64,000 nt of DNA. It comes from Candidatus Bathyarchaeia archaeon. GTDB taxonomy: Bacteria > Patescibacteriota > Microgenomatia > PFEM01 > JAFGMK01. Shown here piece after piece: positions 1-64,000 of the stretch (the first letter of the stretch is position 1; every line of letters starts with the position of its first letter). The position numbers and the translations under genes were made by a program. The notes under the pieces are model-generated. The model was not told the DNA's origin. It ran no database searches and saw only the letters and a program-made list of their open reading frames with translations. Location of the stretch: NCBI GenBank assembly GCA_035529595.1, contig DATKWK010000023.1, positions 206,961 through 270,960 of the forward strand. The letters run 5' to 3'.

Positions 1-399
1 AAACGAGATCGGGGTTTTACTCTGGTCGAACTGTTAATCGTTTTGTCAATAATTGCGATTCTTTTTAGCATTGCTTTAGTGTCATTGAGGGGAACTCGAG
101 CAGTCGCCCGTGATACCCAAAGAAAAACCGAACTTGAAGAAATCCGAAGCGCTCTTGAGGTATATCGGGCTGATCATGGCAGTTATCCGACTACCCTGCA
201 AGGATTAAATGAACTGACCAGCTTGGGATATATGGAAACGATTACCGATCCCCTTTCCCCGACTTACGACTATCGTTATGAAAGTGACGGAATTACTTAT
301 AATCTTTGTGCTTACTTGGAAGCCGAGGACCCCAGTACGTCAAACTGTATCGCTGATTGCGGTGATAACTCATGCAATTACGGCGTCACTAATCCTTAG
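1..399 (+). CDS. Type IV pilin/pseudopilin-like protein, 5'-truncated by the window edge (frame 1 continues upstream of the listed ORF)
   Basis: Frame-1 translation from nt 1 gives KRDRG|[24 protein letters not shown]: a prepilin peptidase motif with G-1, F+1, E+5 and a hydrophobic helix. The Cys-rich C-terminus is typical of a pilin D-region. Confidence 0.7.
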
Positions 400-407
400 A
401 TGAATGT

Positions 408-2399
408 TTGCCTGGTATGAATAACCGACGATTGAAGTTCAAATCCCCTAATGCGTTTTTTGGTTTTACCCTAATTGAGCTTCTGGTTACTATATCAATT
501 ACCGGTTTGATGCTAAGTATCGGTTTGGCTAATTATAATCGAATCAATCGAAATCAAATTTTCCAGCAGGCGACTGATGTTGTCTTAGAGGATCTTCGAT
601 TAGCCCAGGATAAGGCTATTTCAGGAGAAAAACCTGCCAGTTGCCTAAGTTCAGAAATAACCCTTGACGGTTATCGTTTTATTTTTGACTCTCCGGCGAC
701 TTACGCGATTCGGGCTGTTTGTAACGGAGTAAACCAGGATCCTCCGGTTAAGACAGCCAGCTTAAGAGGCGAAACAAGAAAAGAATCAGGACCAGACGAG
801 ATTTTTTTTAGAGTTTTATCTCTGGGGGTTGATTTGGGTGGGTTTGAATCCCGGATAGTTTCGCTTGGTGGATACGGCCAGAGCCTGCAAATTGTAGTCA
901 CGGATTCGGGTGAGATTTACCCGGCTTCGGTTCCCACCGAAACGCCGGTATCAGAGCTAACGGCAACTCCCGTACTGACGGAAACACCACTGCCAACCTC
1001 TACTCCTATTGCTACTCCAACGCCGGTGCCCACTCTCACACCGTCTCCTAGCCCTAGTCCGTCCCCTACTCCAGTTCCGACATCAACGCCGAACCCAACT
1101 CCGACGCCGACTCCTAATGTTGGCCAATTGTTATATACTACCCTGGATAATCTCAGTGCCGTGACTTCTCCGGAGGTCGGGACAGGCGGGAATATTAGTG
1201 GCGGAAGTTTCGTTTCCGGTAAAGTAGGCAATGGCTATCAAGCGGATGCGACCGGCGAATACGGCTATTTCCCGCTGACCGGTAACGTTAATGCCCAAAG
1301 AGGTACGATTGATTTTTGGTATAAAAGGACGTCTGCCCCTTCTAGTTTAGGACGATTCTTTGCCGACTCAAAAGTAAACGACCCCGCTGATGTATATTTC
1401 GGCTTATGGCGCGGCGGTTCGGATACGGTAATAAGATTTCTTACCGACGGCAGCGGTAACCGTATTGATTGGACCGGTGTGATTAATGTTTTTGACGGTA
1501 ACTGGCATCATCTCAGGTTGACCTATGATACGGTTAGCCACCTTTTTAATCTTTATATTGACGGGATTAGCCAAGGTGAAAAAACTTCCCCTATGGGTGC
1601 CATTGATACTAGTGTCAATCTGTGTCTTGGTAATAACAGTTTGGGTCAAAGATATGTCGGAGGGGTTTTGGATGAGTTCAATATTTATAGTGAGATCTCT
1701 ATTCCTTGGCCCGAACTGACACCAACTCCTACTCCGACTCCGATTGGGCAAAGTCTATTTGCTAACTCGCCATCGCTTCTTGATTTCGAGGAATGTACCC
1801 TGGTTGATTATGACACAACTGGTACCAGATATCATGGCTATAATCAAGCGTCTAATACTCAGGCAAAATCAGGCAGTTGCTCCCATCATTCCTGGACAAC
1901 TGACGGGACTGATGGAGATGAAGCTTATGGACAGAAAACGATTACTTGGCCTGCTGGTAACCACGCTTACTTAAGATTCTCCGTTTATATCGATGATACC
2001 GGCCCAAACAGTTTTTCCCAGGGTGCGATTTTGGGTGGACTATATAAGAGTAACGGTTCTCCTTGGACATTTGTTGCCGCTGTTCATCAACGATGCAGCG
2101 ATAATCTTTTGCGCCTCATGGCCTATGATGGAGGCGCCTATCGGGATACCGGTATTACTTTTGATGCCGCAAAAGATACCTGGTATGATATCGAGATTAT
2201 GTATGATCTTTCCGGTACCAATGCCCGAGCGGAGATGTGGATCAATAATATCTCGCGGGGAGCATGGGAAGGTAGTGGCAAACCTAATTCGCCTAATGTA
2301 ATTCGGGCCGGCGCCTTAAACTATAACTGGGCAGTGGACGTTTGGCAAAATCTTTATCTTGATGACATCAATTGCCGCGACCAAAAAATTGGTATATGA
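408..2399 (+). CDS. Giant pilin-like protein (663 aa): prepilin N-terminus, two Pro/Thr-rich linkers, a LamG/ConA-like lectin domain and a C-terminal Cys-containing beta-rich domain
   Basis: N-terminus FFG|[21 protein letters not shown]-rich runs around aa 175-235 and 420-440. Between them the motifs [21 protein letters not shown] and LGNN...DEFNIY fit a Laminin_G_3/ConA-like fold. Confidence 0.65.
940..1130 (+). repeat. Low-complexity Pro/Thr/Ser-codon run (linker) inside the giant pilin gene
   Basis: Repetitive cc(g/a)ac(g/t)cc(g/a) codon units encode TPTPTPS. The shadow ORFs at 917..1231 and 701..901 on the opposite strand are artefacts of this run. Confidence 0.6.
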
Positions 2400-2438
2400 A
2401 GTTGGCGAAAAATCTATCACTTAATATTATTTGAAGTC

Positions 2439-2879
2439 ATGCATCAGAAAGGCCAAACATTATTTGAAATCGTTACGGTAATTGCCGTAATCGCTCTGGT
2501 GATTACTGTTCTAGTTAAAGGATTAACTCTTTCTTTGAAAAACTCTCGATTCGTCAGAGAAAAAAGTATGGCCAGGAATTACAGCAATCAGGTAATGGAA
2601 TGGCTGATTCTTCAGAGAGACCATAGTTGGAATACTTTTACTGGCCACCTCGGCATTTACTGTCTAAATGATTTATCATGGGATGATTTAACCTGGCCAG
2701 ACCTTGGTGCTTGCCAAGATGATGAGTTTATTAGTGGTACCAATTATCAGAGAGAGGCAACTTTGACTGCTGTTGGCGAAAGCAACCAAGAAGTCGAAGT
2801 GAGAGTTGAAGTAATCTGGCAGTCACCAAGGGGGCAAGAAAGTTATCCGCTGGTCCAAAATTTGACTGATTGGCGATAA
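2439..2879 (+). CDS. Pilin/pseudopilin-like protein
   Basis: N-terminus KG|QTLFEIVTVIAVIALVITVLV with E at +5 and a hydrophobic helix, in the pilin operon. Confidence 0.55.
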   Translation: MHQKGQTLFEIVTVIAVIALVITVLVKGLTLSLKNSRFVREKSMARNYSNQVMEWLILQRDHSWNTFTGHLGIYCLNDLSWDDLTWPDLGACQDDEFISGTNYQREATLTAVGESNQEVEVRVEVIWQSPRGQESYPLVQNLTDWR

Positions 2880-2894
2880 AAAAAGAATTCTTTT

Positions 2895-3428
2895 ATGAAA
2901 AAAAATAATTGTTTCGGTTTTACGCTAATTGAAACTTTGGTTACTTTAACTACTTTAGGCATGATGCTGATAATGGTTATTTCAACATTTATGACGGTTT
3001 TAACTAAGTCGGTAAAGGTAAGGGTGGTAGAAGCTGTCGATAATGATGGTAAGTACGCTCTTAGAGTGATGGAACAAATAATCAGGAATTCGTTACGGAT
3101 TATCTCGAATAGCGAAGGGGAAACATGCCAATCAGGCATGAACTATCTTCGGGTCCAGGACAGTCATGGTAATTGGGCTGAATTTGCTTGTCTAAACGAG
3201 GGATTAGCAGACGGTTTTATCGCTTCTTCATCAGCCAGCAGCGACAAAAGATTGACGTCTCCGAAAGTAAAACTGGATAACTGTTATTTTAACTGTATTT
3301 CCGGTGACCTCAGCCAGCCGGATCGGGTAGAAATTTACTTTACCCTGAGTCAAATTGAATCAACATCCCGAGTCGAAGAACGGTCGTCAAACGAATTTCA
3401 TACCTCGGTAATTTTAAGAAATTTTTAA
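2895..3428 (+). CDS. Pilin/pseudopilin-like protein
   Basis: N-terminus MKKNNCFG|FTLIETLVTLTTLGMMLIMV, a canonical class III signal peptide. Confidence 0.65.
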   Translation: MKKNNCFGFTLIETLVTLTTLGMMLIMVISTFMTVLTKSVKVRVVEAVDNDGKYALRVMEQIIRNSLRIISNSEGETCQSGMNYLRVQDSHGNWAEFACLNEGLADGFIASSSASSDKRLTSPKVKLDNCYFNCISGDLSQPDRVEIYFTLSQIESTSRVEERSSNEFHTSVILRNF

Positions 3429-3482
3429 AGAGGTTTTTCTCAGTTGACTTTATTCTTTCTTTGTATCTAAAATGGCAACAGA

Positions 3483-4358
3483 ATGAAAAAAACTTGCCCT
3501 CAAGGCATATCGACCGTCTTGATTTTGGGAATAATCGCTGTCTTGGTAACGATCGTTGTTCCCTTAGTGTCACGATCTGTAGTTGATATCCGCATTACTC
3601 AGCAGCAGGAGGAGCAATCGCGCGCCTTTTCCGCCGCCGAAACCGGATTGGACAAGGCGTTGATTGGTGAACCTCTCGAAGGTGAAGTTGGTGAAGATAT
3701 TAGTTACCAGGTAACCGCTACCGGTAAGGGAGGCAGCGACCTTTTTATCTACCCGAAAGTGCTTGAAAAGGATTTTCCGATTACGGTTTGGTTGATGGAA
3801 CATGAAGGCACGGAATTTGATGCCGGATTACCTCTAGATTTTACGGGCGATCATTATCAAGGAGGAACTTTAGGTCTTTTTTGGGGAGCGGTTGGGACAG
3901 TTGATAATTCTGATCAAACTCCGGCAATTGAGACTGTCTTATTCTATCAAGATAATCTTGGTAATTATAAGACGGAAAGATACTTGTTTGACCCGTTTGT
4001 AACCAGAAGAGCGATCAATAACTTTCAGGCCCCGGATACTGGTGGTCCGTACCTGGTCGGATCTCAACAGCTCCAATTTACGAAGTCAAACATCTCCTTA
4101 CCCTGCGATGACGGACCTAATGTTTATTGTTACGCATTAAGATTGAGGCTTTTATACAGCGATAATCCTCATCCTGTAGCTTTGGAAGGAAACAGCGAAA
4201 TCATCCCCCGCCAAGGACAATGCTATGAATCCGTGGCTACCGTCCAAACGTCAGGAATAACGAGTCGGGTTCAAAGGTGTTTATTTTATAAAGATTTCCC
4301 GGCGGTCTTTGACTTTGTCTTATTTTCCAATTATAGTTTAGAGAAGGAATCTCTTTAA
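3483..4358 (+). CDS. PilX-N-like / minor-pilin-like pilus assembly protein
   Basis: N-terminal QG-ISTVLILGIIAVLVTIVV transmembrane segment resembles the PilX N-terminal domain. It sits between the pilins and pilM. Confidence 0.35.
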   Translation: MKKTCPQGISTVLILGIIAVLVTIVVPLVSRSVVDIRITQQQEEQSRAFSAAETGLDKALIGEPLEGEVGEDISYQVTATGKGGSDLFIYPKVLEKDFPITVWLMEHEGTEFDAGLPLDFTGDHYQGGTLGLFWGAVGTVDNSDQTPAIETVLFYQDNLGNYKTERYLFDPFVTRRAINNFQAPDTGGPYLVGSQQLQFTKSNISLPCDDGPNVYCYALRLRLLYSDNPHPVALEGNSEIIPRQGQCYESVATVQTSGITSRVQRCLFYKDFPAVFDFVLFSNYSLEKESL

Positions 4359-4378
4359 GTAATTAGAAAGTTTTAATA

Positions 4379-5401
4379 ATGGAATTTATCGGACTTGATA
4401 TCGGCTCTCAGAATATAAAACTTGTCCAACTTAAAAGGATCGGCGAACAATACAGTATTGTCGCCTTGGGTCTTTCTCCTTCTCCTAAAAATATGGAGTC
4501 AGAAGCCGAAGCTGATTTATTAGCACAGGCTGAGGCAATAAAAAAACTGGTCAACGTTACTAAAGTATCAACGCCTTACGTCGTTTCGGCTTTACCGGAG
4601 GATAAAGTTTTCACCCAGATCGTCGAGTTTCCACCAATGGAGGAGAAGGAGATGGAGTCGGCAATCAAATGGGAGGCAGAACAATATATTCCGATTCCTC
4701 TTTCGGAGGCAGTCATTGACTATCAAATAATTAGATCGCCGCAAAAAATTGTTATCGGCGGGAAAACGGAGGTTTTTCTAGTAGCGGCACCGAAAAGTAT
4801 GATTGAAAAATACAGTAAAGTATTACAAATGGCCGAACTGAAAACAATTGCCTTGGAAACGGAGATGGTCGCTCTTTCAAGAAGCTTAGTTTTACCTGGG
4901 TCAGGGCCGACGATGATTGTCGATTTAGGAGCCCGAGCTACCGATATTTCTCTTGTTGAAAACAATCAAATCGTCTTAACCCGTTCATTACCCAGTGCTG
5001 GCGAGGCGATCACTCGTTCTTTAGTTGCTGCTTTGGGTTTAAAACAGACGCAAGCCGAAGAATATAAGAAGGCTTATGGAGTTGATGAAAGTAAACTCGA
5101 GGGTAAAATTAGAGAAGCAGTTGGGCCGGTTCTTGACATTGTTATCAGAGAAATAAATAAAGTAATTTCCTTTTATCAAAATAAAAATAAGTCTGCTAAG
5201 GTAGAGAGAGTCGTTCTCGCCGGAGGTACGGCTGATTTACCGCAGATAGTGTCTCTTTTTGCTGAGAAGTTAGGCATTGAGGTCGAAATCGGGGCTCCTT
5301 TTGAAAGAGTCCAGCGGGGTGAAGAAATTCTGGCTAAATTAGAAAAGGGAACCGCACCTTTATATTCAGTTGCCTTCGGACTAGCAATGAAAACTCTATG
5401 A
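4379..5401 (+). CDS. pilM: Type IV pilus assembly protein PilM (actin-like ATPase fold)
   Basis: Starts MEFIGLDIGSQNIKLVQL, has the ASKHA fold pattern, and is followed by pilN with a 4-nt overlap. Confidence 0.8.
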   Translation: MEFIGLDIGSQNIKLVQLKRIGEQYSIVALGLSPSPKNMESEAEADLLAQAEAIKKLVNVTKVSTPYVVSALPEDKVFTQIVEFPPMEEKEMESAIKWEAEQYIPIPLSEAVIDYQIIRSPQKIVIGGKTEVFLVAAPKSMIEKYSKVLQMAELKTIALETEMVALSRSLVLPGSGPTMIVDLGARATDISLVENNQIVLTRSLPSAGEAITRSLVAALGLKQTQAEEYKKAYGVDESKLEGKIREAVGPVLDIVIREINKVISFYQNKNKSAKVERVVLAGGTADLPQIVSLFAEKLGIEVEIGAPFERVQRGEEILAKLEKGTAPLYSVAFGLAMKTL

Positions 5402-5940
5402 AAAGAGATATTAATTTATTTATCGCTGCCAAACAACCAGAAAACCAGGTTGGGCTCAATCCCCTTCTGCGGAAGGGACTAGTTTTTCTGATGGTGTTTT
5501 ATATTTTGTTTTTAACCGGGGTATTTTCTCTTTCTTTCTTCTTTTCCCGAAAGGAAGAAATACTTTCGGCAGAGATTGAGAAAAAGGAAAGACAAATTGA
5601 AAAACAAGCCAGGATTGAAACGTTGCAGCTGACTGTTAAAAGCAGACTTTCAGTGATAAAAGATATTTTTGATAGAGAGAAAGGTAAGATTAGTGTTTCC
5701 CAGTCTCTGGAAAGAATTAAAAATTTGACCGGAGACAAGATTATTATCACCGGCATCGAACTGTCGGATTTTGGATCTCAGGCTAATCTGAGAGCGTCTG
5801 TTTCACAGGTTGGCGATCTGATTGATTTTTTCCAGGGTTTAAAAACTGCAAAAGAGGGTCTTGAGAATTTTTCACTCACCCAACTTAACAAAGATGAAAA
5901 AGGCTATAATTTCGTTTTAGTTTTCAAATTTAAGGGATAA
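5398..5940 (+). CDS. pilN: Type IV pilus assembly protein PilN
   Basis: N-terminal DINLF motif, a single TM and a coiled coil, translationally coupled to pilM. Confidence 0.65.
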   Translation: MKRDINLFIAAKQPENQVGLNPLLRKGLVFLMVFYILFLTGVFSLSFFFSRKEEILSAEIEKKERQIEKQARIETLQLTVKSRLSVIKDIFDREKGKISVSQSLERIKNLTGDKIIITGIELSDFGSQANLRASVSQVGDLIDFFQGLKTAKEGLENFSLTQLNKDEKGYNFVLVFKFKG

Positions 5941-5954
5941 AGGGAATTAAAACT

Positions 5955-6674
5955 ATGCGTGAGAAAAATAACTCATCTAGGTTGCGACCTTATTTTGTTC
6001 CGTTTTTGGCCTTAGTCTTTATTTTGTTCTCTTTTTTTACGCTAATTTCTCCGAGGATTAGTCGAATCGTTAGCTTTTCCCGGGTAATCAAAGAGAATCA
6101 AGTAAAACTGGCAAAGTTGTCAGAAAAGTTGGCCCTTCTTAATAGCTTAAATGAGCCGGAGTTGGCAGATCGAATTGCTTTAATTTTTGATGCTTTACCT
6201 CAGGAGAAGCAACCAGTTTATGTTATGAGTCTTCTTAAGCAGATAGCTCATGAATCTGGAGTGGAAATTGTCGATTTAAGCGTTAAACCAGGAGAAATAG
6301 CAACAATGTCGACTGATAAACAAAAACAAAAAAATCAGACCCCATCACTTACTTACCCAATAAAGATTTCTGGTAGCTATATGCAAATTGAACAATTTGC
6401 CAAGAAGATGGAAACGAGTCTACCGCTGATGAGAGTAGAAGAAATGAGTTTCGGGAGGACAGGACAGTCAGATTTATGGGGCGCTTCAAGTAAAATAGCT
6501 GCCTTTTATCTTTTTTTACCGGTGACAATCGGAAAGATTGATGCTTCTGTTCAGGTGATCAGCGAAGAGGAAGCGAAAGTCTATGATCTTTTGAGACAGT
6601 TTACTCCTGCTTATTCTTCGGCTGATATGTTACAGCCGTCCGTCGAGTCGGGAAGAAGCAATCCCTTTATTTAG
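5955..6674 (+). CDS. PilO-like pilus assembly protein
   Basis: N-terminal TM plus coiled coil, in the position after pilN in the operon. Called by synteny and architecture only. Confidence 0.4.
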   Translation: MREKNNSSRLRPYFVPFLALVFILFSFFTLISPRISRIVSFSRVIKENQVKLAKLSEKLALLNSLNEPELADRIALIFDALPQEKQPVYVMSLLKQIAHESGVEIVDLSVKPGEIATMSTDKQKQKNQTPSLTYPIKISGSYMQIEQFAKKMETSLPLMRVEEMSFGRTGQSDLWGASSKIAAFYLFLPVTIGKIDASVQVISEEEAKVYDLLRQFTPAYSSADMLQPSVESGRSNPFI

Positions 6675-6936
6675 CCTCTTTCGCCTCAGTCTGATAGCCT
6701 AATTGATCTGATTTAAGATAAAGGCGGGTTCTTCTCTTTTTCAGGTAACCTTTAAGATTTACCAATGTTCTTATCGCTTTGATTGTTTTTCCTTTCCGTC
6801 CGATGATTTGACCTACGTCTTCCGGGTGGGTCTCCAGGTATAGATCGGTCATTAGTCCTGCCTCTTTTTCCTCAATCGTAACCTTATCCGGATGTTTAAC
6901 GATATTTTTAGTTAGATATTGGAGTAGTTTTTTCAC
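6667..6936 (-). CDS. KH-domain RNA-binding protein (YlqC/KhpA-like)
   Basis: GRKGKTIKAIRTLVNLKG KH motif, about 89 aa, immediately downstream of rpsP as in many bacteria. Confidence 0.65.
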   Translation of the reverse strand: MKKLLQYLTKNIVKHPDKVTIEEKEAGLMTDLYLETHPEDVGQIIGRKGKTIKAIRTLVNLKGYLKKRRTRLYLKSDQLGYQTEAKEAK

Positions 6937-6963
6937 TATTTGTGAAAGAAAAAGAATTGCTAA

Positions 6964-7203
6964 CTAAAGTTTGGTAATTATTTTTGCTAGGTTAGCTACG
7001 GTTCTTGTGCTTTGTGCGCCTTTTCCCCGCCAATAACGATAGCGCTCTTGGTCGATCTTGATCGTCGGTGGATTTTGACCAGGGTCATAGAAACCGATTA
7101 CTTCAACGTTTTTTCCGTTTCTTTTACTTCTTGCTTCAGTTACCACAATGCGGTAGCTTGCTTGGTCTTTTTTTCCGAAACGTGCAAGTCTTATTTTTAA
7201 CAT
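6964..7203 (-). CDS. rpsP: 30S ribosomal protein S16
   Basis: MLKIRLARFGKK...YRIVV...IGFYDP is a near-canonical S16 sequence. Confidence 0.9.
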   Translation of the reverse strand: MLKIRLARFGKKDQASYRIVVTEARSKRNGKNVEVIGFYDPGQNPPTIKIDQERYRYWRGKGAQSTRTVANLAKIITKL

Positions 7204-7214
7204 AATTGCCTATT

Positions 7215-7910
7215 TTAAATTTTCTCTTCTATTTTTGCAAGAGCCCTTTCAGCTGCTTTTTCCTCGGCTTCCTGTTTACTTTTGCCTTTTCCTTTGGCCC
7301 ATAATTTTTTTCCTACCAGTAGTCCGACTGTAAAAGTCTTGTCGTGGTCAGGTCCGGCTTCGTCAACGACACGATACTGAGGAGTAACTTTTTCTCTTGC
7401 TTGGGTAATTTCCTGAAATAAACTTTTACTATCTTTAAATTTCTGTTGCTTGATTATTTCATCAAGTTTAGGACAAATCATTTTAAGAACGAATTTCCTT
7501 ACTGCTCGAAGCCCTTGATCCAGGTAAACGGCACCGATAAGAGCTTCAAAGCAGTTTGCTAAAAGAGTAGGATTTTTCCGACCCCCTAATTCTTCTTCTC
7601 CTTTGCTCAGTAAAAGAAAGTGTCCTAGTCTTAGTTCGAAGGCAATTTGCGAAAGAGTTGAAGTTCTTACCAGATAAGATCTGATATTAGTCAGGGTTCC
7701 TTCCGGATAGTCGGGTAACTTTTGGTAAAGCAGGAAGGAGGTAATGAATTCCAATACCGCGTCACCGAGAAACTCAAGTCTCTCGTTTGAGCCTAGCCGA
7801 AATTGCGGATGTTCATTTAAGTAAGACCGGTGAACCAAGAATTGACACAAAAGATCTTCGCTTTTAAATTTTATACCGATTCTTTTTTCCAATTTGTTAC
7901 TTTTGGTCAT
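7215..7910 (-). CDS. rnc: Ribonuclease III
   Basis: ERLEFLGDAVLEF RNase III signature with a C-terminal dsRBD. Confidence 0.9.
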   Translation of the reverse strand: MTKSNKLEKRIGIKFKSEDLLCQFLVHRSYLNEHPQFRLGSNERLEFLGDAVLEFITSFLLYQKLPDYPEGTLTNIRSYLVRTSTLSQIAFELRLGHFLLLSKGEEELGGRKNPTLLANCFEALIGAVYLDQGLRAVRKFVLKMICPKLDEIIKQQKFKDSKSLFQEITQAREKVTPQYRVVDEAGPDHDKTFTVGLLVGKKLWAKGKGKSKQEAEEKAAERALAKIEEKI

Positions 7911-8277
7911 GGTTTTCTTTATTCATCTGATTAAGTATTGTGCCTAAGACTCCGTTTACAAATCCGGCAGTACTCTGGCTGCCGTATTTTTTCCCCAGTT
8001 CGACCGCTTCGTCGATAATGACTTTTGCTGGTTCCTTGCGAGCGACAAGCAATTCGTATATTGCAAGTCTGAGAATAGCTAAATCCACCTTATTGATTTG
8101 TCCAATTGGCCATTCGGAAGCTATTTTTGACGTAATTTCGTCGATTTTTTTAGCTGATCCTAGAACCTGATTAGCGATCTTATTTTTAGTTTTTGCTTCT
8201 TGGTGGAAACTTGAAGCAAACAAAGCTTTTATCGCTTTTTCTCTTCTGATATGTCTCGGATCTAGAGACGTTTTCAT
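7897..8277 (-). CDS. nusB: Transcription antitermination factor NusB
   Basis: RREKAIKALF...GFVNGVL pattern and about 126 aa length. Confidence 0.7.
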   Translation of the reverse strand: MKTSLDPRHIRREKAIKALFASSFHQEAKTKNKIANQVLGSAKKIDEITSKIASEWPIGQINKVDLAILRLAIYELLVARKEPAKVIIDEAVELGKKYGSQSTAGFVNGVLGTILNQMNKENHDQK

Positions 8278-8483
8278 TATTAGTCACAAAATGTCAAGCT
8301 TAATTTTTAGCCTGCTTATATGAACCGCAACTTGGACAGACATGATGCGGTCTTTTTAACTTTTGGCAATCAGGACATGGAGTTAGTGCAGGAACAGCTA
8401 ATTTTATTGACGATCTCCGTTTGCCTTTTCTTGCCGTTGAATTTTTCCTTTTTGGTAGCGGTGCCATATTCCCCTTTGATACA

Positions 8484-10511
8484 TTAATTAGGTTCTATCT
8501 GCTTAATTGTATATTCTTTGAGTTTTTCTTGCAAGAGGGGGTGGTGAGAAAGCTCAGTAATTGTTTTTTTGGCCTCTTCCCGGGTAACCTCGACCAGTTT
8601 CAGATCGGAAAAAGAAGCCAGTTTTAATTTAACAAATCCATGCTGTTTGGCACCATACAGCTCGCCCGGCCCTCGCATTTTAAAATCGATTTCGGCAAGT
8701 TCGGGACCGTTAAAGATTTTTTCCATCGACTTGAGACGAAATAAAGGCTTGTTATCCGATTTTTCGCTGAAGAGGAGACAATAAGATTGTTTCCTGCCCC
8801 GTCCTACTCTTCCTCGCAATTGGTGTAACTGAGCCAAACCGAACCTGTCTGCGGCTTCAATCAGCATAATTGTAGCGTTAGGGATGTCAATTCCGACTTC
8901 AACTACCGGTGTAGAAACAAGAATATTTATTTTGCCCGTTCTAAAAGAGGTTAAGACTTTATCTTTTTCCTTTGCTTTCATTCGTCCGTGAAGCAGGCCA
9001 AGTTTTAAGTCGGGGAAAATTCCGGTCTGCAGATTCTTAAATTCGCTTGACACCGCTTTAACCGAAGAAAGGGTTTCCGCTTGTGACTCCTCAATTAAGG
9101 GACAGATAATAAAAGCTTGGTCGCCTTCTTTAATTTTCTGTCTAATCCAGCTGTAAGCGGCGGTTCTTTTTTGATTTGAAACTACCCAGGTTTTAATTCT
9201 TATCCTGCCCGGTGGCAACTGGTCGATAATTGAAAGATCGAGGTCCCCGTAAAGAGTTAGGGCAATAGTTCTCGGAATTGGGGTTGCGGTCATGGTCAAC
9301 AGATGAGCCGTTAAATTATTAGCTGATTTCCGGATCAGAATTGATCTTTGTTCCACCCCGAAACGATGCTGTTCGTCAATGATTGCCAGGCCTAGCTTTT
9401 TAAACTCAGCGCGCTTGTGAATGAGAGCATGAGTACCGATAATTAAATCAAAATCAGTCTCTTTTTTTCCAGTTGAACCCGTCAAAAGAAAAGTCTTTAC
9501 ACCAAGGGGATCAAGCAGCGTTTTTAGGGTTTTATAATGCTGGTTAGCTAAAATCTCCGTTGGGGCCATGAAAGCTGCTTGGCAGCGATTGAGAATTGCG
9601 GTATAGATAGCAATTGCGGCTACTGCCGTCTTGCCGCTACCGACATCTCCTTCAAGGAGTCGGTTCATTGGTTTTTTCTTTTCCAAGTCAGCCAAGATCT
9701 CTTTGGCGACCTTCCTTTGAGCAGCCGTTAATTCAAAAGGCAGCAATTTGATAAATTTAGAAATTTTTTCCTGGTCAACCCGGAATTGATAAGCTAATTT
9801 CTTTCTGAGCCAAGCCTGTTTTCTTTTTTGTGTATTTAGATGCATCAAATACAATTCTTCGAAAGCAAGTCTTTCTCTGGCCCTAGTTGCTTCTTTTAAT
9901 GTTGCCGGAAAATGGATTTCCGTCAAAGCCTCTTTTAAAGCCATCAAGCGGTATTTCTCAATCAAGTTCGAAGGCAGATACTCAGCGAGTTCCGGTACGA
10001 CCTTATAGATCAAAGGGAAAATTCTTGACCTGAGCCATTTTGAGCTGATGCCGTAAGTTTCCGGATAAACTGGCACTATGCGGCCGCTATGGATGGGAGC
10101 TGAGTTTTTGATTGCTTCGTAATCGGGAGAAACAAGAACTAATTTTGAACCGAACCAACCAACTTTTCCTGATAAACTAACTGCCGTTCCGGGCTGGAGG
10201 CTTTTGATTAAAAAAGGTTGGTTGAACCAGGTAATTTCAATCTGCCCAGAATCATCCGTAACAATCCCCTTCTGAATTCTTTTGCCATATTTAGTGTATT
10301 CTTCTTTAAGAGCAATAATTTTACCTTGAATCGTGGACTTTTCGCCAGCCTGAAGCTTGGCAATAGGAGAAATAAGAGTAAAGTCTTCATAGCGGTGAGG
10401 AAAATGGTAGAGAAGATCTTCTACTGTCTTAATGTTTAAGTTTCGTAAACGGCGGGCATAAGTCGGACCAACCATGAAAAGTTTTGAGATAGGGGTTTTC
10501 AAATTCAACAT
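8484..10511 (-). CDS. recG: ATP-dependent DNA helicase RecG
   Basis: N-terminal LYHFPHRYEDF wedge region, Walker A GDVGSGKT, DEQHRFG box and QLRGRVGRG motif VI. Confidence 0.9.
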   Translation of the reverse strand: MLNLKTPISKLFMVGPTYARRLRNLNIKTVEDLLYHFPHRYEDFTLISPIAKLQAGEKSTIQGKIIALKEEYTKYGKRIQKGIVTDDSGQIEITWFNQPFLIKSLQPGTAVSLSGKVGWFGSKLVLVSPDYEAIKNSAPIHSGRIVPVYPETYGISSKWLRSRIFPLIYKVVPELAEYLPSNLIEKYRLMALKEALTEIHFPATLKEATRARERLAFEELYLMHLNTQKRKQAWLRKKLAYQFRVDQEKISKFIKLLPFELTAAQRKVAKEILADLEKKKPMNRLLEGDVGSGKTAVAAIAIYTAILNRCQAAFMAPTEILANQHYKTLKTLLDPLGVKTFLLTGSTGKKETDFDLIIGTHALIHKRAEFKKLGLAIIDEQHRFGVEQRSILIRKSANNLTAHLLTMTATPIPRTIALTLYGDLDLSIIDQLPPGRIRIKTWVVSNQKRTAAYSWIRQKIKEGDQAFIICPLIEESQAETLSSVKAVSSEFKNLQTGIFPDLKLGLLHGRMKAKEKDKVLTSFRTGKINILVSTPVVEVGIDIPNATIMLIEAADRFGLAQLHQLRGRVGRGRKQSYCLLFSEKSDNKPLFRLKSMEKIFNGPELAEIDFKMRGPGELYGAKQHGFVKLKLASFSDLKLVEVTREEAKKTITELSHHPLLQEKLKEYTIKQIEPN

Positions 10512-10665
10512 AAAGATCCAACTTTGTTTTTATATTATATCTTATCTGAGGATCGAATAGAGGGCGGGAAGGAGAGAAGTGAGCAATAAAGCCGTACCGG
10601 CGATAACGCTAATAAAAACCCATAATTTTTGTTTCTTTTTGGAAATCATCATGTTTCAAAAAAAC

Positions 10666-11922
10666 CTAGCTGATGCGCAATTTTAGAAATCTCCTTTTTC
10701 CTATTCTAATTACCGTCCCGTCGTTTTGAGCGCCTACCTTAAATTCCCGATTGGTCACTGGTAAATCGCTGATTCTTACCGACCCTTGCTGAATTAATCT
10801 TTTGGCTTCACTTCTTGAATTAGCTAATTCGCTTTCGGTTAAGATATCAACCAAAAGCTGTCCTCTCTTTACTTCATAAGTGGAGATTTCTGCCGGCAGT
10901 TCCTTTTTTTGGAATATTTTTTCAAATTTTGTCTGAGCTTCCTCGGCTTCTTTTTTTGAGTACAGCATTTTGACAATTTCTAAAGCCAGCTCCTTCTTTA
11001 TTTTCATTGGATTAGTAGTGCCTTTTTTCAAGGTTTCGCTTATCTTTCTCACTTTTGATAACGGAATATCAGTCAGCAGCTCAAATCCAAGGACAATTAC
11101 TTCATCGGGAAAGGACATGATGCCGCCGTACATGTCGGCAGGCGCGGCGTTTAAAAAAAGGGCATTACCGGTGGTTTTGCCAACTTTTTGTCCTTTCGAG
11201 TCAACCAGCAGTTTGGTAGTGAGGATAAGTTTTTCCTTACCTTTAGTAGCCTTCATCAAAGTTCTTCCGCAAAGCATATTAAAAGTTTGGTCATTCCCTC
11301 CTATTTCAAGATCAACAGCCATCTTGACTGAGTCAATCGCTTGGGCTAACGGATAAAGGAATTCATGCAAAAAGATTGGCTTACCTTCCCTTAAGCGCGT
11401 CTGAAAGAAATCGCGCTCGATCATCTGTTGAACCGTAAAATTGGCTGAAATTTCAATTAAATCTTTAAAAGTTATTTTATCGCTCCAATGACTATTAAAC
11501 ATCATTTTAGCGGCATTAGGGCCGCTGAAATTAAGGATTTTTCCTACCTGCCTTTTCCAGGTTTTTGAATTATCTAAAACCTGCTTTCTGGTCAGTCTGG
11601 GGCGAACGGCTGATTTTTCCGTCGGGTCACCAATCATGCCGGTAAAATCACCAATCAGAAAAATTACCTCATGACCTAGATCTTGGAATTCCTTCAGCTT
11701 AAGAATGCCGACTAGATTACCCAAGTGAAGATTAGGCATTGACGGATCAAACCCTTGGTATAAACGGAGCTTTTTGTCTGATCTTAGTACTTTTTCCAGA
11801 GCCTTTTTTGAGGGGTAAATTTTCTCTACTCCCCTAGTTAAGATTTCTTCAATTTTATCCATAAATTCCTCTTTTAATTGTAAAACAAAAGACGGGCTTT
11901 GTCTATTTGGATTATATTGCAA
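10666..11922 (-). CDS. tyrS: Tyrosine--tRNA ligase
   Basis: Class I HLGN (HIGH-like) motif, KVGKT (KMSKS-like) motif and a C-terminal S4 domain. Confidence 0.8.
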   Translation of the reverse strand: MQYNPNRQSPSFVLQLKEEFMDKIEEILTRGVEKIYPSKKALEKVLRSDKKLRLYQGFDPSMPNLHLGNLVGILKLKEFQDLGHEVIFLIGDFTGMIGDPTEKSAVRPRLTRKQVLDNSKTWKRQVGKILNFSGPNAAKMMFNSHWSDKITFKDLIEISANFTVQQMIERDFFQTRLREGKPIFLHEFLYPLAQAIDSVKMAVDLEIGGNDQTFNMLCGRTLMKATKGKEKLILTTKLLVDSKGQKVGKTTGNALFLNAAPADMYGGIMSFPDEVIVLGFELLTDIPLSKVRKISETLKKGTTNPMKIKKELALEIVKMLYSKKEAEEAQTKFEKIFQKKELPAEISTYEVKRGQLLVDILTESELANSRSEAKRLIQQGSVRISDLPVTNREFKVGAQNDGTVIRIGKRRFLKLRIS

Positions 11923-12808
11923 AGACAGTGCCTTCTTCCGTAATCTGAAAACCAGTTTTTATTACCTGTTTATAAGCTTTGCTTTTTTTATTCAGAACAG
12001 GATTAGTATGGTTGAAATGAATGAAATAAATTTTTCTCCTTTCCAAAAGTGGTAGTTTGGAAAATATCTTGATACTTTCTGAAATTAGAGGATGAGGAAT
12101 TTCCTTGATATTTCTATAAGACAGTTCGCTTTGATCAAAAAAAGTTCCGTCAAGAAAAGCCAAGTCAACCTTTCTAACCATCTCTTTAATATCATTTTTT
12201 AGAAACTCCCATTTGTCGATATCAGGAATAAAGAGCACTTTTTTATTTGGGCCTTCAATAACAAAACCTACGGTTTCTGTGTATTCATCTCGATGGTTTA
12301 CTAAAAAAGGCAAGATTGAAATATGCTTATTCAATTTTGTTTTTTGATTTTTTTGTAATTGTTTAATTTTAATATTTTTTTTCTGAATTAAATCTTTCCA
12401 GGGGCTGTTTGCCAATAAGAATATTTTCATTTTAGGCATGACAAAAACCGGAATTTTCTGAGCATTTAAGATTGCTTTTTCTAAGCATAATAAGCCAGTA
12501 TAGTGACCAATGTGGCCATGAGTTAAAAAGATTCCTTCAAGACCTGGCGGTTTTTTTATGGTTGGGAAAACTTTATTTAGTAAAGCTAACTGAAATTTAA
12601 AATCCGGCGTCGTTTCAATAAGCCATCTTTTTTTAAGTTGGGGATCGATAATAGCCAGACTAGTAGTATTTTTCCTTACAGATAAATCTCCCCAAGCTTT
12701 CCGGCAGCATAAGTTATTACAACCACAATGAGGTACACCGCCGTCCTGAGCAATACCCAGGATAATGATAAACGGGTTAGTTTTGTTTTTGGCAAAGGCT
12801 TGTTTCAT
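11912..12808 (-). CDS. MBL-fold metallo-hydrolase, PqqB-like
   Basis: N-terminal LGIAQDGGVPHCGCNNLCC resembles the PqqB GSAAGGGxPQWNCNC region, and THGHIGHYTG is the beta-lactamase-fold HxHxDH-type motif. It overlaps the tyrS start by 11 nt. Confidence 0.5.
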   Translation of the reverse strand: MKQAFAKNKTNPFIIILGIAQDGGVPHCGCNNLCCRKAWGDLSVRKNTTSLAIIDPQLKKRWLIETTPDFKFQLALLNKVFPTIKKPPGLEGIFLTHGHIGHYTGLLCLEKAILNAQKIPVFVMPKMKIFLLANSPWKDLIQKKNIKIKQLQKNQKTKLNKHISILPFLVNHRDEYTETVGFVIEGPNKKVLFIPDIDKWEFLKNDIKEMVRKVDLAFLDGTFFDQSELSYRNIKEIPHPLISESIKIFSKLPLLERRKIYFIHFNHTNPVLNKKSKAYKQVIKTGFQITEEGTVFAI

Positions 12809-12930
12809 TATCTGATAGTCTGATTATATAATAAAAATACTTTCTCGGGGCTCCCTTTGATATTGGTCTTGCTAGACTTTTATCGCGGGGAGCCCGAGAA
12901 GGCGCTTGGGATGCATTTGCTCAGATTTTT

Positions 12931-13884
12931 TTACAGAACGCCCATCCAGAGTGGGACTGACATGCATTCCTTGGTTGGATGCATGTGGCCATAGAGATCG
13001 TCCTCGCCAAAATTCTCTCCGTGGTCACCGGTTACGAAGACGAATATCTCTCGGCTCGTAATTGATCTTAGACCATCGAAAAGTTGGCCAAACTTGGGAT
13101 CTAGTGCCTCAAGCCCGTTAATCTGCATCTGGTGCAGGTTTTTGGCCTGAGCCGCCAAAACCAGCTTGGTTGTAGCCGAGAGTTTTTGTGATCGGAGATT
13201 TAAGCCTTGGCTTAGTGTTGAGAAGACGGCGTGAACTTCTTCTGGAATTCCCTCGCCCCAGTCGTATGGATAGTGAGGTTCGGGACAATTAATGAAGAGA
13301 AACCATTGGCCATGCCGACCAACATATTTCCCAAGGTGGCTGACAATCTCTTCGACGTGATTGAGGGGAAACGTTTCCGGCTTTCTTTCCGTCAATGGCT
13401 CTTCGTCCATGTCCGGGCCGAAGTAAAAGAACTTCGACCAAGGGAAAGCAGTTCGGAGGAAACTTCCAGTTGAGAACTGGGAAACGCCTCCTACACCAAG
13501 GACATGGAACCCTAGCTGACGGAATCCTTCGATAACATTGTTACCGTCAAAAAGGATACCGCAGCCCTTGCCGGCATCGCGAGCCGGTCCAGTAGTGATC
13601 CTGAATGGCTGCCGAGCTACTTCGTTGTAGTAAGGCTCAAGCGCAGAAGCTATCGACGGAAGATGGCCCAAAAACATGGCCGTGTGGGCGGCTGGGGTGT
13701 AAGGCGAGAGTGTGACCGCTTTCATCATTAGCCCCAGACTGTCTAGGACTGGGGTTCGGGCCGACCCAGCCGTGTCATACCGACAACTGTCTAGGGTGAT
13801 CAGAACTCCATTCAGCCCCTCTAGACTTTCTAGATCAGTTATTTGAGTTTTCATTTTGACCCTCCTCAGGTCTAGTTCTGTCAA
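12931..13884 (-). CDS. Alkaline-phosphatase-superfamily (sulfatase/metalloenzyme-like) protein; visibly GC-richer than its surroundings
   Basis: VTGDHGENFGEDDLYGHMHP metal-site motif. A GAGGAGG RBS lies 7 nt upstream of the ATG. Composition and codon use differ from neighbouring genes. Confidence 0.4.
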   Translation of the reverse strand: MTELDLRRVKMKTQITDLESLEGLNGVLITLDSCRYDTAGSARTPVLDSLGLMMKAVTLSPYTPAAHTAMFLGHLPSIASALEPYYNEVARQPFRITTGPARDAGKGCGILFDGNNVIEGFRQLGFHVLGVGGVSQFSTGSFLRTAFPWSKFFYFGPDMDEEPLTERKPETFPLNHVEEIVSHLGKYVGRHGQWFLFINCPEPHYPYDWGEGIPEEVHAVFSTLSQGLNLRSQKLSATTKLVLAAQAKNLHQMQINGLEALDPKFGQLFDGLRSITSREIFVFVTGDHGENFGEDDLYGHMHPTKECMSVPLWMGVL

Positions 13885-14429
13885 AGAGCAAATGCATCCT
13901 ATATTGTCGGTTCGCGCTTTTTGACGCTGTGTCTGGGCGCAAAAAGACAGTGCACGGGGTAGGATTTACACCTACGAAACCGATTAAGGTGGCGGTTTTA
14001 CAGACCGCTGCATTTGCTACTCTGCCACCCGTGCCTTTCGGGCAATTAAAAAACCGTCCTTAATATAAGGACGGTTTTAACCGTGGTACCACCTTATTTG
14101 TCAGGGTTTGTTGGAATTAACCAAAAAAAACCGCCCAGAGGCGATTTACCCTAACCTCTCCGGCACTCCGGATGAACCGACATGCCTTAGCGCTGTAACG
14201 GGCGCGCCCGGAAGAACTTATTCCCGATCTGAAATTGAGGATTGATTCTTCAGCTCCAAGTGGGTAATTCGATCCGGGGATACGGTAAGCTTTCACCCGC
14301 CGCCTACTCTCTTTTGTCACTCCCCTTCTCTACTTCACCACTCATCAATGCCTTTTTCTAAATTGTTGCGGAATTTATATCATAAATCTTTTGCTCTTGT
14401 CAAGTTAATGTGTTAGAATTTTTACTGAA

Positions 14430-17114
14430 ATGAGTTGGAAACGGGTTTGGAAGAAAAGATTAAGACAAATTAAATCCCGGAAATATCTTAATTTAAGTCA
14501 ATTAGGCAGTCTGAAACGCGCCAAGATTCTTTCTTACTTAGCGATTTTTTGCTTTGTATCTGTTTTATCAGGGATTCTAATAGTCGGTTTACTGTTTGCC
14601 TGGTACGCTAAAGACTTACCTCATCCCGACAAAATTGTTCGCAGTGAAGGTTTTTCAACGAAAATATTCGATCGGCAGGAAAAACTCCTTTATGATGTTT
14701 TTGCGGATCAGCGCCGGATACCGGTCAAGATAGAGCAAGTGCCAACGGCTCTCCGTCAGGCAACAGTTGCGATTGAGGATAAGAATTTTTATAAACATCA
14801 TGGATTTGATCCTTTTGGTATCGTGCGTGCCTTATACAACATTGTTGTGCATCATCGTCTTCAGGGCGGTTCGACACTAACTCAACAGCTGGTGAAGAAT
14901 GTGCTTTTGACTCAAAAGCGGGTTCTTTCCCGGAAGATAAAAGAATTTATTCTGGCAGTTCAAATCGAGAATCGTTACAACAAGGACCAGATTCTTCAGA
15001 TGTATTTAAATGAGGCGCCCTATGGCGGAACGGCCTGGGGAGTTGAAGCGGCAGCCGAAATATATTTCGGCAAGAAGGTAGATGATTTAACGACGATAGA
15101 GTGCGCGATTCTTGCCGGCTTACCGCAACGGCCAAGTGAATACTCTCCTTTTGGAGAAGATCCCAAGGCTTATCTCGGGCGAACAAAAGTTGTCTTACGG
15201 CGAATGAGAGAAGACGGATATTTAACGAATGAAGGAGAATTGCAAGCTTACGCAGATTTAGAGAAAGTCCAATTTGCCCAAGAAGCAACTAAGTTTCGGG
15301 CTCCCCATTTCGTTATGTATGTTAAGAAGCAACTTGAAGACCGGTATGGTCAGCGGATGGTTGAACAAGGGGGGCTTAGGGTTTATACGACGCTTGATTT
15401 GGATTTACAGGAAAAAGCTCAATCTATTGTTGCAGAGGAAATTGCCAAAGTTAAAAGTTTGAATATCGGAAACGGTGCCGGGACTGTGATCGATCCGCAA
15501 ACCGGTGAAATATTAGCGATGATTGGGTCTAAAGACTATTTTGATCCCGATTATGACGGTAAAGTCAATGTTACCTTATCTCTGCGACAGCCGGGATCGG
15601 CCATCAAGCCGCTGACTTACGTGACGGCTTTTAAAAAAGGCTATACTGCCGCGACGTTGTTAATGGATACTCCGACATCTTTCTACATCGGCTCCGGGCA
15701 ACCTGGTTATAAACCGGTTAACTATGATGGTTTGTATCACGGCCCGCTCCAAGTTAGATATGCTCTTGGCAGCTCGATTAATATAACTGCTGTCAAAATG
15801 CTTGCCAGAGTGGGGATTAAATCAATGTTGGATACCGCTTATGATCTGGGTCTTTCCAGCCTTGAACCTTCGGCAGAGAATTTAAAGCGGCTAGGATTAT
15901 CAGTCACTCTTGGTGGTGCCGAAGTCCGTCTTTTAGAACTGGCCGGCGCTTATTCGTCTTTTGCCAACGGCGGTTTACGGGTTGAGCCGATCGCAATTTT
16001 AAAAGTTACCGACCAGGAGGGTAAGATTCTTGAAGAGACACATTCCCGGCCGCTAGCCCGCGTCCTAAGCGAGGGAGAAGCTTTTTTGATCAATCACATC
16101 TTAATGGACAATAATGCCCGTCTTTTGACTTTTGGCACACGCAGTAATCTGTATATGGCGGATCGCCAAGTTGCCGTCAAAACCGGAACTACCAATGATA
16201 AACGTGATAATTGGACCATCGGCTGGACACCGCAGGTTTTAGTCGGTATCTGGGTCGGTAATAACGATAATTCGCCGATGAAGGAAGTTGCCTCCGGTGT
16301 TTCCGGGGCGGCCCCAATCTGGCGGCGGATTATCCTTGAATTCTTAAAAGACAAGCCAAGCCTCAGTTTTTCCGTTCCTAATGAAATCGTTACCGCCGAA
16401 GTCGATCTTATTTCCGGCTATCGGGCTCATGAAGGTTATCCGTCCCGGCTGGAATATTTTATTAAGGGAACTGAGCCGGCCGGACCGGATTCGGTCCATA
16501 CGAAACTTAAACTCTGCCGCGGACAAGATAAATTAGCAACCGAAGTTGATATTGCCCGCGGGAACTACGAAGAAAAAGAATATTTTGTTTTCGTTGAAAT
16601 AGATCCGTTATCGATAGACAGCCATAATCGCTGGCAGGAAGGGATTGATACCTGGTCGGAAAATTTACAAGATTTGCGTTATCATCCGCCCCGGGAGTAT
16701 TGCAGCACTGAAAGCGAAATTGAAATTAATTTCGTCAAACCGGCCGATAGAATCGAAGTTGATAGTAATGAAATCGAAGTAAAGGCAGAAGCAATCTCAA
16801 TGAATAAAATTACTAAGATCGAGCTTTACATAGACGGTTCTTTAAGAGAATCTTTTGCGGATAAATCATTTGATAGAATTTATACTTTAACTGACGGAAC
16901 TCATTATTTAAAAATCGAGGCTGAAGATGAAAAAGGAAATCGGGGTTCAAAAGATGTCCGGATCGGCGTCAAAGTTCCTTGGGATTTAGCGCCATCACCG
17001 ACACCAGAACCAACATCAGTCGCCACCGTAACGCCGAATCCAACGATAACTGTAATGCCGACACCAATGGCAACACCAACGGTTAACATTATAACTATCC
17101 CGACAGGAAGTTAA
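14430..17114 (+). CDS. Class A penicillin-binding protein (PBP1A-type transglycosylase/transpeptidase) with a C-terminal beta-rich extension and PT-rich tail
   Basis: GT51 motifs EDKNFYKHHGFD and RKIKEF, transpeptidase S-x-x-K and KTGTT. A PT/PS linker sits at the C-terminus (nt ~16980-17100). Confidence 0.9.
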   Translation: MSWKRVWKKRLRQIKSRKYLNLSQLGSLKRAKILSYLAIFCFVSVLSGILIVGLLFAWYAKDLPHPDKIVRSEGFSTKIFDRQEKLLYDVFADQRRIPVKIEQVPTALRQATVAIEDKNFYKHHGFDPFGIVRALYNIVVHHRLQGGSTLTQQLVKNVLLTQKRVLSRKIKEFILAVQIENRYNKDQILQMYLNEAPYGGTAWGVEAAAEIYFGKKVDDLTTIECAILAGLPQRPSEYSPFGEDPKAYLGRTKVVLRRMREDGYLTNEGELQAYADLEKVQFAQEATKFRAPHFVMYVKKQLEDRYGQRMVEQGGLRVYTTLDLDLQEKAQSIVAEEIAKVKSLNIGNGAGTVIDPQTGEILAMIGSKDYFDPDYDGKVNVTLSLRQPGSAIKPLTYVTAFKKGYTAATLLMDTPTSFYIGSGQPGYKPVNYDGLYHGPLQVRYALGSSINITAVKMLARVGIKSMLDTAYDLGLSSLEPSAENLKRLGLSVTLGGAEVRLLELAGAYSSFANGGLRVEPIAILKVTDQEGKILEETHSRPLARVLSEGEAFLINHILMDNNARLLTFGTRSNLYMADRQVAVKTGTTNDKRDNWTIGWTPQVLVGIWVGNNDNSPMKEVASGVSGAAPIWRRIILEFLKDKPSLSFSVPNEIVTAEVDLISGYRAHEGYPSRLEYFIKGTEPAGPDSVHTKLKLCRGQDKLATEVDIARGNYEEKEYFVFVEIDPLSIDSHNRWQEGIDTWSENLQDLRYHPPREYCSTESEIEINFVKPADRIEVDSNEIEVKAEAISMNKITKIELYIDGSLRESFADKSFDRIYTLTDGTHYLKIEAEDEKGNRGSKDVRIGVKVPWDLAPSPTPEPTSVATVTPNPTITVMPTPMATPTVNIITIPTGS

Positions 17115-17191
17115 AAAATAATTAATTGTTGCAATATTCTTAACATTTGATACTATGATATTAACAAAATATTTATTTAACTATAACTGTC

Positions 17192-17686
17192 ATGAATGAA
17201 TTCCCTAGCGAACTTGCTGTTGCTGTAGCAACAAGAATGCTCGGTCCCTACACAGGAGTGGATAGCGAATTGTTAGAATTACTCAGTAAAGATTCTAGTC
17301 TCACTGATTTTGAACCTATAATAGGAGATGCAATAAGCCGACTTGAAAAAACGTTTCCTGAGTCTTCGGATAATGGAAGAATTCCTGATGAATATAAACC
17401 ATATTTACTTGTAACAGCGATTGTTAAAGTCAATGCGATTAGACGCTCTATAGCTAATAAAGCACTAATTGGTGAGGTTGTTAAAGGAAAGGTAGTAGGA
17501 GCTGTACATGGTTCAGAAAGACAGGTAATTATTAGAGAAATGGAAGTATTAAATTCACTAGATCGAATTGTCGGTAGATTATCGGATCAACGAGCTAGTT
17601 ATTTTGAAAAGGAGCAAGACTCAGGGTCAGGGATTGACCACTCGGGATTATGGAAATTAAATAGACAAATTGGTTCGTGGACCTGA
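17192..17686 (+). CDS. Hypothetical protein
   Basis: Clean 164-aa ORF with an upstream TTGCAA-16-TACTAT promoter-like sequence; no recognisable motif. Confidence 0.4.
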   Translation: MNEFPSELAVAVATRMLGPYTGVDSELLELLSKDSSLTDFEPIIGDAISRLEKTFPESSDNGRIPDEYKPYLLVTAIVKVNAIRRSIANKALIGEVVKGKVVGAVHGSERQVIIREMEVLNSLDRIVGRLSDQRASYFEKEQDSGSGIDHSGLWKLNRQIGSWT

Positions 17687-17711
17687 GTAATCTGGAAGAA
17701 ATTAATCGTTA

Positions 17712-19745
17712 TTAATTGAGTGACTTGATTTCCGCTTTAAATACCTCTTTAGATTTTCTGATAATGATATTTCTTATATGCCCGATTTCTTTATCAGTTA
17801 AAGTTTTCCTAAGACTTTGGTAAGTGATCCGGAAAGTCCGCGTATCTTGATAGATATCAACTAATTCCACATTTTGAATAATCGCACTCATTGCTTTAAT
17901 TGACTGGATTAGATCCCCGATCGGGGTATTTGGGGGCAAAACAAAACTTAAATCCTCAATTATTGGAGGGTATTGAGAGACCGGAGCATAGGTTTTATTA
18001 AATGAAGCATATCTTGCCAGGAGATCGACATTTAAGTCAAAAACAAAGAAAGGAATTTCAATACCGAAATTCTGCCTAATTTGAGGCTTAATTTCTCCGA
18101 AAACACCCACAGGCTGTTTTTTAACAGAAACAGACGCTGATCGATTAGGGTTCCAGAAAGCAATGTTCTTTGAGTCAGCTTTGATAAAACCATATTCTTT
18201 TATGCCCAAGTTTTCTAAAATGGCTATTACTATTCCTTTAGCTTGCCGAAATGATTCTTGTCCATAACTTTGGCCGACAATACCGGTTAGCCAGACCCTT
18301 TCTTCGGGAAGGTTATTTGACTGCCGATCATAGATTTTCGCCATTTCAAAAATTTTGATATCAGGCAAGTTTTTCTGATTTAAAGCGACGGTGCTCAATA
18401 AAGAAGGAATCAGGCTTTTTCGCATGTATATCCATTCTTCACTGATCGGGTTGGTGATTTTTAAATGTTTATTCTCCAATGGTAATAATTGGCTTTTTTC
18501 CAGCAATTCCTTACTGATCATCGAATAGTTGTAAATTTCAGTAAACCCCCAGTATTTTAGACTGTCCTTGATTTGCTCTTCTATTTTAAACTGCATATTT
18601 CTTGGTCTTGAAGGGATTTTGGTTTCGGGGATAATGCTTGGTAAATTGTAATAGCCGTAGATCCGCGCGACTTCTTCAACTATATCTTCAGGAATATTAA
18701 TATCATCAGCACGCCACGAAGGAATAACAGAAGAAACTGAATTGTACATAATCGAAGTTTCCAATCCCAATGAATCAAGTATTTTTTTTATTTGCGCAGA
18801 TTTTAATTCAATCCCCATCCGGTTATTAATAAATTGGATGTTAGTTTTAATTGTTTTTTTGATATAAGGCTTGGGATAAATATCAATGATTTTGTCACAA
18901 ACCCGGGTGTGAGCGTATTTTTGGTAAAGTTCAATTCCCCGCAATAGAGCAGTTTTTGACAATTCCGGGTCCGGGCCTTTTTCATTAAAAGAGGCAGCCA
19001 TCGTTCTGATACCTAGTGTCATGGCTGTTTTCCTGATGTGGTAAGGGTCGTTGTTTTCAATGAAGAACAGCAGGCGTTTAGTTTGCGGAGTGACGACACT
19101 GTTTTGGCTGCCGATAATACCCGGGAGATCGATGATTAAACCAGTGCCATCTTCAATAATACTGTCATCGCCGGGCAAGGCAAAAGTTTTGTTATCAAGA
19201 GTGGTAAATTTTTCCCCTTTGATTGAGGGCCGAATAATCAGTTTATGAGTTTTTATGCGATCGTAGTCAAAGGCATGGGTTGGATGGCCGGTTTCCAACA
19301 TTACATAATTGGTGATGTCAATGATATTTATTAAAGAACGAACGCCGGCTGATTCCAAGCGCCTACGTATAAAAAGAGGCGAAGTTTTAACTTCAATATC
19401 ATCTAAAACCACGCAGATGACTCGTCGGCATAATTGCGGACTGCTTTTGACTTGTAAAGGTAGATTTCGAGAAATAATCTGCGGCGTAAGTATTTTTGAA
19501 GGCATAAAGTCAGCTTTAAAACCGAAATTGGGTAAGATCGCGGCTGCTTCACGGGCTAACCCTGTAACACTCAGGCAATCAGGCCGGTTCGAGGTGATTT
19601 CAATATCATAAAGATAATCGCCATCTTTCTTCGTTATTCTTTCTACCGAAGGGCCACATAGAGACAGGCAACGGGCAATATCTGTCGGTTTTGCCGTAGT
19701 TTTTAAGAATTCTCTTAACCAGGAATCTAAAATTTGAATATTCAT
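17712..19745 (-). CDS. pheT: Phenylalanine--tRNA ligase beta subunit (short form)
   Basis: B3/B4 and B5 region similarity and a C-terminal FDX-ACB-like end. It lies directly downstream of pheS with a 2-nt gap. Confidence 0.8.
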   Translation of the reverse strand: MNIQILDSWLREFLKTTAKPTDIARCLSLCGPSVERITKKDGDYLYDIEITSNRPDCLSVTGLAREAAAILPNFGFKADFMPSKILTPQIISRNLPLQVKSSPQLCRRVICVVLDDIEVKTSPLFIRRRLESAGVRSLINIIDITNYVMLETGHPTHAFDYDRIKTHKLIIRPSIKGEKFTTLDNKTFALPGDDSIIEDGTGLIIDLPGIIGSQNSVVTPQTKRLLFFIENNDPYHIRKTAMTLGIRTMAASFNEKGPDPELSKTALLRGIELYQKYAHTRVCDKIIDIYPKPYIKKTIKTNIQFINNRMGIELKSAQIKKILDSLGLETSIMYNSVSSVIPSWRADDINIPEDIVEEVARIYGYYNLPSIIPETKIPSRPRNMQFKIEEQIKDSLKYWGFTEIYNYSMISKELLEKSQLLPLENKHLKITNPISEEWIYMRKSLIPSLLSTVALNQKNLPDIKIFEMAKIYDRQSNNLPEERVWLTGIVGQSYGQESFRQAKGIVIAILENLGIKEYGFIKADSKNIAFWNPNRSASVSVKKQPVGVFGEIKPQIRQNFGIEIPFFVFDLNVDLLARYASFNKTYAPVSQYPPIIEDLSFVLPPNTPIGDLIQSIKAMSAIIQNVELVDIYQDTRTFRITYQSLRKTLTDKEIGHIRNIIIRKSKEVFKAEIKSLN

Positions 19746-19747
19746 AT

Positions 19748-20797
19748 TTAGAATTGGTTTAAAATTCTTAGATCAGTGGAATAAAATAAGCGTAAGTCAG
19801 GTAGTTTTAGTCCTGATTTCATCATCATTACCCGTTCGACTCCCCAACCGAAAGCATAACCGGAATATATATCAGGATCAAGGCCACCATTTTTTAGCAC
19901 TACCGGATGGACCATACCTGAGCCTCCCAATTCCAGCCAGCCTTCCTTACAGAGACGACAACCTTTTCCCTGGCAAACGCCGCAAGTAATATCAACCTCA
20001 AAAGAAGGTTCAGTAAATCGGAAGTGAAAAGGCCGGAGACGAGTTTTTCTTTCTGGACCAAAAAACTCTCGGGCAAAATAGTCAAAAGTTCCTTTAAGGT
20101 GGGCAATATTTATTTCCCGATCAATTAATAATCCTTCGAATTGGTGAAACATTGGTGTATGAGAGATATCGTAGTTCGGACGGTAGACTTTACCAATATT
20201 AATCATACGAATCGGTGGGCTCAAGTGTTTTTCTTGGTAATATTCCATTTCGCGGATCTGGCCAGAGGAAGTATGGGGGGTTAAAAGCATTTTTCCCCAA
20301 TCTTCGGAAGGAGGAGGATCGAGATAAAAAGTTTCAAAGTCATCTCTGGCTGGGTGAATTTCCGGCATGTTTAAGTGTTCAAAGGCGTACCGGTCCCATT
20401 CGACCTCCGGATATCTGACGCGGATAAATCCGGTTCGCTCGAAAATTTCTGTAATTTCTCTGATTGCCTGAGTGACTAAATGCAGGTGACCAAGGGTTGG
20501 ATTTATGCCGGGTAAGGTAATATCAAACCATTCCTTTGTATCCGTTTGTTTTTTTTCCAAGATTGTTTCCGATTCGATCAGAAGACTTTCTATCTCTTTT
20601 TTAAGCTGGTTGATTTGATTACCCGTCGCTGACCGTTTCGGTATTGGTAATTCTGAAAGCGTTTTAATCGCCCGGTTAATTTTTCCCTTACGACCCAGAT
20701 AGGTAATCCGAAGTTGTTCCAGTTCACCTTTATTATTGGCTTTCTCGATTAACGAAAATGCTTCTTTTCTTAATTCTCGAATCTTTATATCGGGCAT
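19748..20797 (-). CDS. pheS: Phenylalanine--tRNA ligase alpha subunit
   Basis: Class II motifs FRxE/FTEPS..., GxGxGxER-like GWGVERV and the Cys cluster CGVCQGKGCRLC. Confidence 0.9.
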   Translation of the reverse strand: MPDIKIRELRKEAFSLIEKANNKGELEQLRITYLGRKGKINRAIKTLSELPIPKRSATGNQINQLKKEIESLLIESETILEKKQTDTKEWFDITLPGINPTLGHLHLVTQAIREITEIFERTGFIRVRYPEVEWDRYAFEHLNMPEIHPARDDFETFYLDPPPSEDWGKMLLTPHTSSGQIREMEYYQEKHLSPPIRMINIGKVYRPNYDISHTPMFHQFEGLLIDREINIAHLKGTFDYFAREFFGPERKTRLRPFHFRFTEPSFEVDITCGVCQGKGCRLCKEGWLELGGSGMVHPVVLKNGGLDPDIYSGYAFGWGVERVMMMKSGLKLPDLRLFYSTDLRILNQF

Positions 20798-20860
20798 ATT
20801 TACATTTTAGAATAGCATAAAAACTTATTTATCAGCAACATGACTCTGATGCTAAATCAT

Positions 20861-21019
20861 AAAAAAACCTCCCGTTTGGGAGGTGATTTTCCCTTAAAAA
20901 ATGCAAAACCAACCTCCTTTAGGCAGTGTTAGCTAAAAACCTTTTTTCTACATACTGCTAGAGTTATGGTTGGAGCTTGCATTGGCAGGATTATAAAAAG
21001 ACTTTTTTTCCTTGTCAAG
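20861..21019 (-). promoter_or_regulatory. pheST promoter plus attenuator-like leader
   Basis: On the - strand: TTGACA (21018-21013), 17-nt spacer, TATAAT (20995-20990); then a leader with GGAGGUUGG followed by the hairpin CCUCCC-AAAC-GGGAGG plus U7 (20883-20861), all upstream of the pheS ATG at 20797. Confidence 0.5.
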
Positions 21020-21052
21020 GGGGAATTAAGTAGCATATTCCGATACAAGCAA

Positions 21053-21412
21053 TCAGGCTAATGGCGATTGGTTTTTTACCTGATTGATAATCGAATTAAA
21101 GGTCTTGGAGTCAGTCATTGCCAATTCGGCCAGAATCTTTCGATTTAGTTCAATATTTGACTTCTTAAGGCAGGCGATCAGTTGGGAGTAATTTAGGTCA
21201 TAGTTTTTTAAGGCCGCATTAATTCTGGTTATCCAAAGCCGCCGGATATTTCTTTTTCTGCGCTTTCGACCGACAAAAGCATATTGACCGGCATGCAGAT
21301 CTGCCTCTTTTGATACCTTATAAAGCCGGCCTTTAGTCATCCTAAAGCCTTTAGTTCTGTTAAGTACTTTGTGATGCCTTTTTCTCTTAGTTATCCCAGA
21401 TTTGATACGCAC
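21053..21412 (-). CDS. rplT: 50S ribosomal protein L20
   Basis: RKRRKRNIRRLWITRINAA... is canonical L20. Confidence 0.9.
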   Translation of the reverse strand: MRIKSGITKRKRHHKVLNRTKGFRMTKGRLYKVSKEADLHAGQYAFVGRKRRKRNIRRLWITRINAALKNYDLNYSQLIACLKKSNIELNRKILAELAMTDSKTFNSIINQVKNQSPLA

Positions 21413-21448
21413 TTTTCAGTCCTCGTCGATCATCCTGTAAATAAAATT

Positions 21449-21661
21449 TTATTTCCCTAGAGCTTTTTTGACGCCTCTTTTCAAACGTCCTTTAATCTCC
21501 TTGTCTTTTTTCTGCAAACGTAATTGCCCTTTAGTTTTTTTACGACACAGGTGTCGGACATGAGAGCCTCGCCGGAGAACTTTTCCGGTCTTGGTAATCT
21601 TAAACCTTCTCGATATCGATTTTTTAGTTTTGAATTTCTTTTTTTTGTTGGTCTTTTTCAT
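21449..21661 (-). CDS. rpmI: 50S ribosomal protein L35
   Basis: KTKKSISRRFKITKTGKVLRRG aligns with the L35 core. The start is placed at the internal Met (MKKTNKKKKF) rather than the ORF-track start; this gives a 38-nt overlap with infC. Confidence 0.6.
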   Translation of the reverse strand: MKKTNKKKKFKTKKSISRRFKITKTGKVLRRGSHVRHLCRKKTKGQLRLQKKDKEIKGRLKRGVKKALGK

Positions 21662-22172
21662 TTGGATAGATAATAAAAACCAATTGACGGCCGACAATCT
21701 TAGGTTCCTGCCCGATTTGACTGTTATCGGCCAGTGATTCAATCACCGTCTTTGCCAAACGGTAACCAAATTCTTTCTTAGCAATTTCCCGGCCCCGAAA
21801 GACAATAGTTATTTTAACTTGATCCTTTTCCTTTAAAAACTTACGGATTTTCTCAATCCGATTTTTCAAGTCGTTTTCGGCAATAAACGGACTCAGTCTT
21901 ACCTCTTTAATATTGCTTTTCTTGCCTTTTTTACCAGTATTTTTCTTAGCTTCCAGATAGCGAAATTTTTTAAAATCAATAATTTTGCAGACCGGTGGTT
22001 CCGCGTTAGGTGCGATTTCTACCAGGTCAAGCCCTTCTTTTTGCGATTCAAGTAAGGCCTGATCGCGACTTAGAATACCGATTTGTTTGCCTGTTTCGTC
22101 AACTACACGCAGTTTGCTGGCCTGAATATATTGATTAATCCGATAAAACTTTTTTTGGTGATACTTTCCCAA
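21624..22172 (-). CDS. infC: Translation initiation factor IF-3
   Basis: RINQYI...VRLV-like N-domain and LDLVEIAPNAEPPVCKIIDFKKF C-domain. Exact start codon uncertain. Confidence 0.85.
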   Translation of the reverse strand: MGKYHQKKFYRINQYIQASKLRVVDETGKQIGILSRDQALLESQKEGLDLVEIAPNAEPPVCKIIDFKKFRYLEAKKNTGKKGKKSNIKEVRLSPFIAENDLKNRIEKIRKFLKEKDQVKITIVFRGREIAKKEFGYRLAKTVIESLADNSQIGQEPKIVGRQLVFIIYPNEKDQQKKEIQN

Positions 22173-22226
22173 TATTAAAAAAACCGAATATTAAATTAGA
22201 AACTAGTTATTATTATCTTATCAAAC

Positions 22227-23993
22227 TTACCTTTTTTTATCAATATCAGTTTGAATTAACTCAATTGCTTTTTTAACTGAAATCAGGCCAAGATTCTTTT
22301 CTCCTCTGGCCCGGGCATTGACGCCTTTGGCTTTAATCTCTTTGTCGCCAACGACCAACATATAGGGAATCTTTTTAAGCTCTGCATCCCGGATTTTAGC
22401 CGAGGTAGTTTGATTATGGTTGTCAACTTCAACCCTAATTTTTCCTTTCTTTAGAGATTCTTCAACCTCACGGGCATAGTTAAGATGGTTATCAGTGATA
22501 GGAATGATGATTGCTTGGGTTGGCGTCAGCCATACCGGAAAAGCGCCGCCGCAGTGTTCGATAAAGACACCGATGAATCGCTCAAGTGATCCAAGCAAGG
22601 CTCGGTGGATCATAAAAGGTACTTTTTTCTTTCCGTCTTTATCAATATAACTCATCTTAAATCTTGACGGTAAATTAAAATCAACTTGAATTGTCGATAA
22701 TTGCCATTTTCTTTCCAGGGCATCGGTTACTTTAACATCAATTTTAGGTCCATAAAAAACTGCTCCGCCAATATCAAGTACAAAATCTTGATAACCGGTA
22801 TCGATAAGCGCCCTTTTAAGATAAGTCTCTGCCGTTTGCCAACCTTGATCGTCGCCGATAAATTTTTCTTTGTCTTCAGGGTCGCGAAGACTGAGATTCA
22901 TTTCAAATTTCTTAAAGCCAAAAGAGTTTAAAATGTAAGTCGTTAACTTTAGGGCTTCCGTTAATTCTCGGTGCAACTGCTCAGCGGTGCAAATAATGTG
23001 GGCATCATCTTGGGTGAAGCCTCTGACTCTTGTTAGCCCGTGAAGGACTCCTGATTTTTCGTATCGGTAAACGGTTCCCATTTCCGCCAAGCGCAAGGGC
23101 AAATCCCGGTAACTTCTCATGGAGCTGTTATAAATCTTGACATGGAAAGGACAATTCATCGGCTTTAAACGATACATTTGGTCTTCAATTCCAAAAGGGG
23201 AATACATGTTTTCCGAATAAAACTTCAAGTGTCCTGAATGCGACCATAAGATTTCCCGAGCGATATGAGGAGTGCTGACCGGCTGGTAGCCTCTGTCTAG
23301 GTAAGTATTAAAGGCAAATTCCATAATCTTGTGTCTTAAAAAAGCCCCTTTTGGTTTCCAGAGTGGTAAGCCGTGGCCAACCTCTTCATCAAACATAAAA
23401 AGATCCAGTTCTTCACCCAAGTGCCGATGGTCTCTTTTCAGTGCCTCTTGCCGATGAATCAGATATGTTTCCAAAGCCGATTTAGTCGGAAAACAGGTGC
23501 CGTAGATGCGGGTAAGCATTTTGTTTTTCTCGTCTCCTCGCCAATAAGCACCGGCCAAGGTAAGCATCTTAAAGGGTCCAATTTGGCTGGTACTTCTTAC
23601 ATGTGGTCCGCTGCAGAGGTCAATAAAATCTCCCAAGGTATAAAACGTAACCGTTTTTTGGCCCTCTTTTTGTAAATCTTTTATCAACTCGACTTTATAG
23701 GTTTGTCCCAGTTCAGCCGCAATTTCCAACGCTTTTTTAATGGAAACATCTTTTTTATCAAATGAAATATTTTTCTTCTGCAACTTTCGCATTAGGGCTT
23801 CAATCTTGAGAAGATCTTTTTCCGAAATCTCGATCGGAATATCAACGTCATAATAAAAGCCATCTTCAATCGCCGGACCAATTGCAAAACGTGTTTTCGA
23901 ATAAAGCAGACTGATGGCATAGGCCATCAGATGGGCACAACTATGGCGCATTGTTTCTAATTTAACCGGCACCTCTTTTGTTTTTTTTGCCAT
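22227..23993 (-). CDS. thrS: Threonine--tRNA ligase
   Basis: Editing-domain HxxxH/CxxxH region (RHSCAHLMA), class II catalytic core and a C-terminal anticodon-binding domain. Confidence 0.9.
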   Translation of the reverse strand: MAKKTKEVPVKLETMRHSCAHLMAYAISLLYSKTRFAIGPAIEDGFYYDVDIPIEISEKDLLKIEALMRKLQKKNISFDKKDVSIKKALEIAAELGQTYKVELIKDLQKEGQKTVTFYTLGDFIDLCSGPHVRSTSQIGPFKMLTLAGAYWRGDEKNKMLTRIYGTCFPTKSALETYLIHRQEALKRDHRHLGEELDLFMFDEEVGHGLPLWKPKGAFLRHKIMEFAFNTYLDRGYQPVSTPHIAREILWSHSGHLKFYSENMYSPFGIEDQMYRLKPMNCPFHVKIYNSSMRSYRDLPLRLAEMGTVYRYEKSGVLHGLTRVRGFTQDDAHIICTAEQLHRELTEALKLTTYILNSFGFKKFEMNLSLRDPEDKEKFIGDDQGWQTAETYLKRALIDTGYQDFVLDIGGAVFYGPKIDVKVTDALERKWQLSTIQVDFNLPSRFKMSYIDKDGKKKVPFMIHRALLGSLERFIGVFIEHCGGAFPVWLTPTQAIIIPITDNHLNYAREVEESLKKGKIRVEVDNHNQTTSAKIRDAELKKIPYMLVVGDKEIKAKGVNARARGEKNLGLISVKKAIELIQTDIDKKR

Positions 23994-24011
23994 TTTTTAC
24001 TATTTGCTAAA

Positions 24012-24275
24012 TTATTTTATAGATTGGAGAGCGTTTTCGGTGGCTTTAACCAGATCAGCCAGGATCTCTCCGACAAAAGGTAAACCGCCAAAGGCCGAAA
24101 TCAGCCGGCTTAAATAGGACAGAACCAAAGCAAAAATAAGTGTTAACCCCAAAGCCTGGCCTAAACCATAGGCCATTCCCAGGAAAAAATATTCCATTGC
24201 TCTTCGTGTTAAACTTTTTTCAGAATAATTGCGCTTGGATAATTTTCCTTGCGTCTTTTCAGGCATGATCTCCAC
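24012..24275 (-). CDS. Small hypothetical membrane protein
   Basis: 87 aa with two hydrophobic helices. Confidence 0.35.
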   Translation of the reverse strand: MEIMPEKTQGKLSKRNYSEKSLTRRAMEYFFLGMAYGLGQALGLTLIFALVLSYLSRLISAFGGLPFVGEILADLVKATENALQSIK

Positions 24276-24393
24276 TGGCTGAATTTTACCCTGATGATAC
24301 CTTAAAACAAAAAAACCTGCAACTATTGCAGGAGTCCCGAAAGTTGGTGACGTTTACGGCCTACTTCCCTGCTCCTAATTAATCCTTTTCTAG

Positions 24394-24467
24394 TGGGCTC
24401 GACAGGACTCGAACCTGTGACCTTTTCGATGTCAACGAAACGCTCTAGCCAACTGAGCTACGAGCCC
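24394..24467 (-). tRNA. tRNA-Val(GAC)
   Basis: 74-nt cloverleaf GGGCTCG.../...CGAGCCC, anticodon loop TTGACAT, T-loop GGTTCGAGTCC; CCA not encoded. Confidence 0.85.
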
Positions 24468-24487
24468 ATAACAATTCATATGAGAAA

Positions 24488-24787
24488 TTAAGTATATTTT
24501 TGATCTTCCAGAAGTTTAATCTTTCTTTGGCAGATTCCGATTCTTCGGTCGTGGTCAACGCTCTTTTCAAGGGAAATATCCAATTTTCGTTCGACCCGAA
24601 TCATATCCTCTTTCAGTCCGGAAACATCCTCTTTCAGTCCGGAAACATCCTCTTTGAGATCAAAAATTGGTTCTAAAACTTTTTCCTCTAAAAATTTACT
24701 GATTTCACCGGTATACTTTCTCAATTGCTGGATCAAATAAGTTTTTGTAATCGGTTGATCATTGTTTACCTTTTTCTTCATAGTCAC
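24488..24787 (-). CDS. Small coiled-coil protein with an internal heptapeptide tandem repeat (LKEDVSG x ~2.5)
   Basis: Clean 99-aa ORF. The repeat is encoded by a 21-bp tandem DNA repeat. Confidence 0.45.
   Translation of the reverse strand: MTMKKKVNNDQPITKTYLIQQLRKYTGEISKFLEEKVLEPIFDLKEDVSGLKEDVSGLKEDMIRVERKLDISLEKSVDHDRRIGICQRKIKLLEDQKYT
24600..24660 (-). repeat. 21-bp tandem repeat (~2.5 copies) inside the CDS
   Basis: atcctctttcagtccggaaac repeated head-to-tail at 24605-24625 and 24626-24646, with a partial third copy. Confidence 0.7.
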
Positions 24788-24852
24788 ACTTTAACACCTA
24801 GCCTTTACTCTGTCAATTGAAGCAGGAATTTCTATTTCGGTCAGGATTATTG

Positions 24853-26154
24853 CTATTTTATTCTCACATCGGTAAGCACGGCATCTGAAGCACCTCTCAC
24901 TTTCCAATGAGGTCTGAAGTTAGCTGTTATGCCAATAAAGCATATTTTTCCCGTCTGTGGGTTCCTTGAATAAATAGGCATGAATCTAGCATGCATATTT
25001 TCCTCTACTAGACTCTCTTGTTCTTGGTCAAAATAACGAACCGGGAATTTTGGGGAATAATACGGTTGAATAATCCAGGGCTGGCCGCTTAAGGCTAAAT
25101 CATCATAACATCTATGAATGGTTGTCCACCGACTATTCGAAAAAGGATCCAATCTCCATACCTGTCTTGAGCCGAAGCTTAATTTCATCAGCGAACCGGC
25201 ATATTTATAAACAATTTCATCATCAGCCCACCGAGGTAAATCTAGTAAATGATCTAAAATATGTGTCGGTGCAAAAAGAGCTCGATCATGGTCATTGAAT
25301 AAAGTTTTTAGTTTTGGGTGAAAAGGAAATGCCATTGCCAACTTCTGATCAAAGATCACATTTAATGGCGGTTCAATTGCCACTTCTCCCCGCAGATTTC
25401 TTTCTATCAGTTTTCTGCCAGTCGGAGATTCAGCAAGCATAGGCAGATTTAGTTCTCTTCGGTAAATAAAATCAGCATCTCGTATTTCCTCCTCCCAATC
25501 ATTTATTAGAACCACCTCACAATTTAAACCCTGTCTTTGTTTTAGCAATGAGGCGAAGTAAGCTGATTCGCCAAGGTAATTTGTTGGGCAGAGAAGAACT
25601 ACTCGATGCGGTTCTCTACCTAATTTTGCTCTTACAGCCATGGCAAAACCTGAATCCAGTGCAATGTCAACCACATTTTTTCCTAATGAAGGTTCGGGGT
25701 TAACTGCTTGCATAACTTCTGATATGGCACTCATATAACCCCATCCGCCGATTCTGAATTGGACTTCGACAGCCGACCAAAAGTCAGTCAGATCGGCTCT
25801 GGCAAAAAGCGGCAGTTCGCCTCTTTGTGCAAGCATTCTCTGGTATTTGATTGCTTGAGGAGAAAGATTGCTTTCAAAAAGAGAGGCTATCCAATGATAA
25901 CGATAATTGGTAGTTCCTGCCAGATAAAGCTGGTTTGTCATTTCTAGCCAATGGTAAATCCATACTCCTTGAGATAAGACTGAAGCTGCTTCCTGGTTAC
26001 AGACATTAAAACTGTCCGGTGTAACCAGCATAGAATACGATTGTTGGTCACCGTACCCCAATCTTCGTTGGTCAAGTGCAGATTTTATTTGGCAGACTCT
26101 TTCCAAATCGAGATTTTCGCTATGAATTGTTGCAGGTGGTTTTTCAACCGACAC
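24853..26154 (-). CDS. Glutathionylspermidine-synthetase-family (YgiC/YjfC-like) ATP-grasp amidoligase
   Basis: Motif spacing matches the E. coli YgiC pattern as recalled from memory: FPFHPKLKTL vs FPNHPNLLPA, and WIIQPYYSPKFP vs MIVQQFHPLPKF. It overlaps the upstream gene by 11 nt, so the two are co-transcribed. Confidence 0.5.
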   Translation of the reverse strand: MSVEKPPATIHSENLDLERVCQIKSALDQRRLGYGDQQSYSMLVTPDSFNVCNQEAASVLSQGVWIYHWLEMTNQLYLAGTTNYRYHWIASLFESNLSPQAIKYQRMLAQRGELPLFARADLTDFWSAVEVQFRIGGWGYMSAISEVMQAVNPEPSLGKNVVDIALDSGFAMAVRAKLGREPHRVVLLCPTNYLGESAYFASLLKQRQGLNCEVVLINDWEEEIRDADFIYRRELNLPMLAESPTGRKLIERNLRGEVAIEPPLNVIFDQKLAMAFPFHPKLKTLFNDHDRALFAPTHILDHLLDLPRWADDEIVYKYAGSLMKLSFGSRQVWRLDPFSNSRWTTIHRCYDDLALSGQPWIIQPYYSPKFPVRYFDQEQESLVEENMHARFMPIYSRNPQTGKICFIGITANFRPHWKVRGASDAVLTDVRIK

Positions 26155-27100
26155 CTTTTTTTTCCTTTCCAGCTGTTTGCCCCAGAGCTAAAATTTTGTC
26201 ACCAGTTTTGACAATATTTGGCTCTGAAATCATAATTATTTGCCCTGCTATCGGAGTTTTTACTTTTTCCGAATCTAGAGTTTCCAATGACACGATTTTT
26301 CCAAAAGGGATATTTACTTGAATGTTTTCACCCGTTTTTTTAAGAGGGATAAATAAACCAGAGATCGGAGAGGTTACTATCTTGCGATTAATGATCGGGA
26401 CTTTGTTTACAGTTCGGTAAAACTTATCAGTAATTGTGTTTCTGACAACAACCGATATGCCTCTTAAAATCTTTTTAATTTGATCTGAACTAATTTTATC
26501 AATAAGAGGGAGTTCTAATGCAAAAGCGATATTGTTTCTAATTAGAAGTAATTCTATCAAAGACCCTTTTTTATCGATGTCCTCTCCCTGGGTATCTAAT
26601 TTCCAAATAAAATCGGGATTAAAAAGATATAGAAACTTTTGAGTTTTAGTCATTAATTTATCCTTCTTGTCAATTGGAACGAGAATTCCGGTAATCAGGA
26701 GGTCCATTTTAGGAAATGTATGAAAATCTATTAATAGATTACTATCCTTAACTGCCTGAAAAAGATAATATGCAATTCGCTCAGAAAGGGTTCCTTTTTT
26801 GTTTCCAGGAAAAAGTCGATTAAGATCCTTGTTATCGGTTGGTAACTCACGGGAATTATTTATGAGACAGAGCGGATTAGCAAAAGGTATAATTTTGATG
26901 GTTCCGTTTATTTGCGGCCAATTCTTGATCTTTTGAAACAATCTTTCTAAGATTAACGTGCCTGTATCTTCGTTTCCGTGAAGGCCGGAGATTAATGAAA
27001 TAACTGGTTTTCCTTGGCCAATTTTAATAATTGGAATTTGGATATCGATTGGTCCCACACTGCCGATTTTGATCCTTGAAGTTTTAATTTGCTGATTCAT
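26144..27100 (-). CDS. Succinylglutamate desuccinylase/aspartoacylase (AstE/AspA) family Zn-dependent deacylase
   Basis: The GLHGNE metal/catalytic motif near the N-terminus is characteristic of the family; about 318 aa. Confidence 0.6.
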   Translation of the reverse strand: MNQQIKTSRIKIGSVGPIDIQIPIIKIGQGKPVISLISGLHGNEDTGTLILERLFQKIKNWPQINGTIKIIPFANPLCLINNSRELPTDNKDLNRLFPGNKKGTLSERIAYYLFQAVKDSNLLIDFHTFPKMDLLITGILVPIDKKDKLMTKTQKFLYLFNPDFIWKLDTQGEDIDKKGSLIELLLIRNNIAFALELPLIDKISSDQIKKILRGISVVVRNTITDKFYRTVNKVPIINRKIVTSPISGLFIPLKKTGENIQVNIPFGKIVSLETLDSEKVKTPIAGQIIMISEPNIVKTGDKILALGQTAGKEKKGVG

Positions 27101-27106
27101 AGAACT

Positions 27107-27275
27107 AAAAAACCTCCCGTTTGGGAGGTTGTCTTTATGCTTAAATTACTAATAATTATTTTTTAACGCAAATACCAACCTCCCCTTTCTCGAGGTTAAA
27201 AAAGAAAAAACTAAAGATTTGGTTGATATTTCGTAACATTAAAGCAACATTGTAACAGATTTTTTCAGTTTGTCA
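27107..27275 (-). promoter_or_regulatory. Promoter plus attenuator-like leader upstream of the deacylase/amidoligase operon
   Basis: On the - strand: TTGACA (27275-27270), 16-nt spacer, TACAAT (27253-27248); then a leader containing GGGGAGGUUGG and the hairpin CCUCCC-AAAC-GGGAGG plus U6 ending 8 nt before the ATG at 27100. Confidence 0.5.
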
Positions 27276-27313
27276 AATTTTTTGTATAGGTCAAGCAAGC
27301 TTTTCTCGCATAC

Positions 27314-28396
27314 TTAAGATGAAATAATAAATTTTTTAAGAATTCGATAGTAGGTTTCTAGACTTTTAATATTTACCCATTCATTATTAATATGCCCTTT
27401 GCTTTGAACTGGAGCGAACATAATGACTGGGATTCCTTTCGCCGAGAAAAAACGACCATCAGAAGCAGGATAATCTTTTATAATTCTTAGGGGAATATTT
27501 TTTTGCTTGGCAAGCTTTAGTATTTTTTTAATATATTCGTTATCCGGCGATATATCCATGGGATCGCCTTCAATTAAGATTTGAAAGCCAGATTTTTTTT
27601 GTTTTTCTACACTATTGCTTACAATTTTAATTATTTTTTCTCTCATCTCAGTCTCAGGGTAGCGAAAATCAAGATACATTTCTGCCTGTGCTGGAACAAC
27701 ATTAGTTGCACTCCCGCCGCTGATTTTTCCCAAATTAACGGTTGGTTGCCAGCGATCAAACTTGCTTGTTTCCGGTATACGTTTTCTTATTGCCTGAGAA
27801 ATTTCAAGTAATTTCTCAATTGCGTTTACACCTGTCCAAGGCCGACTGGCATGGGCGGATTTTCCTCTTGCAGTGATTTTGATATGAATGATTCCTTTTT
27901 CTTTCAAAACCAGGCGGAAATTTTCTCCCCCATCAGGAATAATTGCGCAATCGCAAGTAAAATTTTCCTTATTAAGTAAATAATTGACCCCATCAAAACC
28001 GCCAACTTCTTCATCTGAAGTAAGCATAAGAGCAAAGTCAATATCTTTTAACTGCATGTCTTGAGCTAATTGGATCATGACGGAAACTGTTCCTTTCATA
28101 TCGGCTGCACCCCTTCCGTAAAGACGATTCTCTTTTATGATTGGGCGAAAGGCATTAGGATAATCTGCAGGGACTACATCTAGATGGCCGTTTAAGATAT
28201 AGCGATAATGCTTTTTAAGCTTTCGAGCTACTATCAAAGATATTTTATTGTTTGAAAAACAAGTTTTGAATCTCAAGCCGTTTTTTTTCAGATAATTCTT
28301 GAGAAACTCAAAACATCTTTGAATTTCATGAGGATGATCTTTGTCAGATTGAAATCTGATTAATTTTGACAGTAGCGGCTGAATTGATTTATTCAT
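27314..28396 (-). CDS. M20-family metallopeptidase (ArgE/DapE/CPG2-like amidohydrolase)
   Basis: NGHLDVVP and GRGAADMKG metal-binding motifs and a dimerisation-domain region. Confidence 0.75.
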   Translation of the reverse strand: MNKSIQPLLSKLIRFQSDKDHPHEIQRCFEFLKNYLKKNGLRFKTCFSNNKISLIVARKLKKHYRYILNGHLDVVPADYPNAFRPIIKENRLYGRGAADMKGTVSVMIQLAQDMQLKDIDFALMLTSDEEVGGFDGVNYLLNKENFTCDCAIIPDGGENFRLVLKEKGIIHIKITARGKSAHASRPWTGVNAIEKLLEISQAIRKRIPETSKFDRWQPTVNLGKISGGSATNVVPAQAEMYLDFRYPETEMREKIIKIVSNSVEKQKKSGFQILIEGDPMDISPDNEYIKKILKLAKQKNIPLRIIKDYPASDGRFFSAKGIPVIMFAPVQSKGHINNEWVNIKSLETYYRILKKFIISS

Positions 28397-28405
28397 TTAT
28401 TCAAT

Positions 28406-30415
28406 CTAGTATAGTCTCTGGGATCTTGCATACGCAAGAATCTTTCCGGCCATTCGTCTGCTAATTGGCACTCCCAGTCCCCCATAGCCGCCCGTAATGT
28501 TAGTTTTACTAGAGCCGGGTGGACTAATCCTGATAACAGGATAGGTATAAACAGTACCGATTGACTGAGGATCTAAATCAAATCTTACTTCTACTGTCTG
28601 TAATTCATGCCTACCGTCTGGTTTCTCTACAAACATAACCGTGGTTGTGCTGTTGTCCAGCTCAATGACCTCTTGGATTAGGCAGTTTTGCCGATTAAGT
28701 GAATTTTCGATTAAAATCGACCAAACACGATCATAGAGTGATTCTAGTTGATCGGTTTCTATTCTGGCTGATCGTTCCGCTATGCCTTGCCTGATGACTA
28801 ATTGGGCTATCTCTGCAGGCGATTTTCCGCTTTCGCCTGGTGTTAAAGCACGCCCAGTGATTAAATCTTGCCTGAAAACACCATTATGCCAGGCGTCAGT
28901 AAACTCTGCCCTGCTCATTCCTGTAATAGTCGTAAGATCATCGTTTTCCATAGCGATATAATCTTCGTAATCAAGCTCATCCAAATTAATTGATCTGCCG
29001 ACATGGACACTGGTTCCGGAATGTCCCGCTAAAGAATCTCTTTTAAGAACCCAAGCTTGTCTATTATTTTCGATAGTATCGATCTCAGTATCGTTTAGAC
29101 AAAGGCTTCGGTAGCTCTCATCGCCGGGATAGAGACCGTCGTTTTGCCTCCGGAGCATGTTAGCTTGGGGAATGCATCTTTCAAGAATATTTTTTATTCC
29201 TTCAACGCCCATGTCCTTGACCGCCCGGGATAGCGAGAGATCGTGGCTAAGTTGATCATGGGCTAGAATTCTAGAGACTGTTTCCCAGACCCCAAAACGG
29301 TCTAAGTAATCTTGATTCCCAAGCATTACGTCCATTTTCTTGTCGGTTGAATAAGAATTAAAAGGATTTACTACTTGTTGTGTTGCTAGTTTTAAGAATC
29401 TCTGCCAGATAGTCTCTTTGCCATCGCTACATAATTTTTGATCGGTATCATCTTTGAAATTCTGCCATAAATCCAGATTTTCCATTGCTTCTCCGTGTAA
29501 TCGTCTGATTATGCTGACTTCTATTATTTCATCCGATTCTGTGGATTGACAAATAACTAAATAGTAGGGTTCTCTTTGAGGTAAGCTAATTTCTTTAATA
29601 TCCACGATGTCTCTTGGGTCAAAGGCAAGAGCCTGCTGATGATATCTGCCCTGATATCTTTGAGCTGTTTGATTAGCTTCAAGACCGGATAAAGAGCTTC
29701 TTTCTCTCCAGGCCAGATAACCAACTATCGGGTAATCCTTTCTACTCGTCGCCAAACGATATCGGGTGATCATTATTCTCATTATCTGCTCGTCGCTATG
29801 GGGAGCGATTTTTATTCTTTGATCTTCGGATAACTGAAGGCAGAGACCTAATATCTCTTCAACTGTTCGAAGAGCATCGGACACTATTATGTCACCCTGT
29901 GGTTCGCCGCCATTGTTTTCCATCCAGTAAGAAGCACCGCTATTTAAATCAGTATATGTATCTCCTCTCCATCGATGCTGACTTTTTGTCGGAAAAAAAG
30001 GTTGCGAGCGCATAATCTCCCGCGTCAATTGATCAACACCAGCCTCAAAGAAATTTCTTAAGTCTTCATCTTTACTCATTTTCATTAAAATAGCAGCTCG
30101 AACAAGATTGGTTGCTTGAGTATTAAGACCAAGCCCTCTTTCACTTTCTTCAGGAATGATAGTAGGTACAAGGGGGACATTAATTCGTCTGGTAACTTGG
30201 TGTGTTGTTGGATTTTCGAGGAATAGGCTTCTCTCTTGGTAATCCTGCAGAATCCGAAGCGCACCCTCTCGTCTTTTTTGGTCGGAAAGACAATGGGCAA
30301 TAAAGCGGCACATCTCTGACTGTAATTCTTGGAGAGTTAAGGATTCCAGTCTTTCCCGTTCTTGTTCAAAGACGGGGCTTTGAATTTCTAGTTCTTTTCC
30401 AGAATGCAAGACCAT
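28406..30415 (-). CDS. Large hypothetical protein (669 aa) with no recognisable motif, in an operon with the M20 peptidase
   Basis: Uninterrupted 669-codon ORF with normal local composition. It has its own promoter and leader, and stops 10 nt before the M20 start. Confidence 0.5.
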   Translation of the reverse strand: MVLHSGKELEIQSPVFEQERERLESLTLQELQSEMCRFIAHCLSDQKRREGALRILQDYQERSLFLENPTTHQVTRRINVPLVPTIIPEESERGLGLNTQATNLVRAAILMKMSKDEDLRNFFEAGVDQLTREIMRSQPFFPTKSQHRWRGDTYTDLNSGASYWMENNGGEPQGDIIVSDALRTVEEILGLCLQLSEDQRIKIAPHSDEQIMRIMITRYRLATSRKDYPIVGYLAWRERSSLSGLEANQTAQRYQGRYHQQALAFDPRDIVDIKEISLPQREPYYLVICQSTESDEIIEVSIIRRLHGEAMENLDLWQNFKDDTDQKLCSDGKETIWQRFLKLATQQVVNPFNSYSTDKKMDVMLGNQDYLDRFGVWETVSRILAHDQLSHDLSLSRAVKDMGVEGIKNILERCIPQANMLRRQNDGLYPGDESYRSLCLNDTEIDTIENNRQAWVLKRDSLAGHSGTSVHVGRSINLDELDYEDYIAMENDDLTTITGMSRAEFTDAWHNGVFRQDLITGRALTPGESGKSPAEIAQLVIRQGIAERSARIETDQLESLYDRVWSILIENSLNRQNCLIQEVIELDNSTTTVMFVEKPDGRHELQTVEVRFDLDPQSIGTVYTYPVIRISPPGSSKTNITGGYGGLGVPISRRMAGKILAYARSQRLY

Positions 30416-30426
30416 TTTTTTGAAAT

Positions 30427-30630
30427 AAAAAAACCTCCCTGATTTGGGAGGTTCCCTGTTAATACTTTTTACTTTTTAGATTTTACTTTTTATTTTCCAT
30501 TTTCCTCCCAAACCAGCGATTACCTTGCAATAAGGCTAATAATAATGCTGTTAAGGAGGGTTCTGTGCATAATAATTCCTCTTTCTATTGTTGAGCCCAT
30601 ATTATGGAAACATCACTAATAATATGTCAA
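30427..30630 (-). promoter_or_regulatory. Promoter plus attenuator-like leader upstream of the 669-aa gene
   Basis: On the - strand: TTGACA (30630-30625), 18-nt spacer, CATAAT (30606-30601); upstream UUUGGGAGG element; hairpin CCUCCC-AAAUCA-GGGAGG plus U7 (30451-30427) just before the ATG at 30415. Confidence 0.5.
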
Positions 30631-30660
30631 GAGTCAGTTTAACTGACTTTGATCCTGAAC

Positions 30661-31266
30661 TTATCCTGTTTGGGTAGACATATAGCGTTCTTGGGAAAGC
30701 ATAAACTGGGTGCCGGATTTTCGGACCTGGCCCCAATAATAGTTGCGTTTTTTGCTTTTCTGGTTACATAGTGCCAACCAATGACGCGATTCGCTAATAT
30801 TCTTGCGCATAAAAATGATAAACTCGCGTAGTTTTTCAAGAAATGTCAGGTGATAGACGCCAGGTTCCAGCGGCGCCTGCATAGCGGCAATTTTTACTTC
30901 CTTAGCCAGCTCCTGCGTCCCTTGAACTAGTTTGATTAATTCACTTCGAATGGCTTGAATTTGAAGTTTAACTTCCTCCTCCGCCTTCTTAAAAATGACT
31001 CTTTCCTGGGTGCGGATATTGGTAAAGTCCTGGCCTGACCATTTAAATTTTTCTTTTCTTTCAAAATCGGAGGCGAATTTTTCAGATGAAGATTCACTAC
31101 CGGAAAAAGAGCTTTGAGGGGAACGGCCGAACATTTGGTCAAATGAATTCTTGGTTACACCACCTAAGACGTCTTTTTTCACTGACTGACCAAATCCGGA
31201 ACCGATGTCCTTTAAAGATTCCAAAAAATTGCGTTTAATAATTTTCTTTTTCTTTATGTCGTCCAT
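30661..31266 (-). CDS. Hypothetical protein
   Basis: 201-aa ORF with a Lys-rich N-terminus; no motif recognised. Confidence 0.4.
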   Translation of the reverse strand: MDDIKKKKIIKRNFLESLKDIGSGFGQSVKKDVLGGVTKNSFDQMFGRSPQSSFSGSESSSEKFASDFERKEKFKWSGQDFTNIRTQERVIFKKAEEEVKLQIQAIRSELIKLVQGTQELAKEVKIAAMQAPLEPGVYHLTFLEKLREFIIFMRKNISESRHWLALCNQKSKKRNYYWGQVRKSGTQFMLSQERYMSTQTG

Positions 31267-31308
31267 TTTTGAAGCCTTAAGTCAGCTTTAAATTTGTGAC
31301 CTATAATA

Positions 31309-32223
31309 CTATATTTTGGACAGGATGTCAATAGCTTTTCTCTTCCGTAAAATCTGTCTGATGTAAGCTTTTTCGGTGGCAGTTTGGAAATTTTTTTGGA
31401 TCTTTTCGTTACCGGTAGCCTTAATCATCTCATCAACTTCCTGATCACTGACTTGGATATTTTCTCGATTGGCAATTTCGGAGAGAATCAATTCCAGCTT
31501 AAGTGATTCTTCCGCCTGCGTACGATATTCTCCTTTTAATTGTTCCAGAGTTTTGCCGATCGAAGCTAAATACTGTTCAACGGTAATTCCTAAGCGCGCC
31601 GTTTGATCAATCAGTCGCGAAAGCATTCGGGTAATTTCCTGCTCGAGTAAGATTTCCGGTAAGCTGATATTCACCGTTTTTATTAAAATAGAAAAAATCC
31701 GGGAAAGCTTTTTATCATCAGGCTGACCTTCTTTTTTGTCAACATTCGGATCTTTTCCCGGAACCCAGATCTTCTCAGGCGCTAAGGTCTTTCTGATTTC
31801 TTCTTTATAATCTTTCAGTTCAACCGGGGGTAATTCGGCTACAATCGCCTTCAAGGTCCAGTCTTGTCCTTCTTTGGAGTCAATCAGATTAAACTTGGGG
31901 TTAACCACCGGACTCAGTTTGTGAGTTTTAATTGCTTCCAGATAGACATCAGTCAATAAGTTCTTGATCATTTCCTGATAGATCTTACTCTTGCCGATTG
32001 TCTTTTCAACCAGTTTTTCCGGTGCTTTCCCCGGTCGAAAACCTTTAATTTTGGCGTCTTTAGTAAATTGTCCAAGAGTGATGTTGTAGCTTTCAGCAAC
32101 AGCATCCCAGGGGATAGTAATGGTGATTTCAACATTGCCGTTTTTAAGGCGTTCGACTTTGCTCTGGGAAAGGGATTTAGTCGCTGTTTTCTGCGGTTTT
32201 TCTCCCTGGTTGTCTTTTTTCAT
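31309..32223 (-). CDS. tig: Trigger-factor-like chaperone (short form)
   Basis: N-terminal ribosome-binding signature GFRPGKAP and a TF-like C-terminal arm; shorter than canonical TF, and the PPIase domain is not obvious. Confidence 0.5.
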   Translation of the reverse strand: MKKDNQGEKPQKTATKSLSQSKVERLKNGNVEITITIPWDAVAESYNITLGQFTKDAKIKGFRPGKAPEKLVEKTIGKSKIYQEMIKNLLTDVYLEAIKTHKLSPVVNPKFNLIDSKEGQDWTLKAIVAELPPVELKDYKEEIRKTLAPEKIWVPGKDPNVDKKEGQPDDKKLSRIFSILIKTVNISLPEILLEQEITRMLSRLIDQTARLGITVEQYLASIGKTLEQLKGEYRTQAEESLKLELILSEIANRENIQVSDQEVDEMIKATGNEKIQKNFQTATEKAYIRQILRKRKAIDILSKI

Positions 32224-32256
32224 TGGCGGAAGTATAACACTTTGAAGACAAAAATA

Positions 32257-33408
32257 TCAAATTGAAACTTCCGAAATTTCTATTTTCTCAATTATTGATT
32301 TAAGTAGTTTTTCGACGTTGAATTTTTGCTCCTCTCGTCTGATATCTTCGATTTTTGTTTTTGTAGCCGGATGCTTGGGAATAAAAAGAGAACAGCAATC
32401 TTGCTGGGGTTGAATCGAGATGGGATAGGTACCGATTTTTTCGCCGAGATTGATTATCTCCTGCTTATCATGGCCAATAAGAGGTCGGTATATCGGTAGG
32501 TTAATACCAGCGCTAATAGTAGCCATGTTTTCCAGTGTTTGACTGGCAACCTGCCCGAGGCTTTCCCCGGTAACCAGACCCAAATATTTTTCTTTACCAG
32601 CAATTGCTTGGGCAACCTTAAGCATTGCTCGTCGATAAACAACGACCAAAAAACGGTGGTCAATCTTTTTAAAAGCTTCCTCTTGGAAGTTTAAAAAGGG
32701 CGCTAAGTAAAGTTTTGACCTGAATTGGAAATTATTCAGATGCTTGATAATTTGCCTGGTTTTTTCAATTGAGACTTGATTGGTCCTTGGATAACTATGA
32801 AAGTGAATAAAGTGAACTAAAGCGCCTCTTTTAATCATCTGGTAAGCAGCTACCGGTGAATCAATTCCTCCGGAGATCAAACACAAAAGTAAACCGGCTG
32901 TCCCAACGGGTAATCCTCCGGGGCCTTGATTTTTAGCAAAATAAACAAAGGCCTTTTTAGAACCAATCTCGATATTGATATCCAATTCAGGTTGATTTAA
33001 GTTAACCTTAACGCCCATGTTATCAACTATCAATTGACCGATTATTTGATTAATTAAGGGACTGGTCAACTTAAAATTTTTATCAGACCGGCGGGCGCTA
33101 ATCTTGAAGGAAGCAAATTTTTTCTTTTTAATTAACCGAAGGACATCTTTTTTAATCCTTGCCATATCTTTGCTAATCTGCCAAGCAAGCGAAAAATTGG
33201 CGATGCCTAAAACTTGATTAAGTATCGGCTTCAGCCTGGTGAATTCGTTTTCATTATCAAGGATAATAACCAGGCGGCCAAAATCGCAGGTTACTTTATT
33301 CTCCTTGGTAAATTTCCTGATGTTTTCGGTCAGTACTTTTTCAAAAAAAGGCCGGTTTTTACCCTTAAGGGAAATTTCGTGATAATGAATAATAACAACC
33401 GGGGTCAT
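32257..33408 (-). CDS. thiI: tRNA 4-thiouridine synthase ThiI-like (THUMP plus PP-loop ATPase)
   Basis: N-terminal YHEISLKGKNR and PP-loop SGGIDSPVAAY. Confidence 0.7.
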   Translation of the reverse strand: MTPVVIIHYHEISLKGKNRPFFEKVLTENIRKFTKENKVTCDFGRLVIILDNENEFTRLKPILNQVLGIANFSLAWQISKDMARIKKDVLRLIKKKKFASFKISARRSDKNFKLTSPLINQIIGQLIVDNMGVKVNLNQPELDINIEIGSKKAFVYFAKNQGPGGLPVGTAGLLLCLISGGIDSPVAAYQMIKRGALVHFIHFHSYPRTNQVSIEKTRQIIKHLNNFQFRSKLYLAPFLNFQEEAFKKIDHRFLVVVYRRAMLKVAQAIAGKEKYLGLVTGESLGQVASQTLENMATISAGINLPIYRPLIGHDKQEIINLGEKIGTYPISIQPQQDCCSLFIPKHPATKTKIEDIRREEQKFNVEKLLKSIIEKIEISEVSI

Positions 33409-33658
33409 GCGTCGGGTTAATAATTGATAGCTGGATGGTTTTTAAGCGCGGTGTTGGGTAACCGGAATTTTTCTTCTTTGGTCAATTGCCGGATTTCTGC
33501 GTTGGAGGTTACGTCTAAATGCATTCGGATTTTGATACTTAGTCGGACCTTTCTTTGACGCACTCTTTTTTTCAGTCATGACGATAATATTTTAACACAA
33601 TCTGAAACGGGTTTGTCAACTTGGATTGATATATTCCGGGTGGATGAGGGCCCACTTC

Positions 33659-34108
33659 TCAAGTTTCGCCTTCGGATTTATAAGATTCCCCGGCGTTGAA
33701 AAGACTGATTAAGTCCGGCTCCTCAAAAATATTACCGATTTTTTTTACTGAAGAAAGTCTTAATGCCGTTAAGGGAGTTTTTGTCACTTCTTCGATAAAT
33801 TGACCTCTCTCTTTGTCCCAGCGTATCAAGCCAAGCCATTTCCGGCCGGTAAAAAAATCATATTCTTCAATTATATCTCCATCATAAAGCGGGTCATTTT
33901 GCCGATCATACCTTTCGGCAAAGCGAATTGTTTTCAAATCCTCGTCCATTTCTGCTTTGATTCTTTTTTTCGTTACACCGTAAGGATAGGTAGAGACGGT
34001 CTTATCGAGGTATTCTAAAATTACATATCTTTTTTCGTTGTCACGGACGATCACGTCGCAAATCTGTCTGAGTTGTCGATGATAAACTTTGTAACGTATC
34101 ATATGCAT
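33659..34108 (-). CDS. Hypothetical protein
   Basis: 149-aa ORF; no motif recognised. Confidence 0.35.
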   Translation of the reverse strand: MHMIRYKVYHRQLRQICDVIVRDNEKRYVILEYLDKTVSTYPYGVTKKRIKAEMDEDLKTIRFAERYDRQNDPLYDGDIIEEYDFFTGRKWLGLIRWDKERGQFIEEVTKTPLTALRLSSVKKIGNIFEEPDLISLFNAGESYKSEGET

Positions 34109-34261
34109 TGTTTTACTCCCACAACATGTCCTGAAAATAATTATTCGTCTGGAATTAAAAGAACATTAATATACCAAATGTAAATTAACTTTTCAAGAGG
34201 TAAATTAAAGAAGTTCATTATAACGGGTATCGATTACAACGGAAAAAATTCTGATTATTCT

Positions 34262-35155
34262 TCAGAGGTAACCTTTTAAAAAAGATACCCAAAGATCGGC
34301 AATATTACGACTATACCCGCCGGCGAACATGATTGCTAATTTGGAAAAATTTTTAAATCTGGCGCCGATCTTCCTAAAAGAGTCAATTTCCAGCTTAATG
34401 TGAGCCAAAGGGTCTTTCTTATAGGTATCGACACCGAGAACGAGCACAATTAAATTAGGATAGTATTTACTAGCCAGAGGAATAACCAGGTCAAGAGCCT
34501 TCAAATACTTTTTTTCTCCGGTCCCGGGCGATAAAATAGCATTGAGGTTATAGCCTTCACCTACTCCGACGCCTTTTTCTTCAGCATAGCCAATTCCCGG
34601 ATAGGTGGTTGACGGATCTTGATGAAGGGAAATAGTAAAAACCGTCGCTTCATTGTAAAAAATTTCCTGAGTGCCTTGTCCTGCATGAACATCCAAATCA
34701 TAAATCATTGCCTTTTTAATTTTACCTTCTTTTTGGAGCTTGCGCACAGCAATAGCGTGATCGTTAAAAATACAGAAACCGGAACTACTGTAAATTCCGG
34801 CATGATGAAAACCGCCCATCAGATTAATCACTTTTTCTCCATCGAGGGCAAGCTCTGTGGTTTTAATCGAGCCGCCGACTGAGAAATAAGCCGCTTCGAG
34901 AATTTCGTTGTTAAGAGGAGTATCCGCTGATAAGAAACTACTCGCCGCAGCTAGTTTTTTGACTTTTTGCAAGTAATGGATATCATGAACAAGAAGAATG
35001 TCCTTGTCCCTTGCCTTTGGCGGTACGATAACTTCGTATTTGATACCTAATCTTTTTAACTTATCAAAAAAAACCAGGCTTCTTTCTGATTTCCAAGGAT
35101 GGTTTGGGCCAAAATCATATTTTAAATATTTTTCATGAAAGACTAATTTAAGCAT
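34262..35155 (-). CDS. Histone-deacetylase-family (arginase/deacetylase fold; AcuC/acetylpolyamine-amidohydrolase-like) protein
   Basis: GGFHHAG...GFCIFNDHAIA catalytic signature. The start is moved to the internal Met (MLKLVFHEKY) so it does not overlap the upstream PRTase gene. Confidence 0.65.
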   Translation of the reverse strand: MLKLVFHEKYLKYDFGPNHPWKSERSLVFFDKLKRLGIKYEVIVPPKARDKDILLVHDIHYLQKVKKLAAASSFLSADTPLNNEILEAAYFSVGGSIKTTELALDGEKVINLMGGFHHAGIYSSSGFCIFNDHAIAVRKLQKEGKIKKAMIYDLDVHAGQGTQEIFYNEATVFTISLHQDPSTTYPGIGYAEEKGVGVGEGYNLNAILSPGTGEKKYLKALDLVIPLASKYYPNLIVLVLGVDTYKKDPLAHIKLEIDSFRKIGARFKNFSKLAIMFAGGYSRNIADLWVSFLKGYL

Positions 35156-35166
35156 CTTGGCGTTTT

Positions 35167-35817
35167 TTAAAAGCGGGCTATTAAAAGCGGATTGACTTCC
35201 TTGTCTTCGATAGTATGCCATTTTTGGTACGAAGCAGCGATTTTGAACGGATAGTGTTCGGGGTGGGTATAAAGGCAAACCGCTTCTTCAATCTCATTTT
35301 TAACCAAATTGAGACCGCGGTGGGAAGCAGCAGGAATAGCCACAATGATTTTTTTCGGACCTCTTTTTTTGATCGCTCTAATAGCCACCAGCATGGTGTA
35401 ACCGGTAGCCAAACCATCATCAACAATGAGCGCGGTTTTAAAAAATAAATTTACGGGTAGCCGGTTTTGGATAATCGCCTCTTTTCTTTTTTTTAGAAGG
35501 GAAAATGCCTCTTTGATAATTAATTCTGTTTCTTTGGAATTTAAGCTAAGATTTTTGATTGCCTCTTGATTTAATAGGATAGTGCCGTCAAAACTTACCG
35601 CGCCAAAGCCGAACTCGGGTTTACCCGGATAATGGAGCTTATGCACCAGCAGAATATCAAGTGGGCAACTGTATTTCTTGACGATTTCGGCGGCTATCGG
35701 GACTCCGCCATTAAGAATAGGAAGAACTACCAAGCGCTCTTGGCTTAAAAAAGTTAGTTTTTCCGCTAGCCTATTTCCCGCGTCGGTTCGGTCAATGAAA
35801 AAAGGATACTGGTCCAT
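35167..35817 (-). CDS. Phosphoribosyltransferase-domain protein (type I PRTase fold)
   Basis: ALIVDDGLATGYTM PRPP-binding motif. Confidence 0.65.
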   Translation of the reverse strand: MDQYPFFIDRTDAGNRLAEKLTFLSQERLVVLPILNGGVPIAAEIVKKYSCPLDILLVHKLHYPGKPEFGFGAVSFDGTILLNQEAIKNLSLNSKETELIIKEAFSLLKKRKEAIIQNRLPVNLFFKTALIVDDGLATGYTMLVAIRAIKKRGPKKIIVAIPAASHRGLNLVKNEIEEAVCLYTHPEHYPFKIAASYQKWHTIEDKEVNPLLIARF

Positions 35818-35825
35818 TTGTTAAA

Positions 35826-36221
35826 TTAAGGCAGCTTTAGCTCTTGGCTGATTTCTTCCGATTCCAGGTCAAGTTGAGACAGATCCGTTTCCTTCAGATC
35901 ATTTTCGATAACTGATATTTCGTCAGATTCCGCTTCGGGTTGTTGCTGGTCATTAACCTGAATTATAGTCGGAGTTGGAGTATTCACCGGGGGTACCGGC
36001 CGGTAGAAATCTTGGCTCGTTTTATGTCTTAATTTTTGATTAGAGGACCAGAGAAAAAGCGTTATTATCAGCGAGATTAATCCGACTAAAAAGAAAAGGT
36101 ACCAAAAGTTATCAAAAGAGCTACCTTTTTTTTGTTCTATCGCCGGATTTGAAGTCTTGATGGCGCTTGATTTTTCTTGATAATCTTCGATTACGCTTTC
36201 TACTTTGATCTGCGGTTCCAT
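35826..36221 (-). CDS. Hypothetical single-pass membrane protein
   Basis: 131 aa with a central TM; no motif recognised. Confidence 0.35.
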   Translation of the reverse strand: MEPQIKVESVIEDYQEKSSAIKTSNPAIEQKKGSSFDNFWYLFFLVGLISLIITLFLWSSNQKLRHKTSQDFYRPVPPVNTPTPTIIQVNDQQQPEAESDEISVIENDLKETDLSQLDLESEEISQELKLP

Positions 36222-36224
36222 AGT

Positions 36225-36947
36225 TTATTCACTTTCTGTGCTTGGATTGACTGTTTCCAACAAACTTTTTAGGTCTTGAACAATTTCCATTAATAACTGC
36301 CTGATTTCAATCAGATTATTTTTTACTTCCTTCAGCAAGTCAACGACTAAAGCAAAATCTTCTTCAGGTTTTTCACTTTTTAGAATTATATCCAAACTGG
36401 CCTTTGTTTTCTGAATGGCGTTCTCAAGTTCAATAATTTTTTCCCGGGCTAGGTTAATTCTTTCTCTAATCTCTCCGGTATTGGCATTTGGATTGTTGTC
36501 TTCGATTTTAACCAGCCTTGACTCAATTTTTAAAAGTATGTTTCTGATTTTAAGAGTGGCGTGCTCGAACCTGTCGATCATTTTGTTAAACAGTTTCTCG
36601 ATTTTGATTCTGGTTTTTTCAGCAATCTTCTTCTGGAAGGCTTCTCTTGATTGAATCTTTTTTTCGAGCGAAGTCACTCTTGTTTCCAGTCTATGTCTGA
36701 ATTCGTTCATCGAATCCAGGTTTACCGAAGTGCTGACGGCAGTGTCTTTCGACTGGAAGACAGAAGGAGTCGCAGTAAAAGTAATTTCATCTTGAAATGT
36801 TTTTTTTGAGATAGTAGAAAGAGTTGCTTCCTGCTTATCTTTTGCTTGGCAGGAACAGTCGGTTAACAAAGAAAATTTAAAGCCGGTCAGCTTGCTTAAT
36901 ACCAAAGACAGACATAAGACTATAAATAAATATTTCCGTTTTTTCAT
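36225..36947 (-). CDS. Hypothetical secreted/lipoprotein-like coiled-coil protein
   Basis: Signal peptide with a Cys after the hydrophobic core; heptad-rich. Confidence 0.4.
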   Translation of the reverse strand: MKKRKYLFIVLCLSLVLSKLTGFKFSLLTDCSCQAKDKQEATLSTISKKTFQDEITFTATPSVFQSKDTAVSTSVNLDSMNEFRHRLETRVTSLEKKIQSREAFQKKIAEKTRIKIEKLFNKMIDRFEHATLKIRNILLKIESRLVKIEDNNPNANTGEIRERINLAREKIIELENAIQKTKASLDIILKSEKPEEDFALVVDLLKEVKNNLIEIRQLLMEIVQDLKSLLETVNPSTESE

Positions 36948-36992
36948 TAGAAAATAATCTATTTTTCTAATTCTAACCGAATGATCAATGTT

Positions 36993-37664
36993 TTATAACT
37001 TAATGTAAGTTTCAATAGCCGCTTTTTTTCTCAAGTCTGAAAAAAGACTACTGTAAATTTCATTCATCTTTTGACTTGTTAACATTTGGCGGGCTTCTAA
37101 AGCCAGATCTGCCTCGGTTGTCGCCTCCATCTGGAGGCTGTTTTGTTGAATATAGGCTGCTACTTCCTGGTCGGTGATGGCAACTTTTTTCTTCAAGATC
37201 TTCTCGATTATTAACTGAAGTTTTACACGATAGATAAATTGGTCGTATGAAAGAAATTGTTTTTCTAATTCCTCCATAAGTTTAGTGCGCCCGTCAAACT
37301 CCGTTTCTACGCGTTCGATTTCTGAATCGACCTCTTCCTGACTTACCGATATCTCAAGACTTGAAGCTTCATCTTCGATCAGTTTTTCATTAACAATCTC
37401 GTCAAGAGACCGGGCCAGGTAATTTTGGTAAATACGTATGGCCAAGTCCCAGCTGTAAATCGGATTTCCATTTACGGTAGAAACGACAACTAGCCCCTTG
37501 AATTTAAGCCCTAAAGTAAAAGCGATTAAAATTAACAAAATAAGAAGAATCAAACCTAATGATCTGAAGTGTCTCTTTTTGCTGACGGATTTTTCAAGAC
37601 TAACTTCTAAATTGTTATCTTTCTTAACTGACTTAAGCCGGGTTGTTTTTTTTGTTTCGGGCAT
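36993..37664 (-). CDS. Hypothetical membrane-anchored protein (SurA-N-like chaperone fold possible)
   Basis: N-terminal TM then a region reminiscent of the SurA/PpiD N-domain. Weak call. Confidence 0.3.
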   Translation of the reverse strand: MPETKKTTRLKSVKKDNNLEVSLEKSVSKKRHFRSLGLILLILLILIAFTLGLKFKGLVVVSTVNGNPIYSWDLAIRIYQNYLARSLDEIVNEKLIEDEASSLEISVSQEEVDSEIERVETEFDGRTKLMEELEKQFLSYDQFIYRVKLQLIIEKILKKKVAITDQEVAAYIQQNSLQMEATTEADLALEARQMLTSQKMNEIYSSLFSDLRKKAAIETYIKL

Positions 37665-37891
37665 GGTTATGTTTATTTAATAATAATTGGTCTTCACTAT
37701 AACAAGAGCTTTAATGAAAAGAAATAGGTAAATATAAAGTGTAATTTAACAGCAGTTAATTAGATTGCCCTTTTTGATTTATTTATATTCTTCTATTTAA
37801 ATTGATCCGGCTGAGACCGGTAACGGTTTTAATTGAAAAACTAAGCACGGGCTAGATTTTCTTTTTTCAGCCAGCGATCAAATAAAGCAAA

Positions 37892-38221
37892 CTAGAAAAA
37901 ATGGCTTTGTAATTCTAGGAGTTTTTCACACTTATAGAGCTGACACTGTTTACAGCTTTTAATGTTTTTAGCAAATCCGCATTTTCTAATTTTGCATTGG
38001 TGACAATATAAATATATTGGACCATTAGATAAGCAGCCTTTACAGTTGATGTCTTTAGGATTAACCGGTGGACGGTTCCTATTGTCGGTACGATATCTTT
38101 TCGTCCAATCTTCAGCGGTTTTTTTTCTCAACTTGTCATCATCAGTTTGGGTGGCGATGAAGGCAGCGCAAGCACTGCAATCCAAGCCGCACATAGCGAT
38201 GTATTTTTGGTTTTTTTTCAT
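37892..38221 (-). CDS. Cys-rich small protein (DUF3795-like zinc-ribbon)
   Basis: CGLDCSAC...CKGC...CHQC...C...CKQC cysteine spacing. Confidence 0.45.
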   Translation of the reverse strand: MKKNQKYIAMCGLDCSACAAFIATQTDDDKLRKKTAEDWTKRYRTDNRNRPPVNPKDINCKGCLSNGPIYLYCHQCKIRKCGFAKNIKSCKQCQLYKCEKLLELQSHFF

Positions 38222-38225
38222 TTTT

Positions 38226-38648
38226 TCAGTTTAAAGGGGCTTTAAAAATTCGTTTTCCTCTTTTTAGTTCTTCGCGTACTCTAACTTTTAACATTTCTTC
38301 AGTCTCATCCCAACCAACAATGAATAAACTCTCTGGGCCTCTGATGGGAAATAGTCTTTGTTGGTGCGGAGTATTTGCTCCTATTGCTCCCTCTTGTCCT
38401 AGTAAAGGACTAGAAAAATAAAGTCCGCCAGATAAAAAATGATGGGCTAACAGCTCTGTCTGGTGCTGAAGTCGGTTCAAATCTTCAGTTACTGCTTTCT
38501 CATTGGAATAAACAATAGAACCATCAGTTAAACACAGCACCGACTCGCCTGCTGCAAGATGGATTTCTTTAAATCCTTCATCTCGAAAGTTCCTTACGAC
38601 TATAGCATGGCCTACAGATGGTTCTCCTTCGCGGTTTTCCATAGCCAT
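38226..38648 (-). CDS. Hypothetical protein
   Basis: 140-aa ORF, 4 nt from the next gene; no motif recognised. Confidence 0.35.
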   Translation of the reverse strand: MAMENREGEPSVGHAIVVRNFRDEGFKEIHLAAGESVLCLTDGSIVYSNEKAVTEDLNRLQHQTELLAHHFLSGGLYFSSPLLGQEGAIGANTPHQQRLFPIRGPESLFIVGWDETEEMLKVRVREELKRGKRIFKAPLN

Positions 38649-38658
38649 ATCGATGTAA

Positions 38659-38838
38659 TTATATTAAAATATGGCAACTTTTGCCTTTGAGCTTTTCAGG
38701 CAACAAGTTTTTGTTTCTATCAGGATATTTTTCGTAACCCTTCCCATATCCTAATTCTTTCATCAATTTGGTAGGTGCGTTTCGTAAATGAAGCGGAATT
38801 GGCAGGTTTCCGTATTTCTTTACATCACTTAAAGCTCT
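38659..38838 (-). pseudogene. Displaced 3'-terminal fragment of a rarA gene (encodes the last ~60 aa; no start codon)
   Basis: Translates to [40 protein letters not shown]..., which is 39/39 identical to the C-terminus of the intact rarA at 40568..41764, while the DNA is only about 80 % identical with mostly synonymous changes. Confidence 0.7.
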
Positions 38839-39284
38839 ATCATATCAAGGTCAGGTCTATCAAATACCCTAGCGCCTTTAACTTTTTTGCCTTTAAGCAT
38901 TTCTTCTTTTAGCTTTTTATAATTTTCAGGCTCTAAGTAAAAATCCACATCGCCTACGTGGTATCTATAGGGGTCGGGTCTACGAATATAAAGATAGGTG
39001 TAAGTAGTTTCTGGAACCTCACCCTTTTTAGGAATGACAATCGGTTTGCGGAGTCGGTAGTATTTCTGATTTACAATCTCCGATTTCTCAGTTAGTCTTT
39101 CTCGTATTTTTATAAGTTTTTTGTATTCGCCTTCGTAGTGGCAAGATACTCCCATATTTCCTGCATTGGGCAAATATTTTCTAAATGACTGCTTACAAAG
39201 TTTGTAGCACTCAAAATGTATATGCTTTATAGCTTCTAAAAGTTGGGTCTCATTTTTAATCGGACTAAATCGGTAAAGCTTCAT
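38829..39284 (-). CDS. Hypothetical protein (islet cargo)
   Basis: 151-aa ORF whose stop overlaps the start of the rarA fragment; no motif recognised. Confidence 0.4.
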
Positions 39285-39333
39285 AAGTTTTCTGCTAAGA
39301 TAAGTTAATATAAATCAAAAGCAACTTCATCAA

Positions 39334-39768
39334 TTATTTTCTATTTTTCTTATATTCAATAAATTTTTGAATAGTGTCAGAGTAGCTTTCTGCCAAATTC
39401 AAACTAAGAGCTTCTTTTGGCGTTAGCCATTTATATGCCTTGATTTCTACACCATCAAGCTTTACTTTTTCGCCTGCTAACCTATAATACACATCAAAGT
39501 AAATAAAATGTGCTGGACGATGGAAATCTTTTGAATCAATTAGTTCGCCCCAAACAATTACATCAATAAATTTGACTTTCAGACCGACTTCTTCTTCTAC
39601 CTCTCTTGTAATACCTTCAGAAACCTTCTCTCCAGGGTCAATATGACCTCCAGGCATTGTCCACTTATTGCTCCATTTTGGGGATTGGGTCAGTAAGATT
39701 TGGCCTTCTTCGTTTTCAATAATCGCTGAACCAACTACCTCTACGCTCCTCGGGAATTTATTTTTCAT
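39334..39768 (-). CDS. NUDIX hydrolase
   Basis: Nudix box GGHIDPGEKVSEGITREVEEEVGL. Confidence 0.85.
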   Translation of the reverse strand: MKNKFPRSVEVVGSAIIENEEGQILLTQSPKWSNKWTMPGGHIDPGEKVSEGITREVEEEVGLKVKFIDVIVWGELIDSKDFHRPAHFIYFDVYYRLAGEKVKLDGVEIKAYKWLTPKEALSLNLAESYSDTIQKFIEYKKNRK

Positions 39769-39959
39769 TGCCTATATTCTATATCACGGATTCACTGTAG
39801 GCAATTGCAGATTGAGGGTTAGAAGCGAATGAATTTCACTAATGCAAAATATGATCATCTTAATAATGGCTGGTCAACAAGCTCGTTAATTTTTTCAGAT
39901 TTTATACAAAATTTGTAGCCTGTTTTTGGAACTTTTCTTACGAGTCGCACTTGAGGATT

Positions 39960-40220
39960 TTATTTGTATAACTGACTATGAGTGCCCAGTGTCTCGAAAA
40001 TAACAATTGAAGGTTTGTGTTCTGAGTATATTGCTCGCCAGTCGCCAGTGATATTAATACTTTTGTAGCCTTTAAGACTTCCAGTCAACGAATGGTTGTT
40101 CAGAAGAGAGTGATAAGGATTTTCGAGAAAAAACCCAAGTCTTTTGTCAAAAGCAGAACGGATTTTTTTAGGTGCCTGGGTGTATTGCTTGACAAATTTT
40201 CTGCTAAAGCTGGTTCGCAT
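39960..40220 (-). CDS. Type II toxin, RelE/ParE (YafQ-like) family
   Basis: 86 aa; the KFVKQY...LTGSLKGYKSINITGDWRAIY pattern is typical of the RelE/ParE fold. It overlaps the antitoxin gene by 17 nt. Confidence 0.75.
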   Translation of the reverse strand: MRTSFSRKFVKQYTQAPKKIRSAFDKRLGFFLENPYHSLLNNHSLTGSLKGYKSINITGDWRAIYSEHKPSIVIFETLGTHSQLYK

Positions 40221-40506
40221 ACTTTCTATTAGGGTTATTCAACCATTTTATGGCTTCATCTGCTTTGTCAAGAGCAGGAGAAATAAAACCCACTTTAATA
40301 TCTTTTTTAGAGTTTTTTAGAGTTTGTAAAAGATAATCAGTAGGCTCTTCGTTTAGGTTGAAAGAAACACTTTTCGTGCGAATCAATTGCCTTAAGTAGG
40401 CGTTAATGATGGCACTTAAACTCAGGCCTAATTTTTCAGCTACTGCTCGAGCCTGGTTTTTAATTTCGGTATCAGTTCTGATATTAATTAGTGTAGTGTT
40501 ATTCAT
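40204..40506 (-). CDS. Type II antitoxin, RelB/DinJ family (ribbon-helix-helix)
   Basis: INIRTDTEIKNQARAVAEKLGLSLSAIINAYLRQL RHH motif, upstream of and overlapping the toxin. Confidence 0.7.
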   Translation of the reverse strand: MNNTTLINIRTDTEIKNQARAVAEKLGLSLSAIINAYLRQLIRTKSVSFNLNEEPTDYLLQTLKNSKKDIKVGFISPALDKADEAIKWLNNPNRKYANQL

Positions 40507-40567
40507 AGTAAAGTCATTATATACACAATGTGGGTATATGTCAAGAAGCAGAAATTCAAAACCGAAC

Positions 40568-41764
40568 CTAAGATTTATAATACTTTTTACCTTTTATTTT
40601 ATCAGGTAAAAGACTTTTATCCTTATCAGGATATTTTTCATAGCCTTTTCCGTAACCTAATTCTTTCATCAGTTTCGTGGGAGCGTTTCTTAGATGGAGC
40701 GGAATGGGAAGGTTGCCGTACTTTTTTACATCACTTAAAGCCTCCATATAGGCGTCGTAGGCGGAGCGGTCTTTTCTGGCCAATGCCAGGTAGACTGTAC
40801 CGTGAGCCAGGTTTTCTTGGCATTCCGGGTAGCCAATGGTCTCACAAGCCCGGAAAACATCGTTGGCGACCACCAGGGCGGTTGGTTGGGCCATGCCGAT
40901 ATCCTCAGAGGCAAAGATAACCATCCGGCGGGCGATGAACAATGGATCCTCCCCTACCTCGACCATTCGGGCCAGATAATAAAGGGCGGCATCGACGTCC
41001 GAAGCTCGCATGCTTTTTATAAATGAACTGATGGTGTTGTAATGCTCCTCGCCTGCCCGGTCATAGAAGAGATTTTCTTTCTGCGCGGCTGTTTCTATTT
41101 GTGAGACAGTTATCTTTTTAGTCTTAGGAAATAACTTACTCGCGATTTCAATAATATTTAATACCTGACGGGCATCGTGGTTTGCAATCTGCAGTAAGAA
41201 TTTACTCGCATTATTTTCCAAGCTAATTTTAAGATACTTCTCTCCTCTTTTGGCAATTTCTAAGAGATCGGTTTCCGCAAGTTCGCTTAAAGTCAAAACT
41301 CGGCAGCGGGAAAGCAGCGGTCCGATAACCTTAAACGAAGGATTTTCAGTAGTCGCACCGATCAAGATAATCGTTCCGTCTTCCACGTAAGGTAAGAAAG
41401 CATCCTGTTGGGCCTTATTGAAACGGTGAATTTCGTCAATAAAAAGAATTGTTTTACGGCTAAAACCAACTAGATTTTTTTTAGCACCTTCGACTACCTT
41501 ATTGATATCTGCTTTTTTAGCACTGACCGCTGAATATTCAATGAAATCTGATTTTGTGGTCTGAGCAATAATTCGTGCCAGGGTTGTTTTTCCGGATCCG
41601 GGCGGTCCCCAGAGTATCAGTGAGAAAAGATCGCCTTTTTGGATAAATTTTCTGATAATTCCACCCTGGCCGACCAAGTGCTCCTGACCGACGAATTGGT
41701 CAAGATTAACCGGCCGGATTCTTTCGGCGAGCGGCTTGTAAAAGTCAAGTTGAGGCAAATTCAT
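40568..41764 (-). CDS. rarA: Replication-associated recombination protein A (AAA+ ATPase RarA/MgsA)
   Basis: Walker A GPPGSGKTTLA, Walker B LFIDEIHRFNK, and the MgsA C-terminal domain. Confidence 0.9.
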   Translation of the reverse strand: MNLPQLDFYKPLAERIRPVNLDQFVGQEHLVGQGGIIRKFIQKGDLFSLILWGPPGSGKTTLARIIAQTTKSDFIEYSAVSAKKADINKVVEGAKKNLVGFSRKTILFIDEIHRFNKAQQDAFLPYVEDGTIILIGATTENPSFKVIGPLLSRCRVLTLSELAETDLLEIAKRGEKYLKISLENNASKFLLQIANHDARQVLNIIEIASKLFPKTKKITVSQIETAAQKENLFYDRAGEEHYNTISSFIKSMRASDVDAALYYLARMVEVGEDPLFIARRMVIFASEDIGMAQPTALVVANDVFRACETIGYPECQENLAHGTVYLALARKDRSAYDAYMEALSDVKKYGNLPIPLHLRNAPTKLMKELGYGKGYEKYPDKDKSLLPDKIKGKKYYKS

Positions 41765-41957
41765 GCCTCTATCATAACCCGAAGAAAAACCAAAATCAAT
41801 TCTCAGTCGGTGACATTGTTGAATAATTCAATGTCATTCTGAACGAAGTGAAGAATCTAGGTCCGATTAAATCGGACCGTATTTTACGCTATCGCTAGAT
41901 GCTTCGGTCGAAACTTCGATCTCAGGATGACGGTGCGAAAAAAAATATTCAACAGTC

Positions 41958-42383
41958 TCAGTCGGTGACTTCAAATTTGACATCTAAGTCGATATTGGGT
42001 GGCAGCAAAGAAGATTCCCGGAAATTGGCTTTTTTTAATTCCAAATCTAAGTCTTCAAGATCCTTTTCGATTTTAAGAATGGCTGAACTGCTGGCATAAG
42101 CCGAAGCCGAGGCAATGGTTGGTTCTCTGGTCGGTATCTCGGTCGGTACGAGAGGAAGAGGTTTTGGTTTTTCTATTTTGGAAAATTTAGTTAAAATTAC
42201 CAATATGATTACTACAAAAATTAAAACAGAAGCCAAAATTAGTGGTATTTTTTTATCAGGTGAGATTTTTTTAAAAAAGGAGCCAATTCTTGAGAAATCA
42301 GGCAGACGGAAACTTTTTTTTCCGCTTGAATCCCCTTCTATTACCGGGCTGGGAATTACATCGCTGGTATTTTCAATCGCCAC
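41958..42383 (-). CDS. Hypothetical membrane-anchored protein
   Basis: 141 aa with a central TM. Confidence 0.35.
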   Translation of the reverse strand: MAIENTSDVIPSPVIEGDSSGKKSFRLPDFSRIGSFFKKISPDKKIPLILASVLIFVVIILVILTKFSKIEKPKPLPLVPTEIPTREPTIASASAYASSSAILKIEKDLEDLDLELKKANFRESSLLPPNIDLDVKFEVTD

Positions 42384-43251
42384 GTTTTATCTCCTTGACA
42401 ATTTCGATTAATGCACCAAGCGTTTCCTTCAAGTACTGGTGTCCTTGTTCAATAACATAGACTGACCCGTTGAAACTATGGTTTTTTTCTGATGATTTTA
42501 ATTTCTCAGTTATGGTATATGATTTTAACTCGCTAAATTTCTCTTCACTTCTGGATTTGCGGTTTTTGGCTTCGAGCAACCAGCGTTCAATAGTTGAGGT
42601 ATCTTTATCGGCTCGATTGCGAATCTCGATTATTTTATCATCAATAACTTCGATTTGACGCGCTACTAGGTCTTGAAATATATCTTCTTTATAGAGAAAC
42701 ATTTCTAAGAGAGATTGATAAATATATGATTCAGTTCTATTGTACCGGCTTTGGGCAAGATTAGAGATTTTGATTAGATCGGGAATTGTCCCGGCGCTGG
42801 TTAATGTTTCCCGATGCTGGCGGTACCAGGTAATTTCTTCGTCGAGTAGTAAATACAAGACATTAAGTTTGCTTGAGGCAATATTAGTTTCCTCTGCCAA
42901 TTTAGCTCTAAGAGTGATTAAAAAAGCGGCGATTACCTCATCCCGTGATTGAAGCATTCTAATGGTTTGCTCAAGAGCAATCGTTTTTGCCGTTAAAGTT
43001 TTATAGGCTTCATACTGATTTTTTGCCAGCAAATATTCTTTATGAGCTTGAACGTAGGAATTATATACCTGAACATAGTCCCGATAAGCCTTTTCAAAAT
43101 CAAATTCATTCGGGCTGGCAATCAGGTTTATAGAAGGAATAGCGGTCGGCGATTCTTGTTGCGCAAAAATTACAGGCCGGTAACAGAGAAAGAAAACGTA
43201 AACGAAAAACAAACAGAGAACCAATCGGGCAGCAATTAAACGACTTCTCAT
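42373..43251 (-). CDS. Hypothetical secreted coiled-coil protein
   Basis: Signal peptide; 292 aa. Confidence 0.4.
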   Translation of the reverse strand: MRSRLIAARLVLCLFFVYVFFLCYRPVIFAQQESPTAIPSINLIASPNEFDFEKAYRDYVQVYNSYVQAHKEYLLAKNQYEAYKTLTAKTIALEQTIRMLQSRDEVIAAFLITLRAKLAEETNIASSKLNVLYLLLDEEITWYRQHRETLTSAGTIPDLIKISNLAQSRYNRTESYIYQSLLEMFLYKEDIFQDLVARQIEVIDDKIIEIRNRADKDTSTIERWLLEAKNRKSRSEEKFSELKSYTITEKLKSSEKNHSFNGSVYVIEQGHQYLKETLGALIEIVKEIKRGD

Positions 43252-43400
43252 TAGCTCTAGTTTAGACTTTTTTTAACTGGCTTGTCAATTACGTCGAGTT
43301 GACTGTAGTTTTCCTTCAAAATTAACCAAATAAGATCTTTACAAGATTATTAAGTTATACAGTATAAAGTCAAAATACCAGAAGGGTAAGAATCTGAAAC

Positions 43401-43760
43401 TCAATGCTTATTATACAGATAAGAAAATAAGATAAATAAGGGGTCGTTAGTAACTTTACTTTTTGTTATAAAAAAAATCGAAAAAACAAAGATAAAAAGT
43501 CCTGCTAAAATGTGGACAGTTTTAATTTGATCAGTCGGTTTTACCAGTAAAGCGATTCCGTAAAAACCATCAATTACGGTTGAAACATAGATAATGATAG
43601 CTTTTTCAACTAATCCTTCTTGGATCTGGAAAGAGTGGTATTCATTTGTATGGAATATTATTGGATAGATGAAAAAAATTGATACTGCCGAAAGTATTAT
43701 GTGATAAAAACCAAAGATAATAAGAAGGTAAGATACAATTTTTGACAGGATGTTTTTCAT
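43401..43760 (-). CDS. Small polytopic membrane protein
   Basis: Start trimmed to an internal Met (MKNILSK) to avoid a 95-nt overlap with the permease gene; three or four TM helices. Confidence 0.35.
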   Translation of the reverse strand: MKNILSKIVSYLLIIFGFYHIILSAVSIFFIYPIIFHTNEYHSFQIQEGLVEKAIIIYVSTVIDGFYGIALLVKPTDQIKTVHILAGLFIFVFSIFFITKSKVTNDPLFILFSYLYNKH

Positions 43761-43761
43761 T

Positions 43762-44976
43762 CTACTCATAGCGTAGGGCGGTAATCGGATCAAGACGGGC
43801 AGCTTTTGCTGCCGGTGCGACGCCAAAAATAATGCCGACCAGTGAGGAAACTCCAAATGATAGAATTATCGCCCAAGGAGCGATCGTTGTTTGAATAAAA
43901 TAATTAATTGCCAAAGAACCGAGAACGCCGATTATGATACCGATTAAGCCGCCACAAACAGAAAAAATAACCGCTTCGGCGATAAACTGGATAAGAATCG
44001 CTCTGGGGGGAGCGCCAACTGCCTTTCTTAAGCCAATTTCCCTGGTTCTTTCAGTGACGGAAACGAGCATGATATTCATTATGCCGATTCCGCCTACCAA
44101 AAGTGATATGGCAGCGATGCCACCGAGGGCGGCAGTTAAAACACTCAGTATTGAAGAGATGGTATCTAAGAGACTCTTAGTGTCTAAAACCGAAAAATCT
44201 TCTTTTTCAAAGTCTTCCAGTAAGATATCTTCGATTTCTTGTTTTGTTTCGCTGACAGTTTCCGCACTTTCAGAGACGATCCAAAAGGATTGTATATATT
44301 CCAATTCATTTAAATCCATCACCGTAGTCCAGGGGGCAAATGCCAGATCGTCATAGCTGACACCGGCAAAGCCACCCTTTTCTTCGAGTACGCCAATCAC
44401 GGTATATCGCTGATCGGAGATGGTGATTTTTTTACCGATAGGGTCTTGATTTCCAAAAAGCTCTTCAGCCGCTTTTGTGCCCAGAATAACTACTCTTTTG
44501 CTGCTTCTTTCTTGAGAAGGAGTGAAAAAACTGCCCTCGATTACATTCTGATTTCTGATCTCCGGGTATTCACTGCCGACTCCGGATAATTGGGTGATAT
44601 GAGTTTTGCTCTGGTATTTAAGACTGGCGTTGGATTCGATGTAAGGCATGATATATTTTATCGTTTTAGCCTTGCTTTTCAGTTTAGACAAATGGCGCTC
44701 GGTAAATTTGGGTAAGGCAGCGCCCGCTCCCGGGGTACTGCCGGTGTTACCACCATCCGAACCGAGACCAATGTTTCCCGGCATTACAAAAACTGTGTTT
44801 GAGCCCAGCTCTGATAATTGTTTAGTGATGTAGTTTTTAAGTCCAGTGCCAATTGAAAGCAGTAGAATTACCGAGCTAACTCCAATAACAATACCCAGCA
44901 TGGTTAAAAAAGACCGCGTCTTATTTGCCTTAAGAGCGCTAAAGGCAATTTTTATTGTTTCACTCAATTCAATCAT
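43762..44976 (-). CDS. ABC transporter permease, MacB/FtsX-like
   Basis: N-terminal TM, large periplasmic domain, C-terminal FtsX-type 3-TM bundle. Confidence 0.8.
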   Translation of the reverse strand: MIELSETIKIAFSALKANKTRSFLTMLGIVIGVSSVILLLSIGTGLKNYITKQLSELGSNTVFVMPGNIGLGSDGGNTGSTPGAGAALPKFTERHLSKLKSKAKTIKYIMPYIESNASLKYQSKTHITQLSGVGSEYPEIRNQNVIEGSFFTPSQERSSKRVVILGTKAAEELFGNQDPIGKKITISDQRYTVIGVLEEKGGFAGVSYDDLAFAPWTTVMDLNELEYIQSFWIVSESAETVSETKQEIEDILLEDFEKEDFSVLDTKSLLDTISSILSVLTAALGGIAAISLLVGGIGIMNIMLVSVTERTREIGLRKAVGAPPRAILIQFIAEAVIFSVCGGLIGIIIGVLGSLAINYFIQTTIAPWAIILSFGVSSLVGIIFGVAPAAKAARLDPITALRYE

Positions 44977-45656
44977 GTTGTCGGGCTGTCGGAGATAATT
45001 TTGCCGTCCCGGACACGGACGATTCTTTTAGCAAAGGCGGCAATTTCTCCTTCATGAGTAACCATAACGATAGTTATCCCCTTTTGATTTAAAGAAGTAA
45101 AAATAGCCATGATTTCTTGACCTGACTTTGTATCCAAATTACCGGTGGGTTCGTCGGCCATAATCACTCTCGGATTATTTACCAATGCCCTGGCAATAGC
45201 CACTCTTTGCTGCTCGCCGCCGGAAAGTTGATTGGGAAAGTGATTTATTCGGTCTTTTAAACCGACTCTTTCCAGAGCAGCCAGAGCTTTTTCTTTTCTG
45301 ATTTTCATTTTCATGCCGACATAGATTAAGGGCAAGGAAACATTATCTACCGCAGTCATACGAGGGATCAAATTGAAGCTCTGAAAGACAAAACCGATTT
45401 CCCGACTGCGAATGTTTGCCAGTTCGGTTTCATTTAAATTGGATACGTTCCGGTTGTTAAAGATAATTTTTCCTGAGCTGGGAGTATCCAAACAGCCAGC
45501 CAGATGCATGAGAGTTGATTTACCGCTACCCGAGGGACCCATAATAGCGACAAACTCTCCGCTCTCGACTTCAAAGTCATCCCGGTCAAGTGCCGTGACC
45601 GATACTCCATCCATTTGATAGACTTTGGAGACATTGACTAACTTAAGAAGAGGCAT
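44973..45656 (-). CDS. ABC transporter ATP-binding protein (MacB/LolD-type)
   Basis: Walker A GPSGSGKST, signature LSGGEQQRVAIARAL, Walker B IMADEPTGNLD. Confidence 0.9.
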   Translation of the reverse strand: MPLLKLVNVSKVYQMDGVSVTALDRDDFEVESGEFVAIMGPSGSGKSTLMHLAGCLDTPSSGKIIFNNRNVSNLNETELANIRSREIGFVFQSFNLIPRMTAVDNVSLPLIYVGMKMKIRKEKALAALERVGLKDRINHFPNQLSGGEQQRVAIARALVNNPRVIMADEPTGNLDTKSGQEIMAIFTSLNQKGITIVMVTHEGEIAAFAKRIVRVRDGKIISDSPTT

Positions 45657-45665
45657 ATTATTTAT

Positions 45666-46754
45666 TTATTTTTTTGCCGGCTTTTTCTTTTCACCGATAA
45701 TTACTTTTTCATCACCAGCCAAACCGGAAATTATCTCGATCCGGCTGTCGTTGAAGATTCCGGTTTTAATTTCCAGCGTCTGAATTTTTTTATCGGTAAT
45801 AATTTTTACCAGAGTTTTTCCGTCTTTTTCTTCAATCGCGTCAAGCGGTAAGCTGAGAATATTTTCTCTTTCAGCGATAATGATTTCGGCATCACCGTTC
45901 ATGCCAATTTTAAATCTGTAATCATTGTTTTCGGGAAGCAGGGCTTCAATAGAAAAAGCAGTTCCGCCGCCTCTAGTAGTGGTAGAGGTAAAGTCGATTT
46001 TACTGATTTCGCCAGTTAACTCCTGATCGGAGTAAGCGCTCAGATTGATAATGAGCTTTTGGCCGACTCTTACCTGAGCGATGTCCGCCTCATCAACGTT
46101 GGCTTCAAAGATCATGGTTTCCGGATTAGCAACGGTAAAGGTAGCGGTTGCCGGTGTAATATTGATCCCGGCGATAACAGTGTCCATGTTAGTGACCAGA
46201 CCGTCGATCGGTGAATAAATAGTCGCCAGATTATAGGCTTCTTGAGCTATTTCAACATCCAAAACAGTCTTATTCAAATCAAATTGAGCTTTTTCCAGTA
46301 TTCTTTTGGCAGCTTCGGTGAGTAAGGATTTTTCCAAGGGTAAACCGGAAGTCTTGTTATCGGCATGGCTCTGCTCGAAATCCCATCTTTCGTTCAGGTA
46401 ATCATAAACTTCTTTTTCCAGACTTCTCTTAAGGTCTTTTTTATCTAAAGAAGCGATTGCCTGCCATTTTTTTACGTGATCGCCTTTCTTTACCCCGATC
46501 CAGGCAAGTTCACCCGAAGTTTGAAATTTTAAGGTTACCTGTTCTTTTGCCTTGACAGTTCCGGAAACATCAACCGATTGGATTAAATCTGAACTTCGGG
46601 GATTAACAGTTTCATACTCGGATTCGGGGCCGGCAAGGATTGCCTTTACTTTCCGGGGTAGATAAATTGTTGCCACAAGAACTAGAAGTATAATCACACC
46701 TACTTTAACCGGATGTGATTTTATCCACTGATAGAGGCGGAATAATATCTTCAT
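45666..46754 (-). CDS. Periplasmic adaptor / membrane-fusion protein (HlyD/MacA family)
   Basis: N-terminal TM, coiled-coil hairpin and beta-barrel/lipoyl regions; sits upstream of the ABC pair. Confidence 0.7.
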   Translation of the reverse strand: MKILFRLYQWIKSHPVKVGVIILLVLVATIYLPRKVKAILAGPESEYETVNPRSSDLIQSVDVSGTVKAKEQVTLKFQTSGELAWIGVKKGDHVKKWQAIASLDKKDLKRSLEKEVYDYLNERWDFEQSHADNKTSGLPLEKSLLTEAAKRILEKAQFDLNKTVLDVEIAQEAYNLATIYSPIDGLVTNMDTVIAGINITPATATFTVANPETMIFEANVDEADIAQVRVGQKLIINLSAYSDQELTGEISKIDFTSTTTRGGGTAFSIEALLPENNDYRFKIGMNGDAEIIIAERENILSLPLDAIEEKDGKTLVKIITDKKIQTLEIKTGIFNDSRIEIISGLAGDEKVIIGEKKKPAKK

Positions 46755-46936
46755 TGATTGCTATTTTATCTTTCTTTAGGCCAAAAAAACAAGTATCTGT
46801 TCATAATAAACCCCAGACTGGGAGCAAATATTATTCCAAAGCAAGGTAAAAACTTAAGGCAGGAGAAAAAATCAGCTCAGAAAGGTGCGGATTTAGACCG
46901 GGAAATTCAATTGAATTATGTTAGCAATAATAACAA

Positions 46937-47533
46937 TCAACCGATTAGCGATTTCATACGGTCTTGGAACGCATCAAAGCTAGAATAAAATTCAGAATGA
47001 AACCCGAAACTTTTTGCTGACTTTACATTTTCCGTATCGTCGTCCCACACCAAAACTTCGGATTTATTTGGTTTGCCAAGATGTTTGTGAATCGCTGACC
47101 AAAATTCTGGTTGTGGTTTCAGGAAACCAAGTTCAGCGGAAGAAAAAACTGCGTCAAAAAAGTTTTTCAAACCAAGATTATCAAATAGATATTGAACGCG
47201 ATATTTTTCGTTATTAGTGTCCAAGTAACAGCGCATGCCACGATTTCTTAAATTTTTTACGCATTCGAGCAATTTCTTATCCAGATTGCTTTCGTGTTCA
47301 AACCAAAACGAAAGCAGATCTTCAACCGATCTTTGCCAATTCCATTGATCAAGATATTTAGCCAGTTCTTGTTTTAAGTCAGCCTCGTTGACTAAACAAA
47401 GCTGAAATTCATTTTTGAAAAACGGGAGTACCTTTTTTATCGGTACTCCGAATTTTTCGGAGAAGCGCTGGCTAAAATACATTTCCCGATGGATAACCAT
47501 ACCATCGGTATCGAATATAACTGTCTTTATCAT
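46937..47533 (-). CDS. HAD-superfamily hydrolase
   Basis: Motif I VIFDTDGM at the N-terminus; about 198 aa. Confidence 0.6.
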   Translation of the reverse strand: MIKTVIFDTDGMVIHREMYFSQRFSEKFGVPIKKVLPFFKNEFQLCLVNEADLKQELAKYLDQWNWQRSVEDLLSFWFEHESNLDKKLLECVKNLRNRGMRCYLDTNNEKYRVQYLFDNLGLKNFFDAVFSSAELGFLKPQPEFWSAIHKHLGKPNKSEVLVWDDDTENVKSAKSFGFHSEFYSSFDAFQDRMKSLIG

Positions 47534-47654
47534 AAAAATTAGTAATTTTCTTTACCCCATACAAATTACTAGTTCGTTTATGCCCCCAAATTAAATATGA
47601 ATTAGTGACAAGCGACACGAGGCGAATCAAGACCGCCTGCAATTTCCTACGTAG

Positions 47655-47738
47655 TGCCGAGGGTGGGATTTGAACCCACACAAGGTTTCCCCCACAGGAT
47701 CCTAAATCCTGCGCGTCTGCCAATTCCGCCACCCCGGC
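47655..47738 (-). tRNA. tRNA-Leu(TAG), type II with a long variable arm
   Basis: GCCGGGGTGGCGGAATTGGCAGACGC..., anticodon loop TTTAGGA, T-loop GGTTCAAATCC; 84 nt; CCA not encoded. Confidence 0.85.
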
Positions 47739-47745
47739 ATTTTCA

Positions 47746-47988
47746 TTAAAGTGTCCGTTTTAAATATGATCTTCCAAAGCCAGATTTAAGTTGCTTTTCT
47801 CTAAGAATCGCTTTTTCCTTTGAAAGACAAGCTTCAAAGTAGACAAGATTAAAGGGTAGTCTATTTTTTGTTACCCTAATTTTCCCCAGGTTATGTTTTT
47901 TATATCTCTTTCTAAGGTTATGAGTCCATCCAATATAATATTTATCATCTAAGCTACTTTTTAATACGTATGTATAATAAAATCTCAT
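47746..47988 (-). CDS. GIY-YIG nuclease-family small protein (UPF0213/YhbQ-like)
   Basis: MRFYYTYVLKSSLDDKYYIGWTHNLRKRYKKHNLG carries the GIY...YIG plus R and HN core. The start is placed at the Met just after the tRNA-like fragment. Confidence 0.7.
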   Translation of the reverse strand: MRFYYTYVLKSSLDDKYYIGWTHNLRKRYKKHNLGKIRVTKNRLPFNLVYFEACLSKEKAILREKQLKSGFGRSYLKRTL

Positions 47989-47990
47989 TT

Positions 47991-48055
47991 CGCGTCTGCC
48001 TGCCCGCAATCGCTACGCTCAAGCGTTGCAGGCGGGCCGATTCCGCCACCCCGGC
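47991..48055 (-). other. 5' fragment of a tRNA-Leu gene (nt 1-19 and the D-stem 3' strand) interrupted by a 38-41-nt GC-rich hairpin insertion after G18G19; no anticodon or T arms
   Basis: The - strand reads GCCGGGGTGGCGGAAT-[cggcccgcctgcaacgcttgagcgtagcgattgcgggcagg]-CAGACGCG, then aa and the ATG of the GIY-YIG ORF. Confidence 0.6.
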
Positions 48056-48103
48056 TTCCGAAAACGTATTTACTTCAGTTTGATTAATTATAGCAAAGGA
48101 AAG

Positions 48104-48652
48104 TTATAAACTTAAGATAGGGTCGGCTGGAGATGACTTGATCTCGTGTACAAAATAGTTGACTTTTTGCGGCCAAGTCAGTGATTCTGCGTATATGCGG
48201 CCGATCTTGGGAATTGTATCGGCGCCTTTGGCGATATAATTTCTTTTCAATGACCGGGTAATATGTTCGATTGATTGTTCCCAGGAAGAAAAATAATATC
48301 TGCCGCTGGCCCAGCCGTAAGCATTGTAGGTTCCCCGAATATAAAAATGACCAAAGCTTGATTCAACTCCGGTGATTGCCGGTAACAGGAAGTCGAGATC
48401 AAGTTGGCTTAATCCATATTTATCGGCAATCCGGATAAAAATAGGCGCATACTCGGCAAGAGGAGAGTGATGTTTTTCCAAGTAGTATTTTAATTTACTA
48501 ATTCTCAGATCTGACTTTTTTACGACTTGCCGGTTTTTGGGAAACGCTGACGCTCCGGCGATAAGAATTTCATCAGCATAAACGGTTTTAGTATCAGTCT
48601 TTAAAAGTAAGCCGATTAAAATAAAGGATAAAAGACAAATCTTTTTTGCCAT
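48104..48652 (-). CDS. Secreted protein with an SLT/glucosaminidase-like domain (putative peptidoglycan hydrolase)
   Basis: Signal peptide, then AITGVESSFG...NAYGWASG...SWEQSIEHI; paralogous to the 48837..49457 gene. Confidence 0.4.
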   Translation of the reverse strand: MAKKICLLSFILIGLLLKTDTKTVYADEILIAGASAFPKNRQVVKKSDLRISKLKYYLEKHHSPLAEYAPIFIRIADKYGLSQLDLDFLLPAITGVESSFGHFYIRGTYNAYGWASGRYYFSSWEQSIEHITRSLKRNYIAKGADTIPKIGRIYAESLTWPQKVNYFVHEIKSSPADPILSL

Positions 48653-48836
48653 AAATAAAAATTAGCCGCTAAATAGCAGCTAATTTTTTATTGTATAAAA
48701 AAATCCTAAAGTAAACCGATTAAGCGTACTTTAGGATCTAGAATTATACTAGCACAGAAAATTAAAAATGTCAAGTATTATTGGGAAAATTTGCTTCTAT
48801 GGACTGTTCTTTAAGAGAGTTGCCGCAGACATTTTG

Positions 48837-49457
48837 TTATTCGACATCACCAAGACGGAGATCTTCCAGAAATTGATTAACTCCCGAAGCCCAAGAACCG
48901 GAAGAGAGAGGAGTATATTTTGCCATAATTTCCTCCGGTGTGTCCAGTCCTTTTTCAACGTATTTTTTCTTGATGCCTCGAGCAACTTTTTCGATGCCTT
49001 CTTCCCAGCTTTCAAAACACAAAGTACCACGGCTATGAATACCATAACCCCAAGCATTATTACAGTCAGGAGGCATTTTCTTACCTAAATTTGATTCCTG
49101 CTGGGCAATGGCGACTAAAAGCCGCCAGTCTAAACCTAATTCATCCGAAACATCAACAATTTTCTTGGCAATTTGTCCGTAAGGTTTCATAGTCGAACCG
49201 TATTTTTTCAAGTATTTTTCGATGATTACCGGTCGGGCATCACCAGTTTCTAGGGAAACAAGGATTTCACCGATTGTTTCAGGGAGTGCGGCATAGACCT
49301 GCGCCGGAACTTTTTTTTCGGATAATTCTTGAAATTGGGCATTTACCAACTGAGGTAAATTTTTAACAAGTGTAGTACGCCGCAAACCGAAGAAACAAAC
49401 ACTTAAATCAACCGTTATTAGGAGAAAGAAGATAAATAAGTAAATCAGTCTTTTCAT
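48837..49457 (-). CDS. Secreted protein with an SLT/glucosaminidase-like domain (putative peptidoglycan hydrolase)
   Basis: Signal peptide, then LLVAIAQQESNLG...NAWGYGI...SWEEGIEKV, a lytic-transglycosylase-like E-S motif. Confidence 0.45.
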   Translation of the reverse strand: MKRLIYLFIFFLLITVDLSVCFFGLRRTTLVKNLPQLVNAQFQELSEKKVPAQVYAALPETIGEILVSLETGDARPVIIEKYLKKYGSTMKPYGQIAKKIVDVSDELGLDWRLLVAIAQQESNLGKKMPPDCNNAWGYGIHSRGTLCFESWEEGIEKVARGIKKKYVEKGLDTPEEIMAKYTPLSSGSWASGVNQFLEDLRLGDVE

Positions 49458-49615
49458 GGGCAGAAACCCTTGAAGAACATATAACCTACCCTGAATATAG
49501 ATACTGGCACAATTTGTTGCGGTTTGTCAAGATGTTTTTTATAAAATTTGATATTTTTCAGTGTTTTAAAAGTAACTTATTTATATTATATTCTTTAACA
49601 GAAGGGAGGTGATAA

Positions 49616-50143
49616 TTGATGAAAAAATCTATACCGTTTATCATAATAATTGTTTTTTTAGGATTTGGCCTGCTGATAGGTAGAAATTTTATCGCTAACA
49701 AGAAACCGAAAGTCACCACGGATATAGCTTCAAAAAGTCAGCCAAGTGAGAATAAAGAGGAATCTTACCCGGGTAAATTGAAAGACATTTTATCCTTAGG
49801 GAAATCAGTGAAATGTACCTGGAAAACGAGCGAGAATAATCAGGGGACAGCTTTTGTCAGGGATAATAAGATCTTTACAGAGGCTCGTCTAGGAGAAAAA
49901 AAAGTATATTCCTTATTACTTGAAGATTGTGTTTATTCTTGGGAGGAAGGCCAAGCCAGCGGAGTGAAATTTTGTAGTGATACAAAACAGAATAATAACC
50001 AAGATATCGTTCCGGATACTTTTTCCTGGGAAGATTCTAATACATCTTATCAGTGCGATTCGGAAATAGTTCCTGAGACAAAATTTAATCCGCCTGAAAA
50101 CATAAATTTCATTAGCCCCCAGGATTTGCTTAAGGGAAATTAA
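49616..50143 (+). CDS. Hypothetical membrane-anchored protein
   Basis: N-terminal TM; 175 aa. Confidence 0.35.
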   Translation: MMKKSIPFIIIIVFLGFGLLIGRNFIANKKPKVTTDIASKSQPSENKEESYPGKLKDILSLGKSVKCTWKTSENNQGTAFVRDNKIFTEARLGEKKVYSLLLEDCVYSWEEGQASGVKFCSDTKQNNNQDIVPDTFSWEDSNTSYQCDSEIVPETKFNPPENINFISPQDLLKGN

Positions 50144-50356
50144 AGATTTAGGTTGAATTATTATCCGTCTTCTTTATCTATTGAAGAAATTAAAGCTTTG
50201 AAAAGAAAAACAAAGCAGAGTTAATTCTTGACGGAGATTCATTTATTCTGGCTTTTGATTATAGAATCAGGTTAAATAATTTAACTATCTCGAATTTTGA
50301 GTTTTTACGGAGCGTCAGAAACTAAAAAAGGCTTGAGGAGCTGGTTATTAACCGAT

Positions 50357-51253
50357 TTAGGAATCTTGGATTCGACTTAAGTTAGTCAGAATTTTCCTAT
50401 ATATCAGCCTGTCGGGAAAATTATCATCATCAGTGAGGTGATAATCAATCGCTCTCTGGATTACAGAGAGAGGTACGGAGAAAAAACGGCCATTTTGACA
50501 AAAAGAATATTGATTAACGCCGATTTTTTTTAACATACCGGTAAAATCAATCATCTGGCCAATTCTATATGAGGCTTTTCCAATCTGATACTGAGGATGC
50601 TCTTCCAGCTTGTAAAAAGAGACATTTTTCCCCGGGAGACGGGAACCGAAAACCATCGTGGCTGCCAAAATACCAAAAGCTTCAACAGAAAAACCGCTAT
50701 CAGTTTGAAGATTTTTAATTAAAATATCGCCTTGTCTTTTTTCAGGCGTTTTCTGCCAACGTCGATATTTTTTCCCCAAACAATGTCTTTGCGACTTGCC
50801 GATTATCAAGTCTCCGTGATGATCAACGGAAAATCCGATTTGAAGTATTCTTGCCGGTTCAGGCAGATACCAACCGATTTCCAGGCATAAAAGTCCTTCG
50901 TCTCCAATCAAGTAAGACGGCTCGGAGTTAATCCGGGTCCAAACAGGCAGGCAGGGACCCGTTCTTGTCCGACTTGCCAGGGTAGCGGTGTTAATAACTG
51001 TTTGAAACTCGTCGATACCACAGCTTTCGAATGGTGAATCCCAGTATAGAGTTCTGCCTAAGGCTTTTCTGGCTTTTCTTGCGAGTGAAAGTAGCTGGCG
51101 CAAATCTTCCTGAGAATAAGGATAACAAGATAAAATATCCCTGTCGTTGTAACTAAATTGTTGCTCTATAGCTGACAGAAAAGACTCATCGTCAGGGTAA
51201 ATTTGATCAGGAACAAAATGGCTACCAGAACGTAATTCAACTGAAGTCATCAT
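50357..51253 (-). CDS. Hypothetical protein
   Basis: 298-aa ORF; no motif recognised. Confidence 0.35.
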   Translation of the reverse strand: MMTSVELRSGSHFVPDQIYPDDESFLSAIEQQFSYNDRDILSCYPYSQEDLRQLLSLARKARKALGRTLYWDSPFESCGIDEFQTVINTATLASRTRTGPCLPVWTRINSEPSYLIGDEGLLCLEIGWYLPEPARILQIGFSVDHHGDLIIGKSQRHCLGKKYRRWQKTPEKRQGDILIKNLQTDSGFSVEAFGILAATMVFGSRLPGKNVSFYKLEEHPQYQIGKASYRIGQMIDFTGMLKKIGVNQYSFCQNGRFFSVPLSVIQRAIDYHLTDDDNFPDRLIYRKILTNLSRIQDS

Positions 51254-51519
51254 CTCCTAAAATAGCAAAAATATAGCTAAATGTCAAACATTATAGGACT
51301 CATTCGTAAATAGTTACGCAGTAATTGAAAATATCAAATCTTTGCTTTAAGTAAATCCTTTATATCGAAGATAAGAAAATGATTTCAGGAGAATGATATA
51401 AGTAATCCATATTTATCTCGTTAGCTTTCAATCATGATTTGATTTACTTGAACTTTAACAATATATGTATGAGATTAACTTTTTTAGGATTAATTTATCA
51501 GAAGAACTCGGAATTACAA

Positions 51520-51594
51520 TGGTGAGCCCGGGAGGACTCGAACCTCCGACCAATTGCTTAAGAGGCAACTGCTCTGCCACTGAGCTACGGGCCC
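51520..51594 (-). tRNA. tRNA-Lys(CTT)
   Basis: GGGCCCGTAGCTCAGTGGCAGAGC..., anticodon loop CTCTTAA, T-loop GGTTCGAGTCC; CCA encoded. Confidence 0.85.
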
Positions 51595-51600
51595 TCTTAG

Positions 51601-51673
51601 TGCGCCCAGAGGGAGTCGAACCCCCAACCTACTGTTCCGAAGACAGCCGCTCTATCCATTGAGCTATGGGCGC
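51601..51673 (-). tRNA. tRNA-Arg(TCG)
   Basis: GCGCCCATAGCTCAATGGATAGAGC..., anticodon loop CTTCGGA, T-loop GGTTCGACTCC. Confidence 0.85.
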
Positions 51674-51748
51674 TTGATAGTCGATGAAATTATAGCATGG
51701 TTGGTTGACTTTGTTCCAGAAAAGCTGATACTGCCTTGAGCGGGCGGA

Positions 51749-54286
51749 TTAACTCTCCGTTTTGAAGCTTCGGTAATAAAGTAATTTCGTAATTTCGGTA
51801 ACGACAAAATAAACCGCCACGACAGCAAAAATTGAGAGCAGGTGACCGGTACGGAGTCTGACAAAATGGAAGATTTCTTGACCGAAAGCTGTAAAAGGCA
51901 AGGATACGGCGATCACAACACTGATGACGGTAATTAGCGTCAGTGCAAAAGAAGCCGGCTTTGCCCGCCAGAAGGCAAGTTTCGTTCGAATCGAATAGAT
52001 AAATACCAGTTCGGTTAACACACTGCCGACAAACCAACCGGTCTGGAAAATAGTCGTTGATATCCGGTACAACAAACTGAAAAGCAGGAAATCAAATACC
52101 GTACTTACCAGGCCTAAAATCGTAGTTATCAGAGCGATTTCTTTAATATAATAGCGAGTCGGTTTTTTCAATTCTTCAGGATCGGCATTATCAGTGGCGA
52201 TAGCGATCATCGGAAAATCGGACAAGAAGTTCAAGAGTAAAATCTGTAACGGCAACATCGGTAAAGTTTTGATTAAGAGGGAAACGACAGCCATGGCGTA
52301 AAAATTACCAAAATTGGAGGCGAGGGTAGCTTTAATATATTTGGTAGTATTGGTAAAAATAGATCTGCCCTCTTGGATACCGTCAATAATTACTTTCAGG
52401 CTTTTTTTAAGCAGTAAAATATCGGCGGCTTCCCGGGAAACATCAACGGCATCATTAACTACCAAAGCGACATTGGCAATCTTTAAGGCCGGTGCGTCAT
52501 TAATCCCCTCACCCAGAAAGCCCACAATATACTTTCTTTGAAGGCGATTAATAATGTCATATTTTTGTTCGGGTGTAACGCGGGAAAAAACCTGGTATTC
52601 TTCGATGATCTCATTCTTTTTCTCGTCGGTAAGTTTTTGATATTCCTCACCGCTGATGACCTCTGCGACCGATTTTACTAAGCCGATCTGCCGGGCAATT
52701 GATCCGGCAACTTCCCTCCGGTCGCCGGTTAAGATTTTGACCTGAATTCCTAATAATTTTGCCTGCTTGACCGCCGCTAAAGTACTTTTCTTAAGCGGAT
52801 CGACAAAAGAAATCAGTCCCAAAAGTGTTAAATCCTTTTCCAGTAGCTCGATTTTGGTATTTTTCAGACTTCGGATTGTTCTTTTGGCAATTGCCAGCAC
52901 CCGGAGGCTCCGGGTGCCTTCATCGATCAGCCATTTATATAAATCGTTCTTTCGTTTAACGGTTAATCCCGGACAGAGCCCAATTATCGTTTCCGGAGCG
53001 CCCCGAACGATTAATTCTCTTTGGTTACCTTTCTTGATCAGGATGCTGTCACGTCGGCGTTTGGCATTGAAGATAATCTCCTTGAGTTTCTTATACTCTT
53101 TATATTGCTCTTGTTCTTCCGGAGATATTTTTTTCCACAAGGCCCGGTCAAAGGTATTCGTCGGAGCTTTCAGTTTTTGGCAGAACTTGGTGGCGGCTAA
53201 ACCGGCGTAAAAAAATAAGTTTTTTTTATCTTGCGTGTAAAAATTGGCCACTTCCATTCGGTTTTCAGTAATCGTGCCGGTTTTGTCGGTGCAAAGGATT
53301 TCGATACTGCCCAGATCCTCAATTGCGGAAAGGCGTTTAACAGCCACTTTATTCCGGGCAAGTCTTAATGCTCCCCGAGATAACGAAAAAGTGATCACTA
53401 CCGGCAATGCTTCAGGAATCACACTGACGGCCAAAGCAATGGAAAATATCACCAGTTGAGGGAAATTGACTGCGCTTCCCTTAATAACGATATTGGCTAA
53501 AAAAACAAACGACAGAGTAACCAGAATTAAGCGAAGGATAAATTTGCTGAAAACGGCAATTTCCTTTTCAAAAGCGCTGATGCGGATCGTCTCACCGGTA
53601 AGACGGCTGATTTTCCCTAAGACGCTCCATTTTCCGGTAGCAATCACCAAGCCGAGAGCCCGGCCGCCATCAACCGTGGTATTGGAAAAACCTAAATTTA
53701 AAGCCTCAAAAGGCTGTTTGGCTATCTTTTCCAGCGGTTGGCTTGTTTTTACAACCGGTGTTGACTCGCCGGTTAAAGTCGATTCATCAACCAGCAGATC
53801 ATCTGCCTTGAGGAAACGAACATCCGCAGTAATGGCATCACCGGCCGTCAGCGGAACCAAATCACCGGGAACCAGGTTATTGGTAGGGACGGCCTGGATC
53901 AATCCTTCACGAAGCACTTTAACTTGGGGAACGATGTACTGTTTAAGTAATTGGAGAGTTTTTTCTGAGTGATATTCCTGAATAAAACCCAGGAAGGTAT
54001 TGATGAAAACAAACATCAAAATCATGAGGCCGTCCAAATATTGGCCCAGTAATAAAGCCAGGATGGCGGCGAAAACAAGCAGAGAGATAAAAGGAGATTT
54101 AACTTGACGCCAAAGAATATGGGTCCAAACAACTACTGACGAGGCGATTTCATTGGGACCGTATTTTTTTTGACGGGCTTGGGCTTCAGTCGAAGACAGG
54201 CCGTTTTCTTCTGAAACTTGAAGTTTCTTTAAAAGTTGCTCCTTGGTTTTAATCGTAGATTCGTAAAGATCAATCATTTTAGTCAT
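51749..54286 (-). CDS. Cation-transporting P-type ATPase (P2/P3-type, Mg2+/Ca2+-like)
   Basis: CTDKTGTITENRM phosphorylation site, TGES actuator motif, GDRREVAGSIA, GEGINDAPALK hinge and 10 predicted TM helices. Confidence 0.9.
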   Translation of the reverse strand: MTKMIDLYESTIKTKEQLLKKLQVSEENGLSSTEAQARQKKYGPNEIASSVVVWTHILWRQVKSPFISLLVFAAILALLLGQYLDGLMILMFVFINTFLGFIQEYHSEKTLQLLKQYIVPQVKVLREGLIQAVPTNNLVPGDLVPLTAGDAITADVRFLKADDLLVDESTLTGESTPVVKTSQPLEKIAKQPFEALNLGFSNTTVDGGRALGLVIATGKWSVLGKISRLTGETIRISAFEKEIAVFSKFILRLILVTLSFVFLANIVIKGSAVNFPQLVIFSIALAVSVIPEALPVVITFSLSRGALRLARNKVAVKRLSAIEDLGSIEILCTDKTGTITENRMEVANFYTQDKKNLFFYAGLAATKFCQKLKAPTNTFDRALWKKISPEEQEQYKEYKKLKEIIFNAKRRRDSILIKKGNQRELIVRGAPETIIGLCPGLTVKRKNDLYKWLIDEGTRSLRVLAIAKRTIRSLKNTKIELLEKDLTLLGLISFVDPLKKSTLAAVKQAKLLGIQVKILTGDRREVAGSIARQIGLVKSVAEVISGEEYQKLTDEKKNEIIEEYQVFSRVTPEQKYDIINRLQRKYIVGFLGEGINDAPALKIANVALVVNDAVDVSREAADILLLKKSLKVIIDGIQEGRSIFTNTTKYIKATLASNFGNFYAMAVVSLLIKTLPMLPLQILLLNFLSDFPMIAIATDNADPEELKKPTRYYIKEIALITTILGLVSTVFDFLLFSLLYRISTTIFQTGWFVGSVLTELVFIYSIRTKLAFWRAKPASFALTLITVISVVIAVSLPFTAFGQEIFHFVRLRTGHLLSIFAVVAVYFVVTEITKLLYYRSFKTES

Positions 54287-54438
54287 ATTTTATGACCGCG
54301 GATTAAAAATTCTATCTTTTAGCCATTTATATAAGATTTTAACATATATAGTTACCTGTTCAATGCCTGTCTTTTAGCAGCTACAAAACTAAAATTAGCT
54401 AAATAATTATTTTTTAATGTGTGATTAATAAGTATAAA

Positions 54439-55647
54439 TTAGTTTGACCTGGCATGAGTTAATTTTTCAATCATAGTAAGAGACTTTTTCCGGTAAGAAA
54501 AGCCGAAGAGAATCATCAGCATAATAAAAAAAATATTAACCAAAAATACCGTGCGGAGAGAAGCTAAATCAGCGATCAAACCGAAAAAAACTGGCGAAAA
54601 GGCGTCGGCAATCGCATCAGTAGTTTCACTAAGTCCGAAAATAATATTATATGAAGTAGATGATACAGATTCTCCGAGCATAGTCTTAATTACCGGTGAA
54701 GTACCTTTAGAAAATATCCCTAAAAGGAAAGAAATAATATATAAGATTAAAGATATTTTGCTGAAACCAATAAGAAACGAAAAAATAATCATTCCGATTT
54801 CAGCGGTTAATAAAGAAGAGAAACTGCCTCTTTTATCAGCCAGGATCCCCAGTAAATTTTTTCCAAGCAGACTGCCGGCAAAATAAGCAGATAAGGCGAT
54901 ACCAATTGCTTCTTGTTTTCCCGTGATCGAGAGGGCTAAGAAGGGTAAGAAAATATTAATCGGCTCTTGAGTGAAGCAATCAAGTGCACTTAAGATTACG
55001 GCATAGACAAAAGCCGCTTTTCTTTTAATTAAGGCAAGGTTAACTTTTCTGATAAAATCTCTCATTGATTCTACTTTAGTTTCAATAAAGGAAGCTTTTT
55101 TCTTGGATCCGGCGCCATAACTGGTAAACAAGGCTAAGATTCCCAGTCCCCCCAGAATGCAGGTAGTCGGTTGCCAGCCAATTTTGGTCAACAAAAAAGT
55201 TGCCAGAGCCGGAATTACAATTTTGCCTAAATCTCCAGCAGAAGTCATTAACCCTAAGTTTTTCCCGAGTTGATTACGGGGTGAACTTTTGGCTACAAAA
55301 GCTGATCCAATCGGATGGAAGGCGGAAAACCCGACACCTGCCAGAGAATAAATAATTATGGCGATCGGGTACCAAAGTGATGTTCGTAAAGCAAGAATCG
55401 CAATAGAATAACAGATTAAGCCCGCCCGAAGCACAATTAAGTCACCTTTTTTTCGGGCTACCATCGAAGCAGGCAAAGTAGTCAAGGCTTGAATACCAAC
55501 TAAACAACTGCCTAAAAATCCGGCCTGGGTGTAAGTTAAATTTAAAGTTTTAGCAAGATACGGGATTAGAGCAATGATGGCAATTCGAAAGCCGTCATTT
55601 AAGACATGAAAAAAACTGATAATGAAAATTGGGGAATGAAGGAACAT
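54439..55647 (-). CDS. MFS transporter
   Basis: 12-TM pattern with the conserved G-x-x-x-D/R-x-G-R-K/R-like loop MVARKKGD between TM2 and TM3. Confidence 0.7.
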   Translation of the reverse strand: MFLHSPIFIISFFHVLNDGFRIAIIALIPYLAKTLNLTYTQAGFLGSCLVGIQALTTLPASMVARKKGDLIVLRAGLICYSIAILALRTSLWYPIAIIIYSLAGVGFSAFHPIGSAFVAKSSPRNQLGKNLGLMTSAGDLGKIVIPALATFLLTKIGWQPTTCILGGLGILALFTSYGAGSKKKASFIETKVESMRDFIRKVNLALIKRKAAFVYAVILSALDCFTQEPINIFLPFLALSITGKQEAIGIALSAYFAGSLLGKNLLGILADKRGSFSSLLTAEIGMIIFSFLIGFSKISLILYIISFLLGIFSKGTSPVIKTMLGESVSSTSYNIIFGLSETTDAIADAFSPVFFGLIADLASLRTVFLVNIFFIMLMILFGFSYRKKSLTMIEKLTHARSN

Positions 55648-55670
55648 TTTTAGCTAAAATTAATCTTGAT

Positions 55671-55868
55671 TTATTGCTCTTCCTCTTGGCTCTTTTGCTC
55701 CTCCAGTTTGGCTTCCTCAAGCAGGGCGTAATAAGCGTCCCAGAGTTCCTTGGCCACCCGGTGATAGCCCTTCCTCTCGGCTTGATTGGCTTGCCATTTT
55801 ATATCTTCGGCCAGTTTACGGTCGTAATAGGCATCGGTTGCCGGATCATCATAATTTGCCATCTTCAC
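55671..55868 (-). CDS. Small acidic hypothetical protein
   Basis: 65-aa ORF; no motif recognised. Confidence 0.3.
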   Translation of the reverse strand: MKMANYDDPATDAYYDRKLAEDIKWQANQAERKGYHRVAKELWDAYYALLEEAKLEEQKSQEEEQ

Positions 55869-55951
55869 CTCCTCTAAAGCTCATTTTATCAGAAATTTAG
55901 ACGTTTGGGGATATCTCCGAAGCTACAGCTTATAAAAGCATAAATTCTCTT

Positions 55952-56112
55952 GGGGTGAGCGACGGGAATCGAACCCGCAACATCTCCGGTAGGGAGGGGT
56001 GAGTGAGGGGAATCGCACCCCCGACCTCCTGTTCCACAGACAGGCGCTCTAACTACTGAGCTACACCCACCCCACCTCATCGGAGTGTTCTACCATTAAA
56101 CTACGCTCACCA
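55952..56112 (-). other. Outer tRNA-like gene (G-1, acceptor GTGAGCG/CGCTCAC, Gly-like D arm, canonical T arm, C73 and encoded CCA) whose anticodon region contains the tRNA-His gene
   Basis: 5' half g-GTGAGCG TA GTTT AATGGTA GAAC A CTCCG ATGAGGTGGG[tRNA-His]; 3' half CCTCCCTAC CGGAG ATGTT GCGGG TTCGATT CCCGT CGCTCAC C CCA. Confidence 0.45.
55998..56071 (-). tRNA. tRNA-His(GTG) with an encoded G-1 and an atypical T-loop (TGCGATT)
   Basis: g-GTGGGTG TA GCTC AGTAGTTA GAGC G CCTGT CTGTGGA ACAGG AGGTC GGGGG TGCGATT CCCCT CACTCAC C. Nested inside a second tRNA-like gene. Confidence 0.7.
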
Positions 56113-56144
56113 AATCTTGGATTTGTAAATTGTTAAGCAATTAG

Positions 56145-56217
56145 TGCGCCCAGGAGGAATCGAACCTCCAGTCTACTGCTTAGAAGGCAGTTGCTTTGTC
56201 CGTTAAGCTATGGGCGC
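56145..56217 (-). tRNA. tRNA-Arg(TCT)
   Basis: GCGCCCATAGCTTAACGGACAAAGC..., anticodon loop CTTCTAA, T-loop GGTTCGATTCC. Confidence 0.85.
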
Positions 56218-56222
56218 AACTT

Positions 56223-56296
56223 TGGAGCGGGATACGGGAGTTGAACCCGTCTTTCCACCTTGGAAGGGTAGCGTTGGGCCGCTCAACTAATCCCGC
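56223..56296 (-). tRNA. tRNA-Gly(TCC)
   Basis: GCGGGATTAGTTGAGCGGCCCAAC..., anticodon loop CTTCCAA, T-loop GGGTTCAACTCCCGT; CCA encoded. Confidence 0.85.
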
Positions 56297-56376
56297 ACTA
56301 TAGACATTAAAAATATTATTGTCTGGTTAATTTTACAAAAAACGAAGCGTAAAAACAATTGGCACGGCTACGTGGC

Positions 56377-58170
56377 CTAATGGATTTCTGATTTTTTTTC
56401 CTTTAAAAAGGAGCTCCAACTCTCAATAAAGCCAATAAACGTTGAGAACGGCATATCAACCAAAGCAATAAAAAAGACGCTGACAATATTATATTCTTTC
56501 CATTTATTGGATAGCCATTGGCCGATCTTACCCATTGGCACGGATAAAATGTCTATTGAAAATTCCCAAAAGCTGGTTCTTTCCTCAATGGTTAATTCTT
56601 TCGCTCTTTGCTTAATTACCAAGGCTGCCGAGACAATCATGGCGACATTTAAAGTGTCGATATAAAGGGAGGTGACAGGAATTTTTGCCAAGCGAAAAAC
56701 CCAAAAGACCAGCGCCAGAGAGGCAATCGTCCCGGCCGCGTAAAAGAGACTGACTACAAACCAGAGCAGGGATTTTGTTTTCTTTCGCATTCTTATCTCG
56801 TAAATATCTTTTTCATCCGATCGATATACAATTTTTAATATCTCTATTACTACCCGGTTTAGATTTTCCGGACGAGGCGGTCTGACCAGAAGCACCAAAA
56901 TTGCCATTAGAGCAGTTGGTAACAAAATATCAATGGTCATTGCCAGCGGTTTCCATTCGCCATAGATTAATTTAGCCAGAGGAACCTCGAAAATAAATAG
57001 GGATAAGGCGCCGGCGATAAAAATTGACAGGGTCGAATAGACAGCTGACCGGTAGAGACGTCCCTTCAAAGTTGACAGCCGTTTAGTGTAAGCATCTCGA
57101 ATTAGTTGAGTCAGTTCTTTGGGTTTACCCAGAGTAGGAATAACATCACTTGGCTTTTTCTCATACTGATCGAGAATATCGCCTAAAATAATATAAAGCG
57201 TGTCGTATTTTTCACAAATACGAAAAAAAGTACTGGAGAGAGAATGAGATAAATTTTTTTCAATTTGATTTTTGATAGTGATGATATTTTGAGTTATTTG
57301 GTCAAGTAAATTGTTTGGTAAATCGTCCCATTCGGGCCAGCGATTTTTTAGAAGATGGTAAGAAATTATCGGATCATCAAGATGGAAAAGAGTTCGCCTG
57401 ACGGCAATAAACAACTGTGTTGCTTTCTCCTCTTGACTAAGTGCACCTTCTGGTATAATTTTAATTCTTTCATCCATCAATTGAAACATACACTCCATTA
57501 GCGCTTTTTGCCTAATAGGTGAAGCTAATAGCTCCTCGACTTCACAGGCGGCGATTTCCAACATCCAAGTATAAAGATTGATCTTTTGTTTAATTTTGGG
57601 GACAGCTTCCTGTTTAGCTAGAGGGTTTTTTTCGAGGATGTAGGTGTATTTTTCTAATAACTTTTGTACCTTAGCGACTTGAGATCTTGGTATTTTGCCA
57701 TTGGGAAAATGACCGCCTCTGATTAATTCGAGTATCAGCGGTTCGGCAATCTTTTGCGGTTCAAAGCCACTTACTAGGCTAATACCGGAAATTTCGGAAA
57801 TCATTTTTCGCTTTAGAATTCTTTCGATTGCCGCACGTCGAACCAGATGTTCTTCTTTCCAATCAACAATTTTTCTGATCTTCTCATAGAAAAGAGCTAC
57901 CCGGGAGGCAATTTCATCAACATAAAGAGTAGCAATCTCCGTTTTCTTTGACCGTTCGCGGTAATAATCCCGATAGTTTAAGAAGAGCCTGTAAATCGGC
58001 TCGGAAAAAGGTGTTTCTTCGAAGGACTCTGCTTTCTTTTCCTGCTTACGCGTCGTTGCCTGTGCCGGATTTTGAGTTAGCGTTTCCACTACTCTTTCGG
58101 CTTCAAGCAGCAATTCTTCTTCCTTTTCTTGGGCCTGTTGGATTTTTCGAGCACTGAAAATTGTGATCAT
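56377..58170 (-). CDS. Hypothetical polytopic membrane protein (597 aa)
   Basis: Soluble N-terminal half, then 6-8 TM helices; no motif recognised. Confidence 0.4.
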   Translation of the reverse strand: MITIFSARKIQQAQEKEEELLLEAERVVETLTQNPAQATTRKQEKKAESFEETPFSEPIYRLFLNYRDYYRERSKKTEIATLYVDEIASRVALFYEKIRKIVDWKEEHLVRRAAIERILKRKMISEISGISLVSGFEPQKIAEPLILELIRGGHFPNGKIPRSQVAKVQKLLEKYTYILEKNPLAKQEAVPKIKQKINLYTWMLEIAACEVEELLASPIRQKALMECMFQLMDERIKIIPEGALSQEEKATQLFIAVRRTLFHLDDPIISYHLLKNRWPEWDDLPNNLLDQITQNIITIKNQIEKNLSHSLSSTFFRICEKYDTLYIILGDILDQYEKKPSDVIPTLGKPKELTQLIRDAYTKRLSTLKGRLYRSAVYSTLSIFIAGALSLFIFEVPLAKLIYGEWKPLAMTIDILLPTALMAILVLLVRPPRPENLNRVVIEILKIVYRSDEKDIYEIRMRKKTKSLLWFVVSLFYAAGTIASLALVFWVFRLAKIPVTSLYIDTLNVAMIVSAALVIKQRAKELTIEERTSFWEFSIDILSVPMGKIGQWLSNKWKEYNIVSVFFIALVDMPFSTFIGFIESWSSFLKEKKSEIH

Positions 58171-58236
58171 ACGATTTAATTAATAATCAATTACCGGCCG
58201 TACGCGTATTTTACCAAAAGTACCGGCAAATAAATA

Positions 58237-58710
58237 CTATTTAAGGATCTTGCTTAGTTTCTGGGCAAAGGCGGCTGCTTTTCCAAAATCTTTTTTGTTT
58301 GGTCGGGATCTATTGATGCCGCCGATAAAACGCAACAGGCCGTAGGTATCCCAACCGAGGCAGGAGAATTCAGCCACTATCTTATATCCTCTCAAGCGGA
58401 GTAACCTCCTTAAAGGTTTATGGAAGTCATTAAGGAGATAGATTCGGGGCAAGCCGCTGGTAGAAAAAATAAACGCCCGCTTATCCTGGTCGCGAGGAAT
58501 TTTTCGCACCAGATCGAAAATTTTTTGGTGATGTTTCTTAAAATAAATGCCGGAACCGAAACCGATTAAGTTATAAAAACGCGCCATTCGCGGTCTAAAC
58601 TCATGAGTGCTGATAATTTTCGCTCCAAGTTCTTTACCGATAACGCCGGCAATTTTTTCCGTATTTTTATGATGAAAAGAGGCACAAATGATCAGTGATT
58701 TACAACCCAT
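58237..58710 (-). CDS. Flavodoxin-fold protein (flavodoxin/NAD(P)H-dependent FMN reductase-like)
   Basis: SLIICASFHHKNTEKIA N-terminus and a Gly-rich loop typical of the fold. Weak call. Confidence 0.4.
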   Translation of the reverse strand: MGCKSLIICASFHHKNTEKIAGVIGKELGAKIISTHEFRPRMARFYNLIGFGSGIYFKKHHQKIFDLVRKIPRDQDKRAFIFSTSGLPRIYLLNDFHKPLRRLLRLRGYKIVAEFSCLGWDTYGLLRFIGGINRSRPNKKDFGKAAAFAQKLSKILK

Positions 58711-58774
58711 AAATTTGAAATTAATTTATTAATCGTCATTAGAAGCCCTCATGGTTACCAAAGTGAAATAATAG

Positions 58775-58848
58775 TCGGAGAGCCGGGATTCGAACCCGGG
58801 ACCTCACGGTCCCAAACCGTGCGCGCTAGCCAACTGCGCCACTCTCCG
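58775..58848 (-). tRNA. tRNA-Pro(TGG)
   Basis: CGGAGAGTGGCGCAGTTGGCTAGCGC..., C1:G72 pair, anticodon loop TTTGGGA, T-loop GGGTTCGAATCCCGG. Confidence 0.85.
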
Positions 58849-58862
58849 AAAAAAAACTTAGT

Positions 58863-59819
58863 TTACATCCTCGCCCGCCAGTAATCGAGAGTATCTCTGA
58901 GCGTCTTTTCAAATGGAATTTGCGGTATCCAGCCGGTTGCCTTCCTAAACTTAGTGCTGTCACCTTGAAGAACGGGAACGTCAGACGGCCTCATTCTTTC
59001 GGGATCCTGTTCTATTTTTACTTTAATATTAGACATCCCAAGCAGCATTTCCAGAACTTTCTTAATCTGCCAGGTTTTACCGCTGGCAATCACATAAGCT
59101 TCACCGGGTCTAGCCTTCTGGACAGCAAGCAGATAAGCACGGACTACATCGCGGACGTCGGTAAAGTCTCTTTTTGCTTCCAGATTACCTACTTTCAATA
59201 CTGGTTTCCTGAGACCCTTTTCGATCTCGGCAATTTGCCTGGCAAAATTTGAGGAGACAAAGCTTTCTGTCCGGCGCGGTCCGGTGTGGTTGAATGCCCT
59301 GGTCCGGATGATCTTCATCCCGTAACTTTTGAAGTATTGATAACCTAAAAGATCCATTGCCACTTTAGACACCGCATAAGGAGAAAGCGGCCGAAATGGA
59401 TTATCTTCATTTACCGGCAGTTCACTTTTCTTAACCAGACCGTACTCCTCGGAGGAACAGGCAATTTGAATTACCGGGTCGAAATCCGATTTCCTGATGG
59501 CTTCGAATAAATTGACACTACCCAGGACATTAGCTTCCATCGTTGTTGCCGGCGACGTCCAGGAGGCAGGAACAAAAGATTGAGCGGCTAAGTGAAAAAT
59601 ATAGTCAGGCTGCACTTTTTTGATTAGAGTATAAATGGAATGGGAATCAAGAATATCGGCTGAAAATATCTTAATTTTATCAAGAAGATGGCTGATATTT
59701 TCCGTATTACTGCGAGGCCGGGCAGTACCGAAAACCTGATAATCGTTCTTTGATAATAAGAGTTCGGCCAGATGGGAACCGACAAAGCCAGTAATACCGG
59801 TGATTAAAACTTTTTTCAT
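58863..59819 (-). CDS. NAD-dependent epimerase/dehydratase (extended SDR; GDP-mannose-4,6-dehydratase-like)
   Basis: GITGFVGSHLAELLL Rossmann motif, S...YAVSK catalytic triad region; about 318 aa. Confidence 0.7.
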   Translation of the reverse strand: MKKVLITGITGFVGSHLAELLLSKNDYQVFGTARPRSNTENISHLLDKIKIFSADILDSHSIYTLIKKVQPDYIFHLAAQSFVPASWTSPATTMEANVLGSVNLFEAIRKSDFDPVIQIACSSEEYGLVKKSELPVNEDNPFRPLSPYAVSKVAMDLLGYQYFKSYGMKIIRTRAFNHTGPRRTESFVSSNFARQIAEIEKGLRKPVLKVGNLEAKRDFTDVRDVVRAYLLAVQKARPGEAYVIASGKTWQIKKVLEMLLGMSNIKVKIEQDPERMRPSDVPVLQGDSTKFRKATGWIPQIPFEKTLRDTLDYWRARM

Positions 59820-59851
59820 AAACCTCCCGTAAAAATATTAATTGTTTTCCT

Positions 59852-59938
59852 TGGTGCCGAGGGCGGGACTTGAACCCGCACGGAGTTGCCCCCACAGGAT
59901 TTTAAGTCCTGCGCGTCTACCAATTCCGCCACCCCGGC
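59852..59938 (-). tRNA. tRNA-Leu(TAA), type II
   Basis: GCCGGGGTGGCGGAATTGGTAGACGC..., anticodon loop CTTAAAA, long variable arm, T-loop GGGTTCAAGTCCCGC; CCA encoded. Confidence 0.85.
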
Positions 59939-60002
59939 TTGCGAAAAATTCTGAAGTTATTATAACAAATTTTATCCGTAGTTTTGCTATACTAAAAATA
60001 AG

Positions 60003-61004
60003 ATGAGCAAAACAGTCTGTCTAGCTAAAGGCACGGATCATTATCAAAATATCACTAATTGCTTAAATTTAATTCGTGGCGATATAGAAAAAGCATTAAT
60101 CGGTAGAGAAAAAGTTGTTATTAAAGTTAACTTTGTCTCCCCCGAAAATGAACTCGCGGCCACTCCGATTGAATCAGTTACAGCTTTACTGGATTTTCTT
60201 CGCCCGATATATAAAAAGCGGATTCAGATTATGGAAACAGGTAAGAATGCTGCTCTAGGTTTTAAGAATTTTAATTACCCGAAATTAACGGAAAAATATA
60301 ACGTTAAATTAACGGCTCTTGATAATGGAAATCTGGTACCGGTATTTGTTTATGACGTTAACCTTAAAAAGAGAATTAAAGTCGAGATATACCAGGAAGC
60401 ATTGAGTGCCGATTTCCTGATCTCAATAACCCGGGCGAAAACTCATAATTACGGTATTGTTACTTTGGGTCTAAAAAATATCGCCGCCGGGTTTTTAAAA
60501 GATACGTCGCTGATACATCAAGGTTATCAAGCTTTTAATAAAAACCTTTTTCTGCTAATTAAGAAAATACAGCCCGACCTGTCGATAATCGACGCCACTG
60601 TCGGAATGGAAGGTAACGGTCCAATCTCCGGCCAACCAATCAAAGTCGGTTGGGCATTAGCCTCGCCTGATGCTCTTCGGGCTGATATTATCGCTGCCCG
60701 ATTGATGGGCTTTAACCCGAAACAAATCGGTTATCTTCATTTTTGTCTTGAAGCGAAGGGCTTTATCAATTGCTTACCCAAGGTTAATATTTTAGGGAAT
60801 ACGCCTGAGGAATGCCGGACGAAATTTAAACCGCCTGATGATATCGCCCGACAACTGAAATGGGATCATTCAACTAAAGGTAAAGAAAAAGCGAAAATTG
60901 TTTTTACGGAGAAATACTACTCCCCTTTTAAGAAAAGCCGTCTGGGACAACGTTTGAATGTCGAACCGCTTGCACAAAATCTTAAACGGTTATTAGGTTT
61001 TTAA
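60003..61004 (+). CDS. DUF362-like protein
   Basis: Overall pattern VVIKVNFVS...ISITRAKTH...IIDATVGMEGNGP resembles the DUF362 family. Confidence 0.45.
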   Translation: MSKTVCLAKGTDHYQNITNCLNLIRGDIEKALIGREKVVIKVNFVSPENELAATPIESVTALLDFLRPIYKKRIQIMETGKNAALGFKNFNYPKLTEKYNVKLTALDNGNLVPVFVYDVNLKKRIKVEIYQEALSADFLISITRAKTHNYGIVTLGLKNIAAGFLKDTSLIHQGYQAFNKNLFLLIKKIQPDLSIIDATVGMEGNGPISGQPIKVGWALASPDALRADIIAARLMGFNPKQIGYLHFCLEAKGFINCLPKVNILGNTPEECRTKFKPPDDIARQLKWDHSTKGKEKAKIVFTEKYYSPFKKSRLGQRLNVEPLAQNLKRLLGF

Positions 61005-61024
61005 TTATATTATAATCACTGCCG

Positions 61025-61798
61025 ATGATCATCAAAGAAAGAGAATATTTTTGTAACGGAGCGAAAACTAACTATTATCAATTAGGGAAAGGCCAACCGC
61101 TTATTTTTTTACATGGAGCAGCCCTAGGCCCTTTGGTTTATCGTCAGGCTTTAGAGAAATTGGCTGTTTATTTCGAAGTTATCGCTCCCGACATACCGCC
61201 ATTTGGTAAATTCAATCTGCCTCCGGAAGACTGGGAATTTGATGACTACGGAACGTATTTTGCGTCATTGATTGAATCTCTTAATCTGGAAAAGGTAATC
61301 TTAGTTGGCCATTCTCTCGGCGGCGGAATCGCAGCCAGTACGGCTATTAGTAGCAAAAGAGTAAAAAAGCTTATACTTATTAATCCTGCAGCAATACCGA
61401 TAAAAAAATCATTTTTACAATTATCCGCTTATTTTTTTAAAACATCATTTAACTATCTTAGAAAGTCAAAAAAAAGAAAAGTAGGATTTTCCAGATTTCG
61501 TCATGTAGTTTACTATTCTATAAATAATATTCACCACGTTAATCGAATTTTTAAGTATATGGCTAGAGTAGTTAAAACAGGCAATCAAGAAACTTTAGAA
61601 AAGATAGAAATGCCGACGCTTATTCTTTGGGGAAAACCAGATCTGATTCTTCCTGATAGCCAGGCAATCGAGATTCATACAAGAATCAAGAATTCAAACT
61701 TGAAACTGTTAGCAGGCGGTCACGAATGGTGTCTTTTTCAGCCCGAAAAATTAGTGGAACTGATCAACAAATTTACTAAAATAGAGGCTATAAAATAA
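61025..61798 (+). CDS. Alpha/beta-fold hydrolase
   Basis: HGAALGP oxyanion region and the GHSLGGG nucleophile elbow. Confidence 0.7.
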   Translation: MIIKEREYFCNGAKTNYYQLGKGQPLIFLHGAALGPLVYRQALEKLAVYFEVIAPDIPPFGKFNLPPEDWEFDDYGTYFASLIESLNLEKVILVGHSLGGGIAASTAISSKRVKKLILINPAAIPIKKSFLQLSAYFFKTSFNYLRKSKKRKVGFSRFRHVVYYSINNIHHVNRIFKYMARVVKTGNQETLEKIEMPTLILWGKPDLILPDSQAIEIHTRIKNSNLKLLAGGHEWCLFQPEKLVELINKFTKIEAIK

Positions 61799-61852
61799 AT
61801 GTATGACTTTCCAAATTCAATCCGGATTGGTAAAATTAACCGATAGCTTAAT

Positions 61853-61938
61853 TGCCGGGTCGTCTAATGGTCCGCCTCGCCTCCGGCGAGCGAGACTTCG
61901 CCAAATCTGCCGAAGGCAAGATGAAGGCGAGCAGGACA
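61853..61938 (+). other. 5' fragment of a tRNA-Gln gene (nt 1-18 plus CAGGACA) interrupted by a 61-nt GC-rich hairpin insertion after G18G19; no anticodon or T arms
   Basis: TGCCGGGTCGTCTAATGG-[tccgcctcgcctccggcgagcgagacttcgccaaatctgccgaaggcaagatgaaggcgag]-CAGGACA, then t and the ATG of the GIY-YIG ORF. Confidence 0.6.
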
Positions 61939-61939
61939 T

Positions 61940-62230
61940 ATGTGGTATGTTTATATTCTAAAAAGCAGGTATTTTCCAAAATCCTATGTTGGTTGTACTA
62001 ATAACATTGAAAGGAGGTTAAAGGAACATAATGATGGTAAGAGTATCTTTACAAAACGATATCAACCATGGAATTTAATCAAAACAGAAATATTTAATGA
62101 TTGCAAAACAGCAAAAAAAAGAGAAAAGTTTTACAAGTCAGGAATAGGTAGAAAAAAACTAAAAGAGATTTTTTATAAATTGCCGGGTCGTCTAATGGCA
62201 GGACACATCCCTTTGAAGGATGATATCTAG
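61940..62230 (+). CDS. GIY-YIG nuclease-family small protein (UPF0213/YhbQ-like)
   Basis: MWYVYILKSRYFPKSYVGCTNNIERRLKEHNDG has the GIY-YIG core. The ORF runs 50 nt into the downstream tRNA-Gln gene. Confidence 0.7.
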   Translation: MWYVYILKSRYFPKSYVGCTNNIERRLKEHNDGKSIFTKRYQPWNLIKTEIFNDCKTAKKREKFYKSGIGRKKLKEIFYKLPGRLMAGHIPLKDDI

Positions 62231-62254
62231 GTTCGAATCCTAGCCCGGCAGCCA
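62181..62254 (+). tRNA. tRNA-Gln(TTG)
   Basis: TGCCGGGTCGTCTAATGGCAGGACA CATCC CTTTGAA GGATG ... CTAGGTTCGAATCCTAG CCCGGCA G CCA; U1:A72 pair; CCA encoded. Confidence 0.85.
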
Positions 62255-62339
62255 GAACGGGCACCCAAGGTGACCGGGGTGCCTAAAAAAGCCCTTGTTA
62301 CCTTGCAAAAAGTCACGGGGGGAAACTAAATCTTGATAT

Positions 62340-62666
62340 ATGGTGATTGTAAGAAATAATTCTTTATTAAAAAAAATTTTGCCCCTTTTAAGCCTTTTCG
62401 TCACACTTCTTTGTATTTGTCTAGTTTTTAATGTCTTAAGAGATATAAATCCAAATCTAATTCCTTACAGAATTAATAAGATCTTAAATTTATTTATACT
62501 TCCCATAGCTCTTATTATTGAGTTAACCAAGACAAGAGAGCGTTTATGGAAAAGCTGGAAAAAAATCCCAATTGCCATACATTTTATTGTAACATTATTT
62601 TTTTCAGGTATAATACTTAAGATTTTCCCTCTTGCCTGGGTAAAGATCTGGAATGAAGAAGACTAA
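62340..62666 (+). CDS. Hypothetical membrane protein
   Basis: 108 aa with three TM helices. Confidence 0.35.
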   Translation: MVIVRNNSLLKKILPLLSLFVTLLCICLVFNVLRDINPNLIPYRINKILNLFILPIALIIELTKTRERLWKSWKKIPIAIHFIVTLFFSGIILKIFPLAWVKIWNEED

Positions 62667-63375
62667 AAAAAGAATCATTAGCTTAATAGACAAGATTAAA
62701 GCACATAGCGATCTTCTAATTGTCTATGGACTAATAATTTCAGCTGCTTTAGCAGCTTCAATAGCATCATCTTATATCACTGGTAAAATCAAATCTACCA
62801 ACGAAATTAGTCCTGAACTTCAAACAGAACAACCATCACTCTATCCTGACTATGATGCGATAAAAAGTGATCACCCTGATCCTAAAATTAAAATCTTAAA
62901 CATCACTAAAGATTGTCCAATCGAAGGCTGTATAAACAGCAAACCAGCGACAATAGAGTTTGATGGAATTAAAAAAAATTATAAAGTAGTTGGAGAATTT
63001 GCAAGGGCATATTTATATATTGAAGCCTTAGTGGATCATGAGCGGCCATTAACAAGTTGGGACGACTTTTATTTTACCTTAAACAATCAAGGAGGACATT
63101 TAATAAGTCAAGAAAACTCCTTACCTGTGCCACCAAGTAATTCCTCTCGTTACCTTTATGACTTAAGGTCAATATCATATTATCCTACAATCAGAGACAA
63201 AGAACGGAAAACCAACAAAATGGTCAATGTAGACTTCTTTCACTTTCTGAAAGATGGATATACTCTTAACATTTGGGTTTCAGTTTCTTCAAACCGGCCC
63301 GGAAGAGTAATGAAAGAAGTCAGTATATACTATGAATGTCTGGAAGGTTCAGAATGTAGTATAGAAGAGAAATAA
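62653..63375 (+). CDS. Hypothetical membrane-anchored/secreted protein
   Basis: N-terminal TM then a Cys-containing domain; its start overlaps the previous ORF by 14 nt. Confidence 0.35.
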   Translation: MKKTKKRIISLIDKIKAHSDLLIVYGLIISAALAASIASSYITGKIKSTNEISPELQTEQPSLYPDYDAIKSDHPDPKIKILNITKDCPIEGCINSKPATIEFDGIKKNYKVVGEFARAYLYIEALVDHERPLTSWDDFYFTLNNQGGHLISQENSLPVPPSNSSRYLYDLRSISYYPTIRDKERKTNKMVNVDFFHFLKDGYTLNIWVSVSSNRPGRVMKEVSIYYECLEGSECSIEEK

Positions 63376-63602
63376 TAAGGTGGATTTTCATTTCTTTCCT
63401 TTTAAACTTTTAGTTTTTCTGATTCTTTCAAAAGAATGAAAGTCGAGCTACTTTTTTTAAAGTCCTTTCACTAATGGAAACATTTACCGTGAGGTTATCG
63501 GAGCTGAACTGACTTTCTTGTCATGGATGTAGAGATGCTTAAGGGGTAATTTCTTCTCTTACCTATGACAGCGACGACAAAATATGGATTAAAGAATGAC
63601 AA

Positions 63603-63812
63603 TTGCAATTAAATTACGGATTGCATCCAGCTACGCGAGGCAAACTTAGAAGAGAAGGCCTATTGAAAGGTAGAGATCTTAAAAGAAAAGATGGATCTAT
63701 CTACTGCGCTGTTTATTTAGTTAAAGAAAATAAAGAGTTTTTCAAGAAATACCCGAAGAAGCCCACAATGAAAGTAAAATTTGTTAGCCCCAGTAATAAA
63801 AAGAAAAAATGA
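63603..63812 (+). CDS. Small basic hypothetical protein
   Basis: 69 aa, Lys/Arg-rich. Confidence 0.25.
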   Translation: MQLNYGLHPATRGKLRREGLLKGRDLKRKDGSIYCAVYLVKENKEFFKKYPKKPTMKVKFVSPSNKKKK

Positions 63813-64000
63813 AAAAACAAACATTTTTGGCGCCCATATATGGACTGAGAGAAGGATTAAAGGATCCGATCACTCTCGGAAAGAGCCTTTTGATTAGAAA
63901 TACAGACCTTTTGGCCAAAGAATATAAAGCTTTTGAAGATCATGGCCTAAAGGCAAACTATCATGCGGTTTTAGAAATTGATTACCGATATGATCCTAAT

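Follow-up and report, generated by a model that had tools for sequence, protein, structure and literature searches.

Single-domain GIY-YIG nucleases of the Ssn family, 80–95 amino acids long, are encoded by genes tied to hairpin-forming repeats of 20–50 nt (SRM/NTS), which in the published arrangement follow the order repeat–ssn–repeat (Chenal et al. 2025, Nat Commun, PMC11893778). SsnA binds the hairpin in single-stranded DNA and cuts a few nucleotides upstream of it, with Y6, Y17 and E64 as catalytic residues (PMC11893778). At the level of the host, Neisseria SsnA has a role in transformation, where it is proposed to restrict incoming single-stranded DNA (PMC11893778). The publication mentions neither tRNA, nor Patescibacteria, nor duplication. 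A second GIY-YIG precedent is SegB of phage T4, a homing enzyme that resides in a tRNA gene cluster and cuts a tRNA gene (PMC2330249). The locus described here, module A, lies in a stretch of 64,000 nt (the window) from a candidate-phyla-radiation bacterium, and we put at roughly 60% the probability that it is a selfish cassette, composed of an Ssn-type single-domain GIY-YIG gene and its cognate DNA hairpin, lodged in a tRNA-Leu gene.

Module A occupies positions 48055 to 47654 of the minus strand and consists of a tRNA-Leu stump, a hairpin, a short resumption of the tRNA, a GIY-YIG ORF and an intact tRNA-Leu(UAG). The first part of the stump (48055–48037) opens with GCCGGGGTGGCGGAAT at 48055–48040, which equals positions 1–16 of the intact tRNA starting at 47738 in 16/16 nucleotides, and continues with CGG at positions 17–19 (48039–48037), where the intact tRNA-Leu has TGG. 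The 38-nt hairpin core, HP (47999–48036, CCCGCCTGCAACGCTTGAGCGTAGCGATTGCGGGCAGG), is an imperfect palindrome, after which positions 20–27 of tRNA-Leu resume on the minus strand (CAGACGCG, 47998–47991, 8/8), the homology stopping 8 nt past the hairpin. Only AA stands between this segment and the ATG (47988) of ORF A, which encodes a nuclease of 80 amino acids and ends with a stop codon at 47748–47746; the intact tRNA-Leu(UAG), called by ARAGORN and by Rfam (RF00005, 58 bits), follows at 47738–47654. The layout set out in a preliminary description of this DNA is therefore real, except that the gap between ORF and tRNA, given there as 8 nt, is 7 nt.

This 7-nt gap is too short for any promoter-like site. 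A promoter-like extended −10 element, TGcTATAAT (48087–48095, minus strand), was read directly in the sequence 31 nt upstream of the stump, the consensus promoter scan having missed it because its −35 is poor, and is presumed to be the tRNA promoter, now driving stump, ORF and tRNA jointly. At the other end, 3 nt past the 3′ end of tRNA-Leu, begins a relic of the right half of HP (47651–47632, minus strand, CGTAGGAAATTGCAGGCGGT). It is the sole further arm-like match in the 64 kb, where chance predicts about 1.2 in total, and it parallels right-arm remnants found 3′ of the intact tRNA at two loci in relatives (L030, L052).

The same layout is repeated on tRNA-Gln in module B (61853–62254, plus strand), which the preliminary description had correctly identified as a second copy. 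Its stump reproduces positions 1–18 of the tRNA exactly (61853–61870, 18/18) and is followed by a GC-rich insert of 61 nt with two hairpins (61871–61931, fold z = −3.25), after which positions 19–25 resume for 7 nt (CAGGACA, 61932–61938). The GIY-YIG ORF starts with an ATG at 61940 and its conserved part runs up to 62179; because no stop codon precedes the tRNA, the frame extends 50 nt into the intact tRNA-Gln(UUG) and ends at 62230. That tRNA (62181–62254) is called by both ARAGORN and Rfam, and a promoter-like site with a TG-extended −10 was placed by the promoter scan at 61808–61836, 16 nt upstream of the stump. The double hairpin is of another type than HP and is common to the type-B ORFs of two relatives (L013, L018), and the proteins of ORF A and ORF B are 42% identical. 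No GIY-YIG ORFs other than these two occur in the 64-kb window, and an extra copy of the 5′-end 10-mer within 600 nt is found for 2 of its 11 tRNAs, those of modules A and B. A chance origin of the stumps is excluded.

ORF A is a member of the GIY-YIG superfamily by profile, catalytic residues and predicted fold. Pfam PF01541 (cut-off 22.6 bits) matches it with 53.1 bits (E = 4e-14) and ORF B with 57.7 bits, and in ORF A the match spans residues 4–72 of 80, forming one compact domain without a DNA-binding extension. Alignments of homologues show no variation at residues Y7, Y18, G20, R28, H32 and E64, and the AlphaFold model (pLDDT 95.2) has a three-stranded sheet with helices, for which Foldseek returned UPF0213 proteins and the SLX1 nuclease domain (TM about 0.7 for SLX1) as best matches and I-TevI as a weaker one. 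The nearest solved structures are those of SLX1 and of UPF0213 proteins (BH0048, EF2693, E. coli YhbQ type); SLX1, whose structure-specific nuclease activity is directed at flaps and stem-loops, needs SLX4 and a RING domain, and UPF0213 proteins have no known association with hairpins or tRNA. A broad profile search placed the protein in an ancient and widespread family of at least 7531 clusters, with no Neisseria entry among the best 120 matches listed. A tblastn search of plasmids for an SsnA sequence gave one match, which was irrelevant, and exact-protein look-ups returned no record for ORF A and matched the flanking genes to the same strain only.

ORF A resembles the Ssn family (CDD cd10448, GIY-YIG_unchar_3), of which it is a candidate member; the indirect support for this assignment is the correspondence in position of the catalytic Tyr/Tyr/Glu, Y7/Y18/E64 here and Y6/Y17/E64 in SsnA. 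Its length of 80 amino acids falls within the range of about 80–100 for Ssn proteins, its gene likewise adjoins hairpin repeats, here of 35–47 nt and sometimes on both sides, and the offset of about 9 nt between hairpin and junction described below fits the SsnA cut a few nucleotides upstream of its hairpin. The differences lie in the repeat and in its setting. The NTS is directional, whereas HP is strand-symmetric and of another sequence family; the ORF is here usually found outside the hairpin arms and fused to a tRNA transcription unit; and the cassette sits within tRNA genes or an epimerase gene, with a resident stump and a working replacement copy. Judged by sequence, HP is a family separate from the published SRM hairpins, and the published SRM motif HGTCWY..RNCYNB has a single match in 472 kb (L046, 2805–2832), which is not HP. 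In the literature searched we found no description of a cassette embedded in a tRNA gene together with a stump and a replacement copy, and the arrangement, which the preliminary description did not recognise as a described element, is to that extent new, while the nuclease itself resembles the Ssn type published in 2025.

Small nuclease genes accompanied by GC-rich palindromes that are read as single-stranded hairpins are also found in the REP/REPIN-RAYT and IS200/IS605 systems, and REP/REPIN repeats likewise have gene-less versions that spread within a genome. However, RAYT and IS200/IS605 act through HUH tyrosine transposases, which ligate strands by way of a covalent intermediate, whereas GIY-YIG enzymes hydrolyse DNA, and REPs are extragenic rather than placed inside tRNA genes; assignment to these systems was rejected, as no HUH (Y1) transposase is present and the sole ORF of the module is the GIY-YIG nuclease. 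Integrase-mediated islands enter tRNA genes and preserve their function with their own copy of the segment that they displace, but they depend on a tyrosine integrase, and both the end that they target and the part that they duplicate are 3′. The cassette of about 0.4 kb has no integrase and supplies the 5′ part or the whole of the tRNA, and with the tRNA 5′ end as the repeated part this class too was rejected. A group I or II intron or another known RNA family was discarded on the grounds that Rfam, at gathering thresholds and at E ≤ 1, reports tRNA only and that the downstream tRNA is complete.

The hairpin was followed in a comparison set of 86 homologous ORFs from 80 genomes. HP adjoins most of these ORFs (loci L001–L080), in both orientations, and splits the stump at nearly all tRNA-linked loci. 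The family has the consensus CCYGCCYGC...GCRGGCRGG, an imperfect palindrome of 35–47 nt, or up to 78 nt if nested, with conserved outer arms and an interior that varies yet keeps its potential to form a hairpin. Folding energies for the hairpin of module A are −21 kcal/mol (z = −2.5) as RNA and, for either strand as DNA, about −11 kcal/mol. Hairpin type follows ORF type, type A occurring with HP and type B with the double hairpin. Copies of HP on one contig are identical or one base apart, whereas those of different genomes differ, which are signs of recent spread; two copies are present at L019 and three, one of them inverted, at L023, and several different hairpins have gathered in one stump at L046, L053 and L091. 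The HP arms surround the ORF itself at L077, L040 and L043, HP is also found downstream of the ORF at some loci, ORF-less and 3′-side versions exist, and phage or viral contigs hold HP without the ORF. In the sequencing runs SRR8554512 and SRR8554643, contigs end precisely where the hairpin begins or ends. By analogy with SsnA, HP is most likely the recognition element of the nuclease, predicted to act in single-stranded DNA.

These arrangements of the hairpin bear on the possibility that the module is a domesticated and now immobile operon, in which stump and hairpin act as RNA (a stabilising 5′ stem-loop, translational control or an RNase P decoy) and the nuclease serves the host, for instance through restriction of single-stranded DNA that enters the cell, the function suggested for Neisseria SsnA. 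The hairpin lies 7–40 nt upstream of the start codon, where its 3′ arm, GGCAGG, could mask a weak ribosome-binding site, and the age and breadth of the protein family, the host-level role of SsnA in transformation and the HP copies of viral contigs, which could be a target there, are all in keeping with such a role. Yet both hairpin orientations are equally frequent (14 one way, 10 the other way and 11 symmetric), and HP is inverted in L005 relative to L009 at the identical site of the same tRNA, which together disfavour a strand-specific RNA function. The hairpins that lie 3′ of the ORF or around it, the ORF-less and 3′-side versions, and the turnover visible in nested or serial insertions and rebuilt resident tRNAs also count against an immobile operon, and we regard it as unlikely.

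The association with tRNA genes recurs in the relatives. A tRNA on the same strand begins 1–20 nt after about 55 of the 86 homologous ORFs, and these tRNAs represent about 20 anticodons. Neither of the two outcomes that the preliminary description named as speaking against its reading was found, namely relatives with the gene beside the tRNA and no fragment, or similarity limited to the acceptor stem: the 5′ stump split by the hairpin is present at nearly all tRNA-linked loci and reaches the D-arm. The D-loop position that the preliminary description gives for the insertion in both modules does not extend to the family, in which HP occupies tRNA positions 6–21 and at a few loci 0–3; because the insertion position varies in this way, HP is not specific to the D-loop.

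What is constant is the distance between the hairpin and the junction. After the hairpin the tRNA sequence always resumes, for about 9 nt, and the end of the resumed homology (e) tracks the position of HP in the tRNA (p), with r(p,e) = 0.86 and e−p = 9.9 ± 2.7; none of 10000 permutations was equally tight, although this statistic is inflated by the phylogenetic non-independence of the loci. The distance from HP to the ATG is far more variable than e−p. A fixed offset of about 9 nt therefore ties the junction to the hairpin. The insertion points themselves have no sequence in common across the roughly 20 anticodons and a protein gene, the same layout being found at the GxxGxxG motif of an epimerase (L044, L077, L079, L080). 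Nearest-neighbour ORFs share their tRNA identity in 11 of 56 cases, with the sharing confined to pairs at least 80% identical; jumps between different tRNAs therefore occur, and tRNA homology alone is a poor explanation. Compared in this way, ORF relatedness and tRNA identity do not favour strict co-inheritance, and free jumping is equally unsupported.

A classical free-standing homing endonuclease, similar to T4 SegB, would cut double-stranded, cassette-free tRNA alleles and spread by double-strand-break repair, and the hairpin would then be an unrelated small repeat or a mere disruptor of the target site in the stump. SegB and I-TevI share with ORF A the GIY-YIG fold, the resemblance to the I-TevI catalytic domain being weak, and also the position of a selfish gene beside tRNA genes, with a conserved tRNA as target or homology; conserved sequence of the tRNA kind is a usual target of homing, and SegB supplies the precedent within a tRNA cluster (PMC2330249). 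The Seg and Tev enzymes differ in having 200–250 amino acids, DNA-binding domains and a defined double-stranded site, and they come without a hairpin repeat, stump or replacement tRNA. Assignment to the homing endonuclease class (I-TevI, Seg) was rejected on the size of ORF A, 80 amino acids with no DNA-binding domain, and on the TIGR01453 profile, which has no match in ORF A and reaches 16.8 bits in ORF B against a cut-off of 56. With some 20 anticodons and a protein gene as targets and no common insertion sequence, with a downstream intact tRNA that would be a target too, with a hairpin type that changes with the ORF type and with a fixed 9-nt offset that links the junction to the hairpin, we consider homing of this kind improbable.

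Insertion and replacement can be followed in individual relatives. In silico removal of the insert restores a perfect resident tRNA-Val at L030 and tRNA-Thr at L059, each with the same anticodon as the incoming tRNA, and at L059 the resident acceptor stem is unlike that of the incoming tRNA; these loci therefore record an insertion together with a replacement tRNA. At L030 the HP arms enclose a complete tRNA gene as cargo, resident 3′ remnants are kept at four more loci (L052, L008, L023, L026), and nested or serial insertions, together with the rebuilt tRNAs, indicate turnover of the cassettes. The insert is bracketed at L054 and L059 by direct repeats made up of 9–10 nt, HP and 6–13 nt, as expected if staggered cuts had been made to either side of the hairpin and the ends then filled in. 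When each HP was deleted in silico, a new tRNA appeared at L059 and L051 only, and complete tRNAs bearing a hairpin were rejected as a general feature.

At most loci local duplication is as possible as replacement, because stump and intact tRNA do not differ in sequence, and module A of the window may be either a replacement or a local duplication of the tRNA 5′ part. Among 10 relatives (69–84% identity) retrieved from metagenomes with the flanking HAD protein as query, no orthologous empty site was found for the loci of the window; gene order was unconserved, the cassette was present in 0/10, and one of the 10 had a tRNA-Leu(tag) without the cassette in a different context. The interpretation as a selfish cassette with a replacement tRNA, put forward in the preliminary description, is strengthened by the range of about 20 anticodons, the dozens of genomes, the rebuilt tRNAs of L030 and L059 and the four loci with 3′ remnants, which together suggest mobility. 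Two unrelated processes, a local event that duplicates the 5′ region of the tRNA in tandem and the later chance landing of a palindrome in the dispensable copy, with the GIY-YIG gene as a passenger that favours tRNA promoters and has no part in the structure, could draw on an exact tandem array (L024, a 297-bp unit present twice), on the stumps that collect several hairpins and on the phage contigs with HP and no ORF, but are improbable given a hairpin–junction offset much tighter than independent events produce (0/10000), a hairpin type that tracks the ORF type, hairpin arms that directly border the ORF or cargo tRNA at some loci, and the location of the window's only HP and only HP relic at the cassette.

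In the selfish cassette that we favour, the 5′ piece would be the stump of the resident gene, which retains the resident promoter, and the intact tRNA 3′ of the ORF would be a replacement or regenerated copy, so that the host loses nothing. Stump, hairpin, ORF and tRNA would form a single transcript from the tRNA promoter, from which RNase P would free the tRNA. By analogy with SsnA, the nuclease may bind the hairpin when the locus becomes single-stranded, as happens when DNA is replicated, heavily transcribed or taken up. The hairpin is predicted to fold equally on both strands, and a nick some 8–10 nt 5′ of it on each would create a staggered break around the hairpin; fill-in and recombination with another copy of the cassette, with tRNA sequence as the homology, could then set ORF and tRNA beside the hairpin, and a later deletion from the incoming tRNA to the resident 3′ remainder would yield the compact layout of the window. 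Movement would have to rely on host repair, because GIY-YIG enzymes are hydrolytic and lack the ability to join DNA strands.

We prefer to be tentative about a wider proposal, possible but doubtful at present, that the pair of hairpin and GIY-YIG nuclease is a transposon of a new mechanistic class, moved by hairpin-directed nicks of single-stranded DNA on both strands and able to persist in essential genes, which it overwrites with a carried copy. If so, selfish, gene-replacing elements of this kind would drive the horizontal replacement of tRNA alleles throughout the candidate-phyla-radiation bacteria, and the junction offset of about 9 nt would be the mark that Ssn-type cleavage leaves in vivo. 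The proposed cleavage is addressable with one small protein and short oligonucleotides. The loci also give biological context to nucleases described only in 2025, with genomic scars (fixed-distance junctions, duplications of hairpin plus flank, and cargo between arms) that suggest Ssn-type action in vivo. A stump with a working copy offers a selfish element a route to life in an essential single-copy gene of a very small genome, and the same process would carry tRNA alleles between lineages. For annotation, the layout accounts for GC-rich hairpins, 5′ fragments of tRNAs and ORFs that enter tRNAs in these genomes.

The GIY-YIG cassettes of the window, module A at a tRNA-Leu gene on the minus strand and module B at a tRNA-Gln gene on the plus strand, have the layout claimed in the preliminary description: ARAGORN and Rfam give the intact tRNAs, and reading of the sequence gives the stumps, the 5′ tRNA gene fragments upstream of each ORF. 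The observation is confirmed because the window has no GIY-YIG ORF outside the two modules and, of its 11 tRNAs (ARAGORN, with Rfam in agreement), exactly the two in the modules are accompanied by a further copy of their 5′ end. In module A, positions 1–16 of tRNA-Leu (48055–48040, minus strand) are followed by CGG (48039–48037), where the intact tRNA has TGG, by a GC-rich palindrome of 38 nt (48036–47999) and by CAGACGCG, which resumes the tRNA at positions 20–27 (47998–47991). After AA, an ATG at 47988 opens an ORF of 80 aa (47988–47746) that ends 7 nt, rather than the 8 nt first reported, short of the intact tRNA-Leu(tag) (47654–47738, minus strand). Module B comprises an 18-nt stump of tRNA-Gln (61853–61870), a 61-nt insert with two hairpins, 7 nt of resumed tRNA-Gln, and an ORF (61940–62230, ATG at 61940) that reads 50 nt into the intact tRNA-Gln(ttg) (62181–62254, plus strand) with no stop before it. 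Both ORFs encode a GIY-YIG domain (PF01541; E=4e-14 for A, 1.5e-15 for B) and are 42% identical. A further gene, tRNA-Leu(taa) (59852–59938, minus strand), has its first 19 nt in common with tRNA-Leu(tag), yet lacks both stump and cassette; the 8 nt with which the tRNA resumes in module A agree with the tag gene at 8/8 positions and with the taa gene at 7/8. Elsewhere in the window, a complete T-box leader (14064–14357, minus strand; Rfam 94.5 bits) with its terminator ends about 30 nt before a tRNA-Tyr gene (13950–14034, minus strand), so that it precedes a tRNA and not a protein gene; the tRNA is in turn followed by an ORF of 317 aa. A metagenome scan with the flanking HAD protein found no empty orthologous site for the window's loci.

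The pattern is more general than could be seen from the window. A contig of 846,852 bp encodes a protein that matches ORF A, the nuclease gene of module A, at 100% identity; relatives of ORF A come from Patescibacteria/CPR genomes, among them those of Collierbacteria and Kerfeldbacteria. This contig carries the NCBI label “Candidatus Bathyarchaeia archaeon”, which is probably wrong, since its genes and every close relative indicate a Patescibacteria/CPR bacterium. Relatives were scanned with one genome per species; of the more than 580 found, the best 80 loci were kept, giving 86 ORFs. For about 55 of the 86 a same-strand tRNA begins 1–20 nt past the ORF; for a few it lies 45–120 nt away, and several run into the tRNA. 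Read-through of the kind found in module B was also noted in L005, L007, L008, L009, L017, L048 and L091. Some 20 anticodons occur among the cassette tRNAs (Gln, Leu, Asn, Lys, Val, Thr, His, Glu, Met, Arg, Phe, Ile), and nearly all tRNA-linked ORFs are preceded by the first 6–21 nt of the tRNA, a palindrome, a continuation of the tRNA and then the start codon. Insertion at one and the same D-loop position holds for the two window copies but not for the family. ORF pairs at least 80% identical all share the same tRNA, while nearest-neighbor ORFs do so in only 11 of 56 cases. Beyond CPR, type-B homologs in other bacteria repeat the theme: in L094 a tRNA-Arg stump carries CCTGCCTGCCGCAGGCAGG, and in L091 a tRNA-Ser stump carries three small hairpins, while the ORF overlaps the tRNA.

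These relatives support the earlier proposal of a selfish GIY-YIG cassette that targets tRNA genes and brings a substitute copy with it. The cassette sits inside a former tRNA gene: the stump is the 5′ end of the resident gene, and the working tRNA of the relatives is the incoming copy. In L059 the order is stump, HP (the imperfect palindrome that splits the stump in type-A cassettes), 6 nt, ORF, an intact tRNA-Thr whose acceptor stem differs, 10 nt, a second HP and the rest of the resident gene; in silico deletion of 2944–3350 leaves a perfect tRNA-Thr with pairing acceptor strands. In L030 a complete tRNA-Val(cac) lies between HP arms, and the unit as a whole interrupts the D-loop of a second tRNA-Val(cac); in silico deletion of 3269–3393 rebuilds a perfect 76-nt resident tRNA. 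Remnants of the 3′ end of the resident gene are also retained in L052, L008, L023 and L026. Direct repeats of 9–10 nt, HP and 6–13 nt lie on both sides of the inserted segment in L054 and L059, and in L024 an exact unit of 297 bp occurs twice in tandem.

Hairpin and junction are separated by a fixed stretch of about 9 nt. Across 35 cleanly parsable loci, which are non-independent samples, the hairpin position p is 13.2 ± 4.3, the end of homology e is 23.1 ± 5.3, and the two are correlated at r = 0.86. The offset e−p is 9.9 ± 2.7 (median 9), and none of 10,000 permutations gave an offset as tight. Between the end of homology and the ATG the spacing scatters much more widely (−10 to 27 nt); what is conserved is therefore how far the junction, and not the start codon, lies from the hairpin. 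Type-B ORFs (module B and the second ORFs of L013 and L018) come with an insert of another kind, made of two hairpins, at the same offset of 6–9 nt; hairpin type therefore follows ORF type.

The outer arms of HP read CCYGCCYGC...GCRGGCRGG around a variable interior, in which an inner stem-loop is kept and further hairpins are at times nested in the loop. Its orientation is one way in 14 cases, the other in 10 and symmetric in 11, and L005 and L009 carry it in opposite orientations at one and the same site of tRNA-Asn. Folding of HP on both DNA strands (−10 to −17 kcal/mol) suggests that it functions as DNA. HP copies that share a contig differ at no more than one base, while those of different genomes are distinct; L019 carries a 78-nt copy at each of two tRNA-Leu genes, and L023 has three copies, one of them inverted. 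The only full HP in the window is that of module A. Beyond it, the 64 kb contain a single arm-like match, a relic of the right half (47632–47651, minus strand), which begins 3 nt past the 3′ end of tRNA-Leu(tag). Among independent contigs assembled from short reads of the same strain (SRR8554512 and SRR8554643), L103 stops exactly at the last base of HP, and L099 and L100 begin exactly at CAGACGCG of the tRNA body; these breaks could reflect population heterogeneity or merely a drop in coverage at the hairpin.

The ORF lies mostly outside the hairpin arms, with L077, L040 and L043 placing it between them. An ORF-less form (L019, L023) consists of stump, HP, 5–6 nt of tRNA, 55–110 nt of filler and the tRNA, and a 3′ mirror form in L023 of an intact tRNA-Leu, 10 nt, 8 nt of T-arm, two HPs and the tRNA 3′ end. 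There is also a protein-gene version, in which a 5′ fragment of an NAD-dependent epimerase/dehydratase gene, broken after the GxxGxxG motif, precedes the element and an intact gene; it occurs in L044 and L077 (CPR) and, with other arm sequences, in L079 and L080 (Bacteroidota). A different flanking inverted repeat, ACCCCGTTAGAGAT / ATCTCTAACGGGGT, was seen in several copies in the non-CPR loci L050, L058, L067, L073, L074, L076 and L078, where the C-terminus of the ORF overlaps the right arm.

Residues Y7, Y18, G20, R28, H32 and E64 of the nuclease are invariant in alignments, and its AlphaFold model (pLDDT 95.2) is one compact domain. Among solved structures, UPF0213 BH0048 and the nuclease domain of SLX1 come closest (TM about 0.7), with I-TevI a weaker match; in a profile search at least 7531 protein clusters scored at E≤1e-5. 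By analogy, the nuclease is probably of the Ssn type and would in this have a recent precedent. Ssn proteins are single-domain GIY-YIG nucleases of about 94 aa (CDD cd10448) with catalytic residues Y6, Y17 and E64; they bind hairpin repeats of 20–50 nt (NTS/SRM) flanking their own genes and cut only single-stranded DNA, at a site in the variable flank that lies a few nt upstream of the hairpin, and the authors liken the repeat-gene-repeat layout to an insertion sequence (Chenal et al. 2025, PMC11893778). That paper makes no mention of tRNA, Patescibacteria or duplication, and its published SRM search motif does not match HP. The closest homing-type analogue is T4 SegB. No description of the stump and replacement arrangement turned up in the literature searched, which offers no precedent for a tRNA-embedded layout combining stump, replacement and fixed offset. 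In L046, a repeat near-identical to the Neisseria NTS (TGTCATTCCCGCGAAGGCGAGAATCTCT, 2805–2832) lies 169 nt upstream of the cassette, whose tRNA-His stump has HP plus a second, unrelated hairpin.

We envisage that the nuclease binds the strand-symmetric hairpin while the DNA is single-stranded and nicks each strand about 8–10 nt 5′ of it. The staggered break may then be filled in, which would produce the flank-HP-flank repeats of L054 and L059, and be repaired from another copy of the cassette, with hairpin and tRNA sequence as the homology. A later deletion, from the incoming tRNA to the resident remainder, could have given the compact form of the window, and the half-HP relic may be a leftover of that deletion. 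Expression would start from the tRNA promoter (TGcTATAAT, 48095–48087) as one transcript, which RNase P is expected to cut at the tRNA 5′ end; a single transcript is suggested because the gap between ORF and tRNA is only 7 nt and several ORFs, that of module B included, have no stop of their own. A message of the module B type would lack a stop codon after this cleavage.

The HP motif was also noted in 16 GC-rich stretches of IMG/VR viral contigs (L104–L119), with no GIY-YIG gene or tRNA near these copies; up to four copies occur in one contig of 30 kb. In L016 (2922–3400), a tRNA-Ala is followed after 5 nt by a GIY-YIG ORF, HP and the 5′ end of 23S rRNA; the element resides in an rRNA operon spacer as well.

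Follow-up and report, generated by a model that had tools for sequence, protein, structure and literature searches.

We investigated a 64-kb window of DNA (the window denotes this whole stretch) within an ~847-kb contig, the minus strand of which carries a run of tRNA genes. The run begins with tRNA-Gly(TCC), which has an encoded CCA (56223..56296, −; ARAGORN, Rfam 56.1 bits), and continues 5 nt past this gene with tRNA-Arg(TCT), which has no encoded CCA (56144..56217, −; ARAGORN, Rfam 75.5 bits). Located 32 nt past tRNA-Arg(TCT) is a unit of 161 nt (56111–55951, −) in which one tRNA gene is nested inside another. This unit consists of the 31-nt 5′ half of an outer tRNA, a 92-nt insert, and the 38-nt 3′ half of the outer tRNA; the insert, which is a complete tRNA-His(GUG) with a 9-nt flank on each side, splits the outer anticodon loop. 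The initial annotation had given the unit as 55952–56112, which direct reading shows to be off by one base. Its account of the run with tRNA-Gly(TCC) and tRNA-Arg(TCT), of the inner gene at 55998–56071 (−) with G-1, C73, and a UGCGAUU T loop, and of the parts of the outer halves (G-1, acceptor strands, D arm, stems, T arm, C73, and CCA) agreed with our rereading.

The inner tRNA-His(GTG) (55998..56071, −) was called by both ARAGORN and Rfam (65.6 bits against a gathering score of 29; E = 1.5e-13). It has an encoded G-1 at 56071, the acceptor stem GTGGGTG/CACTCAC, the D loop AGUAGUUA, the above T loop, and C73 at 55998, directly 3′ of which stands CCT, not CCA. The two outer halves were read from the sequence. 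The 5′ half (56081..56111, −) comprises G-1 (56111), the acceptor strand GTGAGCG (56110–56104), U8 and A9 (TA), the D arm GTTT-AATGGTA-GAAC (56101–56087), A26, and the anticodon stem strand CTCCG (56085–56081). The 3′ half (55951..55988, −) comprises the anticodon stem strand CGGAG (55988–55984), the variable loop ATGTT, the T arm GCGGG-TTCGATT-CCCGT, the acceptor strand CGCTCAC (55961–55955), C73 (55954), and an encoded CCA (55953–55951). The positions that form tertiary pairs in the outer body are all canonical (U8-A14, A15-U48, G18 G19, G53-C61, and T54-A58), and its T loop is the sole canonical T loop in the window outside the called tRNAs. Between the inner gene and the outer halves lie the 5′ flank ATGAGGTGG (56072..56080, −), which contains a remnant of the outer anticodon loop and the inner tRNA leader, and the 3′ flank CCTCCCTAC (55989..55997, −), which contains the inner tRNA trailer and the other loop remnant. 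An open reading frame at 55889–56080 overlaps the nested locus, and gene callers may predict a protein over the outer gene; a spurious 63-aa open reading frame overlapping the tRNAs gave no matches when used as a query.

ARAGORN did not call the outer gene with the intron search either on or off; thus, the intron-aware run that the initial annotation had proposed recovered the inner tRNA-His but missed the outer gene. When the outer halves were joined by any 7-nt loop, ARAGORN accepted the product as a tRNA. We also ran a deletion test, in which each tRNA was removed with 0–25 flanking bases per side and ARAGORN was asked for a new tRNA spanning the junction. Among 533 tRNAs from the window and from fetched metagenome loci, the nested-His locus gave 110 junction-spanning variants, whereas 516 of the 533 gave none and the best non-nested locus, a tandem partial duplicate (L057), gave 39. 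The maximum among 1072 tRNAs of phage contigs, which had been picked by the same pattern, was 24. Additionally, the 161-nt RNA had a predicted minimum free energy (MFE) of −74.7 kcal/mol (z = −4.06), and 0 of 200 shuffled sequences folded as well. In the MFE fold, the outer T arm and the 8-bp outer acceptor stem both form, and a single extended helix runs from the outer anticodon stem through the paired flanks into the inner acceptor stem. The earlier proposal that the flanks can extend the outer anticodon stem and place the inner tRNA at the tip of a long helix was therefore borne out by the fold. The deletion test and the fold z-score confirmed that the nested arrangement exceeds chance.

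A mis-join of two tRNA-His loci during assembly could produce a similar arrangement. Logan contigs of two runs do break within the 5′ part of the inner tRNA-His, which suggests that the 31-mer there has another context in those samples. However, the 5′ junction was matched base for base by one Logan contig (L132) and the 3′ junction by another (L001), from two other sequencing runs, and the reproduction of the junctions in independent runs argues that the arrangement is not an assembly artifact. Furthermore, the inner and outer genes have no long repeat in common, and each of the other nested loci described below recurs unchanged in two to five independent assemblies. We thus regard a chimera as exceedingly improbable.

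The bacterial gene content of the window includes RecG, PBP1A, bacterial TyrRS, ThrRS, PheS/T, IF3, trigger factor, ThiI, and RNase III, and a T-box leader is also present. The closest relatives of a 597-aa protein encoded upstream of the nested locus (39–57% identity) are found in metagenome-assembled genomes (MAGs) of Shapirobacteria and Amesbacteria. Based on this gene set, the T-box, and the 597-aa protein relatives, the host is assigned to the Microgenomates (CPR bacteria), as an uncultivated, ultra-small bacterium. A phage origin of the window was ruled out by its cellular, bacterial genes. An archaeal origin was likewise rejected: the NCBI label "Bathyarchaeia" on an identical MFS protein is a mislabel, given the T-box and the bacterial RecG, PBP1A, TyrRS, ThrRS, and PheT. 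The neighbors of the nested locus encode a P-type ATPase, an MFS transporter, a sugar dehydratase, and membrane proteins. An MBL-fold protein encoded at 11912–12808 was considered as a candidate RNase Z and found unconvincing. Some tRNAs of the genome have an encoded CCA and some do not; therefore, a CCA-adding route must exist in the host. Directly upstream of tRNA-Gly is a promoter-like site (CAGACA, 17 nt, TATAGT; 56297..56325, −), which matches the consensus at only 9 of 12 positions and is a possible start of a transcript covering tRNA-Gly, tRNA-Arg, and the nested tRNA-His. No terminator-like site was found on the minus strand between these genes, and together with the promoter-like site this makes a single transcript probable.

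The acceptor end of the outer tRNA is of the histidine type: G-1 stands opposite C73, the acceptor starts with G1-U2-G3, and CCA follows. The G1-U2-G3 start was present in most tRNA-His genes collected for comparison, and among the 11 called tRNAs and the outer gene of the window, C73 was confined to the two histidine-type genes. The outer T arm is also identical to that of an Amesbacteria tRNA-His. With respect to membership in tRNA-His, the inner gene scores above the Rfam threshold and has the GUG anticodon and the G-1:C73 pair; the outer gene has the G-1:C73 pair and the acceptor starting with GUG, but it has no 7-nt loop with a GUG anticodon, either encoded or after a single excision. In fact, the remnants can be combined into a 7-nt loop in eight ways, and these gave CCT, GCT, GAT, or GAG, and never GTG. 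The initial annotation had read the loop as A-U-GAG-G; these letters are indeed present, but GAG (Leu) is one option beside CCT, GCT, and GAT. None of the four anticodons fits a histidine acceptor, and a histidine loop is conceivable only with one added G (ATG | T-AC). Because no 7-nt loop from the remnants yields GUG, the outer gene cannot give a histidine-decoding tRNA by single or simple excision.

We compared the locus with known kinds of interrupted tRNA genes. To our knowledge, interruptions of tRNA genes in bacteria are group I introns only, and those in archaea are bulge-helix-bulge (BHB) introns and split genes. As in the archaeal split and BHB-intron tRNA genes, such as those of Nanoarchaeum equitans, the break here lies in or near the anticodon loop and complementary G+C-rich flanks stack on the anticodon stem. 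Unlike those genes, the host is bacterial, the halves are in cis and colinear, no BHB is present, and the insert is a whole tRNA. We defined a BHB as two 3-nt bulges 4 bp apart at the exon–intron boundaries; neither manual pairing nor the MFE fold contained one, and the helix instead runs on continuously, with A-C mismatches between the opposed loop remnants and without staggered bulges. We also know of no splicing endonuclease in this CPR lineage. The C/D box sRNA in the intron of Haloferax tRNA-Trp is another small functional RNA within the intervening sequence of a tRNA gene; that case, however, is archaeal and BHB-processed with a spliced host tRNA, whereas here a tRNA is the cargo and nothing supports splicing of the outer gene. 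Group I introns in the anticodon loops of bacterial tRNAs, such as the cyanobacterial tRNA-Leu(UAA), share with this locus a bacterial gene that is interrupted in its anticodon loop. They are defined by an Rfam core and a length of at least 200 nt, whereas the insert here is 92 nt and forms a tRNA fold, not a ribozyme with a P1–P9 core; a permissive Rfam scan of 55000–57000 returned only tRNA-type matches. A permuted gene, which the initial annotation had listed as one option, does not fit the colinear order of the halves, in which the 5′ half (56111–56081) lies upstream of the 3′ half (55988–55951). For mobile elements in tRNA genes (the anticodon-loop integrase class), the anticodon loop likewise serves as the insertion point, and the insert brings sequence that preserves function. 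The insert here differs in being ~90 bp long and gene-free, in bringing a complete tRNA where such elements bring a substitute 3′ part, and in having neither a crossover repeat nor an integrase nearby. An integrated element would be expected to be of kilobase scale, to encode an integrase or transposase, and to be bounded by a direct repeat of the tRNA 3′ segment; no integrase or transposase was seen in the window, no direct repeat was found, and the 3′ half of the inner gene does not repeat that of the outer gene.

We then searched for nested tRNA genes elsewhere by scanning metagenome contigs for two T loops 25–50 nt apart (at least 120 matches), followed by the deletion test, and applied the same scan to IMG/VR. 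At least five further nested tRNA genes were found, four from metagenome contigs (among the matches listed) and one from the viral scan; one belongs to Gottesmanbacteria (L089), one lies on an IMG/VR viral contig (L183), and three are on unassigned contigs (L062, L073, and L118). The class is defined by a complete tRNA within the anticodon loop or arm of a second body that has intact acceptor, D, and T arms, as found at the window locus, L089, L073, L118, L062, and L183. L089, which was assigned to Gottesmanbacteria from a neighboring protein, has a tRNA-Thr(GGU) in a tRNA-Thr(GGU) directly upstream of rpmG, and is identical in L114, L133, and L136 (four independent contigs). L062 has a tRNA-Thr(UGU) inside a near-identical copy of itself. 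In L118, to which L143 is identical, a tRNA with a UAU anticodon lies inside a tRNA-Thr(UGU)-like body. L073, identical in five assemblies, has a tRNA-Gly(CCC) inside a glycine-type body with a 13-bp flank helix; its outer glycine anticodon is irrecoverable despite the glycine-type acceptor. In L183, on a 252-kb contig, a 16-bp helix bears a tRNA-Arg(CCU) at its tip; the acceptor, D, and T arms of the outer body are perfect, and an anticodon loop is lacking. No relatives of this locus were found in IMG/VR. The L183 contig also encodes a Thg1-like enzyme. Across the nested loci, the amino-acid type of the inner gene usually matches that of the outer, the flanks are complementary in all except L118, and CCA is encoded by 3 of the 6 outer genes and 0 of the 6 inner genes. 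L062 and L089 have a flank motif in common (CCTGCCCGCC ... GGCAGGCG(C)GG), and the flanks of none of the nested loci matched an Rfam family. The loop remnants fall into two groups: those of L062, L089, and L118 (4 nt + 3 nt) rebuild an exact 7-nt threonine loop with the expected anticodon, whereas no cognate loop can be rebuilt at the window locus, L073, and L183.

The exact threonine loops bear on the suggestion in the initial annotation that the inner tRNA is a tRNA-shaped intron. According to this explanation, the inner tRNA would be excised by RNase P and a 3′ endonuclease, and the outer halves would be trimmed and ligated so that both tRNAs mature; if the window locus were broken where the tRNA-Thr loci are, between positions 35 and 36, its outer loop would be AUGAUAC with the anticodon GAU (Ile). 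Beyond the rebuilt loops of L062, L089, and L118, the intact outer gene of the window ends in CCA, and its complementary flanks beside the halves recall the split tRNA genes of Nanoarchaeum, in which halves stand next to such flanks. The ends produced by RNase P and RNase Z would be a 3′-OH and a 5′-phosphate, which an ATP-dependent RNA ligase joins. However, the two putative splice sites stand on either side of a mismatch rather than in two bulges 4 bp apart, and if RNase P and RNase Z were the only nucleases to cut, 18 surplus nucleotides would remain at the window locus and as many as 39 at the others. In any spliced product, a non-histidine anticodon would be joined to an acceptor of the histidine type, so that histidine would be misincorporated. 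Neither an RNA ligase nor the splicing endonuclease EndA and the ligase RtcB is encoded in the 64-kb window, and we know of no protein-based tRNA splicing in bacteria, nor of a ligase or splicing endonuclease for it; a full-text literature search likewise returned no report of such introns. Given also the lack of a BHB, a group I intron, an Rfam match for the flanks, and a GUG anticodon by excision, the tRNA-shaped intron is unsupported, and we consider it quite doubtful.

An ancestral, uninterrupted state was identified for the Gottesmanbacteria locus. Homologs of its 193-aa neighboring protein led to three syntenic loci (L137, L139, and L141; 60–66% protein identity), and at each of them the tRNA-Thr(GGU) that immediately precedes rpmG is of the ordinary, uninterrupted kind. 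In L089, the outer gene retains the 3′ context of these relatives and the GCGGG/CCCGC T stem of the nearest one, whereas the acceptor and T stems of the inner gene differ. Since the three syntenic relatives are uninterrupted and share the T stem and 3′ context with the outer gene, comparison of these loci indicates that the outer gene is the resident and the inner gene the newcomer, and that nesting at L089 is a recent, lineage-specific derived insertion. The comparison with relatives that the initial annotation had called for thus gave an un-nested state at this analogous locus.

In the case of the window locus, searches by sequence and by neighboring proteins found no close relative of the genome and no un-nested state. 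The tRNA cluster adjoined none of the relatives of the 597-aa protein in Shapirobacteria and Amesbacteria MAGs, and one relative of the downstream MFS protein (68% identity) lies on a contig that stops 130 nt upstream of the gene. An exact search for the outer 5′ half in IMG/VR and JGI metagenomes returned nothing, and blastn of the locus against GenBank phages returned generic tRNA segments only. As for a phage donor of the inner tRNA-His, no T-arm match was found among the phages searched; one phage tRNA-Val has the same D arm.

Instead of a cassette arriving from elsewhere, local duplication of two halves of one gene could have produced the outer halves. L062 offers a precedent, as its inner and outer genes are nearly identical and its 3′ half and trailer together form the 55-nt unit of an exact tandem repeat, with two copies in JGI assemblies and one copy in an ENA assembly (L274); nesting at L062 is partly a copy-number-variable 55-nt tandem repeat and needs caution. 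In the window, 5 of the 7 acceptor base pairs are common to the inner and outer tRNAs. However, their D arms, anticodon stems, variable loops, and T arms all differ; therefore, a duplication would have to be old, and an old outer copy that is not under selection should have decayed. Duplication at the window locus is thus highly doubtful.

The explanation that we prefer, with a rough probability of 0.5, is that a resident tRNA-His was interrupted by a tRNA-His cassette, that only the inner gene decodes, and that the outer halves are a recent relic or a processing by-product. Among the options in the initial annotation, insertion of a second tRNA-His into an older one is the best fit, considering the histidine signature of the outer acceptor, the C73 unique to histidine-type genes, and the analogous L089. 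A cassette of ~90 bp, made up of a second tRNA-His(GUG) and short, mutually pairing flanks, would have entered the anticodon loop of the resident gene. The run of tRNA-Gly, tRNA-Arg, and the nested tRNA-His would yield one transcript, in which RNase P would cleave 5′ of the inner G-1 and a 3′ nuclease and the CCA-adding enzyme would finish the inner 3′ end, which has no encoded CCA. The inner tRNA would then serve as the decoding tRNA-His of the cell. The outer halves may stay annealed through the 8-bp acceptor stem and the stem-plus-flank helix, as a nicked, anticodon-less, tRNA-like by-product. We propose that the perfect structure of the outer body reflects how recent the event is and not a role in decoding.

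Several features speak against a mere relic. That every stem and tertiary position of the outer gene is intact would be surprising for a dead gene unless the event was very recent, and the near-continuous helix of outer anticodon stem and flanks at the window locus, L073, and L183 looks selected rather than accidental. An annealed outer RNA, with its G-1:C73 pair and CCA, should also suit HisRS and could be costly if useless. The intact outer body, the helix in three loci, and the cost of a chargeable RNA favor a functional scaffold or a two-piece RNA, namely, a non-decoding outer body that is kept by selection and presents, stabilizes, or times the release of the inner tRNA, or annealed halves that act as an anticodon-less, histidine-chargeable RNA. 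The flawless outer arms with the anticodon loop gone would fit such a role, as would the same design at L073 and L183, which have long helices and no outer glycine anticodon and no anticodon loop, respectively, and the preference for CCA in outer over inner genes. An engineered "tRNA scaffold" is a laboratory design in which an RNA replaces the anticodon loop for recombinant RNA expression, and it resembles the nested loci in that a body with intact acceptor, D, and T arms has its anticodon stem lengthened to carry a structured RNA of foreign origin. It differs in that the natural cargo is a tRNA, which RNase P should excise, and the stabilizing role of the outer body here is putative. Moreover, when a 5′ leader is paired with a 3′ trailer, the action of RNase P is normally impeded, not promoted. 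Each nested locus represents a single lineage in the collections searched and thus provides no covariation, and we know of no function for an anticodon-less tRNA-His. The exact loop remnants of the three tRNA-Thr loci also fit simple insertion better. We therefore hold selection for the outer body to be somewhat unlikely, and retain the interruption of a resident tRNA-His by a tRNA-His cassette as our main explanation.

A broader proposal is that both RNAs are put to use in CPR bacteria, and also in one or more very large phages, with the inner one released as a tRNA-shaped intron and the outer one ligated or kept annealed and chargeable. We consider this unlikely; the nested gene probably marks a previously undescribed mode of tRNA gene interruption and not a new splicing system. 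Our full-text literature search turned up neither an account of one tRNA nested in another nor one of non-group-I tRNA introns in CPR bacteria, and there is a modest chance that the nested tRNA is categorically new. A whole tRNA in the anticodon loop of another would be a third kind of interruption, occurring in at least six independent lineages. In practical terms, the outer gene of such a pair is missed by gene finders. If the outer body is used, these loci would amount either to a naturally occurring version of the laboratory tRNA scaffold or to a new route of splicing, and if both RNAs are used, with the outer one ligated or annealed, they would represent a route of tRNA maturation not known in bacteria. 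If only insertion is involved, the loci would point to a process that aims tRNA cassettes at anticodon loops, usually those of tRNAs of the same amino-acid type, and such a process could swap a resident tRNA without loss of function.

The inner tRNA-His gene (window 55998-56071) may have a second genomic context. Two Logan contigs from separate runs, one covering the 3' junction of the nested locus (L001) and the other the 5' junction (L132), both end within the first 30 nt of this gene: L001 at L001:1 (window 56070) and L132 at L132:3839 (about window 56042). These contig ends suggest that the same 31-mer of the inner tRNA-His has another upstream sequence elsewhere in those communities, which could belong to an un-nested copy or a cassette donor. 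We also found a 63-codon ORF on the minus strand (window 55889-56080), which starts with an ATG in the 5' flank and extends across the inner tRNA as well as the outer 3' half. No homologs of this ORF were found in the protein collection, and it is almost certainly spurious, although it could end up annotated as a gene.

The inner tRNA-His carries the D loop AGUAGUUA, with AG in place of the usual GG, and the T loop UGCGAUU, with G at position 55. The same pair of changes was found in the tRNA-Tyr of the window (13950-14034) and, on an IMG/VR phage contig (L153:5639-5791), in both tRNA-Val and tRNA-Asn. The AG D loop and the G55 T loop may represent a variant tRNA elbow in which the two changes covary.

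The tRNA-Tyr(GTA) gene (window 14034-13950, minus strand) lies directly 3' of a T-box leader (window 14357-14064, minus strand; 94.5 bits, gathering score 93), and is followed on the same strand by two ORFs, the first hydrolase-like and the second with an MBL fold, and then tyrS (window 11922-10666), the whole region spanning window 10666-14357. The operon, including the cognate tRNA-Tyr gene as its first gene, appears to be under T-box control. A T-box ahead of an operon whose first gene is the cognate tRNA itself is an unusual arrangement.

Some public records bearing on these loci look misassigned. A protein identical to the MFS protein encoded downstream of the nested locus (P0001, window 54439-55647) is labelled in NCBI as derived from a 'Candidatus Bathyarchaeia archaeon' MAG, on a contig of about 847 kb, and this assignment looks wrong because the window is clearly bacterial (CPR). 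Similarly, the related loci L002-L004, all three filed under 'uncultured Gammaproteobacteria', look like Microgenomates too.

Among the other nested loci, the assemblies disagree on that of tRNA-Thr(UGU) (L062:4054-4256, L274, and L275): a 55-nt unit comprising the 3' half plus trailer occurs twice in two JGI contigs and once in an ENA contig. In the one-copy form, a spacer separates a 5' half from the full tRNA that follows it. On a 252-kb IMG/VR contig, tRNA-Arg(CCU) sits atop a 16-bp helix within a tRNA-like body lacking an anticodon loop (L183:6606-6790), with a Thg1-like gene (tRNA-His guanylyltransferase family) 4.5 kb upstream and a gene for an HNH endonuclease downstream.

In two Gottesmanbacteria relatives of the nested locus L089, a conserved structured element of approximately 140 nt (L139:1581-1715 and L141:1562-1705) lies between a promoter-like site and the un-nested tRNA-Thr(GGU). 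Its opening resembles the 5' half of a tRNA-Thr (GCCyGGATGGCTCAG ... GAGCGAGTACTTG) whose D loop contains an extra hairpin, and it continues with mutually exclusive hairpins; it had no Rfam match, and the two sequences provide only one compensatory pair. In one of these relatives, an IS200/IS605-type Y1 transposase gene (L141:3066-3740) lies downstream of the tRNA-Thr/rpmG locus, at a distance of approximately 1.3 kb.

Finally, tRNAs with a UAU anticodon, which reads AUA, were found in a Shapirobacteria locus (L005:183-259) and as the inner gene of another nested locus (L118:1680-1751). This fits with AUA decoding without lysidine in some of these bacteria.

Follow-up and report, generated by a model that had tools for sequence, protein, structure and literature searches.

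A compact GIY-YIG nuclease gene accompanied by a partial tRNA copy and a GC-rich palindrome in bacterial tRNA transcription units

The 64-kb stretch of DNA analysed here (the window) contains two modules in which a short GIY-YIG nuclease gene is enclosed between a broken 5' copy of a tRNA gene and the complete tRNA gene itself (Table 1). In module B, the displaced copy of tRNA-Gln is part of an exact 21-nt direct repeat (AATTGCCGGGTCGTCTAATGG) located at positions 61850-61870 and 62178-62198. The 18-mer with which this copy begins occurs exactly twice in the 64 kb, compared with a chance expectation of 0.01, and two or more copies were obtained in none of 100 shuffles. An exact match of 18-21 nt at this expectation bears out the proposal of the sequence-only reading that each upstream fragment is a genuine duplicate of the neighbouring tRNA. 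The insert that breaks the copy has a GC content of 64%, as opposed to 27% in the ORF and 35% in the flank, folds into two hairpins (-27.1 kcal/mol, z = -3.25) and belongs to a hairpin class of the form CCNGCC...GGCNGG that is found family-wide. Downstream of it, the resumed tRNA sequence CAGGACA, separated from the start codon by a T, provides an AGGA Shine-Dalgarno-like motif 3 nt upstream of the ATG. The catalytic residues Y5, Y16, R26, H30 and E62 are conserved in the product of ORF B. Direct reading of the sequence showed the anatomy previously proposed for module B to be right to the base, including the length of 96 aa given for ORF B. However, the last 17 codons of this ORF are tRNA-Gln sequence read in frame, with the stop codon also lying within the tRNA gene (an overlap of exactly 50 nt), and the conserved domain comprises residues 1-78, ending at ~62173. 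The promoter-like site, situated 16 nt upstream of the tRNA-Gln fragment, is the putative native tRNA-Gln promoter, which, judging from its consensus match, would now drive the fragment, the ORF and the tRNA.

Module A, which extends over positions 47654-48055 of the minus strand, displays the same anatomy at tRNA-Leu(TAG), in agreement with the shared architecture suggested earlier. Its ORF stops 7 nt ahead of the tRNA, and the boundary of its insert is ambiguous by 3 nt because GGC is present on both sides. The kinship claimed for the two nuclease proteins is reflected in an identity of 42% (tblastn 3e-12), and the insert follows the D-loop GG in both modules, as had been noted. Both inserts start with CCGCCT (listed as TCCGCC for module B). 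We found no further modules or hairpins elsewhere in the 64-kb window. The window also contains a 3' partial duplicate of tRNA-His.

Table 1. Features of modules B and A, with positions given in window coordinates.
Feature	Position	Strand	Evidence or remark
Module B: promoter-like site TTTCCA-17-TAAAAT, TG upstream	61808..61836	+	consensus match only
Module B: displaced tRNA-Gln 5' copy, nt 1-18, TGCCGGGTCGTCTAATGG	61853..61870	+	exact repeat of 62181-62198
Module B: GC-rich palindromic insert, 61 nt, double hairpin	61871..61931	+	hairpins ~61871-61895 and ~61898-61930
Module B: displaced tRNA-Gln copy resumed, CAGGACA = nt 19-25	61932..61938	+	repeat comparison
Module B: GIY-YIG nuclease ORF B, 96 aa	61940..62230	+	Pfam GIY-YIG 1.5e-15
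Module B: intact tRNA-Gln(TTG), CCA-encoding	62181..62254	+	ARAGORN; Rfam 63.7 bits
Module A: displaced tRNA-Leu 5' copy, nt 1-19/20, one mismatch T17C, GCCGGGGTGGCGGAATcGG at 48055-48037	48036..48055	-	
Module A: hairpin insert, ~37 nt, 68% GC, CCGCCTGCAACGCTTGAGCGTAGCGATTGCGGGCAGG	47999..48035	-	
Module A: tRNA-Leu copy resumed, to nt 27, CAGACGCG / GGCAGACGCG, then AA-ATG	47991..47998	-	
Module A: GIY-YIG nuclease ORF A, 80 aa plus stop	47746..47988	-	GIY-YIG match 3.9e-14
Module A: intact tRNA-Leu(TAG)	47654..47738	-	

Both window proteins possess the GIY and YIG motifs and the catalytic residues of the Pfam PF01541 superfamily, with Y5, Y16, G18, R26, H30 and E62 invariant in a set of 18 sequences that includes them. 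Their standalone, minimal 78-aa domain places them in the prokaryotic Slx1-like/UPF0213 subfamily, and a profile search of PDB sequences returned 1zg2 (1.4e-11), 1ywl (2.7e-10) and SLX1 (1e-5), with I-TevI reaching only 8e-3. They consist of the catalytic domain alone, without a DNA-binding domain, and are thus distinct from modular homing enzymes. The family comprises 6,326 clusters at 50% identity (E<=1e-10), and dN/dS values of 0.02-0.24 indicate strong purifying selection on the ORF. Slx1/UPF0213 proteins have been classed as a vertically inherited repair family, in a description of which tRNA linkage is not a part (PMC1564403). The UPF0213 proteins BH0048 (PDB 1zg2) and EF2693 (PDB 1ywl), as well as eukaryotic SLX1, which is structure-specific for branched and stem-loop DNA, are likewise minimal standalone GIY-YIG domains, whereas the setting of tRNA fragment, palindrome and tRNA is a feature of the cassette that lies outside the UPF0213/SLX1 family description.

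The same arrangement recurs in many other genomes. Since alignment A1 proved too diverse for a locus search, alignment A2 was used, and the comparison set comprised 80 foreign genome loci from at least 8-9 phyla (CPR/Patescibacteria, Bacteroidota, Ignavibacteriota, Chlorobiota, Proteobacteria, Nitrospirota, Omnitrophota and others), with 88 ORFs entering the hairpin count given below. In all 80 foreign loci, a homologous ORF of ~78 aa lies beside a same-strand tRNA or tRNA fragment, and this linkage spans many different tRNAs. The first 12 nt of the downstream tRNA recur upstream of the ATG in 43 of the 55 loci that have a downstream tRNA but in none of 55 control windows, and the direct repeat often reaches 3-12 nt into the tRNA leader. 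The association of GIY-YIG genes with tRNAs, on whose presence in relatives the sequence-only reading had staked its case, is thus general in this set, and its preference for a process that can repeat itself, be it homing, integration or cassette duplication, over chance decay is supported by the recurrence in 80 loci. As a rule, the native flank (containing a promoter-like site, if one is recognisable) is followed by tRNA nucleotides 1 to x, at least one GC-rich palindromic hairpin, tRNA nucleotides x+1 to y, an interval of 0-30 nt, the ATG of the ~78-aa nuclease ORF, a further 0-20 nt and the complete, functional tRNA. The hairpin splits the displaced copy precisely, mostly within its first ~23 nt, with no target-site duplication around it, and in Bacteroidota relatives the fragment stands directly behind a TAnnTTTG -7 box. 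These loci show that the cassette is positioned within the tRNA transcription unit and that the partial tRNA duplication preserves the host gene.

Several aspects of this distribution bear on how the modules arose. ORF clades track tRNA identity across phyla, and single genomes harbour several divergent ORF copies at different tRNAs, two of them in the window. Some loci contain tandem arrays together with decayed or ORF-less units (L005, L006, L010, L021 and L048), and in a mirrored variant (L017) the intact tRNA leads, while a 3' partial copy that bears a hairpin follows the ORF. In L003, the upstream fragment differs from the tRNA-Gln of its own locus at 7 of 25 positions and equals the tRNA-Gln of L016. 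In an Alphaproteobacteria-type variant, a conserved hairpin region follows an intact tRNA-Thr and the duplicated tRNA copy is absent; the hairpin is therefore more than a disruptor of a pseudo-copy. Long syntenic conservation is seen in the Enterousia group and between L035 and L060. The contig of L035 carries the label 'Thiohalospira' but is Bacteroidales-like and mis-binned. The most similar cross-phylum pair, L054 and L064, had at first been read as a case of recent transfer on the basis of module-only similarity, an interpretation that we withdrew because dS is saturated, so that the likeness reflects constraint. Searches of phage and plasmid collections by tblastn returned no homologues. 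As the hydrolase flanking the module has no close homologues, syntenic relatives for an empty-site comparison were not available. When metagenomes were scanned for the upstream flank directly followed by an uninterrupted tRNA-Gln, the only match was L083/L084; this is an unrelated organism with its tRNA-Gln located between rplR and rpsE, and a flank match of 7 nt can be explained by chance. Cultured carriers include Ekhidna lutea DSM 19307, Pedobacter albus, Mangrovibacterium marinum DSM 28823 and Pseudozobellia thermophila DSM 19858.

The element that typically breaks the upstream tRNA copy is a GC-rich palindrome starting with CCNGCC. Hairpins of the form CCNGCC..GGCNGG are concentrated near the nuclease genes, with 64 lying in the 200-nt stretches that precede the 88 ORFs compared with 22 in the remaining ~430 kb, and the palindromes co-vary with the ORF clade. 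When 47 inserts were folded on both strands, the sense strand was the more stable one in 16 cases and the antisense strand in 19 (G-U pairs, 29 versus 36). Given this lack of strand asymmetry, we treat the hairpin as a DNA palindrome and have set aside an RNA-level hairpin. Rfam searches at gathering thresholds and at E<=1 matched only tRNA and returned no family for the insert, and no known RNA family was identified in the alphaproteobacterial leader. Two to three hairpins are found within one fragment in L012, L014, L015 and L075, and in L048 a hairpin occupies the same site in five tRNA copies, one of them full-length. The palindrome is not exclusive to the cassette, an idea that we rejected on finding 42 copies of the exact Bacteroidota-type 20-nt palindrome in IMG/VR contigs, of which 41 have no such ORF nearby and one has a neighbouring GIY-YIG ORF. 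Two of these palindromes sit in the variable loop of a tRNA-Met, and some have direct repeats of 7-14 nt on either side.

Among known systems, several share parts of this architecture. Freestanding GIY-YIG ORFs of fungal mitochondria insert into a gene and bring along a duplicate terminus, as exemplified by Allomyces atp6, a case in which the same genomes also contain GC-rich double-hairpin elements. Common to both systems are a nuclease ORF in an essential gene, a duplicated segment that preserves function, a displaced pseudogene fragment and GC-rich hairpins, but the mitochondrial ORFs are organellar, reside in protein-coding host genes and duplicate the 3' end, and the displaced fragment does not regularly include the hairpins. 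REPs exist as hundreds of copies scattered over intergenic regions, and the associated RAYTs are HUH/Y1 enzymes. They resemble the cassette in that a nuclease-type gene is flanked by a cognate GC-rich palindrome that also occurs without the gene, yet they have neither a tRNA target nor a target duplication; a REP/RAYT system proper was dismissed for the window, where the enzyme is of the GIY-YIG type and no further palindrome copies are present. Integrase islands and prophages insert into a tRNA gene, whose function is restored by the partial tRNA copy they carry. These elements are kilobases long, encode a tyrosine or serine integrase and duplicate the 3' end, whereas the ~0.33-kb insert of the cassette holds only the GIY-YIG ORF, with no integrase, and duplicates the 5' end, so that an integrase-type tRNA island was likewise rejected. 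Phage SegB, a protein of ~220 aa, resembles the cassette protein in being a GIY-YIG nuclease whose gene lies amid tRNA genes, but it is phage-borne and larger and comes without a partial tRNA duplication or palindrome, whereas the cassette proteins are chromosomally encoded 78-aa catalytic domains of the Slx1/UPF0213 branch. SegB is a freestanding homing endonuclease of the tRNA clusters of phages T4 and T6, statistically associated with tRNAs of many isotypes, which cleaves within tRNA genes at the T-loop motif RAWTSGAAC and, through recombination, promotes the inheritance of tRNA-containing units and their tandem segmental amplification (PMC2330249; PMC13096335). Its C-terminal region is needed for toxicity (PMC13096335).

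The reading that we favour, and that we judge about evenly balanced between right and wrong, is that modules A and B represent independent copies of a widespread selfish, homing-type Slx1/UPF0213-like cassette in tRNA genes. The nuclease mRNA and the tRNA would form one transcript, initiated at the tRNA promoter, from which RNase P would release the tRNA. The nuclease may break DNA at or near a tRNA gene, and repair by recombination via the two tRNA-derived arms, i.e. the displaced copy and the intact tRNA, could then place a copy of the ORF in a tRNA gene that is of the same type and still unoccupied, and also yield the tandem arrays of some genomes, in a process that would be analogous to that of phage SegB and other freestanding homing genes of the GIY-YIG type. 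The palindrome, presumably inherited together with the ORF, may ensure that the functional tRNA stays the sole uninterrupted target and reduce the homology available for deletion of the ORF; given the kinship with the structure-specific Slx1, it could also serve as a binding or cleavage substrate of the protein. Like homing genes, the ORFs lie beside a conserved host gene and show a patchy, horizontally incongruent distribution, as seen in the ORF clades and the L003 fragment. Several points speak against a homing cassette, however. The functional tRNA keeps every tRNA-internal sequence, which leaves the escape of the host copy from a tRNA-directed nuclease unexplained, and the protein lacks a DNA-binding domain that could confer homing-type specificity. 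The saturated dS of L054/L064, the alphaproteobacterial-type variant with a hairpin region but no duplicated copy, the IMG/VR palindromes that have no such ORF nearby and the lack of homologues in the phage and plasmid collections also weigh against it. A bolder proposal, to which we assign a low probability, is that the 78-aa nuclease and its cognate palindrome constitute an unrecognised class of mobile elements. In this case, recognition of a hairpin or cruciform would replace the DNA-binding domain, the palindrome would be both the recognition or cleavage site and the end of the element, the target-derived duplication would render insertion into tRNA genes harmless, and palindromes that stand alone, for example in the variable loops of tRNA-Met and elsewhere in IMG/VR contigs, would be non-autonomous derivatives.

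Synteny in the Enterousia group and L035/L060 and the low dN/dS values fit a host-useful gene equally well. The protein could thus be a domesticated or housekeeping nuclease that acts, for instance, on RNA or, where tRNA genes are strongly transcribed, on structures such as stalled forks, R-loops or hairpins, with the fragment and hairpin serving as a regulatory leader and the tRNA linkage reflecting co-expression rather than mobility. Its classification as a vertically inherited repair family (PMC1564403) and the conserved hairpin region behind the alphaproteobacterial tRNA-Thr, without a duplicated tRNA, point in the same direction. We nevertheless regard this explanation as rather unlikely: it is at odds with the multiple divergent copies per genome at different tRNAs, the tandem arrays and decayed units, the ORF clades that follow tRNA type across phyla and the foreign fragment in L003; moreover, a regulatory leader has no need of an exact copy of the 5' end of the neighbouring tRNA, and the hairpins fold without a sense-strand bias.

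This symmetry (sense strand more stable in 16 inserts, less stable in 19) would fit a scenario in which the palindrome itself is the mobile or propagated DNA unit, cut by the GIY-YIG protein as a structure-specific enzyme in a RAYT/REP-like manner, and in which the tRNA duplication arises incidentally when the palindrome provokes breaks, slippage or repair in the vicinity of the nuclease gene. The covariation of palindromes with ORF clades, the multiple hairpins per fragment, the repeated use of one site in L048 (including the full-length copy), the 42 copies in IMG/VR with their tRNA-Met sites and flanking direct repeats, and the structure specificity of SLX1 are all in line with such a system. 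Still, palindromes are rare outside the modules in module-bearing genomes and occur nowhere else in the 64-kb window, those in IMG/VR lack a nearby ORF of the family, and the model alone does not explain the constant abutment of ORF and tRNA, which together make it an unlikely account. In another scenario, reminiscent of the GIY-YIG ORFs of fungal mitochondria that supply their host gene with a replacement end, an incoming unit of ORF and complete tRNA would displace the resident tRNA and leave a remnant upstream. The different tRNA-Gln alleles on the two sides of the L003 ORF and the consistent truncation of the partial copy on its ORF-proximal side, in both orientations, agree with this scenario, but we consider it very unlikely, as the copies are identical or 1 nt apart in most loci, including both window modules, and the conserved hairpin in the remnant is left unaccounted for. 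Although tRNA genes are common integration sites and the window contains the tRNA-His duplicate, an ordinary remnant, be it a decayed tandem tRNA duplicate, an integrase att scar, an unusual tRNA intron (group I or archaeal bulge-helix-bulge) or a split tRNA, is extremely improbable, since the architecture recurs in 80 loci, an integrase is absent, the 5' rather than the 3' end is duplicated, Rfam detects no intron or other RNA family in the insert even at E<=1, and the complete downstream tRNA makes splicing unnecessary.

Our survey of the freely accessible full-text literature found no description of this architecture, and the tRNA-lodged nuclease cassette appears to be previously undescribed. 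The existence of cultured carriers makes experiments feasible. If the favoured homing-type reading is true, a family of more than 6,000 clusters, filed as uncharacterised repair-type nucleases, would be the engine of a compact element of ~0.33 kb that colonises essential tRNA genes in a large part of the bacterial tree, among them those of CPR bacteria, whose genomes otherwise contain little mobile DNA. This reading would also account for annotation artefacts such as N-terminally over-extended ORFs, ORFs running into tRNAs and tRNA pseudo-fragments, and it would raise the question of how a nuclease without a DNA-binding domain locates its target. Duplication of the 5' end of the target combined with palindromic interruption would then represent a new, intron-free route for a selfish gene into an essential non-coding RNA gene.

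Both modules of the window place a GIY-YIG nuclease gene between a hairpin-split partial copy and an intact copy of the same tRNA gene. For module B, the tRNA-Gln unit on the + strand, direct reading together with tRNA and ORF calls placed every element at the coordinates claimed in the sequence-only reading (see the table). Its nuclease gene, ORF B, shares its last 50 nt with the tRNA, and this extension by 17 codons (ORF 61940-62230, + strand) is a gene-calling artefact. The module contains an exact direct repeat of 21 nt, including 3 nt of tRNA leader, and the whole window contains just two copies of its 18-mer, compared with 0.01 expected by chance. The insert has a GC content of 64%, against 27-35% in the neighbourhood, and is predicted to fold into two hairpins (-27.1 kcal/mol, z = -3.25). 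In module A, the tRNA-Leu unit on the - strand, ORF A is preceded by tRNA nt 1-19 (one mismatch), a hairpin of ~37 nt with 68% GC, the tRNA sequence up to nt 27 and AA-ATG; the mechanical ORF call (47746-48009, - strand) takes a TTG within the hairpin as its start and yields 87 aa, compared with 80 aa from the ATG. As proposed earlier, the D-loop GG directly precedes the insert in both cases, and the two proteins are indeed kin, with 42% identity and Pfam GIY-YIG matches of 1.5e-15 (ORF B) and 3.9e-14 (ORF A). Both inserts also open with CCGCCT, and both modules conform to the pattern seen at loci in other genomes. The remainder of the 64-kb window yielded no further modules or similar hairpins. 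A GC-rich hairpin without a T-run, GGCACCCAAGGTGACCGGGGTGCC (62260-62283, + strand), lies 6 nt 3' of the tRNA-Gln gene and could act as a processing or termination signal of a fragment-ORF-tRNA transcript.

Elements of the two modules in the window
Feature	Position	Strand	Basis
Module B, copy of tRNA-Gln nt 1-18, TGCCGGGTCGTCTAATGG	61853-61870	+	direct reading of sequence
Module B, insert, 61 nt	61871-61931	+	direct reading of sequence
Module B, CAGGACA (tRNA-Gln nt 19-25), then a single T	61932-61938	+	direct reading of sequence
Module B, ORF B, GIY-YIG, 96 aa	ATG at 61940, end at 62230	+	direct reading; Pfam
Module B, intact tRNA-Gln(TTG), CCA-ending	62181-62254	+	
Module A, tRNA-Leu(TAG)	47654-47738	-	
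Module A, ORF A, GIY-YIG, 80 aa	47988-47746	-	

This precise architecture, with a minimal, functional GIY-YIG gene, is recurrent. In contigs sampled at one genome per species, a profile of the module B protein and its relatives gave over 500 matches, and the arrangement recurs, with variants, in the best 80 of these loci (loci from other genomes carry L numbers below), which upholds the earlier argument for a repeatable process over chance decay. Their hosts comprise Saccharibacteria, many other CPR/Patescibacteria lineages and WOR-1; Bacteroidota, Ignavibacteriota and Chlorobiota; and Alpha- and other Proteobacteria, Bdellovibrionales, Nitrospira and Omnitrophota. Cultured carriers among the Bacteroidota are Ekhidna, Pedobacter, Terrimonas, Mangrovibacterium, Pseudozobellia and Pseudotenacibaculum. 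Individual genomes contain several divergent copies, and at every locus with a detectable tRNA among these best 80, ORF and tRNA share the same strand. An intact tRNA (Arg, Gln, Leu, Ser, Val, Gly, Asn, Cys or Glu) begins within a few nucleotides of the ORF end in 55 of the 88 copies analysed (86 foreign and the two of the window). Its first 12 nt were found again within 200 nt upstream of the ATG, with at most two mismatches, in 43/55 cases, compared with 0/55 control windows; several of the 12 misses have a hairpin before nt 12 or a diverged fragment. The upstream copy is nearly always cut precisely, by at least one GC-rich palindrome and without flanking duplication. Within 200 nt 5' of the 88 ORFs there are 64 hairpins of the type CCNGCC...GGCNGG, against only 22 in the other ~430 kb, several of which again adjoin a module.

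The architecture varies in several ways. Beyond the hairpin, the upstream copy extends to between nt 25 and ~61, once to nt 75, and the longest copies (L010, L072, L075, L078, L037) terminate at the T-loop GGTTCGA(AT). The direct repeat often reaches 3-12 nt into the tRNA leader (at least 3 nt in 16/36 loci). L017 shows the mirrored order, with an intact tRNA-Val, 1 nt, the ORF and a 3' partial tRNA-Val copy in which a hairpin replaces the anticodon arm, so that partial copies are always truncated towards the ORF. In an alphaproteobacterial form (L018-L052, L065, L070), the tRNA is not duplicated; an intact tRNA-Thr (GGT), -Leu or -Ser ending in CCA is immediately followed by a conserved TCCGC...GCGGA region of ~115 nt (e.g. 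L027:2386-2500) and then the ORF. This region had no match in Rfam, and its covariation is weak or unclear. Module arrays and decayed units also exist: L006, L010 and L021 contain at least two fragment-hairpin-fragment-ORF units ahead of the intact tRNA, with a third, decayed unit in L010. The array in L048 (1900-2830) begins with three ORF-less units, each consisting of a promoter region, tRNA-Arg(TCT) nt 1-22, a hairpin and nt 23-34, continues with a functional tRNA and a standard fragment-hairpin-ORF, and closes with a tRNA-Arg copy of full length, whose D-loop is interrupted by the hairpin at the same position. In L003, the upstream fragment (TGCCGGGTCGTCTAACGG...TAGGACA) and the tRNA-Gln downstream of it disagree at 7/25 positions; the fragment matches the functional tRNA-Gln of L016 exactly and that of the window almost exactly. 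L003 also has the GG|TCCGCC junction of module B, and with 55% identity its ORF belongs to the closest relatives of ORF B; the fragment thus travels, or is conserved, together with hairpin and ORF. A tRNA-Gln(TTG) in an unrelated metagenomic organism (L083:1020-1091, also L084), situated between ribosomal protein genes, with an L18-like end on one side and an S5-like start on the other, has the same 5' 25 nt and 8 nt of leader as that of the window and a different 3' half.

The fragment presumably occupies the native tRNA position, as a TAnnTTTG -7 box lies just 5' of it in Bacteroidota and a promoter-like match (TTTCCA-17-TG-TAAAAT) lies 16 nt before the fragment of module B; ORF and functional tRNA are thus probably read from the tRNA promoter. 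The protein is a bare catalytic domain of ~78 aa, whose GIY-YIG catalytic residues are invariant in the relatives and both window copies. Many database gene calls (among P0037-P0186) carry 20-30 extra N-terminal residues, as expected of ORFs read through the hairpin. By sequence, the closest proteins of solved structure are BH0048 (1zg2, 1.4e-11) and EF2693 (1ywl, 2.7e-10), both UPF0213, followed by eukaryotic SLX1 (1e-5) and, marginally, the I-TevI catalytic domain (8e-3). The family is of very large size, as clustering at 50% identity gives 24,269 clusters at E<=1e-3 and 6,326 at E<=1e-10. A 2006 superfamily survey classed 'prokaryotic Slx1' proteins as repair enzymes of minimal size and vertical inheritance and did not mention a tRNA context (PMC1564403). 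Pairwise dN/dS values of 0.02-0.24 show that purifying selection on the protein is strong, also in syntenic lineages. ORF lineages track tRNA type: in a neighbour-joining tree of the 88 copies, which is indicative only given the short sequences, grouping largely follows tRNA identity and not host phylum, with a Ser group of CPR and a Bdellovibrionales MAG, a Cys group of Bacteroidota and Ignavibacteriota, a Leu group of CPR and Bacteroidota, a Gln group of CPR, and separate groups for Arg-CCT, Arg-ACG and Arg-TCG.

The palindrome takes several forms: a perfect CCTGCCTGCCGGCAGGCAGG in most Bacteroidota Arg/Leu modules, longer CCCGCC(T/C)CGAC...GGCGGG hairpins in CPR Gln/Asn and Ignavibacteriota Arg-CCT modules, CCAGCC..GGCTGG plus TCCGCC..GGCGGA in Ser modules, and GTCGCC..GGCGAC, replacing the anticodon arm, in CPR Gly/Val modules. 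Folding of 47 inserts on both strands revealed no sense/antisense asymmetry, which favours a palindrome at the DNA level over an RNA element; no matching Rfam family was found. In module-bearing genomes the palindrome is tightly linked to modules, yet it is also found without them. In IMG/VR, 35 viral-labelled, mostly GC-rich stretches (L085-L119) contain 42 exact copies of the 20-mer CCTGCCTGCCGGCAGGCAGG, with a true module at just one site (L116) and a GIY-YIG ORF nearby at only one. Two sites place it in the variable loop of a tRNA-Met (L086, 8616; L109, 2239-2330), one of which ARAGORN calls as a 92-nt tRNA, and direct repeats of 7-14 nt flank several copies (L093, 8396; L103; L087).

The genes for RecG, a class A penicillin-binding protein (PBP1A) and a bacterial ThrS, together with a T-box leader, show that the window is bacterial; the bin or label 'Candidatus Bathyarchaeia archaeon', given in the public record of one of its proteins (61025-61798, P0035), is therefore probably wrong. 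The T-box leader (13950-14357, - strand; Rfam 94.5 bits, gathering score 93) lies directly 5' of a tRNA-Tyr gene. T-boxes usually precede an aminoacyl-tRNA synthetase gene; here, the next ORF encodes an STM4013-family hydrolase. At ~55950-55985 (- strand), ~15 nt after tRNA-His, the T-arm and 3' acceptor strand of this tRNA are repeated as GCGGGTTCGATTCCCGTCGCTCACCCCA; the repeat resembles a 3' partial duplicate of the kind left as an att scar and lacks both hairpin and GIY-YIG ORF.

We infer that the cassette is a selfish, homing-type element. Three points fit this reading poorly: the protein has no DNA-binding domain, the immunity of the intact host tRNA has no explanation, and some lineages combine strong long-term purifying selection with synteny. 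These points keep two alternatives alive, namely a domesticated function of the nuclease, which we consider unlikely, and a palindrome-centred, REP/RAYT-like system, which appears rather improbable. Chance decay, integrase scars and tRNA introns are ruled out by the recurrence in the best 80 loci, the contrast with control windows and Rfam. The nearest experimentally studied analogue is SegB of phage tRNA clusters, also a GIY-YIG enzyme, which cuts inside tRNA genes at a T-loop motif and drives recombination-dependent tandem amplification (PMC13096335). In searches of openly readable full texts, no earlier description of the module architecture came up, and the matches were limited to the 2006 superfamily survey and to papers on SegB and on fungal mitochondrial homing genes. 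The modules are of a known kind, being freestanding nuclease genes with target duplication, and it is doubtful that the pairing of nuclease and palindrome constitutes a mechanistically new class of element. As a homing-type element, the cassette would use conserved tRNA sequence as both target and homology and would be expressed from the tRNA promoter, while target duplication would preserve the function of the host tRNA.
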